A DNA stretch of 64,000 nt, taken from positions 79,980,001 through 80,044,000 of the forward strand of contig OZ024745.1 in assembly GCA_964016885.1 (NCBI GenBank), given 5' to 3'. The translations under genes were made by a program, and so were the position numbers. The notes beneath the pieces were generated by a model, which was not told the DNA's origin, made no database searches, and saw only the letters and a list, made by a program, of their open reading frames with translations. This document shows positions 1 to 64,000 of the stretch, in pieces (within the stretch, counting starts at the first letter, position 1; every line of letters begins with the position of its first letter). Source of the stretch: Eledone cirrhosa. Lineage: Eukaryota.

Positions 1-576
1 TGTATCACTAATAATCTCTACATGTGTCATGAAATTATGTCAAATTTGATAAAATTTTACGAGTATATGGCTATGAAGTTTATTCGAGATATGACAATTC
101 TGTGGTGACACATGATATGATAATTAATTATTTACCTGATAACTTCATTGATTTTGTGTCACCTAACAAAACTGAATTGACGTGTCATGAAAAATTAGAC
201 TTTTAGAAAGTGTATCGCCAGTGAGAAAAGTTTGGAAAACTTTGTTCTAGAAGAAATAATTCTGGTTTCTTAAAAAGCACAATAAAATATAAATATGGTA
301 TTTCATCTCACAGATGTATGTAAAACAAATTATTATTGTTGTACAAGACATGACAAAAAATGATTTTTCATTTACTTATATTTGCAAAATATATTAAAAA
401 CAATTTCTTTGGATTAAATTATTAAAAACCCAACAACTGCAAAGAATGTTATAATACATATTTTCAGTTTTTTTGTCAATTATTAAAGGTAAAAAAAAAC
501 AAATGTATAAAAAAAATATTACAATAAACAATAATTTCCATTCATTCAATAATAGATTCCTTATTCTTTGTGGTTC

Positions 577-970
577 AATCAATATATAATTAGAGTGGGT
601 ATTGATCTGGGGTATTGATTAGGCATGGGGTAGTAAGGAAATTATGGTGGGGTGGATGGGTGGATGTAATCAATATATAGCTAGGGTTGGTACAGATCTG
701 AAGTATTGATTAGGTGTGGGGTAGTGGGAGAAAGTGGTGAGGTGGGGTGGATGTAATCAATATATAGCTAGGGTTGGTACAGATCCGAAGTATTGATTAG
801 GTGTGGGGTAGTGGGAGAAAGTGGTGAGGTGGGGTGGATTTAATCAATATATAGCCATGGTAGGTATTGATCTGGGGTATTGATTAGGTGTTGGGTAGTG
901 AGAGAAAGTGATGGGGTGGGTGTAATTAATATATAGCTAGGGTGGGTATTGATCTGAAGTGTTGTTTAGG
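577..970. repeat. G-rich minisatellite, about 87-bp unit, 4-5 copies
   Basis: Repeated aatcaatatatagctagggttggtacagatctgaagtattgattaggtgtggggtagtgggagaaagtggtgaggtggggtggatgt. Confidence 0.9.
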
Positions 971-1336
971 TATGGGTGTGGATCTGTAGTATTTATGAGG
1001 TATTGATGTGTTTTAGACATTGATGGATGTAAGGAATACCTGGGATATTGTTGGGGTGAATAAGGATCTGGGATAGTGATGAAATGTGGAGCTGGATCTG
1101 GAAAATTGATGGTGGTGGTGGAAGAAGTGTCAGTATACTGAAAAAGTACTGTTGATTATACAGGATTTTTCACCATAGATTCTTGTAAAAATCACCTGCC
1201 TGTGAAAGGTATCCAGTGTTAAATTTGAAGTGTGCTGGAGTTTAGCCCAGTTTTCATGACTTTAAAGCAGTTGAGATACATACCTATCACTCTTGCCTCA
1301 ACCCCTATTTCTACTTCTGCTGTTCAACAGAAATTC

Positions 1337-1508
1337 CAAAATATTGCAGGTTTTACCCATGGACTGTTGTGATCTCCACACTGTAAGCAATCAAAATATT
1401 GCAGGTTTTCCCCATGGACTGTTGTGATCTCCACACTGTAAGCAATCAAAATATTGCAGGTTTTCCCCATGGACTGTTGTGATCTCCACACTGTAAGCGA
1501 TCAAAATA
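1337..1508. repeat. 55-bp tandem repeat, 3 copies
   Basis: caaaatattgcaggttttccccatggactgttgtgatctccacactgtaagcaat starts at 1337, 1392, 1447 and partially at 1502. Confidence 0.95.
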
Positions 1509-1747
1509 CTGATGAATCAAACAATCATCCTCCTGCCTACATCAATGAAATCTACCTACACATTATTAGCTATGGAAACTGGCTTATTAAAGTCATCATC
1601 ATCACCGTTTAATGTCCATCTTCCATACATTTCATTGTTCAATACACACACACGTACATACACTCCCAATAAGCATAAACCTAATATAACTGTATACAAT
1701 TGCCTCCTGTGTTTTGTTTGTTCATTTTCAACTAAATATATATATAA

Positions 1748-2138
1748 ATATTGTTATACTTTGGGAGGGTCATGCTGCCAATAAAAACACACGCACCTGT
1801 TGGTTTTCACTTCAATTTATTACGAATTTCCAGTTGGCTGGTTCGATAACCGGAAGGTTGTTTATATATTGTCAAAGCTCTTTCGTCACACATTCTGTGA
1901 CCTCCTCAGTGACTAGGTTTTTATTTTGTATCTCTCCTTTGTTCTGTCCTACGCCATCTTGTTTTTGTGATAACCTTCCAGTTATCGAACCAACCAAACC
2001 AACCAGAAATTTATAATAAATTGAAAACCAACAGGTGTGTGTGTTTTATTGGCAGCATGAGTCTCCCAAAGTATAACAATATCTGTTTCAACACACGTTT
2101 TCAGATAAGAAATCTTGCAAAACAAATTCAAAAACGAA
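1748..2138. mobile_element. ORF-less Penelope-like pLTR remnant with inverted arms (same family as 52520-55138)
   Basis: Arms 1748-1859 and 1972-2083 are reverse complements; sequence matches the pLTR at 52520-52819; flanked by (TA)n. Confidence 0.85.
1871..1913 (-). ncRNA. Minimal type I hammerhead ribozyme (family A)
   Basis: gtca-CTGAGGA-g-gtcaca gaatg tgtgac-GAAA-gagc-TT-tgac. Confidence 0.75.
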
Positions 2139-2171
2139 GTGTATATCTATCTATCTATATATATATATATT

Positions 2172-2374
2172 ACTTGCTTGCTTGTCTGTAATGTAATACA
2201 GCCAAAAGAGCGCATAATGGGAAAATACTTTGAAAGGAAGTTTACCCAAGATATGGGGTTTTTCCGGGTACCTTCATAAACAAAGAGAGAGAAAGAGATA
2301 GTGGTTGTGAGAGAGAGAGAAAGAGATAGTGGTTGTGAGACATAGAGTGAGAGAGAGAGGAGACATAGAAGGAG

Positions 2375-2418
<44 letters not shown>

Positions 2419-2910
2419 AGTGGTGGTGTTGTGTGTGTATATATATATATATATGTGTGTGTGTGAGTGTATGTGTGTATATATATATGTGTGTATGTGT
2501 GTCTGTGAGTGTCTATGACCAGTGTATATAAATCATAGACACCCACATATATATACACACACATACATATATATATATATGTATACAAACACACACATAC
2601 ACACACGTATATATATATCGGGTTTCCAGTTTCATTTCACATTATATACATGTCTGTGTATATTTTAATTATTTAAAATATATTTTGAAGTGAACGTGAC
2701 CCAACGTGTCACGAGTAGTCTGGTATAATACTAAAAGTCTGTGATTGCTTGCTTGCTTGTCTGTAATGTAATACAGCCAAAAGGGCGCATAATGGGAAAA
2801 TATTTTGAAAGGAAGTTGCCCCTGAAATGGGAATACAAATGGAATAAAATAAATTTCGCGTAAATCGAAGCACAGGTTCCCGTGATATGGAGTTTTCTGG
2901 GTACCTTCAT

Positions 2911-2954
<44 letters not shown>

Positions 2955-3130
2955 GATAGAGAGAAAGAGATAGTGGTTGTGAGAGAGTAGATTGAAAAAG
3001 AGACATAGAGAGAGGGAGAGAGAAGGAGAATGGGAGAGAGAAAGAGAGAAAGCTGGTGGAGTTGTTGTGTATATATGTGAGTGTGTGTGTCTATGACCAG
3101 TGTATATAGATCACAGACACCCACATATAT
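2172..3130 (+). mobile_element. Tandem (head-to-tail) non-autonomous Helitron-like repeat, about 580-bp unit with (GA)n and (GT)n tracts
   Basis: Unit start ttgcttgcttgtctgtaatgtaatacagcc at about 2174 and 2750; unit end acccaacgtgtcacgagtagtCTGG at 2720-2723 corresponds to acccaacgggtcacgggtggtCTAGT in the copy at about 20884-20909. Confidence 0.55.
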
Positions 3131-3576
3131 ATATAGAGAAATTTCTTTAGTCTAAAATACGGTGAAAGCTTATAATTTCTAATTTCTAATTTCAAACTCG
3201 CGCACCGTTTCAAAAACATACTTACATGTTTACATTTATAATTTGCTTGTATATATATATATATACACACACACACATTTATATGTATACATACATATAC
3301 ACACGTATATATAATGGTCTTCCAGTTTCTTTTCACATTATATATATGTCTGTATATATTTTTATATTTGGGGAGGGTCATATTTGCGTAATATTGCCAG
3401 AATTAATAACAGAACACACTCACTGTTTGGTTGGTTTTCGCTTCTCGCTGTCTTTTATATATATATATCTGCGATCTAACTTACTCGGTCCTCAATGTTG
3501 CCATTGACTGACCGGCGGTCAAAAATAATACAGATACAATATAGACAAACACATATATATATAGTTTACATAATTT

Positions 3577-3619
3577 ACATAAATCTTTCGTTGCACATCT
3601 GCAACATCGTCAGTGGTGT
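3577..3619 (-). ncRNA. Hammerhead ribozyme motif (family B), inverted-arm copy
   Basis: Exact reverse complement of the 4770-4812 motif. Confidence 0.7.
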
Positions 3620-4769
3620 TATATTCATTGTTCCTCCTGTTGTGTTGTATGTCTACGCCATTTTTTTTTGTTCAGTCTGTCTATATATTTATTTATTTAT
3701 TTGCTTGTTTGTTTATCTTATTTTATTTTGTCTTCTTTGCGCATGCGTTTGCGTGTGTGTATAGTGTTATGTGTGATGTGTGACTAGTGTGTATAGTGTT
3801 GTGTCTGCTGGGTGACTAGTGTGTGTTTATGTGCTTGTGTATGTATTTATTTATCTTATTTTATTTATTTTATTTAATTTACTTATTTATTTATACTTCT
3901 CTTAGGTCAGTGTTGTTTGTTTGGGTGTTGTTTAAGTGGGTCTTTCTCAGGGCCTTTCTACACTGGTTAGCTAAGCTAACCAGTGTAGAAAGGCCCTGAG
4001 AAAGACCCACTTAAAAATAAAGGTGGTAGAAAAGCCAGGAACCACCATAAAATCCCTGATCAGCAAAACCTACCCTTTTAAGAAAACCCACTGTACCAAT
4101 AGGAAATGTATCATATGTAAGGTGAACCCCCGGATAAACTGTAAAACTAGAAACGTAGTCTATAGCATAAGATGTACAGAGGGTACTTGCAGAAACACGA
4201 CAACAACATACATAGGTGAGACAGCTCGTAGCATAGGTGAAAGGATAGACCAACACTGGGGGGAACTAAAAGGACGAAAAAACGGGTCAGTACTATACGA
4301 ACATGCTAGACAACAACATGACGGTAACATAGACAACATAGAAATTAGAATAATATCTAAACATAGGAATGACCCAGCAGATAGGCAAATCAGAGAGGCC
4401 AGTGAAATAGAAATTAGAAGACCAAAGCTAAACAGAAAGAATGAGTGGAACAACAACAACATCCAAACAAACAACACTGACCTAAGAGAAGTATAAATAA
4501 ATAAGTAAATTAAATAAAATAAATAAAATAAGATAAATAAATACATACACAAGCACATAAACACACACTAGTCACCCAGCAGACACAACACTATACACAC
4601 TAGTCACACATCACACATAACACTATACACACACGCAAACGCATGCGCAAAGAAGACAAAATAAAATAAGATAAACAAACAAGCAAATAAATAAATAAAT
4701 ATATAGACAGACTGAACAAAAAAAAAAATGGCGTAGACATACAACACAACAGGAGGAACAATGAATATA

Positions 4770-4812
4770 ACACCACTGACGATGTTGCAGATGTGCAACG
4801 AAAGATTTATGT
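4770..4812 (+). ncRNA. Hammerhead ribozyme motif (family B)
   Basis: ca-CTGACGA-t-gttgca gatg tgcaac-GAAA-gatt-TA-tg; strong stem II, weak stem I. Confidence 0.7.
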
Positions 4813-5344
4813 AAATTATGTAAACTATATATATATGTGTTTGTCTATATTGTATCTGTATTATTTTTGACCGCCGGTCAGTCAATGGCAACATTGAGGA
4901 CCGAGTAAGTTAGATCGCAGATATATATATATAAAAGACAGCGAGAAGCGAAAACCAACCAAACAGTGAGTGTGTTCTGTTATTAATTCTGGCAATATTA
5001 CGCAAATATAACCCTCCCCAAATATAACAATATCTGTTTCGACACGATTTCATATAAAAAACCTCGCAAAACTAATTCATCGCCGCTATGTATATATTTT
5101 AATTGTTTAAAAACTATTTTTAGTGAACATGACTCACCAGGTTTAGTATACACATACGTGACACGTGAATACAGAGAGAAAGAGAAAGAGAAAGAGAGGG
5201 ACATAGAAAAGATAAGAATAAAATTATATGTAAACAGTTTATATTATGTTGTTTATTCCTTCATGATTCATGTAGATAATAAAATATCTCTAATGTAAGC
5301 TGATCCATTACATGTAAATCTAGGAGGGGTGTTTATTTCATGTA

Positions 5345-5535
5345 ATAATTGTTTCTACTTTTGGCACAAAGCTAGCAATTATCCCAGTGCATTACTGGTA
5401 TTTTATTTTAACAACCCTCGTAAGGATAAAAGGCAAAGTTAACCTCAGCGAAATTCAAACTCAGACCGTAAAGGGCCATGACTCTATGCTGCAAAGCATG
5501 GTATCCGACTCTCTACTGATACTGCCAATGTCATT
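5345..5535 (-). mobile_element. tRNA-derived SINE family 1 (about 190 bp). Other copies at about 6205-6400(-), 8803-8985(-), 10155-10347(-), 10885-10990(-), 21107-21297(-), 38070-38260(+), 38780-39112(+), 40328-40760(+, two copies), 51458-51645(-)
   Basis: Pol III A box (tggcagtatcggtag) and B box (gagttcaaatccc), shared body cgaggttaactttgcctttcatcc...aataaagtaccag, tail agaaacaattatt. Confidence 0.9.
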
Positions 5536-5827
5536 GCCTCAGTTCAGTAAAGTTTACGAAATGAAATAAATTTGTGAAGAGAAAAATTGTTGGTCCTTCA
5601 TTTTGATTTGAGCTATATGTTTGAGAAGACAACGCTTATGTGCAGCTAAATTATTAACAGTCAATATACAACTAAACCAGCCAAGACAAAGAAATTCATA
5701 GATTGTCAATACATGATTAAATACTGTGGAATGGCATCTGATCAATGCTGGACACTAGACAACTAGATGTGCCAGCACTAGGAGAATGAATGTTATTGCC
5801 CTGGGGTTAACATTAGTACAGAAGACC

Positions 5828-6125
5828 ATCATCATCATCATCACCGTTTTACGTCCGTTCTTCCACGCTAGCATGGGTTAGACGGGTTGTCCTGTTGTGG
5901 GCAGTGTCTGGTCGGCTGACCATGCCTTGCTCATACAGGAACTGATCTGGCTTGATTTCTACAGCTGGATGCCCTTCCTAACACCAACCTCATTTACAGT
6001 GAGTGCTGGGTGCTTTTTCGTGGCGCCTACACGTCCACTTTACAGTGTGGGCTGGGTGCTTTTTTGCCGTGGCACCTCCACGACCACCTTGCGGTGGGAG
6101 GGGGGGGGGGGCATATTGTTTATAT
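5828..6125 (-). mobile_element. 3' UTR fragment of RTE subfamily C (another copy at about 9518-9870)
   Basis: Near-identical to 37690-37978, which directly follows an RTE ORF; (GAT)n tail. Confidence 0.85.
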
Positions 6126-6734
6126 GATACAATATTTCAACCTACAATTTCTGATAAGGTAGTCATATTATAATGGATAAAAGATCAAAGCATGGCTTTT
6201 TGTAATAATTGTTTCTATTAAATACTGGCACAAGGCCAGCAATTACCCAGTATATTACTGGTACTTTATTTTATTGACCCCGTAAGGATGAAAGGCAAAG
6301 TTAACCTCGGCGGGATTTGAACTCAGATCATAAAGGGACGTAACTCTATGCTTCAAAGCATGGTGTCCGACTCTCTACCTATACTGCCAATCCACCGCCT
6401 GCTTTTGTAATAATATAAAGCCTTTGGTACTGACATGTTTTTTTGACAAAGCAGAGATAAATATAGAATTTAAACTCTACTGCAGATTTCGAGTCATCTT
6501 TTTTCCTTTTATTACAATTAGCATGAACACACATGTATATCATCATAATAATTTCATCATTATCATATATATATATATAATATGTCTTTCAGTCTGGTGG
6601 TAAAAATACCCTGTAATGAAAAAGCATATTCCTTTCATGTATTCTCTCCTATATATTTTGAAGAGGCCAGAAAAATTTCCAACGCAAGTCCTTTACTCCA
6701 TTGCTTCATTTGATATATATATATATTTATATCT

Positions 6735-6997
6735 AAAGTCTAAAGTCTGTCTTAAGCCAGAAGGCTCATTTGGCAGGTGTTTATCCTGGGTTCATGGTGT
6801 GAAGCGACTGAGAGTACAAAGCTCCCCCCTCAAGACTCAAACCTCCAGCCATTGCTGGTACTCATTTTCAGCTGAGTATACTGGACCAACATGAAATGAA
6901 GTGTTTTGCTCAAGAACACAACACGCAGCCCAGGAATCGAGCCCACGACATTATGATCGTAAGTTCAACACTCTTACCACTAGGCCACGTGCCTCCA
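6735..6997 (-). mobile_element. tRNA-derived SINE family 3 (related head at about 8015-8330 on +)
   Basis: Head ggaggcacgtggcctagtggtaagagtg...gggctcgattcctggg with A and B boxes; tandem tail gactttagactttaga. Confidence 0.75.
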
Positions 6998-7158
6998 CAT
7001 ATATATATAATATATATATATACATATATATATAATATATATACATATATATATAATATATATATATATATGCATATATATATATATATACATATATATA
7101 TAATATATATATATACATATATATATAATATATATATATATATATACATATATATGTA

Positions 7159-7213
<55 letters not shown>

Positions 7214-7239
7214 TCATATATATACATATATATATATAT

Positions 7240-7540
7240 ATATATGCAAAAGTTTTATTTAAAATTGTTGGGTTACAACGAGTAAATATTTTATAACTGA
7301 TATAAAGCACTCAAGTTTTGGAGTAGATATACGATATTAAACAAATGGAAACTATATTTATAAAACCATATCTATTTCATTATACATATTTCAGGGATAC
7401 CATATTAAAAATATGGCATGCCTTCTTGTATTTTATCTGAAGAAGGCATGCCATATTTTTAATATGGTATCCCTGAAATATGTATAATGAAATAGATATG
7501 GTTTTATAAATATAGTTTCCATTTGTTTAATATCGTATAT
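7240..7540 (+). mobile_element. Short ORF-less hammerhead-bearing element (family C) with fold-back arm; second copy at about 35430-35675
   Basis: Shared start atatgcaaaagttttattt...gttgggttacaacgagtaaatattttataactga; 7326-7427 is the reverse complement of 7440-7540; (TA)n on both flanks. Confidence 0.8.
7429..7494 (+). ncRNA. Type I hammerhead ribozyme (family C)
   Basis: tattttat-CTGAAGA-aggcatgccatatt ttt aatatggtatccct-GAAA-tatgta-TA-atgaaata; 8-bp stem I covaries with the copy at 35567. Confidence 0.85.
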
Positions 7541-7672
7541 ATATATATATATGTGTGTGTATATATATATATATGTATGTATGTATGTAAAAGGTAAACG
7601 AAATAACAACACAATCGGTACAGTATATGGAAGGGATATGTTAGGTTAACGCTTGATATAACAGGAAGAGGG

Positions 7673-7708
7673 TCTTAACATTTCGGATACTAGTCCTTCA
7701 TCAGAAGA
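7673..7708 (-). ncRNA. Minimal type I hammerhead ribozyme (family D)
   Basis: tctt-CTGATGA-a-gga ctagta tcc-GAAA-tg-TT-aaga; stem III is one change from the palindrome AACGTT. Confidence 0.75.
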
Positions 7709-7950
7709 AAGAATGAAAAATAAGATAGATTGAGGGGACGGGCGGGTTGGAATTGAAAAAAATATCTTTAGATAAAAATAACAGGTCCATTCATGTTGAC
7801 ATCTCTTGCAAAACTGTTGGTAGAACACTGGAGGGTTTATCCATAGTAGTAGAGTACTCAGTCCATGAGACGAGTTTGATAGAAGTAGTTCCACAACAGT
7901 TAGTTCACCATACCGCAATCAAATGTTTCACCTTATGCAGATATACAGAT

Positions 7951-7982
7951 CGAGCTGAAGATCCGCATAAGGTGAAACATTA
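7951..7982 (+). ncRNA. Hammerhead motif (family E), 3'-truncated, in a small fold-back
   Basis: cgag-CTGAAGA-tccgcataaggt-GAAA-catt, then (TA)n; an inverted degenerate copy lies at about 7912-7948. Confidence 0.5.
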
Positions 7983-8982
7983 TATATAAATATATGTGTG
8001 TATCAGTGTCTGTGAGAAAACCATGGCTTAATGGTTAGTGTTTGGCTTACAATCATGAGGTTGTGAATTTCATTCCCAGACCAGGCGATGCATTGTGTCC
8101 TTGAGCAAGACACTTTATTTCATACTGCTTCAGTTCACCCAGCTGTAGAAATGAGTTGTGATGTCACTGATGCCAAGCTATGTCAGCTTTCTCCTTTCCC
8201 TTGGACAACATTGCTGGTGTGTGGAAGTGAGACTGGTATGCATGTAACACTGCTAGTCTTCCACAAAAACAACTTGCTCAGACTTGTACCTCAGAGAGGA
8301 ACTTTCTAGGTGTAAAATCCATGGAGGTAATATATATATGTATGTGTGTGTGGGTGTATATATATATATATATATATATATACCAAGTGATATTATGCAT
8401 ATATATCTTTTTATAAACATGTCCACATTGCATATATGCATAATTGCTCGTCATATTCACGTAATATTAAACATTTGTAAGTGTATGAGTGTATGAGTCT
8501 CTGTATTACGTTGTATGTGTGTACTTGAACACACTCATATTTTTATGGACTCATCACATCGATGTGATGGGATGAAACCCTGCCAAAAGTAGAATACTGT
8601 GTATTGTGAGTGCCAGCCAATGAAACAAGGCATATTTCTCGACTTGCCTGTGTGATTTTAATGAAATGTAAGTAGTGGAAGGGATTACAATTGAAAAACA
8701 CACTTCTGAAAAAGATAGTCTATTGTTGAATTATCTAGCCATTTATATATATATATATGAGTGTGTGTGTCTGTGTTTGTGTGTGTATGTTATATATATA
8801 TAATAATTGTTTCTATTTTTGGCGCAAGGCCAGCAATTACCCCAGTGCATTACTGGTGCTTTATTTTATCGACCCCATAAGGATGAAAAGCAAAGTTAAC
8901 CACAGTGGGATTTGAACTCAGAACGTAAAGGGCCCTAACTCTATGCTGCAAAGCATGATGTCTGACGCTCTACCGATACTGC

Positions 8983-9405
8983 CAATACATAGTCCACATG
9001 ACGGATTTCCCCTTGGAAATCCGTCGTGTGGACTATGTATTGATGAACGAATAAATATTCTAAAGAGATTATGCAATAGTGATTGCCTAAACACGAGAAA
9101 TGAATTCTTCACACGTTGTCCCCACGTCTCGAAACACCTCTTACATAACTACAAAGCTCCGGATTGAATCACAACATCCTAATTTTCTTATCAACTAGAA
9201 ACTTTTCGGACTTTCGCAATTATCTCCCTTACACCTCTCGCATGCTTTTTAGTATTGCCTGTGTAAAGTGACAGTTTCTGCGCATGCGTGTTCATACGGT
9301 TGTCCTTCCAGTTCCGTATAACCATGTCCATTACAAGCTGAGGATCCGCTAAGGTGAAACAATTGTTCTCGGTATGGTGAACTAACTGTTGTGTAACCAC
9401 TTCTA
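8983..9405 (+). mobile_element. Penelope-like 3' fragment (GIY-YIG C-terminus and pLTR) inserted into a SINE
   Basis: GNPSCGLCIDERINILKRL...LNTRNEFFTRCPH matches the CxLCxxE...LNxRxE...CxH end of PLE endonucleases; begins with a 28-bp fold-back hairpin. Confidence 0.75.
9334..9371 (+). ncRNA. Hammerhead motif (family E)
   Basis: caag-CTGAGGA-tccgctaaggt-GAAA-caattg-TT-ctcg; palindromic stem III AACAATTGTT; very short stem II. Confidence 0.6.
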
Positions 9406-10079
9406 TATATATATATATATATATAAACGTTTGAATTTGTAAAGCCAAAACAATGCAGGTATGGACATAGAATAAAAAAAATGCAAATGCAAAAGATATT
9501 GTTGACAATTAGTCACTCATCATCATCATCATCACCGTTTTACGTCCGTTCTTCCATGTTAGCATGGGTTAGACGGGCTGTCCTGTTGTGGGCAGTGTCT
9601 GGTTGACTGACTATGCCTTGCTCATACAGGAACTGATTTTGGCTTGATTTCTACAGCTGGATGCCCTTCCTAACACCAACCTCATTTACAGTGAGTGCTG
9701 GGTGCTTTTTTCCGTGGCGCCTACACGTCCACTTTACAGTGTGGGCTGGGTGCTTTTTTGGCGTGGCACCTCCACGACCACTTTGCAGTGGGAGGGTGTG
9801 GGGGCATATTGTCTATATGCATCAGCTTGTACCCATGGGAGGTCGGGTACTCTGTATTACTGCGTGACTGTAACTAATTATATAAATATGTATATATATG
9901 TATATATATATGCCGAGAATAAGTGACATAGTCACTACTTTAAAACTCATAGCGAATGGTCTTCAAAATGTTTTTAATTAAATGTACAGTATATTGCCAA
10001 ATATACTGTACATACATTCATGTATAAATCGCTATTTCAGAGCACCAATACTAATACCATATATATATATATGGTATTA

Positions 10080-10114
<35 letters not shown>

Positions 10115-10480
10115 TATTTGGGGAGGGTCATATTGTTATAATATTGCAAGAAATAATAATTATTTCTACTTTAGGCACAAGGCCAGCGATTATCCCAGTG
10201 CATTACTGGTACTTTATTTTATCGACCCCGTAAGGATGAAAGGCAAAGTTAACCTCGGCGGGATTTGAACTCAGATCATAAAGGGACGTAACTATGCTGC
10301 AAAGCATGGCGTTCGACCCTCTACCGATACTGCCAATCCACCGCCCTTGCCAGAAATAATAATAAAACACATTCACTGTTTGGTTTCGATTGGTTTTCGC
10401 TTCTGTATCTTATATATCTCTATAGTTAATTTATCTGCTAATCAATGTTTATCATTGATTGACCAATGATTAAAAATTAA

Positions 10481-10570
<90 letters not shown>

Positions 10571-10646
10571 CAGGATGGATTCAGTTTGTAACTGGTTAGA
10601 CCATTACTCAACAGAGTACTCAATACTTGGGGTAGTAGAGTATGAT

Positions 10647-10770
10647 TATATTATAAAGAGTTGGGACCCCGACGGCTGAGCACTTGCTGTTTCAACAGCT
10701 AGTTCCATACTGGAACTAGCTGTTGAAACAGCAAGAGCTCAGCCGTCGGGGTCCCAACTCTTTATAATAT

Positions 10771-10771
<1 letters not shown>
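10647..10771. repeat. Near-perfect 61-bp-arm palindrome (3-nt loop)
   Basis: Arms 10647-10707 and 10711-10771 with one mismatch; arm is homologous to a single-copy repeat at about 33470-33515. Confidence 0.95.
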
Positions 10772-10812
<41 letters not shown>

Positions 10813-11009
10813 ACACACACACATATACCCGTATGTATGTATATATATATATATATATATACATGAGGTAAGACTAATGAATAATGATTTCTACTATAAG
10901 CACAAGGCCAGCAATTTGAGAGGAGGCGAAAGTTAATTAAATTGACCCAATTGCGTTACTGGTACTTTATTTTATCGTCGCCTTTAGGAATGTACATACT
11001 TATGTAGAT

Positions 11010-11575
11010 ATGTATGTACTTATACATGTATATATGTATATATATATGTATGTACGTATGTATGTATAGATGTACATACATACATATGTATATATTATTG
11101 TATGTACATATGTGTGTGTATGAATGCATGTATATATGTATATATATGTATGTACGTATGTATGTATAGATGTACATACATACATATGTATATATTATTG
11201 TATGTACGTATGTGTGTGTATGAATGCATGTATATATGTATATATATATGTATGTACGTATGTATGTATAGATGTACATACATACATATGTATATATATA
11301 TGTATGTACGTATGTATGTATAGATGTACATACATACATATGTATATATATATGTATGTACGTATGTATGTATAGATGTACATACATACATATGTATATA
11401 TTATTGTATGTACGTATGTGCGTGTATGAATGCATGTATATATGTATATATATGTATGTACGTATGTATGTATAGATGTACATACATACATATGTATATA
11501 TTATTGTATGTACTTATGTGTGTGTATAAATGTATGTATATGTGTATATGTATGTATATATGTATGTATGTATGC
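11010..11575. repeat. Higher-order (TA/TG/CA) minisatellite
   Basis: Repeated tatgtacgtatgtatgtatagatgtacatacatacatatg blocks. Confidence 0.9.
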
Positions 11576-12040
11576 TCAAGGACATGGAATTACTTAGTTT
11601 GTTACCTAAGCAAGCAGTTTAGCCCACCAGGAGTGTGAGACCCCTAATTCTTGTGAGGACATTAAACTAGAAAAAAGATAACTCCGATGTAAAACCTGTG
11701 ATTCGGTAGCAACCATGATGATGACCTGATCTTTTTGGATACCTGTCGCCGGTGTTCAGAGAGTGGGATTGGTCCACTGCAAAGCCTTTCTTCACATAAA
11801 AAAAGCTTCAAACACAGGCACCACTTGATCTAAATAACTCTCACGTGTGTTGCCTTTTCTTTTTTCTTTCACTGCAGCATATGCAGAAAGGAATCTAAGT
11901 CTTTAAAAGTACTAAAAAGTCATATTCGCGCTACGCTTGTATGAACAATAGGTCAAGGGATGGTGATTCTCAAAATTGAGATGCAGCCATTATATGTATG
12001 TATGTATGTGTGTATGTGTATGTATGTGTATATATATATA

Positions 12041-12075
<35 letters not shown>

Positions 12076-12108
12076 ATGTATGTATGTATGTATGTGTGTA
12101 TGTATGTG

Positions 12109-12139
<31 letters not shown>

Positions 12140-12158
12140 ATGTATGTATGTGTGTATG

Positions 12159-12229
<71 letters not shown>

Positions 12230-12799
12230 ATGTATGTATGTATGTATGTATGTAGGATTAATTATAATCCATGCTAGATACTAGCATGAAAGGATGATAT
12301 GAAATAAGTATGCACACATATACATATACACATAAATTCATACATACATATATACATACATACATGCATACATATATGCATACATACATGCATACATACA
12401 TGTATACATAGATATAAACATGCATACATATATACATACATACAAACATACATACATACAAACATACAAACATCCATACATACACTAAACTTCTTACTAA
12501 CACTACATGACAAATGGACGGCAATCATGTGTCTTATTTAGACATATGTTTACATGTTAGAAGAATGTTATAGCATCTGACATTTTTCTTACACATATCT
12601 CAACATTTCTTACACATATCTCAACATCCTCACTACTTAATGGAAATTATAAAAACTAATAAATATTATGTATATATGTATGCACATCATGTTTGTGTGC
12701 ATATATATATATGTGAGTGCATGTGTGTAGCAGGGGTGGGATATATGCAAATATCTTTACTCACCCACATATATCTACATATACACATGCACACACACA

Positions 12800-13350
12800 A
12801 ATATAAACTCATCCATATACGTATACATATATATTTACACACACACACTGATATATACTCAACCATATACGTATACATATATATTTACACACACACACAC
12901 TCATATATACTCATCCATATACAGATACATATATATTTACACACACACTGATATATACTCATCCATATATGTATACATATATATTTACACACACAGATAA
13001 AGACTCATCCATATACGGATACATATATATTTACACACACACACTGATATATACTCATCCATATATGTATACATATATATTTACACACACACACAGATAA
13101 AGACTCATCCATATACGTATACATATATATTTACACACACACACACACACTGATATATACTCATCCATATATATATATACATATATATTTACACACACAC
13201 TCACAGATAAAGACTCATCCATATACGTATACATATATATTTACACACACACACACACTGATATATACTCATCCATATATGTATACACACACACACACAC
13301 AGATATATTCATCCATATATGTATAAATATATACTTGCACACATACACGC
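12800..13350. repeat. About 50-bp minisatellite
   Basis: Repeated actcatccatatacgtatacatatatatttacacacacac units. Confidence 0.9.
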
Positions 13351-13531
13351 ACATATCCATATCTGCTGTGTACAGTCGCAAGCTCTTCAAATTCTTGACA
13401 GTTAGATACCATTAAACAGTTCTAATCTTATAAAATGTGATTGATATTTGGTAGTTTAATTGGAGATTAGCAGTCACGTGAATCACTCACATACACCTAG
13501 TTTCAAATATACACTGCCAGGGTCAACTTAA

Positions 13532-13736
13532 CCCTTTAGTATTTACATTACTCTATATTTACTATTGTATTTTCACGGTAAACACTTCCTTACATAATTA
13601 TCTCACATAATATCGAATCTATGGGATTTTTATATGATTTATTTTGAGAACAATACCTCAATGTCAGTATGAGTGGCTGGTATGGCCAGTTTGAACAGAA
13701 AGATGTGAGAGAATTCTGGCCAGAAATGCTAAATGA
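13532..13736. mobile_element. piggyBac-type MITE (second copy at about 20644-20840)
   Basis: TTAA at 13528-13531 and 13737-13740; termini CCCTTTAG / ctaaaggg-like; the two copies are collinear. Confidence 0.75.
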
Positions 13737-13874
13737 TTAAGTCCTTTTGAGTTACAAATGTGTACTACCAAGGCCAAATTAAGTCCTATTGAAGCTCAAA
13801 GCACATAAAAAGATTTGGGTGTTCCCTCCCAATTAATATATATGTATATGAGTGTATGTGTGTGTATTTATTTA

Positions 13875-13933
<59 letters not shown>

Positions 13934-14197
13934 TATGTATATGTATATATATATATGTATGCATATATATATATATATATGTATATGTGGTATGTATATG
14001 TATATATATATATGTATATATATATATGGTATGTATATGTATATATATATATGTATGCATATATATATATATATATATGTATGCATATATATATATATAT
14101 ATATGGTATGTATATGTATATATATATATATGTATATATATATGGTATGTATATGTATATATATATATGTATGCATATATATATATATATATATGTA

Positions 14198-14242
<45 letters not shown>

Positions 14243-14284
14243 TATGTATATGTATATATATATGTATGCATATATTATAGTTAA

Positions 14285-15478
14285 AACAGAAAACAAAAAC
14301 AAAACGAAGAGTGCAGTACAAAGTGTATTAGGTTCACGCTTGAGAGTGTGGGGGTGGGGGACGACGTTTCGGGCATAAGCCCTTCATCAAGAGAAAAGTG
14401 AGCAGGAATAGAGTTCCGAGGGCGTGAGGGGGAGTGGTGGAAAGACATTAAAAGGGGTGGGGGTGTTTAAAAGAGGGTAAAACATTTTAAATGAGACAAG
14501 TGGTGAAAGGGTGTGAGGTGTGTGGAGGGGTAGAGGGGGGGTCCGAGGGGGGAGGGCAGAAGGTGGTGTGTGTGTGTATGAGTGGATGTGAGTGTGAGAG
14601 TTTGGGGAAGAACGAGGTTCCATGTTCGGGTAATAGGGAAACCAGTGTGTACATGGGGTGGGGTGTAAGTCAGTGTGTGTTTGCATGTGGATGGAGAGGG
14701 ATCAGAGGGGAGGGGGCAGAGTCCGGAGGCCGAGTGTGTGTATGTGCGGATACGCACGTGTGTGTTTTTGTGTGGTGTGGATGTATGGTTGCGTGTGTTT
14801 GTGTGTGTGTTCCTGAATGTTTCCGCGCGGAGTATAGGAATAGATGTTGAAAATTCCGAGTATAGATGCCTGGCGCGGTGGACCAGTGGTGTAGAATCCT
14901 TGGTATGGTGTGGAGGAAGTAGAGAGTTGTGGGGGTGCGCGCGCTACAGGAAGTGGTCAGGGGGTGAAGGCAGGGTGAAGGATGTGAGAGGGAGGAGATA
15001 GCAGTAGGAAGGTGACAGAAAGGCAGTGGTAGGGAGGAAGGCAGACGGACGGGTGTTAGAGATGGTCTCTATGTGGTGTGGAATGTGTGTATGTGTGTAT
15101 GTGTGTGCGGAGATGCGGTGGACGGGGGAAGGGATGGGTATGTGTGAAAGGGTGGCAGTGGGGGGGGGAGTAGTGCAGGGGGAGAGAGAGAGAAGGTGCT
15201 GGGGACAGTATGTGGGTCTGTAGGGTGAAGATGGTGTGTTGCTCGACCCTAAGGCGGGTGGCGGGGGTCCCATGGCATTCGATCAGGCCACAGACGGTGA
15301 GGTGGTGGGCGGAGTGTCCAGGGGAACCAAAGTGGCAGGCGATGGGGGAACTCCCGCCAAGATGAATATCTTGGAGGTGCTCCATGAACCGATCCGCCAG
15401 GCGACGTCCAGTCTGTTGGACGTAGGTTGCGCTGCACTCCGTACAGCGCAGTTCGTAGACAACATTGGAGGAGGCGCA
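14285..15478 (-). mobile_element. GC-rich Penelope-like element: GIY-YIG C-terminus and long 3' UTR
   Basis: CASSNVVYELRCTECSATYVQQTGRRLADRFMEH...PIACHF...RLRVEQHTIFTLQT; embedded in (TA)n tracts; hammerhead-like motif near the 3' end. Confidence 0.88.
14362..14391 (-). ncRNA. Degenerate or variant hammerhead (family F)
   Basis: c-TTGATGA-a-gggc ttat gccc-GAAA-cg-TC-g; C3 replaced by U and stem I almost absent. Confidence 0.55.
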
Positions 15479-15651
15479 TATATATATATACACACATATA
15501 TACATATCTGCATATATATATATATACTATATATATGTGCCATAGGGTGTGGAAGAAAGCATACACAATACGTTTATGAATAATAATAAATATTATATCT
15601 ATATACATACATACATGCACAAATACATACATACATACATACATACATACA

Positions 15652-15682
<31 letters not shown>

Positions 15683-16557
15683 GGCTGCGATAGCTGGCAC
15701 CTTCAAAATATGCAAAACATTCTTGCGATTCAAGGGATGACAATTTCTTTTCTTTTACAACCTTGCCACCAGGAAGGTGGCCGGTCAAAAAAAAATATAC
15801 TCGAAATTAAGAGAAAGAGAAAACATACATACATACATACATACATACATAGACATCCACATATATATATATAAATGTTCACAACAAAAAATTACAAAAG
15901 AAATAATATAATATAATAAAAAAATAAAAAGTGTCCTAGTAACATTCTTTTCTTTCCATTTTTCTTACTTTTGTGTGTGTTCTTTTTTTTTTTTTGGAAA
16001 TTTCTAGATTTTGTATTCTATGGAATTTTTAAGCAAATTTTCTTCTTTTTTTCCAGAATATTTTGGAAGAAGTAGATTTTTACAAATATTATGAAGTTGT
16101 TGAAAAACAACAACAACAAAAAACACAAAACATCATTTTTTTCTTGTTTGTTCATTCTGCAGTGTGTGTGTGTGTGTGTGCGTTTATTTGTGTGTGAGTG
16201 AGAGAGTATACATGTGTGTGTATGTGTGTATGTAAGCAAGTGTATGTGTATGTGTGTGTTCATGTGTGTGTATATGTATGTGTATGTGTGTATATATATA
16301 CATGTGTGTGTATATGTATGTGTATGTGTTTGCATATGTGTGTATATGTGTATCTGTATGTAAGTGTATGTGTTTACGTGTGTATGAATGTATCTGTGTG
16401 TCTGTGCATGTGTCAGTATATATGTGGATATACATATATGTATGTGCATGTATGTATGTATGTATGCATACGTTTTTATATATGTGTGTGTTTGTGTATG
16501 TGTTTAAGCGTGTATGTGTCAGTGTATATGTGTATGTGATGAAGAAGTATGAACCAG

Positions 16558-16704
16558 CTAAGAGTCCTCACAATTATCGGGCGGTCCTTCGTTATTGGTA
16601 TTGATGTCTGGTACAGCATTTCGACGTCTCCACCAAACTCCAAGATTCTTGCTTTGGTTCTTTAACTGCTGTACCCAACGATGAGTTTCAGTGTCATCTT
16701 CTCC
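16558..16704 (-). CDS. RhoGEF last coding exon (GEDDTETHRWVQQLKNQSKNLGVWWRRRNAVPDIN...EDS*); overall gene RhoGEF64C-like DH-PH GEF
   Basis: CTCCAG acceptor; PH C-terminal helix with conserved Trp (ETHRWVQQL); stop TAG at 16560-16558. The WxRRRNA tail and DH sequence resemble, from memory, invertebrate RhoGEF64C-type proteins; needs BLAST confirmation. Confidence 0.88.
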   Translation of the reverse strand, partial: GEDDTETHRWVQQLKNQSKNLGVWWRRRNAVPDINTNNEGPPDNCEDS

Positions 16705-17179
16705 CTGGAGGTAAAGGGGATGATAAAGAGAGATGGTGAAAGAGAGAGAGAAAAACATTAAATGAATAAAATAAAGATAAAGATAAAGATAAAAGCAAAT
16801 TATTTTCCACAAATTATTTAAAAAAATTTTTTTTAATTAGATTTCCAAAATTTCTGTTGAATTTTAAAATTATGACAGCTATACACTACTTGGCAAATTT
16901 CAATCCCCAATTTTCTCAACCAGATTTGACAACTTATCGATCATTGAGTAATGCAAATACAAAAAGACTATGCTGGCTTTGAACTGGACTTATACCTTTG
17001 AACTACATTCTATCAATAACAGGTCATAAAGATTCACCTCTCTGTTTTTGTGGTGACTTTCCAAAAACTCTTTGGGACTATTTGTTCCAATGTAGCACTA
17101 TTTGTTCCAGTCTGAGAGAGAAGCCATGTTGAAACCAATCTTTAAAAAACTACCAAGATTAGAAGTTCAATATATGATT

Positions 17180-18344
<1,165 letters not shown>

Positions 18345-18429
18345 TATGTCTATACATGTTGTACTGGGTCAAAATGAACAGGTATTCTATTGTACAGTAA
18401 AACAACTAAATAATTTAAATAGTGTTACA

Positions 18430-19225
18430 CAAAAATAAAATCAAGTAGATATAATAATGAAAATATTGTGTACAGTGCTCAGGTGCACTACAACTCATCA
18501 AAAAGTGTATGTAATGTACAAACGTCAGGAAAATGAACAGTGCATGAATCATGATATACACATGTGTATATATATGGAAGAGGTACATCAGGTGTAGTTT
18601 TGGCGAATTTCGGGAAGTATGAGGGTTTTAAAGGATGCAGTGTCTCAGTAGCTAACAACTGACACAGGCAGTTTGTTCCGTGCTTCAGCAACTCTAAGCG
18701 TGAAAAAATGTTTCCGAAAGTCATGGGAGCTGTGCTGTTTTCTGATTTTGTAGGCATGTCCACGTGTGTTAGACACATGGAGATCAAAAAGGTGCTCAGG
18801 GTTGTTGTTGGTGAGATGGTTAATAACTTTGTGGGTGTTTACCAAGTCCATTGCCAGACGTTGGAGCTTCAATAAATCCATGCCCAGGGAAGCAAGGCGT
18901 TCAGAGTATGGTAGGTGTCTGATGGAGCGTATGCGCTTGGTTGCACGTCTCTGAACAGTTTCCAGGCGTCAATGTTCTGAGCAAGATAGGGGTTCCAGAC
19001 TGATGATGTGAATTCCAAGTGTGGTCATACCATAGCTGTATACAGCTTTAAATAGATGGCTGGAGAGTGGCTAACAAAGGTCTTGCTGAGTGATGCCAAG
19101 ACACCCTCAGCCTTCTTGACAATCTTAGAGACATGCTTTGTCCAATGCAAATCGCTGCTGACAGTCATGCCCAGGTCACGTTCACAAGAGGACTTCTTGA
19201 TATCAGTGTTGTGGAGGGAGTATAT
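18430..19225 (-). mobile_element. CR1-clade LINE 3' fragment
   Basis: ERDLGMTVSSDLHW, PHLEF..SVWNPY, ETVQRRATK, YSERL..L, TRGH.YK, RKHFFTLRV; stop and frameshift present. Confidence 0.88.
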
Positions 19226-19372
19226 AAACAATATGTTCTTGTATTCTTTTAATAGTTTCAGTTGTTGGACTGCAGCCATAAGCACCCCCTTGAAAACTTG
19301 TTTATCATTTTGAATAACAGTGTTAGTGAGTATCTGTTTTATATAAATATTTCAGTAAAAGTGTTAGTATAC

Positions 19373-19471
19373 CTTAAAGAGATATGATTCTTTGTTCCAG
19401 TCCTGAACTTCAAAGACTTCTTCATAAACTGGATCTACAGTTATGACACATTTGTCCAAATAAAGAGGTTC
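19373..19471 (-). CDS. RhoGEF exon, PH-like domain (EPLYLDKCVITVDPVYEEVFEVQDWNKESYLFK)
   Basis: AAG acceptor, GTATAC donor; 99 nt, phase 0/0; beta-strand pattern typical of PH domains. Confidence 0.88.
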
Positions 19472-19889
19472 CTTTGGGTTAAATAAAGAGAAAAAAGATA
19501 TTTAAACACAATGAAGGAAATATAGCTGAATGGTTAAGAGATTCACTTTACAACCATGAGGTTAGAGGTTTAACACCACATCATAGAAATCTTGGACAAA
19601 TGACATTTACCATACTCTTGTCAGTGAAATCAAGTAGAAATTAAACTGTTTAGAAATCCATCAGATTCACTGTATCAGTAATTCAAAGATCAGCCTTGAC
19701 ACATACACTGCCATGCTGAATCTCCCTGAGAATAACATTAAAGCTTCATCCCTAAGAATGACATTTAAGCTTCTACTAGGAAAGATGGAGCAATGGGTAA
19801 GAACTGTAGCTCCCAAGAAAACTCTCACAACTCAGTGACATAGTTATGATGAGGTGAGCAAAGGCTGCCTCTAAAAAGGCCTAGTCTTT

Positions 19890-20552
19890 TAACAAAGTGC
19901 AGGGCAATAAAGATAGATGGTAGCCACGGAGTAGGCAGACCCAGGAAAACCTGGGACGAGCTGATAAATTCCGACCTCCCACACTTACACCTCTCCAAGA
20001 CAATGTCACTGGACCGAGACCTTTGGTGGTACTCAGTAACAGAGAAGACCCGCCTTACCTAAATACAAAGTAAAACCTACTAGTCAGTAGGCATCTCTAG
20101 CAAAATACACCCCCGTCCCACCCCATCCACACACCCCCTTCAATGCAAAGTTATGTTGGTGCCACAACATCCAGGCCGAAACAAACGAGATCGTGTAGGT
20201 GTCACGACAAAAACACACAGTCCATGCTGTAATGTGGCCGTGTAGGCAACACGGTAAAAACCTCCCAGTCCCACACTGTAAATGTGGTTGGTGTTAGGAA
20301 GGGCATCCAGCTGTAGAAAACACGCCAGACAGTCCACGCTGTAAATGTGACCGTGTAGGCAACACGGTAAAAACCTCCCAGCTCCACACTGTAAATGTGG
20401 TTGGTGTTAGGAAGGGCATCCAGCTGTAGAAAACCCGCCAGACAGTCCTATGCGAGCAAGACAGCCACTCTTGCCTCAAGTGGAAAAACCCCCGTCCAAA
20501 CCCATGCAAGCGTGGAACAGGGACGTTAAACGATGATGATGATGATGATGAT
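19890..20552 (+). mobile_element. RTE subfamily B 3' end with extended 3' module
   Basis: KCRAIKIDGSHGVGRPRKTWDEL...EKTRLT* followed by the same 3' UTR as 24050-24438 and 48586-48995, here with an internal tandem duplication. Confidence 0.85.
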
Positions 20553-20907
20553 ACACACACACACGTATATATATGGGTCTTCCAGTTTCATTTCACATTA
20601 TATACATGTCTATATATTTTAATTATTTAAGAATTATTTTTAACCCTTTAGCGTTCACATTATTTTATATATACTATTATATTTTCATGGTAAAGGCTTT
20701 ACCTCACATAATATCGAATCTATGAGATTTTGAAAGTATTTATTTTGAGACCAATACCTTAACATCAGTTTGAGCGACCAGTTACAGCCAGTTTCAACAG
20801 AAAGAGGTAGTGAATTCTGGCCGGTTTGAACATTAAAGGGATAAGTAAACATGATTTTTTAAAAATATTTTAAAGTGAACATTACCCAACGGGTCACGGG
20901 TGGTCTA

Positions 20908-20944
<37 letters not shown>

Positions 20945-21331
20945 TGGATTTAGGTATCTGTGCCGTATGCATGTGTGTGTGTGTATGGATGTGTATGTAT
21001 GTGTATGTGTGTATGAGGATGTGAATGGTGGTGAGAAGAGGTGAGGAGGAGGGGGAAGTGGGAGAGGAGGAGGAGGAGGAGGAGTAACAATGATACTGAG
21101 GACGATAATAATTGTTTCTACTTTTGGCACAAGGCCAGCAATTATCTCAGTGCATTACTGGTACTTTATTTTATCAATCCCGTAAGGATGAAAAGCAAAG
21201 TTAAACTCGGCAGGATTTGAACTCAGAACATAAAGGGCCATAACTCTAAGCTGCAAAGCATGGCGTCCGACCCTCTACCGATATTGCCAATCCACTGCAG
21301 ATGATAATAATGACAACAAAAAATGTCTTAC

Positions 21332-21445
21332 TCTGACAGCTTGGTATCGACCTCCTTTGCCTCGGAGCAACACCAGGGCAGCCTGCCTTACTATGGATTG
21401 CTGTGTGAACAGTAATTTCTTGGTAATTGTGCTCTCTTGCTGAGG
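21332..21445 (-). CDS. RhoGEF exon, PH-like domain (PQQESTITKKLLFTQQSIVRQAALVLLRGKGGRYQAVR)
   Basis: TTCCATTTTAG acceptor, GTAAGA donor; 114 nt, phase 0/0. Confidence 0.88.
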
Positions 21446-22099
21446 CTAAAATGGAAGAAACAGAGGGATACAATTACAAATGGAAAAATAATTCAATATA
21501 AATTTAACTCCTCACATCCTGTTCCACATGAATCCCCATTAGCAAGACAGTCTTGAAAAGTTCAAAATGGCACTATGACTGCATCACATTAAAAATTGAA
21601 AGATAATAGATTCATTGGTAGTGGTGAGATGGGACATTAAGATATTATGGGCAACCTACTCTGAAATCTTCTCAGAGATTTAAGAAACAGTCAAATGGTG
21701 TAAGAGTGTGACACTCCAGCATATCCACAGTCCAATTACTGAAACCACTAAAAGAATAAAAGAATATGTTTCTTAAATCTCTGAGAAGATTTCAGAGTAG
21801 GTTGCCCATAATATCTTAATGTCCCATCTCACCACCACCAATGAATCTATTATCTTTTCAACATATGAAAGGCCAACAAACAACTTTTCTATGGCCTGCA
21901 ACAGAACAATTTTCATGACTACTATTTTTCTAACACTTGTTAATTGTATACCCTTGCATTGTATCTCTAAGCTGTTAGTTAACAACATTAAGCTTTATAT
22001 CTGCCCTTGTTTATCACTTGTTTACTTATACTGAATTTGTTTCTCGTTGTCCTCTTTCTTTTTTTTTTTATCTCTCTATCTATCAGAAGGGAGGTAGGT

Positions 22100-22580
22100 G
22101 TAAAAGCCAAACTCACTATCTTCAATTTGGCATTCATGCCAACCCTTACCTATTGGTCATGAATCTTGGGTAATGATTGAAAAAATACGCCCGCGAATAC
22201 AAGCAGCCAAATTGGAGTTCCTCTAAAGGGTCTTTGGAATAATGTTACTTGATAGAGTGCATAACTCGGAGATCAGAGAATCACTCCAGGCAGAACCGCT
22301 ACTTCTCTGAATTGAAAGATCACAGCTCTGATACTATAGGTATGTGGTTAGAATGTCTCATGAAAGAATCTCTGGACAGATTTTATGGGCAAAACCAACA
22401 GGTAAGTAACCCAGAGGTAGACCCCGAACAAGATGGTTGGATAATCCATGAGCTTGGCTGGTCACGCTTGGGGATCTAGCCGGATCAGTTGGAGACAGTT
22501 GCTTCTGACAGGATCCATTGGAGGGAATGATTGAGGCTCCCACAACCCTCTCAGGAATAAGTGAGCAAAGAAGAAGAAGA
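22100..22580 (+). mobile_element. Degenerate RTE-type LINE 3' fragment, distinct family with (AAG)n tail (another copy at about 42150-42530)
   Basis: Hand translation gives ESWVM...RIQAA.LEFL...RGRPRTRWLD with several stops. Confidence 0.7.
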
Positions 22581-22609
22581 TTAAATTAATACAGAAATAA
22601 ATAACTTAC

Positions 22610-22768
22610 CTCACCACGTGTCAACAAAAGGGCATGAACTGGAGTAAATTTCAAATTACGACATTTTTTTGCTGTCCAGAAGTGATCCTGCGGCTGGGTG
22701 TACAGCAAAGTACCAACCAGAATGTCATGTACCTCGTGCTGGTTCCACTCAAGTAGATTCAATGCCGT
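22610..22768 (-). CDS. RhoGEF exon, PH-like domain (TALNLLEWNQHEVHDILVGTLLYTQPQDHFWTAKKCRNLKFTPVHALLLTRGE)
   Basis: TTTTCCAG acceptor, GTAAGT donor; 159 nt, phase 0/0, open frame. Confidence 0.88.
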
Positions 22769-22953
22769 CTGGAAAATATTTCACAAATGTAAAAGATTCT
22801 GAGAAATATATATTTCTAAAAAAACAGTTGGGTGTAATTTAAGGGAGATTTAGCTGTTATTTCTAGCAGAGCAAACAACTGTAAGAAACTTCTTTGTGGG
22901 TTCAATCATCATCATCACTGTGTGCATCCATTTTCCATATGAGTATGGGTTTG

Positions 22954-22996
<43 letters not shown>

Positions 22997-23012
22997 CACA
23001 CACACACACATA

Positions 23013-23290
23013 TCTATATATATATAAAACTGAGGATGTCTGTCTGTGTGTGTGTGAGTTTGAATCCCCTAAAACTCGAGAACCACTCAACCGACTGTTT
23101 TCAAACTTTACACATGTAATACTTATGTTTCAGGGAGTGTTAAATTAAGCCCTTGCATTAGGCGATTTAGCGATCTCCCTCTATAATTCTTAGTCTTTCT
23201 CTTTTTAGATAGATACATACATATAATGTCGTGCCCTTATAATATCTGTCTGTATGTCTGGCTGTCTGCATTACATCACTTCCCTGAGGA

Positions 23291-23321
<31 letters not shown>

Positions 23322-23924
23322 ATCTGTGAGTTTGAATCCCTAAAACTCGAGAAGTACCCAACCGATTTTTTTCAAACTTTACATGTGTATTACTTATGTT
23401 TTAGGGAGTGTTATGCACATAAAATTCAACTTTTTGATCCTCTAGGGCCTGCATTAGGGGAAAAACTGCGTTTTTTTCAGGTTTTAGGTTTTTTTCGAGC
23501 CATTACGTCAGACCGATTTCCTCGAAATTGTAACTATGTATTAGTCAGTCTCTTCTTCATACCGTGAGCAAAGAAAATCCAACTTTTTATGGCCTAGGGC
23601 CCGCATTAGGTGAAAAACTTCTTTTTTTCAGCTTTTTAGGGCTTCTTTGAGGCGTTACGTCTAGCCAATTTTCCCGAAATTTCAAGGCATATTATGCACA
23701 TAACAAAAATTCATTTTCTTGATCCCCTAAGGCCCACATTAGGTGAAAACCTGCATTTTTCCTGCTTCATCAAGGAAAATCTTAAAGATTATCCAGCCAT
23801 CAGAGTATTCGGTTTATTTTTTTTTACATATTGTCCAGGCATGCAGTTTTTCCACGATTAGGTCTGTTGGCGGCCCGCGTTTTCAAAATACCTTATCCTA
23901 TGCAACGTTGGGTACCACTGCTAG
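23013..23924 (+). mobile_element. Non-autonomous Helitron-like element
   Basis: 5' A|TC (tctatatatatataaaactgaggatgtctgtctg), 3' imperfect hairpin cctatgcaacgttggg then CTAG|T; duplicated 5' segment and internal subrepeats. Confidence 0.7.
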
Positions 23925-24046
23925 TATATATATATATTCGGCAAGGTTACCCTCTGACCTTGATCCAGGCCACCCTCAAGTGAACTTGTGAGGTCAATCG
24001 CACCACCACCCTAATACTATGCCACCCACCAAGTTTTTCACATATA

Positions 24047-25255
24047 TATCATCATCATCATCATCATCGTTTAACGTCCATGTTCCACGCTTGCATGGGT
24101 TTGGACGGGAGTTTTCCCACTTGAGGCAAGAGTGGTTGTCTTGCTCGCATAGGACTGTCTGGCGGGTTTTCTACAGCTGGATGCCCTTCCTAACACCAAC
24201 CACATTTACAGTGTGGGACTGGGAGGTTTTTACCGTGTTACCTACACGGCCACATTACAGCGTGGACTGTGTGTTTTTTTGTCGTGACACCTACACGATC
24301 TCATTTGTTTCGGCCTGGATGTTGTGGCACCAACATAACTTTACATTGAAAGGGGCGGTGTGGATGGGGTGGGGGTGGTGGAACGGGGGTGTATTTTGTT
24401 AGAGATGCCTACTGACTGTAGTAGGTTTTACTTTGAATTTAGGTAAGGCGTGTCTTCTCTATTACTGAGTGCCGCCAAAAATCTCGGTCCAGTGACATTG
24501 TCTTGGAGAGGTGTAAGTGTATGAGGTCGGAATTTATCAGCTCGTCCCAGGTTTTCCTGGGTCTGCCTACTCCGTGGCTACCATCTATCTTTATTGCCCT
24601 GCACTTTGTTATACAACTGTCGTCTTTCATGCGCATTACGTGACCATACCAACATAGCCTTCTCTCGAGTAAACAACATCTGATCCCTCTTATTTCTAAT
24701 TTTTCCCTTAGTTCGTTTATGCTTTGCCGTTCGCGTATATTACTATTACACATCCAGCGGAGCATGCAAGCTTCGTTCCTCTCTAGTCTGCGTATATCCT
24801 CTGCACACAATGCCCAGGTCTCACTGCCATGCAACATTGCTGTTCGTATGCAGGCATCATACAACCTGCCTTTCATTTTTAGGGAGAACCCTTTAGCGGC
24901 TAATAGTGGTATAAGCTCTCTGAACTTTTTCCATCCAGTTCTGACTCTAGCTACTGTACTTTCAGAGCACCCTCCCCCACTGCTGATTTTGTCACCCAGG
25001 TAACGGAAGCTGTCCACTATTTCTATAGAACCCTCTGCGCAATTGAAAGAGCTAGTATTCTGTGGGCACTTGCTGCTACTTATTGCACCAGAGCACCGGC
25101 CACATGTAAAATCTATGTTCTTAGTTAGCTTACCTATGATCCCACTACATCTTTTATGCACCCATACTTTGCATTTGGGACATAAAATGGAGTTTCTACC
25201 TACGCCTTTCCTACACACTGAGCATGGCCATTTCCCGGAAGGGACCGGTGCCTTA
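24047..25255 (-). mobile_element. 5'-truncated RTE LINE, subfamily B
   Basis: ORF 24439-25320 with PHD-type finger, SFRYLG, MLHGSETW, WYGHVMRM, GRPRKTW; (GAT)n tail. Confidence 0.93.
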
Positions 25256-25578
25256 TATATATATATATATTCAGACATACACCACAAATTTTCACACAGT
25301 TTACATCTAACAAATTTCACTCACAAGGCATTAGTCATCCAAAACCTATAGTAGAAGACACTTGGCCAAAGTGCTGCACAATGGGACCAAATCCCAAACC
25401 ATGTGGTTGTGAAGCAAGCTTCTTAATTACACAGCCATATCTGTGAGTAAACAATATTTAATTTCATCCCTCAGAATTCAAATAGTCAAAGCCGCTTTTG
25501 CTTTTTTTTTTAGGATCAATCAAATATATATAAACAGAGTAACATAATTATTAATAATTCTTACTAATTAATTCCTAC

Positions 25579-25668
25579 CTTAACTAACTCAAATTTGTCT
25601 GTAGAACTGTGCCTCCGTAATTCTGAACGTTTTCGTTTTAATTTCATGGAGCCACTGCTTTTCGTTTT
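25579..25668 (-). CDS. RhoGEF exon, DH-PH linker (KTKSSGSMKLKRKRSELRRHSSTDKFELVK)
   Basis: TTCTTTACCTAG acceptor, GTAGGA donor; 90 nt, phase 0/0, open frame; basic stretch could be an NLS (inference). Confidence 0.8.
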
Positions 25669-25957
25669 CTAGGTAAAGAAATGAACATATAGACATTACT
25701 ATTTACTGAAAGAACTGCTCAAAACTCATACAAAGCTAACAAAACAATATATATATAGAGAGAGAGAGAGAAAGAGAGAGAGAGTGGGGAAGGAGAAAGA
25801 GACAGGTTATTCAAATTCCGTTTGTGTAATCAATTAAATTGATTGTTCAACAGGAATCAAAAACTAAGTACAGTAGTATTTACTCAACATGCAAATTATT
25901 CCAATTAGTAGTTCCTGTGGCAGTTATATAATTTCCAAGTGTAACAATTTACGGAGT

Positions 25958-26375
25958 GTATATAGAAAATTATAAAAACATTATTAAAAACACCATAATC
26001 CAGATGAGTGTGAATAGCTTTTATTGTGTAACACTTACACGTGTTTCATCATATGTATTATATATAAGTCTTGGACTGCTAATTCTTTATTATTTCATTA
26101 TTTTAATCAAAATTAATTCACATCCAACTACTTAGATATTTAGTTACCATGAATTAACAAAGTGGAATGAGAAGGCAAGTATGAAAATTTATTGTAACTA
26201 CATATCTAAGTAGTTGGATGCGAATTAATTTTGATTAAAATAATGAAATAGTAAAAAATTAGTGGTCCAAGACTTATACATAATATATATGATGAAACGC
26301 GTGTAAGTGTTACACAATAAAAGCTATTCCCACTCATCTGGATTAAGGTGTTTTTAATAATATTTATCTATATAT
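25958..26375. mobile_element. Fold-back element, about 180-bp inverted arms, probably a Penelope pLTR derivative
   Basis: About 25975-26147 is the reverse complement of about 26193-26365; right arm has gaaacgcgt followed by AATAAA; (TA)n flanks. Confidence 0.7.
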
Positions 26376-26379
26376 ATGG

Positions 26380-26439
<60 letters not shown>

Positions 26440-26442
<3 letters not shown>

Positions 26443-27390
26443 GGTGTGGATGATATTTGTTCGCAATTTTCAACTGCTAATTTTATGCAAATTTTTTTTA
26501 CTTCCGTTGTCACTCTTGTCTTCATAAAAACAGTGACTATATTTCCATTATTTATTTTCAGAATAATTGATTATGAATAATTTTGAACCTCCAAATTAGT
26601 GGAAGAGACACGGAGTTCTTCTTGGAATCTGCACCGGGAGGACAAATAAGGAAATTTCAGACTTTCTCAGCGTCAGCAGGAGAATAGTGGAAAAGAAAAG
26701 CAACTGAAGCACACGCAAAGAAGCTGATCAACAAGTTGAAACACCCACTGGAGCCAGACATGCTGTCGTTTTTCTCCAACGAGAAAAACTTCTGCCAAGA
26801 CCAGAAGATCAACTCCTAGAACAACAGGTGGCTCGCTGTTTCATCCAAAGACGTGCCCAGAGTCATGCGGACAAAGTTTCCAGCGACAACATTGGTCTTA
26901 GGTGTCGTCAGCATTCAAGGTGAGAGGGCCTCAAGCTGAACACCGACCAGGTAGCTGCAGGTAGGCCGTACATGTGGCAGCAAGACTCAGCGCCCTGGCA
27001 TACCAGCCGAAAGACCCAAGCCTGGCTGTCAGAGAACTTCGTCAACCACACTTCACCTGACATCTGGCCTCCCAGCTTGCCTGACTGCAACCCCCTCAAC
27101 TTCTTTCTGTGGTGCGCAGAACAGATTAAGCTGCAATACGAAAGACGATCTGAAGGCCAGGATCACAAGTGCCTTTAGGGGCCTAAGTTGGGGGACAGTG
27201 ACAAAGGCCTGTAGCCGGTTCCGAGGCCGCCTTGAGGCCATCATCAAAGCCAATGGCGGGTTTATTAAGTGAGATCGAAAGAACAAGTCATGAAGACAAA
27301 CTGATCCAACTTTGATAAATATATCTTAAAAAATAAAACTACTGTGTTATTTTTTCCTAGACAGTAATCTTGCGAACAAATATTGTCCGC
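26440..27390 (+). mobile_element. Degenerate maT-like (DD37D) Tc1/mariner transposon
   Basis: TA|cagggtgtggatgatatttgttcgcaa left TIR, matching ttgcgaacaaatattgtccgca at about 27369-27391; WQQDSAPWH-(37)-PDCNPL(N) spacing; frameshifts. Confidence 0.8.
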
Positions 27391-27708
27391 AATATGGTTA
27401 TTTATAATTCAAACAGATACAGCTTGCTGAAGACACATGCTTCATTGTTATCAAATCAATATTATAGCCATTTTAGAATGGCTGTGTTCAATATCTCTTT
27501 TATAGAAGAATTTTTAAAAAGGGCAGGTAATAATTTTTGGAACTCTTCTATAAAAGAGAAGAGAAGGAACACAACCATTCCAAAATGGCCAGAATGATGA
27601 TTCAATACGAATGAAACATGTCTTCGACAATCTGTATCTGTTAGTGTAATAAATGTCCATCAGGTTTAGTGTTGTACCAGCTTTGGATATTTATTACAAA
27701 ATTAAAAA

Positions 27709-27776
<68 letters not shown>

Positions 27777-28040
27777 AATATAAACATATATATATATATA
27801 ATCATTTTAAAAAAACATAGTCCACGCAGTAATGTGGTCATGTAGGTAACACGGTAAAAAGCTCCCAGTCCACACTGTAAATATGGTTGGTGCTAGGAAG
27901 GGCATCCAGCCGTAGAAATAAAGCCAGATAGACCTATACAGGCGAGACACGGTCACCCGACCAATCTTACCTCAAATGGGACAATTCCCTTCTAACCCAT
28001 CCTAACGTGGAAGATAGATGTTAAATGATGATGATGATGA

Positions 28041-28094
<54 letters not shown>

Positions 28095-28098
<4 letters not shown>

Positions 28099-28458
28099 TC
28101 ATCATCATTTTACGTCCGCTTTTCCCTGCTTGCAAGGGTGGGACGGGAACTGATTCTGGCTTGATTTCTACAGCTAGATGCCCTTCCTAACACCAAGCTC
28201 ATTTACAGTGAGTGCTGGGTGCTTTTTTTCTGTGGCACCTACACGTCCACTTTACAGTGTGGGCTGGGTGCTTTTTTGCCGTGGCACCTCCACGACTACT
28301 TTGCAGTGGAATGATAGGGACCCCAGTCCTATCATCTCATTTCTATAGCTGAGTAAACTAGAGCAATGTGAAATAAAGTGTCTTGCTCAAGAAAACTACA
28401 CATCACCCGGTCTGAGAATTGAACTCACAACCTTTCGATTGAAAGCCATGTGCCTCCA
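28095..28458 (-). mobile_element. tRNA-derived SINE family 2 with RTE subfamily A tail. Other copies at about 39801-40143(+), 43078-43401(-), 55138-55572(+), 63291-63640(+)
   Basis: Head ggaggcacatggcttagtggttagagc...gagttcaattctc; 3' end cccgtcccacccttgcaagcagggaaaagcggacgtaaaa(tga)n is identical to the end of the RTE at 28522-28577. Confidence 0.9.
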
Positions 28459-28521
28459 TTATATTTATATATATATATATATATATATAATGGAGGCATA
28501 TATATATATATATATATATAT

Positions 28522-31500
28522 ATCATAATCATCATCATTTTACGTCCGCTTTTCCCTGCTTGCAAGGGTGGGACGGGTCTTATTCAGCACAGCATATCTC
28601 CACTCGTCACGGTCCTTCGTCATCTCCACCGTGAGCTTCAATGATCTGAGGTCTGTTCTCACCACCTCCGCCCATGTTTTTCGTGGTTTACCTCTACCAC
28701 GTCTTCCTTCAACTGGCATTTCCTGGCACTTCTTCACCCATCGGTCATCCTCCATGCGCATCACATGTCCATACCACCTCAGTCTCCTCTCCCGTACACT
28801 ACATTCTATCCCTCTCAGACACAGTTTCTCTCTCAACACATTTATGCTGGGTCGTTCACGCACATTTACACTGCACATCCAACGGAGCATGCTTGCCTAA
28901 TTTCTCTCCAGCCGTCGCATATCCTCTGCAGTTGCTGCCCATGTCTCACTACCATGCAGCATCGCGCTCCTCACACAGGCATCGTACAACCGGCCTTTCG
29001 TACGCAGGGAGAAACCCTTCTTCGTCAACAGAGGAAGCAGCTCCCTAAACTTCTTCCAATCCATCCTTATTCTAGATACTATGGCCTCGGAACACCCTCC
29101 TCCCATGCTAATCTGATCACCTAGGTACCGGAAGCTATCCACCACTTCTATAGTGCCCTCCTGCATTTGAAAAATGTGTCTATCAATGCGACTTCTACTG
29201 TCTAATTTCCCTGTACATCTACTGCATACATATTTCTCCCTACCTGTTAGTTTGCCTGCTATCCCGCTACATCTCTTGTGTACCCAGGATCTGCATTGTG
29301 TGCATTTTATAGAATTTATGCCAGTTCCTTTTCTGCATATCGAACATGGCCATTTCCCTGACGGAATCAGGGTTTTGTCCTCTTTTCTACTCATCAACAC
29401 TTTTGTCTTAGCTAGGTTCACTCTCAGTCCTCTTGCTTCCAACTGCTGTTTCCATAGCCAGAATTTATTCTCTAGCTCCTATACTGATTCTGCTATAAGA
29501 ACCAGATCATCAGCATAGAGAAGTTCCCATGGACAGCCAGTCTTAAACTCCTCTGTTATGGCTTGGAGGACTATAATGAACAAGAATGGGCTGAGGACTG
29601 AACCCTGATGTACTCCTACTTGTATCTGGAATTCCTCACTAAACTCCATTCCTACCCTGACTTTACTGAGAGTACCTCTGTACAAAGTTTGCACTGTCCT
29701 CACAAGCCATTCCTCAACACCTAGCTTCCTTAGGGACCACCAGATGACAGATCGGGGTACCCTATCAAAGGCCTTCTCTAGGTCAACAAAGGCTAAGTAT
29801 AGTGGCTTATTCTTCTCTAAAAACCTCTCTTGCAATTGTCTCACCAAGAAGAGGGCATCTGTTGTACTCTTCCCAGGCACAAAACCAAACTGCATCTCAT
29901 CTAGTTTGACCCTTTCTCTAATTAGTTGTGCTAATATCCTTTCTGCCACTTTCATAACCTGATCTATCAGTTTTATACCCCTATAATTGCTCCTCTCCAG
30001 AGCATCCCCTTTACCTTTGTAGCAATTTATGAGAATACTGCTGCACCAGTCTTTGGGTATGACACCACCATATATAGCCTGATTGATGATGCGTGCAACC
30101 AGTTTAGTGCCTACGTCCCCTGATGCCTTCAGCATCTCAGCAACTATTCCCGATGGTCCCGCAGCCTTACCATTTTTCATTTCCCTAATCGCCTCTTGGA
30201 CCCTATATTCGTCAATCTCAATAGCTGGTCCCTCTGTCGGATCTACTAAAGGTAATTTCTCTCTCTCCCATTCGTTCTCCACATTCATCAGTCTCTCATA
30301 ATGACATTTCCAGGCCTCCTTTTTCTGCTCATTCGTGACACTAAGTACACCGGCATCATCCCGGACACATTTATCTCCAACAACATCCTGATTTGCATTG
30401 ACACACTGCCTTGCAATGTGGAACACCGCACGCCTCTGATCTTCCCGTCGCAGAACATTGGCAAACCTCCTACTCTCGGCCTTCCTGCGTGCTAAGTACA
30501 CCTGACGTCTAGCTTCTCTCTTAGTGGCTGTATATTCTTCCCTACTCCCACCCTTTTTCCAAGCCTTCCATGCTAGTCTTTTGTCTCTAATAGCCTTATC
30601 TACTGTGCTGTTCCACCACCAGGTCACTCTCTGTCTGGTTGGAAATCTGCTCCAGCCACAAGTTTCATCAGTAGCCTGCAGCAAGTTGTCACGTAAGAAA
30701 TTCCAGTTATTATCTATGTCATACGTCTCTAAATCGTCTTCTTTTTCGTCATATACATCTTGAAGGGCTTTACTACATTTGTATTTTAGTGAAAGGTCTT
30801 TTAGCTTCCAGACCTTTCTTCTCCACACCTTCCTATATGTCTCATTCCATCTCTTGCTTACTGAGATATCACTAACAACTAACCCATGCTGTGGGGTACA
30901 TTCTTCCCCAGGGTATGCCTTGGTATTAGACACTATCTGCCTGTCCCGCTGCCTAACTAGTAAGAAGTCAATCTGGCTTATGTGCTCACCAGATTTGTAG
31001 GTTATTAGGTGATTGGCAGGTTTCTGGAAGTTTGTGTTGCAAATAGTCAATGTACTCGCATCACAAAATTCAAGAAGTCTCACTCCTTCTTCATTTCTTG
31101 AGCCGTAACCGTGCCCACCATGTACCCCAGTGTAACCATCCTGGAGCTGTCCAACATGACCATTGAAGTCTCCTGCTAGCATAACGATGTCTCCGTCCTC
31201 TGTCATTGCGGTTGTTTGTAAAAGTTGCTCGTAAAAGCAGTCTTTCTCATCTTTGCCTAGGCCTGCTTGGAGAGCATAGGCCGAGATGATTGTCAGTAGT
31301 CTCCTGCCTACAACTAATTTAAGCTTAATTATTCGATTACTAACTCAAACTACCTCTATTGTCTTATTGATCCATTTCTCAGCCAGGAAAATGCCTACTC
31401 CCCCTAACCCATCATCCTTACCTACACAGAATAACTTTTAGCTAAGACGTTCGCCTACGACTAGTCTCGCAGAGGCACCTCTCCATCTCATCTCTTGCAC

Positions 31501-31800
31501 GCAGCACACATCCACCTGTCTTCTCTCCAGCATCTCCGCTATTTCAGCAGATCTACCTCTGAGAGTGCCAACATTAAGTGTTGCAACTCTTGAGATGCGA
31601 CGTCCTCATATTTTGCTGTTGTTCCTATTTGCTGCTGTGCTGATAAGCATTTTGGCATTGATACACTGGTTGGATGCCCTTCCTAATACCAGCGCCACTT
31701 TACAGCATGGACTGGGTGCTTTTATTTGTGCCACCAGCACTAGAGAGGATGTCTTACTAGACTCAAGGGCCCTCTCTACGCCTCCATTTTACAGCATGGT
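28522..31800 (-). mobile_element. Near full-length RTE LINE (subfamily A): APE endonuclease, RT and PHD-type finger
   Basis: One frame from about 31590 to 28540: ATLNVGTL, VQE, GDFNGHVG, SQIDF, NYRGIKL, QFGF, FVDLEKAFD, GVHQGSVLSP, LYADD; in-frame stops at 31438, 31345, 29479, 28897; (GAT)n tail. Confidence 0.96.
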
Positions 31801-32079
31801 CATTAAAAAAAAAAAAAAAAAAAAAACTTATTGACATGACGCACGCACACTCACACACTAACACTCATGCATACAAACCACAAACACACACACCACTCAC
31901 ATACCAACACTCATTCATGCATACAAACACACACACCACTCACATGTATATATATATATATATATTACCGGCAGTACTGATACAAATACAAAATCAAAAT
32001 CATGTCAACTGTTGACTTTTCCCAGTCCAGTTCAGTTTTTGTATAATAATAATAATAATTGTTTGCTTTACGCTGGTAA

Positions 32080-32219
32080 TGGCGGTGGTGGTGGTGGTGG
32101 ATGGTGTCAGTGTGGTGGTGGTGGATGGTCAGTGATGGTGGTGGCAGTTGTTGGTGCTGTAGTTGTTATTGTAGTTGCTGCTGCTGTTGCTGTTGTTGTT
32201 GTTGTTGTTGCTGTTGTTG

Positions 32220-32250
<31 letters not shown>

Positions 32251-32420
32251 TGCCGTTGTTGTTCTTCATTTCACTGATGCTGCAGATAATGGTGTTGATG
32301 TTGTTATTGTAGTCGCATATATATAAATACATACATACACACACATTCAACACAGACAATGGTGTTGTTGCCGTTGTTGTTGTCGGTGTCGCTGCTGTTG
32401 TTGTAGTTGTAGTTGTTGCT
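32080..32420. repeat. Compound trinucleotide repeat (GGT/GTT/GCT)
   Basis: Directly visible. Confidence 0.9.
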
Positions 32421-32948
32421 GTGTTGAAATCTGGTCGCATCCACTGAGATATACATATACACACACACATACACACATGTATATACACATACATACATCA
32501 AAAGAGTTAGCAGTATGTCAACAGTCAACAGGTCAGCCACCTTAGATAGAGTAATGAGTACTGTGGTGATGGTGGGGAGCGAGTGTAGACGTTATTGTTA
32601 TTGTGGTGGTGGGGGTCAGTGAGATGTACAAGTTCATAGTTCACTTGTCTCTTTTCCTCTCTCTTCAAAATTTTGAATTTATGGCCTTTTGCAATGGCGG
32701 ACAAGTATATATAATATATATATAAGAGAAGCAAAGAAAATTTCAATGATACAAAAGATTTCCTGGTGGAAGTTCAGGTGTACTCAGGGTTGGTATCCAG
32801 TTTCGGGGTGAAAATCCAATTAGAAAATCCAACTAATTTTGAGAGGTCCACGTAAGCATTGATATATATATGTATGTAAAATGTAAACAGAAATAACAAC
32901 ACATATACTAATGAACATGTTTTTACATTAAACACAGAGGGACATCTG

Positions 32949-33005
<57 letters not shown>

Positions 33006-34306
33006 ATGTATGTTATGTATGTATGACCCCTTAGCCTTTGTCAAGGCAGAATTCTAGGAGAAGGAAAACTCTGATATAACACCTGCAACCCTGATGGTGG
33101 TATCCAATGATGTTGACTTGTTCTTCTTTTTGGTAAATATCATCTTGGTTAAGAGAGTGGGACTGGCTTTGTGCAGTGCCTTTGCTCACTATAAAAGCTT
33201 CACGGCACAGGCATTGCTTTATATCTGGAGATCTCTCTGCACTTGTCATCACATGGTACCACGGGCCCAGCACTATGTGTCAATAATTGTCACAAGTGTA
33301 GTGTTTGTACCAGAGTTTTCAAGTCGCTGGCTGGACTAAAAAGCCACACTCGTTCAGTGCATCGGTAGGGTTTCTCCTACATGGATATAAAGTAGTGGCC
33401 GTACTCGAAAATGAGTTGGCAGCCACCATGTATGTATGTATATATAAATATATATATATAGGAACGCGTAGGACCCCGATGGCTGAGCTCAAGCCGTTTC
33501 GACGGCTAATTCTGGACTAAATGGAAATTTTTATCCTGGTATATGAATAGCCAAGCTTCTCAGGGGGTAATTCCATATATGGTAAAAGTGATTGTCACAA
33601 GGATTGGTCAAAAGTTTGTTGTTGAGACACATAATTCTATCATGGCAATTTGTGGAAGGAAGGGGTAGCTGAACCTGCCAGTAGAAGAAAGAGGGAGAGG
33701 GAGAGGAGGAAACCCAGTCGTGCGTTGATAGTGCCAACTACAGCAGGGCAGGAGGTCAAGCAAGTATACTAGGGAGGGGGAGGGGGAGGAAGATGAAACA
33801 ATAAGTAAATCAATATGGAGTAAATATATAGAAGAATACCAAGAATGTTAAAAATATAAAAAAACAATTTCTGGTTACTATTCCCTAACGACAGTCATCA
33901 AGTCTCTCACTGGTACTGCTAAACTATAGAAAAGTTTACTAGGTGGGACGGAATTGTAATGAGACCATTTTAAGAGTTAGTAGTAATCAAACGAGTATAT
34001 CTTACGGTGACAGGTCAACAAGTGGGGGGCCAAAATACTAAAGAAACTACCACGAAATAATAATTCAAAGTCCCGAAACTAATACGAAATAATTGCCTCC
34101 ACCCTAGGCACAAGGCCAGCAACCACCCAGTGCAAAAAATAAACTAATACGAAATAATAATTCAGAATCCCGAAAATGAATACTAATACTATCTCTAAGG
34201 GTGCTGCTACGATACAAAAATTCTAGTGCAAACTACATAAATGCTCGTACGAGGTATATGAAAAATTTGATACGAAAAATTAATTCAGAATCCCCCCCCC
34301 CCCCAA

Positions 34307-34468
34307 AGTGTTGATGGTATCAGAGCCTTGGGACATATGGGATATGTCCCAAGGCTCTGATACCATCAACACTATAAACACAGAGCTGGCATGTCTAAGA
34401 ACTGACTAACTGCCTGAGGTCATAGCCATTCAATGGCTATCATCGAAATATATATAGCAGTAAATAAA

Positions 34469-34472
<4 letters not shown>
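34307..34472 (+). mobile_element. Mini element: 32-bp fold-back hairpin, degenerate hammerhead (family G), AATAAA, (TA)n
   Basis: Perfect arms 34307-34338 and 34342-34373; actgc-CTGA[tga missing]ggtcatagccatt c aatggctatcatc-GAAA-tatata-TA-gcagt at 34409-34461. Confidence 0.75.
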
Positions 34473-34516
<44 letters not shown>

Positions 34517-34517
<1 letters not shown>

Positions 34518-35083
34518 AATAAGAAAAATATTCAAAATAAATTTCAAAAAATTCACTGTACTTACTATAGTTACCTTTACCGAGTCGGTTTCGAGTCTCA
34601 AAAATAAATGGACAGTCCTTCTGGCTCGTTAATTTATTAACCTGCCATTGAACCACATTGGCATATGGTTGGACAATACATGTGTCCCTATACGCTTTTT
34701 GCGTGTAGGGATATATACTTTATTATTATTATTCTCCTCTTGGTCGAGATAAAATTTGGTCGTTGTGACTGCTGCTATTTATAGTGGTAGTAGACTGACC
34801 TCCCTGCCTCTGCTTCTATCTTTACACACGGCACTGGACAGAATTGCTTCCACATCATTCATTCTCATCTCGGGAACAATTTTGAATAGCGCCAGTTCGT
34901 AATTTGAACTTGGGAATTTTATATTCTCCGAGTGAAAAGAACCTTCTGATGAGAGTTTATCTTTTCAATGGAAGGCCGCAAGGACTGTCCATTTATTTTT
35001 GAGACTCGAAACCGATTCGGTAAAGGTAACTATAGTAAGTACAGTGAATTTTTGGAAATTTATTTTGAAACTTTTTCTTATTT
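34517..35083. mobile_element. ORF-less element with about 104-bp inverted arms carrying the family H hammerhead
   Basis: 34517-34620 is the reverse complement of 34980-35083; (TA)n flanks. Confidence 0.8.
34941..35027 (+). ncRNA. Canonical type I hammerhead ribozyme with extended stem II (family H)
   Basis: acctt-CTGATGA-gagttt...agactc-GAAA-ccg att cgg-TA-aaggt; all core nucleotides present, 5-bp stem I, stable stem III, GUA triplet with predicted cut after 35022. Confidence 0.9.
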
Positions 35084-35094
35084 GCTAAACCTTG

Positions 35095-35129
<35 letters not shown>

Positions 35130-35224
35130 GTAGAACAATGGAAGGTAATATCTGTAGTGGTAGAGCACTCAGTCCATAGGATGAGTTAGGTAGAAGTGGT
35201 TACACAACAGTTAGTTTACCATGC

Positions 35225-35262
35225 CGAGAACAATTGTTTCACCTTAGCGGATCCTCAGCTTA
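35225..35262 (-). ncRNA. Hammerhead motif (family E)
   Basis: aag-CTGAGGA-tccgctaaggt-GAAA-caattg-TT-ctcg, same as 9334-9371. Confidence 0.6.
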
Positions 35263-35566
35263 TTTTAGTTATTGAATCGCCCAAGGCGGAGGTATCTTGT
35301 CTTTAATGCGAAGAAATACCAACTGATGATGCATAGTCCTAATTTCTAATTTTTCATTTTTTATTATACTTATTTGCAACAACACAGCTCGCCATTTTTG
35401 ATTTATATGTATATATATATATATTTATAAATATGCAAAAGTTTTATTTAAGATTGTTGGGTTACAACGAGTAAATATTTTATAACTGACCAAATCAACT
35501 TTTTAAATGGAAGTTGCATTATTATAAGGTATGTCAATAATTATTTATAAAACAGCTTATGTATTG

Positions 35567-35632
35567 TATTTTGTCTGAGGAAGGCATACCATATTTTTAA
35601 TATGATATCCCAGAAATATATATAACGAAATA
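35567..35632 (+). ncRNA. Type I hammerhead ribozyme (family C)
   Basis: tattttgt-CTGAGGA-aggcataccatatt ttt aatatgatatccca-GAAA-tatata-TA-acgaaata. Confidence 0.8.
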
Positions 35633-36174
35633 AATATGGTTTTATAAATATAGTTTCCATTTGTTTAATATCGTATATATATATATATATATTAGTGGAA
35701 GTAGAAGATCTACCACAAGCTTGGTGGTTTCAGCTAGTTACCTCTTTTAGCCATTATCAGGCAAATTTTCGAATTTAAAAAAGATGAGAGGAGAGAGTGG
35801 GGGTAGGGAAGGGACGTTGATTTGAGGAGGAAGAAAGAATGAGGAGGAAAGGGAGGGGTAGAATAGTAGAGAAGAAAGAAAAAAAAGAAAAGTAGAAAAG
35901 GAAAACAGATACGATACACAGATAAACAAGACTATATAACCCAGGCACTATTGAGTGGGAGTGTAGGGTAGGGTCACAATGGGAGGTCACAGGGCTATTG
36001 CTTGCGTGGGTAGAAGTTCAGTCAGTGGTTAAGATTACCTTTTCCTCACAATAGATCCTCTATTTCCACTAATATACCCACTCTGCATCTTACTATGTAT
36101 TGAATACTTCTTTGATTTGTAGTCTTGAGAGTCTCAGTACCATAGACTATCAATATATATATACACACAACAGA

Positions 36175-36912
36175 ACCCTCTGTGTTCAGAGAACGTGAGG
36201 CCGCCTGTGAGACGTGGGACCGGCTGGGGCTTAGCCCAGTAGACGTCCCTCCTCCTTCTCCCCCTGTTGATTCAAGTCCCCCCAATGCATTGGGATGCCA
36301 TCCAGTGCAGCCTGGCCTCAGACAGGCTCATGCGCCAGCTCGACCAAAACCGCCTTGCTTGTTTTCGTGCGGCCACCCCACAGTGGTGCCTGGCTCCATG
36401 CTCTGCCCTCCTTCTCCACTGGCATACAGCTAGACAACCATAGCCTGCGAATCGGCGTTTCCCTGAGGCTCGGCCTCCGGATCTGCCAGCCACACCAATG
36501 TCGCTGCGGTTCCACCCGCTTTCCTGTCGCCACAGTGCCGGCCGCATTCCACACCATGCTGCCCTCAACGAGGTCATTAAGCATGGCTTGGATGCTGCAG
36601 GCTTCCCTTCCCAGCTCGAGCCGGTGGGGCTGGATCGAGGGGACGGCAAAAGGCCAGATGGCATGACCATGTTCCCGTTCCGCGGTGGCAAACCCCTCAT
36701 CTGTGATGCCACTTGCACCGACACTTTCTGCAGCCGCAACCTGGTGCAGTCTGCGACTGACCCAGGTTCTGCTGTACGTCGGGCTGAGGGGACCAAACTC
36801 CTCAAATACCGGTCGCTCTCCGACAGGTTTGCGGTCGTTCTCCTGGCAGTGGAAACTTCTGGTGTCCTCGGCCCCAGAGCTACCTCCTTACTCACCACCA
36901 TAGGCGCTGAGT
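36175..36912 (+). mobile_element. Fragment of a CRE-like non-LTR element with restriction-like endonuclease (RLE)
   Basis: GC-rich; HSGAWLHALP...LRLG...CRCG, H.LSC...H, EP.GL.RGDGKRPDGMT.FP...DAT, AE..K..KY, AVETSG; frameshift near 36510. Confidence 0.8.
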
Positions 36913-36979
36913 GTACCATTACGTGGGCCCCATCGCGTACTATTACATTAGTTAAATACCATTCTTTCATTTCATACAT

Positions 36980-37978
36980 ATATGGAAGCTTAATTAAGAA
37001 TGTAGGATTCACATGCAGCAGCTGTGCTGAAACAGCAAGCAAACAGCCACAGGAAACAAGTACCACCAATCTCTGGGAGGGCCCTGTAGAAACAGTAGAC
37101 AGCTTCTGCTACCTAGGTGACCGAATTAGCAACGGAGGTGGGTGCTCAGAAAGTACAATAACTAGGGTAAGAACGGGATGGAAGAAGTTTAGGGAACTAC
37201 TACCACTGCTAGCTGCAAAAGGCTTCTCCCTCAGAATGAAAGGCAGACTGTATGATGCGTGTATCCGAACAGCGATGTTGCATGGTAGTGAGACCTGGGC
37301 GCTGAAGGTGGAAGACTTACGTAGATTAGAGAGAAACGAAGCCTGCATGCTCCGATGGATGTGTAACAGTAATATACGTGAACGACAAAGCATAAATGAA
37401 TTGAGAGAGAGACTGAGCATAAGAGGAATCAAATGCTGCGTGCAGGAGAGGCGGTTACGCTGGTATGGACATGTGATGCGTATGAAGGATGACAGCTGCA
37501 TAAAAAGGTGCAGAGCACTAGAAGTTGATGGAAACCGCGGAGTGGGGAGACCCAAGATGACTTGGGATGAGGTGATAAAAGCCGACCTTACCCAACTACA
37601 CCTCTCAAAGTCAATGACACACGACCGTGACTTCTGGCGTCACGCAGTAATACAGGGTACCCGACCTCCCATGGGTACATGCTGAAGCATATAAACAATA
37701 TGCCCCCCCCCCCCCCACCGCAAGGTGGTCGTGGAGGTGCCACGGCAAAAAAGCACCCAGCCCACACTGTAAAGTGGACGTGTAGGCGCCACGAAAAAGC
37801 ACCCAGCACTCACTGTAAATGAGGTTGGTGTTAGGAAGGGCATCCAGCTGTAGAAATCAAGCCAGATCAGTTCCTGTATGAGCAAGGCATGGTCAGCCGA
37901 CCAGACACTGCCCACAACAGGACAACCCGTCTAACCCATGCTAGCGTGGAAGAACGGACGTAAAACGGTGATGATGAT
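36980..37978 (+). mobile_element. 5'-truncated RTE LINE, subfamily C, with extended 3' module
   Basis: VDSFCYLGD, MLHGSETW, RLRWYGHVMRM, ends QGTRPPMGTC*; about 290-nt 3' UTR and (GAT)n tail. Confidence 0.92.
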
Positions 37979-38614
37979 ATAGCATATATAAAAACCTCTT
38001 AACTATCACACACATTGCAATTGTGTTTTATCGAAACGGTGATTAATTTTCAATGGGACAGTATATACAAGGGCGGTGGATTGGCAGTATTGGTAGAGGG
38101 TCGGACACCATGCTTTGCAGCAAAGAGTTACGGTCCTTTATGGTCTGAGTTCAAATCCCGCCGAGGTTAACTTTGCCTTCCATCCTTACAGGGTCGATAA
38201 AATAAAGTACCAGTAATACACTGGGTAATTGCTGGCCTTGTGCCAAAAGTAGAAACAATATATATATATACAGTATGTGTGTGCAGGCATGGCTGTGAAG
38301 TTAAGGAGTTTGCTTTCACAACAATATGATTTCAGGTTAATCCCTTAATACACCAGCTTGAGCAAGTGTTATAATCTAGCCTTAAGTTGACCAATGTCTT
38401 GTGAGTGAAATTTAGTAGACACACCATCACAAATAAGTTCAGTTGTTCCTCCTAAATAGGTTAGGGCATCATGTCTTAAATGAAAGATCAATTTTTGGTA
38501 CGGACCCTATGATTAGATACCCTTCCTAACATCAATCAGAGTCTCCCAGGTGCACTCTATCATAGCACCAGCACTAGAGAATTTGTCATGCCCTGGAGTC
38601 CTTTCTTCTCTGCA

Positions 38615-39782
38615 CCAATACCACCACCATTATCATCAAAACCATCATCATTACCACAACCATCACCAAGATCACCATTATCATCATCACCACCACCATC
38701 ATCATCACAACCATCGTCATTACCACCACCATCACCAAGACCACCACTACCCTTATCACCAACATCATCAGCATCATTATGACAGTATCGGTAGACCGTC
38801 GGACAAACTGCTTTGCAGTATTTAGTTACGACATTCTACATTCAGAGTTCAAATCCTTTCATCTTTACAGGGTTGATGAAATAAAGTACCAGTAATACAC
38901 TGGGGTTGATTTTATTGACTTCCCCCTCCCCTAAAATTGTTGGCATTGTGCCTAAATCAGAAACCATTATTACCACCACGTCCCTTTACGGACTGAGTTC
39001 AAATCCCACCGAGGTTAACTTTGCCTTTCATCCTTACGGGGTCGATAAAATAAAGTACCAGTAATACACTGGGATAATTGCTGGCCTTGTGCCAAAAGTA
39101 GAAACAATTATTACCACCACTACCCTCATCACCCCCACCATCACAACCACTATATTCACCACTATCATCATCACTCTAACCATTATTATTACCACCACTA
39201 CTGTCACCACCATCACCACCACCACCACCACCACCTTCGCGACCACCACCACCACCACCATCTTCATCACCACCACAACCACCATCACCACCACAACCAC
39301 CATCACCACCACAACCACCATCACCACCACCACTACCACCACCATCACCAGCAATACCAACACCACCACCAACACCACCACCACCGCCACCAACACCATC
39401 ACCACCATCACCACCACTACCACCACCACCATCATCACCACCATCATCACCGTCACCACCGCCACCACCACCATCACCACCAACACCATCACCTCCACCA
39501 CCACCACCATCTTCATCACCACCACAACCACCATCACCACCACCACCATCACCACCATTTCCAACACCACCACCAACACCACCACCACCATCACCACAAC
39601 CACCTCTATCACTACCACCACCACCACCACCAACACCACCACCGCCACCAACACCATCACCACCACCACCACCACTACCACCACCACCATCATCACCACC
39701 ATCATCACCACCGCCACCACCACCATCACCACCAACACCATCACCTCCACCACCATCACCATCATCTTCTCCATTATCATAG
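38615..39782. repeat. (ACC/ATC)n trinucleotide tracts (38615-38780 and 39110-39782) with SINEs between them
   Basis: Directly visible; source of the poly-His, poly-Thr, poly-Val and poly-Gly ORFs. Confidence 0.92.
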
Positions 39783-40157
39783 ATGTCTTCACATTGACTG
39801 TGGAGGCACATGGTTTAGTGGTTAGAGCATTGGCCTTGCAATCGAAAGGTTGTGAGTTCAATTCTCAGACCGGGTGATGTGTTGTTTCCTTGAGCAAGAC
39901 ACTTTATTTCACATTGCTCCAGTTTACTCAGCTGTAGAAATGAGATGATAGGGACTGGGGTCCATATCATTCCACTGCAAAGTGGTCGTGGAGGTGCCAC
40001 GGCAAAAAAGCACCCAGCACTCACTGTAAATGAGGTTGGTGTTAGGAAGGGCATCCAGTTGTAGAAATCAAGCCAGAATCACTTCCCGTCCCAGCCTTGC
40101 AAGCAGGGAAAAGTGGACGTAAAATGAAATGATGATGATGATGATACTGTAACTTAC

Positions 40158-40272
40158 TGCATTAATTTCTTCCAATATTTTCTCAATTCCAACCACGGCT
40201 TCATGTAAGAAGGCACAGTCTTCATGTCGTGCTGCTGTTGATTTATAAAGGCGATTCAAAAGTAGTGGGTAC
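40158..40272 (-). CDS. RhoGEF exon, end of DH domain (YPLLLNRLYKSTAARHEDCAFLHEAVVGIEKILEEINA)
   Basis: TTTTACAG acceptor; phase 2 completes the K codon to give QRIMKYPLLL; GTAAGT donor. Confidence 0.95.
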
Positions 40273-41915
40273 CTGTAAAAAAACACCAGTAGAAACAATA
40301 GTTAACATTAATTAAATTAATTAACTAAAGGTGGTGGATTGACAGTATAGGTAGAGGGTCGGACGCCATGCTTTGCAGCATAGAGTTACGGCCCTTTACG
40401 CTCTGAGTTCAAACCCTGCCGAGGTTAACTTTGCTTATCATCCTTATGGGGGTCGATAAAATAAAGTACCAGTAATGCACTGGGATAATTGCTGGCCTTG
40501 TGCCAAAAGAATAAGGATTAATTAAAGGTGTCTCTAGAGCGGTAGATTGGCAGAATCAGTAAAGCGTTAGACAACATGCTTTGCAGCATAGAGTTATGGC
40601 TCTTTACATTCTGAGTTCAAATCCTGCCGAGGTTATCTTTGTCTTTCATCCTGACAGGGTCGATAAAATAAAGTACCAGTAATACATTAGGGTCAATTTT
40701 ATCAACTTTCCCTTTCCCACAAAAAATTGTTGGCCTTGTGCCTAAATCAGAAACCACTAATTAAAGGTGTATCTATGATATCAATAACAACAGTAATTAG
40801 GGATAGTTCTATAGATTTGACTATGTTTGATTGTGTCGTAAGACTACCCAAGTAATTAAGGACTTCTGAGCCACAGATGTCCAAGCTGTCAGTTGCAGCA
40901 CTTCGGTGTGTCAACAATAATCTCTAGGTGTCTCTTAAAGGAAACCTGATCTGTGATCAATTTTTTAATGAATATTTTAAAGGTTTTCTACTCAAATTAA
41001 AATCTAACACAATTTGATATATATATCATAATTTGATATATTAAGTTATCTTAATAATGAAATAATTAATAGTCTAAGTAAAACACTTTAAATTCTTTAT
41101 TAATTAATTGAAATATAAAGTATTTCATTAAAATTATGGTAATGAAAGGGTTAACTTAACTATAGTGACCAGTGGCATATTGTTGGGGGAGGGGAGTCAG
41201 CTATATCCCAACAAAAAAATTATTGTTGGAAAATTTTCTCATTTTTGTTGGAAAATTATGAACATTTGCATCCTCAAAAATGATAAGAGCAATTCTTTTA
41301 TAATAGTGACATGTTTCTCATATAAGATCAGGAGATTGTCTGATGAATGCTTGAGATATAATTTTGACTATATTAAAGATATTCATTAATATTTTGCCAA
41401 ATTGTGGTAGAAGTTATAATCCTATTAGAATTCAATGTAGTGTAGATATAAATATCTCATCAAAGTAAGGCGAAATTTGTTTTTGGGTTAAAATGGTATC
41501 TTAATCATGTCATTGAGTATTCAAAAACTGAAAAGTCAAATATATAATGTGGAACAAGGAAACAAATAAGATTTAGTATTTAATCTGTTGTTTTATAATC
41601 ATATCGAAGGGAAAAATGAACCAGGATATTGTCAATATATTGAGTAATCAACAGCACTTATGCAGCTCCATAATATTAGCCTCGATAAAATACATCTATT
41701 CTGCTATCCATTAGTCAACATATCAATAAAATCCTGGTTCATTTTGCTCTTTGAAATGATCATAAAACAATGGATTAATTAAGCATTAATCCTTGTCTTA
41801 TTTCTTTTAACTGTTCAGTCTTATATATATTAAAGATGTGTAGATGGCATTAAAGGTCATCAGATATTATAAAACACAGCACTTTTAAAGTTTGAATACA
41901 ATGTTTGATACGTAC

Positions 41916-42061
41916 TTCATAATTCTTTGTACAGGGATCATTAGAAAAGATTTTAGATTCATACGCCGGAGTAAACTATTTTCTGCCTGCGATACTTGCA
42001 GGAATGCACGTAGAACTTCTCGGTCTCTTTCAAGTTGCTCTAAGATTTCTATTGCAGATGT
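41916..42061 (-). CDS. RhoGEF exon, DH domain (TSAIEILEQLERDREVLRAFLQVSQAENSLLRRMNLKSFLMIPVQRIMK)
   Basis: Translated by hand (absent from the ORF track); pyrimidine tract with TAG acceptor, GTACGT donor; phase 0/2; DH CR3 motif LxSFLxxPVQRI. Confidence 0.95.
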
Positions 42062-42561
42062 CTATTGAAAGGAAATGAAACAAATGGAACGTTTTCATTT
42101 TTAATGATTATTTGGGGAAAGCCAGTACAATACAAATTAGAAATACAAGGCTAAAAACTTGGGTAATGGCCAAAAGAATACTCTCATGAATACAAGCAGC
42201 CAAAATGGAGTTCCTCTGAAGGATCTTTCAAGTAACATTACTTGATAGAATGTGTAGCTCAGAGATCAGGGAGTCTCTCCAGGTAGAGCTGCTACTGCTC
42301 TGAATTGAGAGATCACTGTTCCGGTACTACGAACATGTGGTTAGAATGTCTAAGGAAACAATCTCTGGACAGATTTTACAAGCAAAACCAACCAGCAGGA
42401 GACCCAGGGATAAACAACAAGCAAGGTAGCTGGATAATATTCATGAGTTCAGTTGCTCTCGCTTGGGGATCCAGCCGGATAAACTGAAGATAGTCGCTTC
42501 TGATAGTACGCTCTGAAAGGCATGCTTGAGGAAATGGGGAAAGATCGATAGTGTTGTTTAC

Positions 42562-42645
42562 CTGATTCACACAGTATTTTTCAAATGCTTGGAACATGTG
42601 GAAGTATTCTTGAAAAAGTTGACCAATATTCACTTTCTGGTAATT
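42562..42645 (-). CDS. RhoGEF exon, DH domain (NYQKVNIGQLFQEYFHMFQAFEKYCVNQ)
   Basis: TTCAG acceptor, GTAAAC donor; 84 nt, phase 0/0; DH IGxxF...YCxNQ motif. Confidence 0.93.
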
Positions 42646-42702
42646 CTGAATAATAATCAAAAGGTTATATATGATTAATTCAATTTATTAAAATCCTCCA
42701 AA

Positions 42703-42737
<35 letters not shown>

Positions 42738-44564
42738 AACACAATTTATGCAAAAAACAAAAATTATATTTTAAAAAAAATAAAACTAAGAAAAGAAAAA
42801 AAAAGACAAACACATTCCCTCAATTGCACACTACAACAGGTAACTGAGCAGATGTTGAACTCTAAAAGTTTTTAAGGACACTCAATCTTTCACTCAATCT
42901 CTATCTCTTAGTCTCTCTCTCAACCAGGCCAGTGAAGTTCATGAAGTTTTCTTGGTAAATACGACTTTAACTACTTTTACAAACAAACAAATGGCGTACA
43001 TAATTCTTGTCTATTTTTCGGCGTGAGTTATAATCAATAAATTAATAATATAGCGGTTTGGTGTCATCGTGGTTCATCATCATCATCATCATCATCATCA
43101 TTTTACGTCCGCTTTTCCCTGCTTGCAAGGGTGGGACGGGAACTGATTCTGGCTTGATTTCTACGGCTGGATGCCCTTCCTAACACCAACCTCATTTACA
43201 GTGAGTGCGGGGTGCTTTTTTGCCGTGGCGCCTACACGACCACTTTGCAGTGGAATGATAGGGACCTCAGCTGAGTAAACTGGAGCAATGTGAAATAAAG
43301 TGTCTTGCTCAAGGAAACAACACATCACCCAGTCCGAGAATTGAACTCACAACCTTTCGATTGCAAGGCCAATGCTCTAACCACTAAGCCATGTGCCTCC
43401 ATTTATATATATTCATTTTCTGTGTGATCAAGGAACTATCATATCATCATCACCTTAATGAACTCTTACTCACTTACCTGCACACATGCTACCTATGGTC
43501 ACACTATATCACACAACAGTGACCACATGACAGAACAAGCTACAAGTGAGCACACACGCAACAAACAAATCAACACCACAATACAATCACCTACCAACAC
43601 AACCATCAAAAACTATCACTATATATCTACCTACCTCAACATGTCAGAACAAAACAAGTATGATGGCTATGGTGTTGGGGTGAGGCAACTCTGTAGGTTT
43701 TTCACACCTTCTGCAGCAACACCAAAGCTACCCAGTGCATGGGTGTGCAATGAGTGTGATGAAAGCATATGCCATATGCTTATATTCAATAAAGATGCAT
43801 TCTCTCTGTGAACATGACATCAATAGCAGTCAAGAATGCCAGACAGTGCTGTTTTTAGATTCATTAATCTTTCATCAGTTGCATTCAGTCAGCCAGTACT
43901 GACATGGAAATAGACGAGAGTCTATATAGATTTTGTGTGATGCTCATTTGCATATAGAAAATAGAAAACAATGGCTGGAAATGCTCATTTGCATATAGTG
44001 TGAACTTGGATGGTTATAATTAATTGGCATAAATGATTAACGAATCTTGAAACAGCACTATCTGGCATTTTCGGCTGCTACTGACATTGACATTTTCACC
44101 GATGAAAATAGAGGAAAATATTTTTTCTCTGATAGTGAGATTATCATGTTTATTGTATATAAACATATTGTATATACTTTCATATACACCACTATTATGC
44201 TTAAATGCTGTCTTAGTGCTACTGCTAACTGTACATATATATATAAATCTGTTTGAAGCAAATGGTGGACATATGAAATGTTAAAATTAAGAATGTAGTT
44301 TTGATATTCCTATTCCTCTCTTTCTCTCTCTTCCTTAACATATTTATTAATAACCTCTCAGTTATATTTCTCACAATAACTTTTAACTCATCACCTATTT
44401 ATTTTTCCATTTATTACGATGTTTTGTCTTTTACAAAAGCCAACTTGCAAACTTGCCTGCCTCACTCTCTATTCATCACCATCATCATCTATTACAAAGT
44501 GAGGAGTGACGCACTGACTCTCTCTTTCTCTCTTTCGCCCCCTTCCTCCTTTTTCTGCCATTCA

Positions 44565-46597
44565 GGCATGGAAAGACTGGAAAAATGAGGATAGCAGAGA
44601 CCAGTACCAAGTAGCTATGAAAGAAGCTAGGCAACAGATATACACAGCTCGGAGAGAGGCTGAAGAATGTAAATTTGCCAAAGCCTTGAGACTTGAGACA
44701 TGAGGATCAGAGGCAGTGTCTTAGTGTGAATCAAGATGCTGTTGGGGGAAAATTTGTTAGAAAGGATGCTGGTGCACTTAGCAGCACAGATGCCCAAAAG
44801 AAAGAGGCTTGGAAATGTTACTATGGGAGAGTGATGAATGTAGAGAATGAATGGGAAGAAGAGAAACTACCCTCAACTTACCCAAAGGAAGGACCAGCTA
44901 TTGAAGTTGAGAGTTTTAGGTTCAAAATGCAATTAAGGTGATAAAAAATGGTAAAGTTACAGGACCATAAGAAATAGTTGCTGAGATGCTGAAAGCATCA
45001 AGAAAGGTAAGAGTCAAACTATTAACCCGTATAGTAAATCAAGTAATACATAATGGGGTCATAGCCAATGGCTGGTACAGCAGTACAATCATAAATTGCT
45101 ACAAGGACAAAGGTGATGCTCTAGAAAGGAACAACTATAGAGGAATAAAACTAATAGACTAAGTTATGAAAGTGACCAAAAGAGTTATAGCGCAGCTAAT
45201 TAGGGAAAGAGTCAAAATAGATGAGATTCAGTTTGGTTTCATGCCTAGGAAAAGCACTACAGATGCACTCATCTTTGTGAGGCAACTACAAGAGAAGTTC
45301 AAATTATGGTAGTTGAAAATGTCAAAAGGCAACTGGAAAATAGGTCGACGAATCTGAAAAATGAACAATTATATTTAGCTTTTGTTGATCTAGAGAAGGC
45401 TTTTGACAGAGTACCCTGATCTACTATCTGGTGATCCTTAAGGAAATTAGGTGTAAAAAAATGGCTTGTGAGAGTATGCAAGTTATGTACAGAGGAGCTG
45501 TCAGTAAAGTGAGAGTAGGAAATGAGTTTAGTGAGGAATTCAAGGTACAGGTAGGAGTTCATCAAGGTTCGGTTATTATCCCACTACTGTTCATCATAGT
45601 TCTTCAGAGGAGTTTAAAATGGGCTGCCCATGGGAGCTTCACTATGCACATGATTTGATCCTCATAGCTGAAACTAAAAAACAACTAAAAAATAAATTCC
45701 AATAATTGAAAATGAATTTGAAATCAAAAGCCTGAGAGTAAACTTAGCCAAAACTAAAGTGCTAATGAGTAGGACAGAAGACAGGACCCAGATACTCTCA
45801 GGGAACTGGCCATAAACTCCATACAATGTACACAATGTAAATCTTGGGTACACAAAAGATGTAGTGAGATAACAAATAGACTAACAGGTAGAGATAACTT
45901 TTTTTGTAAAAGATGCACAGAAGAAATCGAGAGGAAGAGTGCTAATAATATAAACCTTTTCCAGTTACAGGAAGGATCTATAACATGGATGATAGCTTCT
46001 GATTTCTAGATGACCTAATTAACAGCGGAGGAGGGTGTGCCAAGAGTATAACAGCTAGAATAAGGATAGGATGGATGAAGTTTAGAGAACTGTTCCCACT
46101 GCTGACAACAAAAGGTTTCTCCCTATATACAAAAAGAAGGATGTGTGCAATGCACAATGCTGTAGGGTAGTGAAACATGGGCTGTAACCGTAGAGGACAT
46201 GCATAGATTGGAGAGAAATGAAGCAACCATGTTTCATTGGATGTACAATGTAAATATGAAAGAAAGGCAGAACTTGGACAAGCTGAGAATAAAGCTGGGC
46301 TTAAGGGGGATCCAAGAGGATGTGCAGGAAAGAAGACTGCGTTGATATGGACATGTGATGTACATGGACAATGACTGATGGGTGAAGAAATGCCAGGAAA
46401 TCCCAGTGGAACGAAGTCGCAACAGAGGATGACCAAGAAAGACCTGGACAGAGGTTGTGAGAGCAGACTACAAATCACTAAGACTGGCAGAGGAGATGAC
46501 AAAAGAACGCAACAAGTGGAGGGATGCCATGCTAAGAAGCACCCATCCAACTTATGCAAGCATGGAAAATCAGACATAAAAATGATGATGATGATGA
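44565..46597 (+). mobile_element. Old degenerate RTE LINE
   Basis: Collinear with the 28522-31800 element, with many stops and frameshifts; (GAT)n tail. Confidence 0.9.
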
Positions 46598-47031
46598 TAT
46601 ATATATATATCCCAAATCCAAGGCCTTCTCACTCCTCTATCAATCTATCTGCATGTATGGGGGACCATGTATACATATATGTGTGCATTGACATGTTGGA
46701 GTTGTGTGTCTGTCAGTGTGAATGTGCTTGTGGGTAATCTGTAGTTCACGTGTATCAGCACATAATTATGCACACGTGCACACACACACACATATATATA
46801 TATACATATATAATAGAAAAGGAAGTCAGATGGTGTCACATATTCAACATCAGTTTATTTTATTACATCATCCCATTATACACATTTTAAAAGCATCAAA
46901 AGGTCAGTTATTCAATGTGTTGTCATTAGGCAGGAGTTCAGCCATCAGGGATTAATCATTTTCAATACATACTCTCTACTTTCGCAAGTATCAAGAACTT
47001 AACTGAACATGGCCTTACTTTGAGAACACCT

Positions 47032-47162
<131 letters not shown>

Positions 47163-47171
47163 ATATATATA

Positions 47172-48954
47172 AAAGGAGGCCTGGAAATGTCATTATGAGA
47201 GACTGATGAATGTGGAGAACGAATGAAGAGAGACAATTGATCTAGATGAAATGCAGTTCGGGTTTGTGTCAGGTAAAAGTACCACAGATGCTCTTTTCAT
47301 TGTACGACAACTACAGGAGAAGTACCTAGCTAAAAGTAAACCCCTATACCTAGCTTTTGTCGACGTGGAGAAAGTCTTCGACAGAGTCCCCCGTTCCATT
47401 ATCTGGTGGGCTCTTAGAAAACTAGGTGTTGATGAATGGCTTGTGAGAGCTACACAAGCCATGTATAAAGAAACAGTCAGCAAGGTTAGAATTAACAACG
47501 AATATAGTGAAGAGTTTAGGTAAAAGTTGGTGTTCATCAGGGCTCCGTTCTTAGCCCCCCTACTATTTATTATTGCCCTTCAAGCTATAACAGTGGAGTT
47601 CAAGACTGGCTGCCCATGAGAACTCCTATACGCAGATGATCTAATGCTCATAGCTGAATCAATGGCTGAACTAGAGAAGAAATTCCAAACATGGAAGCAT
47701 GGCCTAGAATCAAAAGGTCTTAAAATTAACCTGTTTAAGACTAAAGTTCTAGTTTGTAGGAAGGAAAATAGGGCACTGGTCCCATCTGGGAAATGGCCAT
47801 GCTCAGTGTGTAGGAAAGGAGTAGGCAGAAACTCCATTTTATGTCCCAAATGCAAAGTATGGGTGCATAAAAGATGTAGTGGGATCACAGGTAAGCTAAC
47901 TAAGAGCATAGATTTTATATGTGGCCGGTGCTCTGGTGCAATAAGTAGCAGCAAGTGCCCACAGAATACTAGCTCATTCCATTGCACAGATGGTTCTATA
48001 GAAATAGTGGACAGCTTCCGTTACCTGGGTGACAAAATCAGCAGTGGGGGAGGGTACTCTGAAAGTACAGTAGCTAGAGTCAGAACTGGATGGAAAAAGT
48101 TCAGAGAGCTTATACCACTATTAGCCGCTAAAGAGTTCTCCCTAAAAATGAAAGGCAGGCTGTATGATGCCTGCATACGAACAGCAATGTTACATGGCAG
48201 TGAGAGCTGGGCATTGTGTGCAGAGGATATACGTAGACTGGAGAGGAACGAAGCTTGCATGCTCCACTGTATGTGTAATAGTAATATACGTGAACGGCAA
48301 AGCATAAACGAACTAAGGGAAAAATTAGAAATAAGAGGGATCAGATGTTGTTTACTCGAGAGAAGACTACGTTCGTATGGTCACGTGATGCGCATGAAAG
48401 ACGACAGCTGTATAAAAAAGTGCAGGGCAATAAAAATAGACGGTAGCCACGGAGTAGGCAGACCCAGAAAAACCTGGGACGACTTGATAATTTTCGACCT
48501 CACACACTTACACCTCTCCAAGACAATGTCACTGGACCGAGATCTTTGGCACTACACAGTAATAGAGAAGACCCGCCTTACCTAAGTACAAAGTGAAACC
48601 TACTACAGTCAGTAGGCACCTCTAACAAAATACACCCCCGTCCCACTACCCCCACCCATCCACACCACCCCTTTCAATGTAAAGTTATGTTGGTACTACA
48701 ACATCCAGTCCGAAACAAATGAGATCGTGTAGGTGTCACGACAAAAAAACACACAGTCCACGCTGTAATGTGGCCATGTAGGTAACACGGTAAAAACCTC
48801 CCAGTTCCACACTGTAAATGTGGTTGGTGTTAGGAAGGGCATCCAGCCATAGAAAACCCGCCAGACAGTCCTATGCGAGCAAGACAACCACTCTTGCCTC
48901 AAGTGGGAAAACTCCCGTCCAAACCCATGCAAGTGTGGAATATGGACGTTAAAC

Positions 48955-48995
<41 letters not shown>
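47172..48995 (+). mobile_element. RTE LINE subfamily B with internal deletion
   Basis: QFGF...FVDVEKVFD, YADD, PHD finger, ends EKTRLT*, B-type 3' module; deletion at about 47225. Confidence 0.92.
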
Positions 48996-48996
<1 letters not shown>

Positions 48997-50729
48997 TGGG
49001 AGAGAGAGAAATTACCCCCAGTAGACCCGACAGATTGACGAATATAGAGTATAAGAGGCAATTAAGGAAATGAAGAATGGTAAGGCTGCTGGACCGTCGG
49101 GGATAGTTGCTGAGATGCTGAAGGCATCAGGAGAAGTAGGCACTAAACTGGTTGCACGCATCATCAATCAAGCTATATATGGCGGTGTCATACCCAAAGA
49201 CTGGTGCAGCAGAATTCTCATAAATTGCTACAAAGGTAAAGGGATGCTCTGGAGAGGAGCAATTATAGGGGCATAAAGTTGATGGATCAGTTTATGAAAG
49301 TGGCAGAGAGAATATTAGCGCAACTGATTAGATAATGGTCAAATTAGATGAGATGCAGTTTGGTTTTGTGCCTCAGAAAAGTACAACAGATGCCCTCTTC
49401 TGAGTGAGACAACTACAAGAGAGGTTCTTAGAAAAGAATAAGCCACTATACTTAGTTTTTGTTGACCTGGAGAAGGCCTTTGATAGGGTACCCCAATCTG
49501 TCATCTGGTGGTCCCTAAGGAAACTAGGTGTAGAGGAATGGCTTGTGAGGACAGTGCAAGCTATGTACAGGGGTGCTGTCAGTAAAGTGAGAGTAGGAAT
49601 GGAGTTTAGTGAGGAATTCCAGATACAAGTAGGTGTACATCAGGGTTCGGTCCTCAGCCCGCTCTTGTTCATTATAGTCCTCCAAGCCATAACAGAGGAG
49701 TTTAAGACTGGATGCCCATGGGAACTTCTCTATGCTGACGATCTGGTTCTTATAGCAGAATCAGTAGAGGAGCTAGAGAATAAATTCTGGCTATGGAAAC
49801 AGCAGTTGGAATCAAGAGGCCTGAGAGTGAACATAGCTAAGACAAAAGTGTTGATAAGTAGAAGAGAGGACAATACTCTGATTCCATCAGGGAAATGGCC
49901 ATGTTCGATATGTAGGAAAGGAACTGGCATAAATTCCATAAAATATACGCAATGCAGATCTTGGGTACACAAAAGATGTAGTGAGATAGCAGTCAAACTA
50001 ATAGGTAGGGAAAACTATGTATGCAGTAAATGTACAGGGAAAGTTGGTAGTAGTAATCGCAGTTAAACACATTTTTTCAATGCAGATGGGTTCTATAGAA
50101 GGGGTTGATAGCTTCCGGTACCTAGGTGATCAGATTAGCATGGGAGGGGGTGTTCCGAGGCCATAGTAGCTAGAATAAGGACGGGTTGGAAGAAGTTTAG
50201 GGAGCTGCTTCCTCTGTTGACACAGAAGGGTTTCTCCCTGTGTATGAAAGGCCGGTTATATGATGCCTGTGTGAGATGCGCGATGCTGCATGGTAGTGAG
50301 ATATGGGCAGTAACTGCAGAGGATATGCGACGGCTGGAGAGAAATGAAGCAAACATACTCCGATGGATGTGCAATGTCAATGTGCATGAACAACCAAGCA
50401 TAGACGAGTTGAGAAAGAAACTGGGTATAAGAGGGATAAGTTGTGGTGTACAGGAGAGAAGTCTGAGATGGTGTGGACATGTGATGCGCATGGAGGATGA
50501 CCACTGAGTAAAGAAGTGCCAAGAAATCCCAGTAGAAGGAAGACACAGTAGAGGAAGACCGCGAAAAACATGGGCAGAGGTGGTGAGAGCAGACCTCATA
50601 TCACTGAAACTCACCGAGGAGATGACGAAGGACTGTGACAAGTGGAGAGATGCTGTGCTGAATAAGACCCGTCCCACCCTTGCAAGCAGGGAAAAGCGAA
50701 CGTAAAATGATGATGATGATGATGATGAT
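48993..50729 (+). mobile_element. 5'-truncated RTE LINE subfamily A
   Basis: Highly similar to the reverse complement of 28522-30270; LYADD, PHD finger, A-type tail. Confidence 0.92.
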
Positions 50730-50790
50730 ATATATAATCATGGAGTACAAGTCAATGGGTTATAATTCACTTCATTTATATACATAATCG

Positions 50791-50847
50791 CTGTTATATA
50801 TATTTCAGTGATAACTGTTATGCAGCAGTTATGACCTCATCAGACAG
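50791..50847 (-). ncRNA. Type I hammerhead ribozyme (family G)
   Basis: ctgt-CTGATGA-ggtcataactg ctgcataa cagttatcact-GAAA-tatata-TA-acag; stem I extendable (cataa/ttatg); covaries with the copy at 34409. Confidence 0.85.
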
Positions 50848-51001
50848 TCTTATGTTGAACAGAAAAAAACAGAAAAACATGAAGAAATAAAAGTTTCGAT
50901 TCATTGATATGCCCCAGGCTGATATTTGGTGTTGCTTTCTCAAAGTACCGGTGACATATGGCTTAAAATAAATAGCCACACAGCATCAGCAAAAGTGATA
51001 T

Positions 51002-51186
51002 ACAGGTAAAATTATGTTATAACGAATACCATTATAATGAATTTTTCAGTGTAACAAAAATTTTTTCAATCCCCAAGGTAATAACAAATGCTCAATTTGT
51101 TTCGGTCAATCTCATTATAAAGAATTTTTCTTTACAACAAATTATTTTTATACTCTGTGAATTTCATATTAACGAATTTTCACAGT
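51002..51186. mobile_element. Degenerate pogo/Tc1-type MITE
   Basis: TA-flanked, cag... termini with repeated ttataacgaa motifs. Confidence 0.45.
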
Positions 51187-51761
51187 ATAAGGCCACTATC
51201 TATTTGTTGGAGTTAGCTTCACCACAAAACCATTAAGCCATTGTAAATTGCTTAGTGTCACCCTGGTTTGAGATTTGCCTTCAACTTGTTCAGGAATCAG
51301 GTCAGTCAGTGATACTTTAGCAGTAGGGGTTGACCTTGTAGATATGTTGCTGTTTTAGATGGAATTGTTTTCAGCAACAACAATGACCGATGATACCTTA
51401 GTTAGTTAGGAGTCGCAGTCGGCCCCAGTGACTGTGGTAGTAGTGGCAATAATGATAATATAATTGTTTCTACTTTTGGCACAAGGCCAGCAATTACCCA
51501 GTACATTACTGGTACTTTATTTTATCGACCCCGTAAGGATGAAAGGCAAAGTTAACCTTGGCGGGATATGAACTCAGTCCGTAAATGGACGTAACTCTGT
51601 GCTGCAAAGCATGGCGTCCGACCCTCTACCGATACTGCCAATCCACAATAATATAATATAATGACCAGGATGTAGAATTAGTGTTGACGTATATGAACAA
51701 AGAAATGGTAAACTAAAATTGAACGATTTCTCCCCATCTCTTTTTCTTAACCATTATCTTT

Positions 51762-52150
51762 TGTTTGACACAAAACTCTCTATGACAAATTCACGTGACA
51801 ATCATGTTTGACACAAAACTCTCTATGACAAATTCACGTGACAATCATAACCAATCAAATTAGATTTATAAAAAAACAACATTTTGAGCCACTTTTTAAA
51901 GTGAAAATGACAATAAAGAACCCTCAAACATGAACTGGTATGAAAGTTGATGTGCTTCTTCACATGATTGTCATCAACCAACCAAATTTCACTTATATAT
52001 GAAAAAAACAATTTAAGCCACTTTTTTTTAAGGCAAACAGAATAAGAACTTTGTAACACGAACTGGCGCGAAATTTATTATACTTACAGTCATCAACCAA
52101 CCAAATTACTTTTTTTAAAAACCTAGCAATTCAAGCCACTTTTTTCCACA
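51762..52150. repeat. 43-bp direct duplication followed by a degenerate repeat of about 120 bp, 3 copies
   Basis: tgtttgacacaaaactctctatgacaaattcacgtgacaatca twice; caaccaaccaaatt...aagccactttttt three times. Confidence 0.75.
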
Positions 52151-52320
52151 TAAAACAGAGGTAACATTCAAATAACAACCAGATGCGAGAAAAACCACAA
52201 ACCCTCCATCTCAATTCTACTTTTGAAAAGCATAAGAACTGTGAAACCGGTAAAGGAAACAAATAAATATTCTTAAAAAGACTCCAGTTACATCTTCAAT
52301 TTCTTTTCTTTATATATATA

Positions 52321-52487
52321 TAGTGTACCCCTGGCATTCGCGGTCCCGTCATTCGTGGTCCCGGTTATTCGTGGAATTTTCCTTAGAACCTAACCAATAA
52401 TTGTTTGTGGAAACCACTCCATATTTGCGGTTTTTCACTCTTCGCAGGTGTTCTAGGAATGTAACCCCCGCAAATACCAGGGAACAA

Positions 52488-52490
<3 letters not shown>
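52321..52490. mobile_element. pogo/Tigger-like MITE in a (TA)n tract
   Basis: Imperfect TIRs agtgtacccctggcattcgcgg / ccgcaaataccagggaacaactg, TA flanks. Confidence 0.7.
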
Positions 52491-52523
<33 letters not shown>

Positions 52524-52747
52524 CGTTTCTGAATTTGTTTAGCAAGATTCTTTATCTGAAATCGTGAGTTGAAACCGATATTGTTATACTTTGGGAGGGT
52601 CATGTTGCCAATAAGAAACACACGCACCAGTTGCTTTCACTTCAATTTATTATATATTTATAAATTTATAAATTTACAAATCTACAAACTTATAAATTTC
52701 TGGTTGGTTGGTTGGTTGGTTCCACAACCAGATAGTTGTTTATATAT

Positions 52748-52792
52748 AGTCATAGTCCTTTCGTCACACACTCTGTGACCTCTTCAGTGACT
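52748..52792 (-). ncRNA. Minimal type I hammerhead ribozyme (family A)
   Basis: agtca-CTGAAGA-g-gtcaca gagtg tgtgac-GAAA-ggac-TA-tgact. Confidence 0.85.
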
Positions 52793-54397
52793 GGGGATTC
52801 CTTTCTTTGTTTCTGTGCCTTTCCTTTCTTCTGTCCTACGCCATTTTGTTTCTGTGTGTGTGTTGTGTGCTCAGTTTGCGCATGCGCCACATCCGGGTGT
52901 CTGTGTGTGTTTGTGTTCATTTATCTATTTGTTTATTTATTTACATGTTGTTGGTTGGTTGTTTGTTCTATGTGTGTGTGTGTTTTCATTTTGTCCTTAA
53001 TTGTAAGTTGTGATGTTGCTGTTCCACTCATATTTTCTATTTAATTTTGGTTGTAATTCTTTTATGCTTACTGCCTCTGTAATTTGCCTAAACATTGCAT
53101 CTTTTCTGTGTGTGGATTCTATTTTTATTTCTATGTTCTCTAATTTACCCTTGTGTTCTATCTTAGCATGTTGGTAGAGTACAGATGATTCTTTATTATC
53201 TTGAAGGTCTCGCCAGTGTTCATTTATCCGTTCCCCTATACTACGAGCTGTCTCACCTATGTACACTATATTTTTGTTTCTACATTGTCCTTCAGTACAT
53301 CTTATGCTATACACTACATTTCTAGTTTTACAGTTAATATGGGGGCTTATTTTACAGGTTATACATTTCTTATCTATACATGAGGGTCTTTGGAACGGGT
53401 ATGTCTTCCTAATAAGTGTTTTTACAGAGGTACCTGGTCTTTCTACTATATTAATATTGAGTTTATGTTTATTTAGGGCCCTTCTAAATTTGTAGGCTAG
53501 TTCGCCTCTAGGGGTTGTATTGATGAACATTACACTCTGGTATTTATTGCTATCATACCATGAGTTTATTCTATTGGCCTTGTTCCTAGTTCTTTCTATT
53601 CTATTCCAAAATTTGCTCCTATACAAGGGGCAGGTCCCATTTATGTCATTATTTACCATTTTTTCCCATTTGGTTCTGGCTCCTCTATACACTCTGATTC
53701 TATCTCTCTGATTGTAGCCAGAGAACTGCATACGGTGGATGAAGTGTTGTATGTGTCTCTCTAGTTCTTCGGGGTTGCACATGCGGGACACATTTCTCAT
53801 CACCCGTACCAAATCCGCAATCAGTATGTTGATTTTGGTATGGTCCGAAATGGCCGAGTTTTGGTGGATCAGATGTTTGGAAGTCATGGGTTTGGCATAA
53901 TGGGAATGGAGGATTTGTTTTTAGTTGTTAATGGTATCTAACCAGAGCTCTGTGTCTAGTACAGGTAATCGATGGTTGGGGTGTCTACTTGGGTAGTCTA
54001 TAGTAACTCTAATGCTCTGGTGGATGGAGTTTTCTATTTGCTGGATGCTTTCCATTGTGTTTTTCTCTAGTTCCTGACTGTTCTCTAGTGGGGGTGTCTT
54101 AACTACGATGTTTATATCATCTACGTAGCGGGAGTACATTATCAGGGTTAAGCTGTCTTCTAATTGTTCTTTAAGTTTAAGTTTAAGTCTACTGTCCCAC
54201 CATACCATGAATAAGTTAGCTATGTCGCCTGCAATGCTAACACCAATGGCTGCTCCTTCCTCTTGGGCATATGTTTTTCCATTAAATTTGAACATATGTT
54301 CCTTAAGGGTTAATTTTATGCTGGCCCCTACCGCATGTGCAATCATTTTCTTCAGTTCATCGTGGTTTTTGGCACAGAAACAAAGAAAGGAATCCCC

Positions 54398-54442
54398 AGT
54401 CACTGAAGAGGTCACAGAGTGTGTGACGAAAGGACTATGACT
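54398..54442 (+). ncRNA. Minimal type I hammerhead ribozyme (family A), inverted pLTR copy
   Basis: Identical to the 52748-52792 motif on the opposite strand. Confidence 0.85.
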
Positions 54443-54774
54443 ATATATAAACAACTATCTGGTTGTGGAACCAACCAACCAACCAGAAATTTATAAGTTT
54501 GTAGATTTGTAAATTTATAAATTTATAAATATATAATAAATTGAAGTGAAAGCAGCTGGTGCGTGTGTTTCTTATTGGCAACATGACCTTCCCAAAGTAT
54601 AACAATATCGGTTTCAACACACGATTTCAGGTAAAGAATCTTGCTAAACAAATTCAGAAACGAAATATCGTAAGCCTTAGCCAGGCTAACAAGATACTGA
54701 AAACCACCATGTTCTGTTGTCTACGAAAAACCATAACATCTCGACAACTATCCTTCATAAAGCAGTGTTTAGAC

Positions 54775-55138
54775 AAAGCACTGTTTAGACAAATCACAGA
54801 GGCAATAAACATAAATGAACTCCAACCAAAATTAAATTGAAAACATGAATGGAATAGCAACATCATAACTTACAATTAAGGACAAAATGAAAACACACAC
54901 ACACACATAGAACAAACAACCAACCAGTAACATGTAAATAAACAAATAAATAAACAAATATAAACACACACAGACACCCGGATGTAACACATGCGCAAAC
55001 TAAGCACACAACACACACAAAAACAAGATGGCGTAGGACAGAACAAAGGAGAGGCACAAAAACAAAGAAAAGAATCCCCAGTCACTGAAGAGGTCACAGA
55101 ATGTGTGTCGAAAGAACTTTGACAATATATGAACAACC
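54775..55138 (+). mobile_element. Second Penelope 3' fragment (family A), cut off by a SINE
   Basis: ALFRQITEAININELQPKLN then pLTR sequence; SINE head begins at about 55138. Confidence 0.85.
55081..55123 (+). ncRNA. Minimal type I hammerhead ribozyme (family A)
   Basis: gtca-CTGAAGA-g-gtcaca gaatg tgtgtc-GAAA-gaac-TT-tgac; one stem II mismatch. Confidence 0.7.
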
Positions 55139-55602
55139 GCATGGCTTAGTGGTTAGAGCATTGGCTTGCAATCGAAAGGTTGTGAGTTCAATTCTCAGAC
55201 CGGGTGATGTGTTGTTTCCTTGAGCAAGACACTTTATTTCACATTGCTCCAGTATACTCAGCTGTAGAAATGAGATGATAGGGCTGGGGTCCCTATCATT
55301 CCACTACAAAGTGGTCGTGGAGGTGCCACGGCAAATAAACCACCCAGCCCACACTGTAAAGTGGACGTGTAGGCGCCACGGAAAAAAAAAGCACCCAGCA
55401 CTCACTGTAAATGAGGTTGGTGTTAGGAAGGGCATACAGCTGTAGAAATCAAGCCAGAATCAGTCCCCGTAAGAGCAAGACAAGGTCAGCCGACCGGGGA
55501 CTGCCCACAACAGGACAAGTCCAACCCTTACAAGCAGGAAAAAGCGGACGTAAAATGATGATGATGATGATGACAAAGAATATATAACAATTCCTGCTTT
55601 AC

Positions 55603-55755
55603 CTCATCTTTTTTGCTGGAAGCTTCTTGTAATATTCCTGATAGCTGCTTGGTGAATTTTTCATTAATATGAACAAGTTCCTCTAAATTCAAAAATATTG
55701 AAGCTAATTCTTTATTTTCCAAAAGATTAGCTTTTTTCATAGGTATATAAAATTC
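55603..55755 (-). CDS. RhoGEF exon, DH domain (EFYIPMKKANLLENKELASIFLNLEELVHINEKF...KKDE)
   Basis: TTTGCAG acceptor, GTAAAG donor; 153 nt, phase 0/0; DH IFxNxEEL motif. Confidence 0.93.
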
Positions 55756-56756
55756 CTGCAAAGATAAAAATCAATGAAGATTTTTATTATTCATTCTCTT
55801 AAAAATTTTAATATAAACACACCTGCCACTACCTTTGCTTTTCTAATGCAAAACCTCCCTTTTTTAGCGTGTTTATATCTAACTTATAATTAGTGGGCCA
55901 CATGTATGTTATATCATATTTTACATATAAAAATGTTTTGAGAGCCACAGAGAAAACCTTAATGACCGTCTTCTGAGCCATAACCCACCTTGTTGTCAAC
56001 CTCTATTCTACACAAACGTTTTCCTTCTGGAAATAGCAGCCAATTTCCCTCATATCACACCCTACCATCTTTAGAAAAGTACAAGTAGATTATTAGACAA
56101 TGTCCTAGGTATACAAAAAAATGAGGTGGCCATATCTGGAATACTTTCAATCATAAGTCTACTCAATCAGGTTTGACCTATGGCTAAAAAAAATATCTAA
56201 AAATCCCACTAAACTGTTGAATAACTGAAAACTGGTTATTAGCTCAATGTTTATTAATATTGTACACAATTCTACTGGATTCAAACATTCTGTCTGATGA
56301 TAAGTTTCATTACCACCAAACAATGGATTATTTTTTATCTCTGCAAAGTTTCATTAAGAAACAAATGTACTAAATTACTTTCAAGTAATTGATTAGCAAT
56401 GATTACATTGAGTGGCATAATGTAATGTGTCCCACAAGTCACAGTACAGCATTGCTACCACAGTAATGTGGGCCCAGACAGAGTGGGGAGAGGGGCTTCT
56501 CTTGTATGTGCCAGAGCCCATCTACAGGCTGCTTCATGGTTTCAGTAGACAGGATGGAGAAAACATTACCCCAGAAAATGGTGAGGTAGATGCATTGGAA
56601 TAGTCATTTCAAACAATTGTGGGCTTTGTAGGGATAAACAGAGTTTCCAGTTACAAAGAAGTAATTATTGCTAGAAAAAAGCCATCTCAACAAATGCTAG
56701 CATAAAAAATAAATGTATCTGTGGAACTAAAGAAAAGAAAACAGGTATAAATTTAC

Positions 56757-56924
56757 CTCCAAAATAATTTTAAGGTCTCTGCCATAATTGACTTCCGTCT
56801 GTACAATTTCTTGAATGGTTTCTTTGCGTTCAGTTCGTCTTGAAAGACATTGCTGACAAACAGATTCATTTTTACTGGAAGTTTTATAAACCACAACTTC
56901 TGCACACTCACAGCAAATCAACCG
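56757..56924 (-). CDS. RhoGEF exon: Cys-rich segment and start of DH domain (RLICCECAEV...CQQCLSRRTERKETIQEIVQTEVNYGRDLKIILE)
   Basis: Pyrimidine tract with AAG acceptor, GTAAAT donor; 168 nt, phase 0/0; EIVQTEVNYGRDL is the DH CR1 motif (E-x3-TE-x2-Y-x2-DL). Confidence 0.9.
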
Positions 56925-57814
56925 CTTTTTAGTGGGAAAAGAAATCAAACAAAGATGTGTTATTTTATGCTTTATATAAAGTGGTTAACATAAAATAATA
57001 TTAAACATTATCAATGCCAAATTGCGACAGAAAAAAGCAGGGGGATGTTGCTCTTTTCTGTGAATGAACAATCTGAATTAGGTGAAATAACTCTCTTTTT
57101 TTAATTAGCAGTGGCTCAAACCTTTCTAACTGGTAAGCTTGATGCATTTGGTGTTTAGTTTCAACATCTCTAGGCCATCATCTACTGGAAAAAATGAACA
57201 TGATAAAGGAAGGATTTCTAGATGGTAGCTAACCTGAAGAAGAAAAGGTGTAGCAAAATGTGTAATGTGAGGTCTGAGGGAGATAAAATTCAGTATTAAG
57301 TCTTTTAATCTTGCTAATAATAGTTTTTCTATTTTCAGTCAGTCTGCACTTAGATGTTTTCACAAATCTTGATGGAGTATGTTTTGCACATATATTTGTA
57401 ACAGTGTCTACAAATATCTGCCAAAATGTTTTGATGTTAGTGGAGGTGTGTTTGTGAAAGAGCAGTCGACATGTGAAAGATTGTGAATAATTGCATCCTA
57501 GTTTGCATTATGAAGAGCTATGTTATCAAATAAGTGGGCTGGGGAGAGGTCATGGTCTGAAAGGAGAGTTTATTTCCACAGTAATAGTGTGGATAAAGTT
57601 GGCATGGTTACTTAACACAAGGTTCAAAATGTTTTGTGATATTAAGTTGAAACAAAAAGACTCATTCATAAAGTCAAAATGTGACTCTACATTGCTTTAT
57701 CAGGCGTTGAGGTAGAAATACTCAGTTTAAAGTATTTGTAGATCAATTAACACAAGAGAGGTTGAAGTCAACCATTGTTAGTATATTACCTGGATGGCAC
57801 TGCTGGATAAAACA

Positions 57815-59890
57815 TTTAATGGATATGGAAGTTGAAGGAGCTTCAACCTGTAACAAATTTAGAGGCATTTTGCTTGAAGCTTACGTTTGTAAGGAAGAAC
57901 AATTAGAGACATGCAATATAGAGGAGCATTGGGAGTTCCTGAAAGAAAATTTGCTGAAGGCAACAAACGAGATCTGTGACTGGAACAGGTCTCCAGAAAG
58001 GAGAGTGACTTGGTGGGAAAACAGTAAGGTGGATGAGACAATTAAGCCAAGAGACAGGTATGGAAAAAATGGTAGAATAAGAAGCTAGAAGAAAAGTTAC
58101 TTAGCAAGAAGAGAAACAGAAAATTAAAAAATATAAGCATGATTTGCAACATGAGAACCAAAGACATGAGGTATTCAGGATTGTAAGGCAGTGTGTCAGG
58201 GAAAATTGTGATGTTGATGAGAAGTGTGTCTGAGATGATAATGGTGTACTTGCTGTCACCAACACTAAAAAGAAAGTAACATGGAAATGTCATTATGAAA
58301 GATTACTGAATGAGGAGAATGCATGGAAGGAAAACATCTGTCCCATGTCGACCCAACAGAGGCACCAGCTAATTCAGCAGCAGCATAGTAAGGCAATTAT
58401 GGATATAAAGATGGAGAAAGCAGCTGTTTCATCAGAAATAGTTGCAGAGATGCTGAAAGCATCTGGAGTAGTGGGTCACACCTTAACCATTTGTATTGTA
58501 AACCAAGTAATACACAATGGTGTCATACCTAATGATTGGCATAGCAGCAGCATCAACTGCTATAAGTGCAAAGGAGAGGCACTAGAAAGAGAAAACCATA
58601 GTGGCATCAAGTTGATGGACCAGGTCATGAAGGTCTCAGAAGAGTTATGGTACAGCTGATCAGAGACTGAGTTAACCTAGATGAGATGCAGTTTGGATTT
58701 GTGCCAGGTAAAAGTACCACTGATGCTCTATTTCCTGTGAGGCAACTGCCAGAGAAGTACCTAGCTTAAAGTAAGGTTATCTTCTTGACATTTCTTGTCC
58801 TGGAGAAAGCTTTTGACAAAATCCCCCATTACATATACTGGTGGGCTCTTAGAAAACTAGGAGTAGATGAGTGGCTTGTGAGGGCGGTACAAGCCATGTA
58901 TAAAGCAGCAGTCATCAAAGTTAGGATTAACAATGACTATAGTGAAAAATTTAGCATGCAAATAGGAGTCCATCAGGGCTATGTTCTTAGCCCCTTCCTA
59001 TTTATAATCTATAGGCTATAAGAGAAGAATTTAAAACTGGATGCCCTTGGGAACTACTGTATGCAGATAATCTAACCCTTGTAGCCAAATCTATGGCAGA
59101 ATTAGAGAAGAAATTTAAAACCTTAAAGTCAACTTGGCAAAGACTAGTAAGTAGAAAGTAAAACAGGGCCCAGATCCCTTCAGGGAAATGGCCATACTCA
59201 GTGAGCAGGAAATAAGTAGGTAGAAATTCCATCCTATTTTCCAAATGCAAACTATAGGTACACAAGAGATGTAGTGGGATCTCATGGAAGTTAGCAAAGA
59301 ATGTAGGTTTTATATGTCATCAATGCACAGAAGCAGTAAGTAGCAAGAGCTCACAAAAAACAAGCTCCTTTAAATGCCCAAAAGGCTCCATAGAAGTAGT
59401 TGATAGTTTCTGTTACCTAGGTGACAAAATTAGTGGTGGAGGTGGCGGTTTAGAATGTAGAGTAGACAAAGTGAGAATGGAATGGAGAAAGTTTAGAGTG
59501 CTACTACTGCTGCTAGCTACAAAGGTTTTTATTTCTCTCAAAATGAAAGGCAGATTATATGAAGTTTATGTACGAACAGCAATGCTGCATGGTAATGAGA
59601 CCTGAGCAATATATGCAGAGTACCTACAAAAATTGAAAAGAAATGAAGCTTACATGTTCCAATGGATGTATAATAGTAGTGTGCATGAATGGTGAAGTGT
59701 AAATGAACTGAGAGAAAAACTAAGCATAAGAGAGGTCAGATGCAGGAGAGGATTGTGGTGGTTTGGACATGTGATGCATATGGAGGATGACAGCTGTATA
59801 AAAAGTTGTAGGGCCCTCAAAGACGATGGTAACTATGGAAGAGGAGGACCTAGGGAAAGTTGGGAAGAAGTGGTAAAAGCTGACCTTGCA
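57815..59890 (+). mobile_element. Old degenerate RTE LINE
   Basis: RRVTWWE, QFGFVPG, LEKAFD, LLYADN, SFCYLGD remnants with many stops. Confidence 0.9.
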
Positions 59891-60069
59891 CCTGTTACCA
59901 TTTTTACCAAAATATAGGAAACACCACCATAGCTACAATTAGCATCATCACCATATCATCATAATCAACATCACCACCACCATCATCACCACCAACATCA
60001 TCAACATCATCATAATCATCATCATCACTGTTTAATGTCTTTATATATATATATATATATATATATATT

Positions 60070-61255
60070 TGAGTCTTGGTCATGATGTGTCTGAACTCTC
60101 AGTTTCCCCTTCAACTGTTTATTGAGCAAGAACCCGTCCCTGTGAAATGATGGCTCAGGAAATGAAGTTACCTACTTTCCCACCTGAAGACAGATCCTGG
60201 CTAGTCCTCCACTGGGATAGAGAATTATTAATATCGGCTTCCCAATTCAGCACACTCGAAGATTGGATTGCAGTTTTAATTACAAGGAAGGAAAGGAGAA
60301 GCTCTTAGGTGTTCCGATTGCAAGAGATGAAGTCGTTGAAGTTGTTTTCAAGGAAATTCAACACCACTGCCAGTAACACCGGCATGCACGAAGGAGCTAA
60401 TACAAAAATTGAAGCAGCTTTGAAAAAATCCCTTTTCTGGTTGGCTTGCTGCCATCATATTCTTGAACTGGTTTTGAAGAAATTCTTTGAAATCTTCTTC
60501 CCATCATCTGGTCCTGGTATCCCACTGTTCAAAAAGTTCCAGGAATGTTGGGACTATATAGAGAAGTCTCATTATCAAACTATTCTGGATGATGATGAAC
60601 CCATGGAAGATTTTTACAAGCATAAGAGGGAGGAGATCGTAGAATAGCTACTGTCTGTACTGCTTTCTGGCGATCATCACCAAGAAAACTAGGTTGAGTT
60701 CATAAAGCTCTCCCTTCTCTATCTTGGTGGCTGGCCATCTCCCCAGTTCTTCTTCTTGGTCCCAAGAGCTTACCACTAGAGTCGTTGGATAGCTAAGGTC
60801 ATATATGTGATCAAAATAGTTATGTTCAAAGAACAACTTATGAATCAAGAGATCTAGAACAATTCGTTTCCAGTTATAAATTTCATTCATAAATTGTATT
60901 TCTATCTTTAATTGTATTTCTATCTTTAACCTCCAAATTATAGTGTATTTAGGACGTCTTCTTTGTACTTATTTTCATTTCATTTGTCTGATTATTATCA
61001 TTTCAATAAGTTCCCAGAGGACAAAGAGAGCTGTTTCTGGTAATAAATTTCATTCATAAAAACTGTTTCTCTATTTAACGCCCAATATTATTGTGTATTT
61101 ATAACATATTCATCCTGCTTATTTTCATTTCAATTCGTTCTGTCGTGTGGTTTCTTCATTGGATTCAGTAAAGGGAACAGAAAGGAGAATATGCCTCAGG
61201 CCAGATTTTAAAAATTCATCATAAATAAAAAGATGTGAAAGTGTGCAAGCCTTAA
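60070..61255 (+). mobile_element. Degenerate hAT-like DDE transposase relic
   Basis: VLHWD; FNTTASNTG...LFWLACCHHILELVL (D-TT...CxxH signature); superfamily assignment from memory and the 3' boundary is uncertain. Confidence 0.6.
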
Positions 61256-61707
61256 ATATTATTCAATTCACCTATAATTCAGTATACTTTGTTATTTCAT
61301 CAATCGAAACACAGGCATAATGAACATGAGATGATTAGTGAATAGTTTGCAAAATGGAATACCCTAATGTAGATAGATAAAGATATACATATAATATAGA
61401 TATTGATATATAAATCCTGATGATTTCATAACTGAATGGAACAATACTAGTAAAATTGTTTCTATTTGAAATAAATTGCATACACACACACACACACACA
61501 CACATAAACACACACACACACACATAAACACACACACACACACATAAACACAAACACATGCACACACACACACGCACACAAACAACCACATACACGTGTG
61601 TGTGTTTGTATGTGTGTATCATATATATATATGTGTGTGTGTGTGTGTGGGTGTGTGTGTGTAAATGAAAAAAAAATAATTAGAAGATTATTTATATATG
61701 CACTTAC

Positions 61708-61776
61708 TGGTTTAGCAGAAGCGGCAGCAGTAGCAGCAGTAGCAGCAGCACAGTTCTCAAGCTTGGATGTTAACAT
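61708..61776 (-). CDS. RhoGEF gene, probable first coding exon (MLTSKLENCAAATAATAAASAKP)
   Basis: ATG at 61776 with an in-frame TAA four codons upstream; strong donor GTAAGT at 61707; phase 0 matches the next exon. No recognisable domain homology, so tentative. Confidence 0.55.
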
Positions 61777-62101
61777 AGTCCAAACACATTATTTATAAGA
61801 TTTCAATAATAATCAACATCATTCTTCTACAGATGAAGAATACATTACCGCCATCAACAAGAGAATTGCTACAACACAATGTATCCAGTAGTTTTTCATT
61901 GAATATTGATCATGCTAGATCTTTCTCCATATGTGTGTATCTGCATGGAGATGAAACAGTAAATGTAGTGTTCAATATGTAAGAATACTGGTGTCCATCT
62001 TCTTTATCTGCAATTCATTCACCTAGAGGGTTTTATATATATATATGTGTGTGCGTGTGTGGTCACAATATACCGTTGTTTTTCTCTCTCTCACCCGCTT
62101 G

Positions 62102-62227
<126 letters not shown>

Positions 62228-62544
62228 CTCTCTGTATTTCTGTATTTCTGTATGGTGTGTGCATGAGCAGGTATCTGATATCTGTCTTTCTCTGTATGTG
62301 TGTAAGAAAAACAGTCCGTCTGACTGAGAGAGAGAGTGTGTGTGTGTGTATGTGTGCATGTATATGTATGTTAGAGTGTTTGTTTGTACATGTGTCATAG
62401 ACTGAATGTATATGTAAGTGTATTTGTGTTGCATCTGGTTCACCATGTCCACTGCGTTGTGGCAAGTATGCTGTGCCTAGTGTGAGATGAATTGTTTTAT
62501 TAACAGTATGTGTGTGTGATTTTATATATATATATGTATGTATG

Positions 62545-62625
<81 letters not shown>

Positions 62626-62920
62626 CGAAGGAAATGTGGTAAGGAACCAGGTGGACCACTGGTTCCTATATATATATATATGTATGTATGTATGTATGTG
62701 TGTAGATATAGATATATATATATATATATGTATGTATGTGTGTGTAGATATATATATATATATATAGTAATAATAATAAATTTTAAGATAAAAATCCAAA
62801 GGTTGCAACGTTTTTTAAAATATTCACTTCTGCGTTCACAGATTGACTTTGTTAGTTTCAGAAGATCCCGTTAAGGGTGAAAGCAGCGATTCTTTGCTTA
62901 AACTTTAATCTGTTATTTTA

Positions 62921-62972
<52 letters not shown>

Positions 62973-64000
62973 TCATCATCATCATCAACGTTTAACGTCC
63001 GTGTTCCACGCTTGCATGGGTTTGGACGGGGGTTTTCCCACTTGAGGCAAGAGTGATTGTCTTGCTCGCATAGGACTGTCTGGCAGGTTTTCTACAGTTG
63101 GATGCCCTTCCTAACACCAACCACGTTTACATATATATATATATATATTTGAAAGCAAAACCTTTTGCTTTTAAGAAACCACTGGTAAATGGAATAATTG
63201 CCTTATGTTGTTTATTACATAATAATAATAATATATATATATATATATATATATGTGTATGTATGTATGTATGTGTATATATATATACATAGGCATATGG
63301 CTTAGTGGTTAGAGCATTGGCCTTGCAATCGAAAGATTGTGAGTTCAATTCTCAGCCCGGGTGGTGTGTTGTTTCCTTGAGCAAGACACTTATTTCACAT
63401 TGCTCCAGTTTACTCAGCTGTAGAAATGAGATGATAGGGACTGGGGTCCATATCATTCCACTGTAAAGTGGTCGTGGAGGTGCCACGGCAAAAAAGCACC
63501 CAGCACTCACTGTAAATGAGGTTGGTGTTAGGAAGGGCATCCAGCTGTAGAAATCAAGCCAGAATCAGTTCCCGTCCCACCCTTGCAAGCAGGGAAAAGT
63601 GGACGTAAAATGATGATGATGATGATGATGATGATAATGATGTATGTATGTGTGTATATGTATATATGTATGTGTGTGTGTGTGTGTGTATACACTTTGC
63701 TATAACATTATGTGTTTATATCAGTGCAACCTCTATGTGTGTGTGTGTGCCTGTGTCTGTGCATCTATATGAATGTGTGTGTATGTGTGTAAATGTGTGT
63801 ATGTGCTTGTGTGCATGTATGTATGTGCATGCATGTGTGTATGTGTAGATGTAAATGCAGAGATCTAAACATTCATTAATGAGCAATACATTGTCACAAT
63901 TCATTCATAAATGTCAAAAAAGAAAAATCAAATTATTCAGCTGTTTTTTTGTTGATATTTTTTTTTTTGGGGGGGGGGGGGGGGGTAAATTAAAACTGTA

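Follow-up and report, generated by a model that had tools for sequence, protein, structure and literature searches.

Palindromes have been described at the inverted junctions of EN+ Penelope elements in Adineta vaga, where they were interpreted as traces of self-priming (PMC3846280, in the portion of the article available). For R2, "snap-back" forms a minority class of 5' junctions beside the "anneal" and "join" classes, according to the accessible text of the PRINT study (PMC11371274). Palindromes at the inverted junctions of Penelope-like elements (PLEs) and R2 snap-back junctions are, in other words, already published. Two start sites of reverse transcription, which define the tail, are reported in the available part of PMC11167929 for PAc, the Poseidon element of Anolis carolinensis. 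The Neptune, Nematis and Naiad PLEs form complex tandem and inverted units, and the available portion of PMC8557442 tentatively attributes the tail to resolution by the endonuclease, treats the origin of the units as open and makes no mention of junction hairpins ("palindrom" and "self-prim" each occur 0 times there). Searches of largely open-access main texts found no tally of hairpins at PLE junctions, no survey of how arm ends pair and no description of a hairpin intermediate for retroelements.

Here, we analysed a PLE insertion in a 64-kb stretch (64,000 nucleotides, hereafter the window) of the genome of Eledone cirrhosa, which carries a perfect hairpin at its 5' truncation point, together with sister loci from the same genome. 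How the inverted structures of PLEs originate is called an unsolved question in the accessible text of PMC8557442, and the young family to which this insertion belongs separates the models that can be proposed for it. What this family adds is that a minority of junctions carry hairpins formed de novo, at points of truncation that differ between copies, within an insertion pattern that points to two cDNAs. The single hairpin of the window would on its own be a modest finding.

The window insertion and its element family

The insertion (L143 in our sample, L numbers denoting sampled loci) is flanked as a whole by a 12-nt target-site duplication, with the left copy (TGTATATATTTT) at 3351..3362 and the right copy at 5089..5100, the first 2 nt of which also match the element. 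Between these copies lie, in order, an inverted arm consisting of the last ORF codons and the pLTR (3363..3932, minus strand), an inverted ORF piece of 44 nt, and a forward arm (3974-5090) that ends in a 3' tail (5034..5090, plus strand), a tail present on the forward arm only and reaching reference position 4153. The reference copy is L066, a natural full-length copy with a unit of 4,137 nt, on which the inverted arm corresponds to positions 4094 to 3523; this arm ends at the untailed site and is likely a second cDNA. It matches the mirrored segment of ORF end and pLTR in the forward arm (4455..5033, plus strand) at 99%, the two pLTR arms differing by two substitutions and one 2-nt indel. When the flanks of the insertion are rejoined, they resemble a repeat at 2601-2720, which makes it likely that a single event brought in the entire structure.

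The hairpin arms, 3931..3972 (minus strand) and 3974..4015 (plus strand), are exact reverse complements over 42 bp around a loop of 1 nt (A3973, 3973..3973), just as the original prediction had described them, and the next bases outward from the arms are unpaired. With a loop of at most 10 nt, 3931-4015 is the longest perfect hairpin in the window, the runner-up non-repeat perfect hairpins having arms of 32 and 25 bp. The 5'-truncated forward copy begins with the 42 nt of the right arm, which opens a frame that starts at 3975 (ANQCRKALRKTHL) and runs for 173 codons to a stop at 4496. The right arm is coding sequence with a homologue in the related copy at 53 kb (AYKFRRALNKHKL), and the left arm is joined directly to the inverted pLTR, both as originally predicted; the join has a 2-nt overlap, or microhomology, at 3931-3932. 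Together with 3973-3974 the left arm makes up the 44-nt inverted ORF piece, whose 5' limit in the element lies 2 nt beyond that of the forward arm; between this piece and the inverted arm, 441 nt of element sequence are absent. The fold, with the physical loop TAA, is placed on a native 8-bp palindrome, TTAGCTAA, that is also present in the full-length reference copy, and its loop reads as native antisense on the top strand.

At the fold site L066 has just this 8-bp palindrome and no hairpin, and a genome-wide pattern for the fold at this site matched the window locus alone, out of 3,605 places where a 20-mer taken from the hairpin arm matches exactly. Rather than occupying a fixed position in full-length elements, the counter-case that had been named beforehand, the hairpin is absent from full-length copies and arose de novo. 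Its reading as a miRNA precursor was rejected; all Rfam miRNA matches fell below the gathering score and both strands matched, as any perfect hairpin would give. Three other long inverted repeats occur in the window, at 10647-10771 (125 nt, 96%), 34307-34373 (32-bp arms, 3-nt loop) and 25976-26365 (185-nt arms), none with a second copy within the 64 kb.

A protein search for the family returned at least 150 matches at 99-100% identity, several of them with 1,217-1,218 open codons. Full-length copies have one frame of 1,217 codons with the motifs DKSG, YVDD and VVY..C..C..YIG in that order, i.e., the single ORF with an RT followed by a GIY-YIG-type endonuclease that is typical of EN+ Penelope-like elements. 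Partial-tandem pLTRs, an inverted 5'-truncated copy and a tail at one end are likewise present, as is VVYSIRCTEGTCRNTTTTYIG with histidines next in the translation, a feature of this group in the available text of PMC8557442. The last 173 codons (3975..4496, plus strand) contain a CX4CXXC linker, CTNRKCIIC, before the GIY-YIG-type endonuclease. Members of the Penelope/Poseidon clade have no CX2-5CxxC linker at that place; Neptune and Nematis have one and target (TA)n, which makes up most flanks of this family. By the linker rule given for the clades in the accessible part of PMC8557442, the window element is of predicted Neptune/Nematis type, and the "Penelope ORF" of the original prediction holds in the sense of Penelope-like and not of Penelope/Poseidon proper.

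Pfam searches gave no match for the whole protein or for the 173-aa piece; for the 53-kb relative they gave RVT_1, which with an E value of 1.4e-4 was below the cutoff. A motif scan marked a candidate hammerhead-like core (CTGACGA, 6-bp stem, GAAA) in the pLTR at 4776..4803 (plus strand); the Rfam hammerhead search gave no match for it at E up to 5, and the minimum-energy fold around the core did not produce the ribozyme shape. The N-terminal ORF part of the reference copy (L066:3169-6822) has a long asparagine-rich stretch that recalls the N-rich inserts of Adineta Penelopes. On contig C28, at ~42.00-42.06 Mb (L008-L010, L021-L027, L102), whole units are repeated in tandem every ~4.15 kb, and several of them have 1,218 open codons. 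Within the window, the 53-kb copy (52512-55150; 64% protein identity to a full-length family member) also has an inverted arm and adjoins another ORF-end fragment on the other strand, and neither of its junctions has a hairpin of more than 6 bp. A short, older inverted pLTR pair from a related PLE lies at 1740-2137, and two adjoining frames at 17096-18127 resemble a Tc1/mariner transposase.

Arm ends and junction hairpins at the sister loci

Sister loci were collected in two samples. The first comprised 140 of the 150 protein matches listed, the other 10 being further units of one tandem array; it formed 121 clusters, of which 120 were fetched, and was restricted to copies at least as long as the window copy. 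The second search used the last 65 codons as query and found nearly all of its matches on contig C1; 80 of its 95 new clusters were drawn at random, and 17 loci arrived with the search. We parsed 214 of the 217 loci, which fell into insertions with an inverted arm from the 3' end (n=111), forward-only copies (n=71), other inversions (n=16) and copies cut by the locus edge (n=16).

Arm ends form two classes on the reference, untailed at ~4087-4094 and tailed at ~4137-4153. Among the 102 inverted insertions with both ends classed (9 of the 111 were unclassifiable), a tailed arm is paired with an untailed one in 99 and only 3 are homotypic (p ~3e-26), the heterotypic pairs being about equally divided between the two orientations (54 and 45). 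Forward-only copies are mostly untailed (51, with 12 tailed and 8 other). In 46 inverted insertions the tail is on the shorter arm and absent from the longer, non-tandem one, which rules out that either arm was copied from its partner. The same holds for L031 and L263, which are built in three parts like the window copy and have the tail on the arm that lacks the long ORF stretch. As a rule, fold-back does not make the inverted arm. The near-strict pairing, possibly more informative than the hairpin itself, favours two separate primings over fold-back as the origin of the inverted pLTR, and the simplest reading of the arms is that they represent two target-primed cDNAs of one source element. 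That reading fits the two start sites and the two-strand cutting of PAc in vitro, and the two PAc start sites match the two end classes found here, as far as the available part of PMC11167929 describes them.

Minor alleles are shared by both arms of an insertion in 95 cases and restricted to one arm in 17, compared with 335 and 2,039 for arms from unrelated loci, and the arms diverge by 0.31% within an insertion versus 0.96% in the comparison. Such sharing indicates that both arms derive from one source element, an outcome that is the same for fold-back copying and for two templates and that fits equally well with one RNA, the copying of one cDNA, or gene conversion.

Hairpins with an arm of at least 9 and a loop of at most 20 were present at 14 of 207 testable 5' junctions, the window locus included, whereas 30 shuffles of left versus right sides yielded 1.2 on average and never more than 5. 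With arms of at least 15 the count is 9, against 0.9 after shuffling, and 12 hairpin junctions are left without the window locus and L071, whose stem is partly native. They range from reference position 167 to 4073, so the enrichment of junction palindromes at variable ORF positions that had been proposed as a test was indeed found. As a general footprint of PLE integration, the original claim was overstated, given that 193 of the 207 junctions have no hairpin. Another four site-directed patterns matched 3, 2, 1 and 5 junctions with palindromes, and 8 of these were additional to the set. Of 95 simple head-to-head junctions, 70 are free of inserts and have a mean microhomology of 1.9 nt, against 0.6 nt by chance. 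Fold-back thus recurs in the family, and plain microhomology joins make up most head-to-head junctions. Short hairpins are found beside an inverted arm (L031, L216, L229, L250, L263) and also directly against target DNA (L135, L142, L167, L211, L220, L246), which suggests that folding is a step of end processing and not the source of the inverted arm.

Two possible determinants of the fold sites were discarded. Native palindromes are unsupported as a general trigger, their arms at the 14 fold sites being barely longer than at random sites (mean 3.5 versus 3.2). A truncation hot spot at the window palindrome was rejected as well, since 4 other ends in the first sample and 0 in the second fall at reference 3038-3044 and ~1.4 are expected by estimate from the local density. 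L135 and L246, on different contigs, have the same fold junction (reference 2932/2934), and the fold of L263 lies 4 nt off. At the junctions of L036, L093, L129, L130, L132, L136 and L202, the forward copy starts with a short stretch (16-57 nt) that is directly duplicated, as if from repeated cycles of annealing and extension. L121 contains a tail-to-tail pLTR hairpin with 191-bp arms, the entire inversion junction of L165 is repeated twice, and twin-priming-like internal 5' inversions without overlap were seen at L033, L075, L092, L159, L175 and L259.

Formation of the window hairpin

With a probability of roughly 0.6, a fold-back of one kind or another made the window hairpin, which was then joined to what is likely a second cDNA. 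Reverse transcription would be primed from both target strands, with one cDNA starting at the tailed site and the other at the untailed site of RNA that comes from a single source element; the long cDNA would stop near the 8-bp palindrome, and its 3' end would fold back and prime on itself. The self-primed strand could then continue as the second strand, after which an off-centre nick in the cDNA strand, at a distance of 44 nt from the tip, would open the closed hairpin and be followed by fill-in, a course of events that we regard as the likeliest variant though somewhat short of even odds. A brief snap-back of 42 nt with slippage is a rather unlikely variant. End joining to the second cDNA, on the other target strand, via the 2-nt microhomology would complete the structure, with the RT and endonuclease of the element or host repair as candidates for the folding, opening and joining. 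Taken as one chain, a stalled cDNA that self-primes a full second strand, a closed hairpin end opened off-centre and two target-primed cDNAs from one source RNA make up a scenario that we put forward tentatively.

The polarity of the loop bears on these variants. At the window locus TAA is native on the strand that carries the long sense arm (3 of 3 bases, versus 1 of 3 on the cDNA strand), which hints at a self-primed hairpin opened off-centre and also follows from two cDNAs ending together with a skip in the second. The bases 3931-3974 are the reverse complement of the first forward bases, as in snap-back junctions; a brief snap-back would in addition leave the loop native on the cDNA strand, which is not the case in the window copy, whereas L211, L216, L220 and L142 look like this. 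Within this small set, the loop is native on the long sense arm strand also at L250, L246 and L270, as well as at L135 and L229 when a 1-nt deletion is allowed, and it is symmetric or ambiguous at L031, L214, L263 and L271 and half native at L167. The priming stem at the window junction is poor, with one A-T pair around the 1-nt loop, so that an untemplated base or slippage must be assumed there.

The alternatives differ mainly in how the second arm came about. It is unlikely, in our estimate, that no fold-back occurred and that two cDNAs instead reached the same broken 5' end of one RNA, the second having skipped 441 nt or an internal primer having copied the last 44 nt in a twin-priming-like manner, before the ends were joined by 1 nt of microhomology. 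Such a shared RNA end avoids a sterically strained loop, accounts for the extra 2 nt at the 5' side of the inverted piece and agrees with the alleles common to both arms, and both internal skips (L061, L184, L203, L228) and twin-priming-type inversions (L033, L075, L092, L159, L259) occur in the family. It also allows either arm to reach farther in the palindromes that involve whole arms with tailed and untailed ends (L096, L222, L266, L267, L268, L272), and L267 and L268 favour it for their class, because there the untailed arm reaches farther 5', which is impossible for a pure fold-back copy and possible for two cDNAs at one RNA end. However, by a rough estimate, two uncommon events would have to coincide, with the skip within ~50 nt of the common end, and yet several of the 214 insertions are three-part short hairpins (L031, L143, L216, L229, L250); moreover, the self-priming geometry of L211, L216 and L220 is clean, with 2-5 primer pairs. 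The full model of the original prediction, in which one cDNA snapped back over 42 nt and switched template on itself to yield the inverted pLTR, is improbable even for the window locus, where the geometry would permit it, with a tail on the long arm, every base of the inverted arm contained in that arm and the arms 99% alike. As a general rule it is excluded by the tail pattern, namely the insertions with the tail on the short arm instead of the long one, the near-equal frequency of the two orientations, the three-part build of L031 and L263 with the tail on the other arm, and the need for the copy to stop unaided at the untailed site of the family. The fold-back of the cDNA end is retained from that model as the best reading, being de novo and recurrent; the same-strand switch to the inverted pLTR is not, given the 99 of 102 heterotypic pairs and the 46 cases.

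Two further explanations concern events after or outside the insertion process. A later deletion, in which an original full palindrome of ~1.1 kb per arm lost 441 nt from one of them, is quite improbable: palindromes of whole arms do exist in the family (L096, L266, L267, L268, L272) and 2 nt are common to the deletion ends, but six short hairpins abut target DNA without any second arm. Deletions that stabilise a palindrome usually take out its centre, which is still perfect here. Highly improbable is a fold-back chimera of the assembly or the library, since the target duplication bounds the structure, the flanks rejoin to a recognisable repeat, the pLTR arms differ from each other, and sister hairpins have differences between their arms (L135, L246, L096). 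Logan contigs compared with 3893-4300 show the family at high depth and no junction-bridging piece among those listed, in four runs of one study that represent at most two samples and possibly another individual or species, and this speaks neither for nor against a chimera. The preferred reading remains a fold-back at the cDNA end followed by joining to a second cDNA, and hairpins of this kind would be a recurring side product of insertion, whose loop polarity provides a direct test for a self-primed hairpin intermediate.

Comparison with known systems

The Neptune, Nematis and Naiad units of PMC8557442 resemble the Eledone insertions, in the text available, in having an inverted 5'-truncated copy at the 5' end with a tail on either side, (TA)n targets and a CX2-5CxxC linker. 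PAc is alike in that both target strands are cut and extended, targets are AT-rich and a dimer is predicted, and the accessible part of PMC11167929 does not treat inverted insertions or 5' junctions. Unlike PAc, the window family has a CX4CXXC linker and a tail of 43-59 nt. The Penelopes of Adineta vaga share, in the available portion of PMC3846280, the head-to-head inverted pLTR, the tail on one arm, the target duplication, the junction palindrome and N-rich inserts in the ORF; their palindromes of 18 and 38 bp, however, lie at the pLTR's 5' end, and the template proposed for the priming is an antisense one. The Eledone hairpins, in contrast, are found at a minority of junctions, at ORF positions that vary, and the pattern of arm ends speaks for two cDNAs. 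R2 snap-back, as described in the accessible text of PMC11371274, is similar in that the 3' end of the cDNA primes on the cDNA itself before the 5' junction is made; the partner at the junction is target rDNA in R2 and often a second inverted copy here. In about half of the short hairpins of the family, the loop lies on the strand opposite to the one expected from a brief snap-back.

In V(D)J recombination, where the added bases are known as P nucleotides, and in hAT footprints, an off-centre nick in a hairpin end followed by fill-in leaves a short perfect palindrome at the joined end, typically of a few nt. If the self-primed hairpin was indeed opened off-centre, this intermediate would have left its genomic trace in the form of P-nucleotide-like palindromes, 10-200 bp long, where copies are truncated. 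The palindromes of this family, unlike those of V(D)J joints and hAT footprints, are 9-44 nt or more in length and stand at the cDNA end of a retroelement, where a closed hairpin may have been an intermediate on the way to the joined insertion.

Follow-up and report, generated by a model that had tools for sequence, protein, structure and literature searches.

A damaged solo pLTR of a Hydra-clade Penelope-like family in Eledone cirrhosa and the copy ends of its family

The segment 34342-34472 (+) of the window, the 64,000-nucleotide stretch of Eledone cirrhosa DNA analyzed here, is by its sequence marks the pLTR of a Hydra-clade Penelope-like element that forms a new family of a known clade. 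We are fairly confident that this stretch holds a damaged solo pLTR beside (TA)n, joined head-to-head to a second Hydra family, probably made by the element's own RT and carrying a hammerhead that is probably inactive. An earlier note had described 34307-34472 as a 165-bp mini element. That unit is replaced here by the pLTR of an autonomous Penelope-like element, whose short copies share the haplotypes of its long copies.

Results

The search for the 33-mer hammerhead motif of this pLTR revealed 2,353 exact matches in the 3.0-Gb genome and 0 for the reversed control. Divergence within the family is low, about 3%. At locus L067, two direct pLTRs lie 3,973 bp apart and flank an ORF; the upstream pLTR runs on into the 5'UTR, and the downstream one ends in GTCAC and then (TA)n. 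The family unit measures about 4 kb, with a 1.2-kb 3'UTR and a tail of 90 nt that is present in 26 of 30 copies extending past GTCAC, and it runs 34 nt further in the 3' direction than the unit in the window.

Locus L224 has an open frame of 847 aa with an RT and, at its C terminus, a GIY-YIG-like domain (YRDD at 317, VVY...YIG at 727). In the part of PMC8557442 available to us, the diagnostics of the Hydra clade are DKT, CxCx5C, CxxC, CxH and RWK. The frame carries DKT at 86, CxCx5C at 708 (CNCRDPSLC), CxxC at 806 (CNLC) and CxH at 834 (CRH). The RWK position reads QLWS in L224 and QRWS in L067, which is not exact; Hydra-1_Obim and other Hydra proteins likewise show LW or QW there in a by-eye comparison with the sequences in that source. 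The assignment to the Hydra clade is based on these motif marks, with the reference proteins compared by eye as they appear in the paper's text. The same portion of the source states that the clade inserts into (TA)n and that its elements are generally <3 kb (PMC8557442). L067, with 3,973 bp from pLTR to pLTR, is longer, and this trait is descriptive, not diagnostic. The Penelope-like EN+ traits found in the family were a single RT/GIY-YIG ORF, direct pLTRs, inverted 5' copies, a tail, and a hammerhead in the pLTR.

Profile searches gave little for this protein. A GIY-YIG match in Pfam was below threshold (E = 0.0077), and no Pfam match was obtained with the full 847-aa frame. For the frame, 429 homologues were counted; of the 120 that were listed, those carrying a name came from the molluscs Solemya and Argonauta, besides one generic label. 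The endonuclease piece gave 0 of 120 candidates against longer proteins, a PDB sequence search returned one meaningless match (E 0.93), and structure prediction of the frame without an alignment reached a pLDDT of 34.

In a related family, whose protein identity is about 60%, the open frames measure 893, 856, and 814 aa (C28:119679395, C4:240469486, and C3:311383897), with near-identical scores across its copies, and this family may be younger and still active. Upstream of one family copy, at L062:6566-8637 (-), there are fragments resembling Rep/helicase, which may be Helitron-like.

The locus in the window reads, in order, (TA)n, the 3' part of the second family, a 32-bp arm, GGG, the solo pLTR, and (TA)n. 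The left arm (34307-34338, -) repeats the opening 32 nt of the pLTR in inverted orientation, with a reverse-complement match of 100%, and forms 32 perfect pairs with 34342-34373 around the GGG loop (34339-34341, +). Arms of comparable length (18-57 nt) occur at other hairpin loci. The final G of the loop occupies position -1 relative to the preferred 5' end, in place of a C in the parent, and is possibly cap-derived. The pLTR (34342-34472, +) starts at the preferred 5' end ATATGTCCC, as judged from pairwise alignment and family counts. It contains AATAAA at 34463-34468 (+), which is family-wide and a candidate poly(A) signal, and it adjoins the (TA)n target microsatellite at 34471-34521; TATA follows the family 3' end at 80 of 90 loci. 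The 32-bp hairpin (34307-34373), the AATAAA, and the (TA)n are all present, as the earlier note had described. A coding meaning was considered for the short ATG frame at 34344 and for an upstream 'LPDGLN' string, and was dropped; both belong to the 3'UTR, with the true stop about 1 kb before them.

Pairwise alignment with a near-typical copy showed that the window pLTR differs by one substitution, a 3-nt deletion (TGA), and the absence of the last 34 nt. The core-deletion pattern has three matches in the genome, compared with 2,353 for the adjacent motif, and CTGAT, the mark of an intact core, precedes the motif at 83 of the 90 sampled loci. Since the deletion occurs in one long and two short copies, it fits independent slippage in TGATGA. 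The clipped 3' end is matched nowhere else in the genome. We infer that both lesions, the loss of TGA and the clipping at the 3' end, represent private damage produced by slippage or microhomology. The idea that the missing 34 nt are the Penelope tail was abandoned, because the real tail is +90 and the window end is unique.

The second Hydra-clade Penelope-like family is represented by a 5'-truncated 3' part at 33461-34306 (-), with its 3' end in (TA)n near 33460. The approximate interval 33430-34307 matches 14 other loci at 92-97%, and at these loci a Hydra-type RT/EN frame follows on the same strand, with tblastn E values as low as 5e-45. The 32-bp inverted arm thus links the window pLTR, in head-to-head orientation, with a truncated member of the second Hydra family. 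Two small hairpins occur at the 3' end of this family, at 33461-33720 (-), and a scripted search of 33400-34310 found no canonical hammerhead in its part of the composite.

The earlier note had also proposed a family whose architecture combines hairpin, hammerhead, AATAAA, and (TA)n. The hairpin does not belong to the family unit: a hairpin at the CATATG site occurs at 15 loci, the window copy included, and among the 30 best-matching loci it was present in the window copy only. Six of the 15 are centered on the CATATG palindrome (four exactly, one in mutated form, and one carrying an additional TA). In most, a single short arm of about 12-57 nt is present, whereas four consist of full inverted pairs.

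We also considered that the hairpin arose otherwise than by fold-back of cDNA at insertion, namely by self-priming on antisense RNA, by a later inverted duplication, or as an assembly error. Antisense-template self-priming has been proposed for head-to-head Penelope palindromes in the accessible part of the Adineta study (PMC3846280), and the window copy does carry other private damage. None of the contigs listed for runs X1-X3 (one sample, possibly the assembly source) spans the 34306/34307 junction, a result that is uninformative in a repeat; in these contigs the family retains TGA and has (TA)n ahead of 34342, and they were not counted as support. Such origins nevertheless seem unlikely. 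The 15 loci share their center, and at several of them (L173, L175, and L177) the short arms are joined to a second inverted, tail-bearing copy, as expected at insertion. In addition, the two outer ends of the window composite are both element 3' ends in (TA)n. We therefore regard the left arm 34307-34338 as a likely fold-back product.

The pLTR contains a minimal type I hammerhead with a palindromic helix III (dimer type) at 34410-34460 (+), in which the core CUGAUGA is cut to CUGA. Stem I is CTGC/GCAG, CTGA stands without the following TGA, and GAAA is found downstream of stem II. Stem II pairs 34418-34428 with 34434-34444 over 11 bp with one C.C mismatch, and the palindrome ATATATAT precedes the putative UA cleavage site, after A34456. 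The stretch folds with z = -2.57, and 4 of 200 shuffles were equally good. The three missing core nucleotides had already been pointed out in the earlier note; with the CUGANGA core incomplete, the window hammerhead is likely inactive. Rfam listed no hammerhead among the 150 of 205 matches listed for the window, which were sub-threshold, of miRNA type, and derived from repeats and the palindrome. At three loci whose motifs are intact, it gave 0 at gathering score. The hammerhead is therefore called from its motif and from covariation.

A hammerhead with an intact core is found at 50791-50847 (-), with a homologous CATATG at 50955-50960. The earlier note had treated it as a member of the same family; it belongs to a separate, older sister family, to whose members it is 82-88% identical. 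The sister-family pLTR aligns with that of the window family from CATATGT through the hammerhead to the tail. The minimum-energy fold of 50786-50852 is not a hammerhead (z = -0.14). The compensatory changes described between the two hammerheads are indeed present, one pair in stem I and three in stem II.

Further families with the same palindrome were present in the loci examined, and we extended the comparison to 12 hand-picked hammerheads of six families, chosen by a hammerhead-shaped pattern. In this alignment, 95.2% of the cells pair, and 11 of the 14 pairs change on both sides, in 45 cells. Slid controls gave at most 4 pairs and 9 cells. The cell count was reached in 0 of 500 shuffles and the pair count in 26 of 500. 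Because the sequences were pattern-selected and are related, we take the covariation as support and not as a significance test. It holds between six families, the copies within a family being too similar to covary, and therefore points to constraint on the parents, as PMC4209133 reports for the minimal hammerheads of Penelope-like elements, and not on the window copy. Selection on RNA structure, as claimed in the earlier note, is thus supported for the lineage of parent elements by these sequence comparisons (six families, 11/14 pairs), which say nothing about the window copy, whose core deletion has three genomic matches.

The C.C mismatch, which occupies position four in stem II (columns 15 and 39 of alignment A1), is invariant in 12 of 12 sequences from six families, and the stem II pairs next to it covary. 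It is possibly a tertiary contact or a protein site. In cofolding, an intact family copy pairs its palindrome between molecules, a predicted intermolecular helix III.

In Drosophila virilis Penelope, according to the sections available of the two papers, the promoter is internal, and helix I marks the end of an intron that lies 46 bp beyond the start (PMC2377424, PMC4209133). The sister family (loci L134-L162) has an intron-like segment of 48-55 nt, composed of GTAAG, a pyrimidine tract, and TAG, that ends exactly at helix I. This candidate intron, identified by sequence, was present at 14 of the 23 sister-family loci scored, of 30 fetched. The alignment places no such segment in the window family.

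Other hammerheads occur in the window. A further family is found at 35571-35628 (+) and 7433-7490 (+), which shares the palindromic helix III and the stem II C.C mismatch, and its copy at 7327-7540 sits in a long inverted repeat. Two more families share the hammerhead core: (a) at 52759-52787 (-), 54403-54431 (+), 55085-55113 (+), and 1881-1909 (-), and (b) at 3586-3613 (-) and 4776-4803 (+). Some of their copies are inverted pairs 1.2-1.6 kb apart. Both are likely other Penelope-like terminal repeats.

The ends of the copies were determined in 90 of the first 100 matches to the exact 33-mer, all on C1; of the 10 omitted, six were paired copies fetched separately and four were not fetched. Of these 90 loci, 49 begin at -74 to -79 from the motif, 6 are shorter, and 35 extend further upstream. 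Hence 49 of the 84 copies that reach the preferred 5' end (the ATATG site) end there. Genome-wide patterns gave 175 matches with A or G before the site and 2,084 with C or T. By hand count, the first 100 of the latter comprised 59 that read through, 31 with AT, and 8 with AC, and the counts together suggest that copies ending at the ATATG site make up a little under half genome-wide. In the first 100 of the 175 matches, again counted by hand, G:A before the site was 81:19, compared with a background G/(G+A) of 0.15-0.43. The excess G follows either phase of the TA run, and by our estimate G-starts are about 1/7 of the site-starting copies.

The ORF-linked copies extending as far as the upstream repeat or its border number 21, of which 7 stop short of the site and 14 continue beyond it. 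Thus 0 of 14 ORF-linked upstream pLTRs stop at the ATATG site (p = 4e-5). There are two preferred 3' ends. The first is GTCAC, at 83 of the 90 loci; the second is at +85 to +91 in the 5'UTR, in 26 of 30 copies taken as the first of 131 read-through matches, where two pairs may each be one event. Of the 30 tail-motif matches, only 6 have their start at the ATATG site or close to it.

The preferred 5' end likely marks the RNA start of the element, judging from the position and neighboring bases of these ends. It could also be a truncation hotspot only, where the RT stalls or the cDNA anneals to (TA)n through ATAT microhomology, and no RNA starts. T-A repeats do precede most short copies, and ATAT and a palindrome are present at the site. 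The base before most of the site-starting copies is T, as microhomology with (TA)n would also predict. Microhomology at 5' joints is, moreover, known for Penelope from the available part of PMC3846280. Three other ATAT sites, one of them longer, are nevertheless hardly used (0/89, 1/27, and 1/25 ends), and the excess G is left unexplained. If the stall were a property of the template itself, the ORF-linked copies would be expected to stop as well, and none of them stopped there. The sister family shows the same preferred site, together with fold-backs. On this balance a mere hotspot is improbable, and we retain an RNA start as the likely meaning of the site. The ORF-linked copies also argue against a simple start-site model, and a second template is an added assumption that accounts for them.

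A self-propagating, non-autonomous mini element of about 168 bp, SINE- or retrozyme-like and spreading from its own copies, would explain why about half of the copies have both ends in common. Solos could be transcribed if the promoter is internal, and animal retrozymes are reported, in the portion of the preprint at hand, to be pLTR-derived and to leave monomers (bioRxiv 10.64898/2026.07.22.740005). We consider this quite improbable. The head-to-tail junction of the unit had 0 matches genome-wide with a spacer of up to 30 nt, and no direct neighbor beyond one 25-nt piece was found at the 90 loci. The haplotypes are 22:18:9 in the 49 short copies and 15:12:6 (plus 2 other) in the 35 long ones; none is private to the short copies. 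Divergence is similar (3.5% in short and 2.9% in long copies), and the hairpin is not a family feature. A fixed-end mini family had been suggested by the 30 best DNA matches, which showed a fixed 169-bp unit in (TA)n, but the query started with G and biased the list, and the motif-based sample overturned it. A circle closed through (TA)n was also dropped, given the 0 tandem junctions.

Rfam models MIR1511 and MIR845_1, presumably plant miRNA families, match the hairpin at 34308-34372 below threshold (E 3e-6 to 1e-3), but a functional small-RNA (miRNA-like) gene is very improbable, because the 47.7 and 34.9 bits are far under the gathering scores of 100 and 81, both strands score alike, as with any perfect palindrome, and the arms are a transposon end. 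Within the arm, at 34315-34326, is TGGTATCAGAGC, which we take to resemble the tRNA-Met primer site of plant LTR elements; this resemblance likely explains the sub-threshold MIR845/MIR1511 matches. A role of TGGTATCAGAGC as a tRNA primer site was rejected, as there is no LTR element at the locus.

Discussion

The mechanism that we propose, from (TA)n nicking through template choice, is as a whole somewhat probable. The RT/GIY-YIG protein would nick (TA)n, and the RT would prime inside the RNA at the border of pLTR and 5'UTR, at GTCAC or at another site located 90 nt beyond it. With a capped linear transcript as template, about 168 nt would then be copied to the RNA start at ATATG, and a cap-derived G would sometimes be added at the cDNA end. 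This end, lying at the CATATG palindrome, might sometimes fold back and self-prime a short arm, which would then be joined to cDNA primed on the other strand. A template that lacks this end, namely hammerhead-cut circular or multimeric RNA, would give rise to the long and the more-than-unit copies. The copy ends suggest two RNA templates, one capped and linear and the other circular or multimeric. Both have precedents in the accessible parts of earlier papers: an untemplated 5' G in L1 and SVA insertions was ascribed to cap copying (PMC3287187), and circles have been proposed (PMC4209133).

Similar elements are known. In the available text of PMC8557442, Hydra-clade PLEs share with our family the C-terminal GIY-YIG, DKT, CxCx5C, CxxC, and CxH, a hammerhead near the 3' end, the (TA)n target, and head-to-head inverted copies. 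Hydra-1_Obim of Octopus bimaculoides shares, by eye, DKTNNLY, ITIKDHKPNF, GLYRDD, and KIFNRH with the protein of the family, whereas its hammerhead, as listed, has other stems, and it is listed with 'no pLTR' where our family has clear pLTRs (PMC8557442). The family also differs in its length (about 4 kb with a 1.2-kb 3'UTR, vs. <3 kb for the Hydra elements described) and in its tail (90 nt, vs. 30-40 nt; PMC8557442).

Metazoan PLE minimal hammerheads, as far as the text at hand describes them, are like those of our family type I, with a long helix II, a short helix I, and a palindromic helix III (PMC4209133). Other shared traits are their occurrence for the most part as lone, dispersed motifs left by truncated elements, their covariation from family to family, and dimer-type activity. 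Our family differs from them in an 11-bp helix II whose C.C is kept in all 12 aligned sequences, and the window copy in the absence of three core bases (PMC4209133).

Two 3' ends at the border of pLTR and 5' region, with the tail between them, AT-rich targets, and extension of both strands are also described for Anolis Poseidon PAc in the accessible part of PMC11167929. For PAc, two internal priming sites and the tail were demonstrated in vitro, where hammerhead cleavage was not needed (PMC11167929). Our family, unlike PAc, has its hammerhead and its two ends upstream of the ORF and a tail of 90 nt, and a fixed-length solo class is not reported for PAc in that portion of the paper (PMC11167929).

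The Penelope elements of Adineta vaga also have solo pLTRs, palindromes of 18 and 38 bp at pLTR 5' ends, and head-to-head junctions (PMC3846280). Their solos are few and were ascribed to recombination or deletion, in the text available to us (PMC3846280), whereas solos are about half of the >2,000 copies of our family and have one precise 5' end. Non-LTR retrozymes are likewise short, non-coding, and pLTR-derived with a type I hammerhead, according to the accessible portions of two sources (bioRxiv 10.64898/2026.07.22.740005; PMC7229834). In the window family, unlike these, we found no tandem arrays, and the autonomous parent shares haplotypes with the short copies. A class of solo pLTRs with fixed length and a leading G was not found described in the literature searched, which lay outside subscription papers, Repbase, and bioRxiv supplements.

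Taken by itself, the locus is unremarkable transposon debris, and the interest of the family lies in its record of copy ends and not in the window copy. The function of the hammerhead in Penelope-like elements is called unclear in the part of PMC8557442 available to us, and the family bears on two questions, the role of the hammerhead and the regeneration of tandem structure in these elements. With >2,000 copies, about 3% divergence, two exact 3' ends, and a near-complete frame, it makes the ideas of a start site and a circular template directly testable. We tentatively propose that the linear template mass-produces dead 168-bp solos with a cap G, and that hammerhead-cut circular or multimeric RNA yields long copies that regenerate the promoter. 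If this were true, it would be genomic evidence for what the Penelope hammerhead does, and lone minimal hammerheads in animal genomes would be by-products of internal priming.
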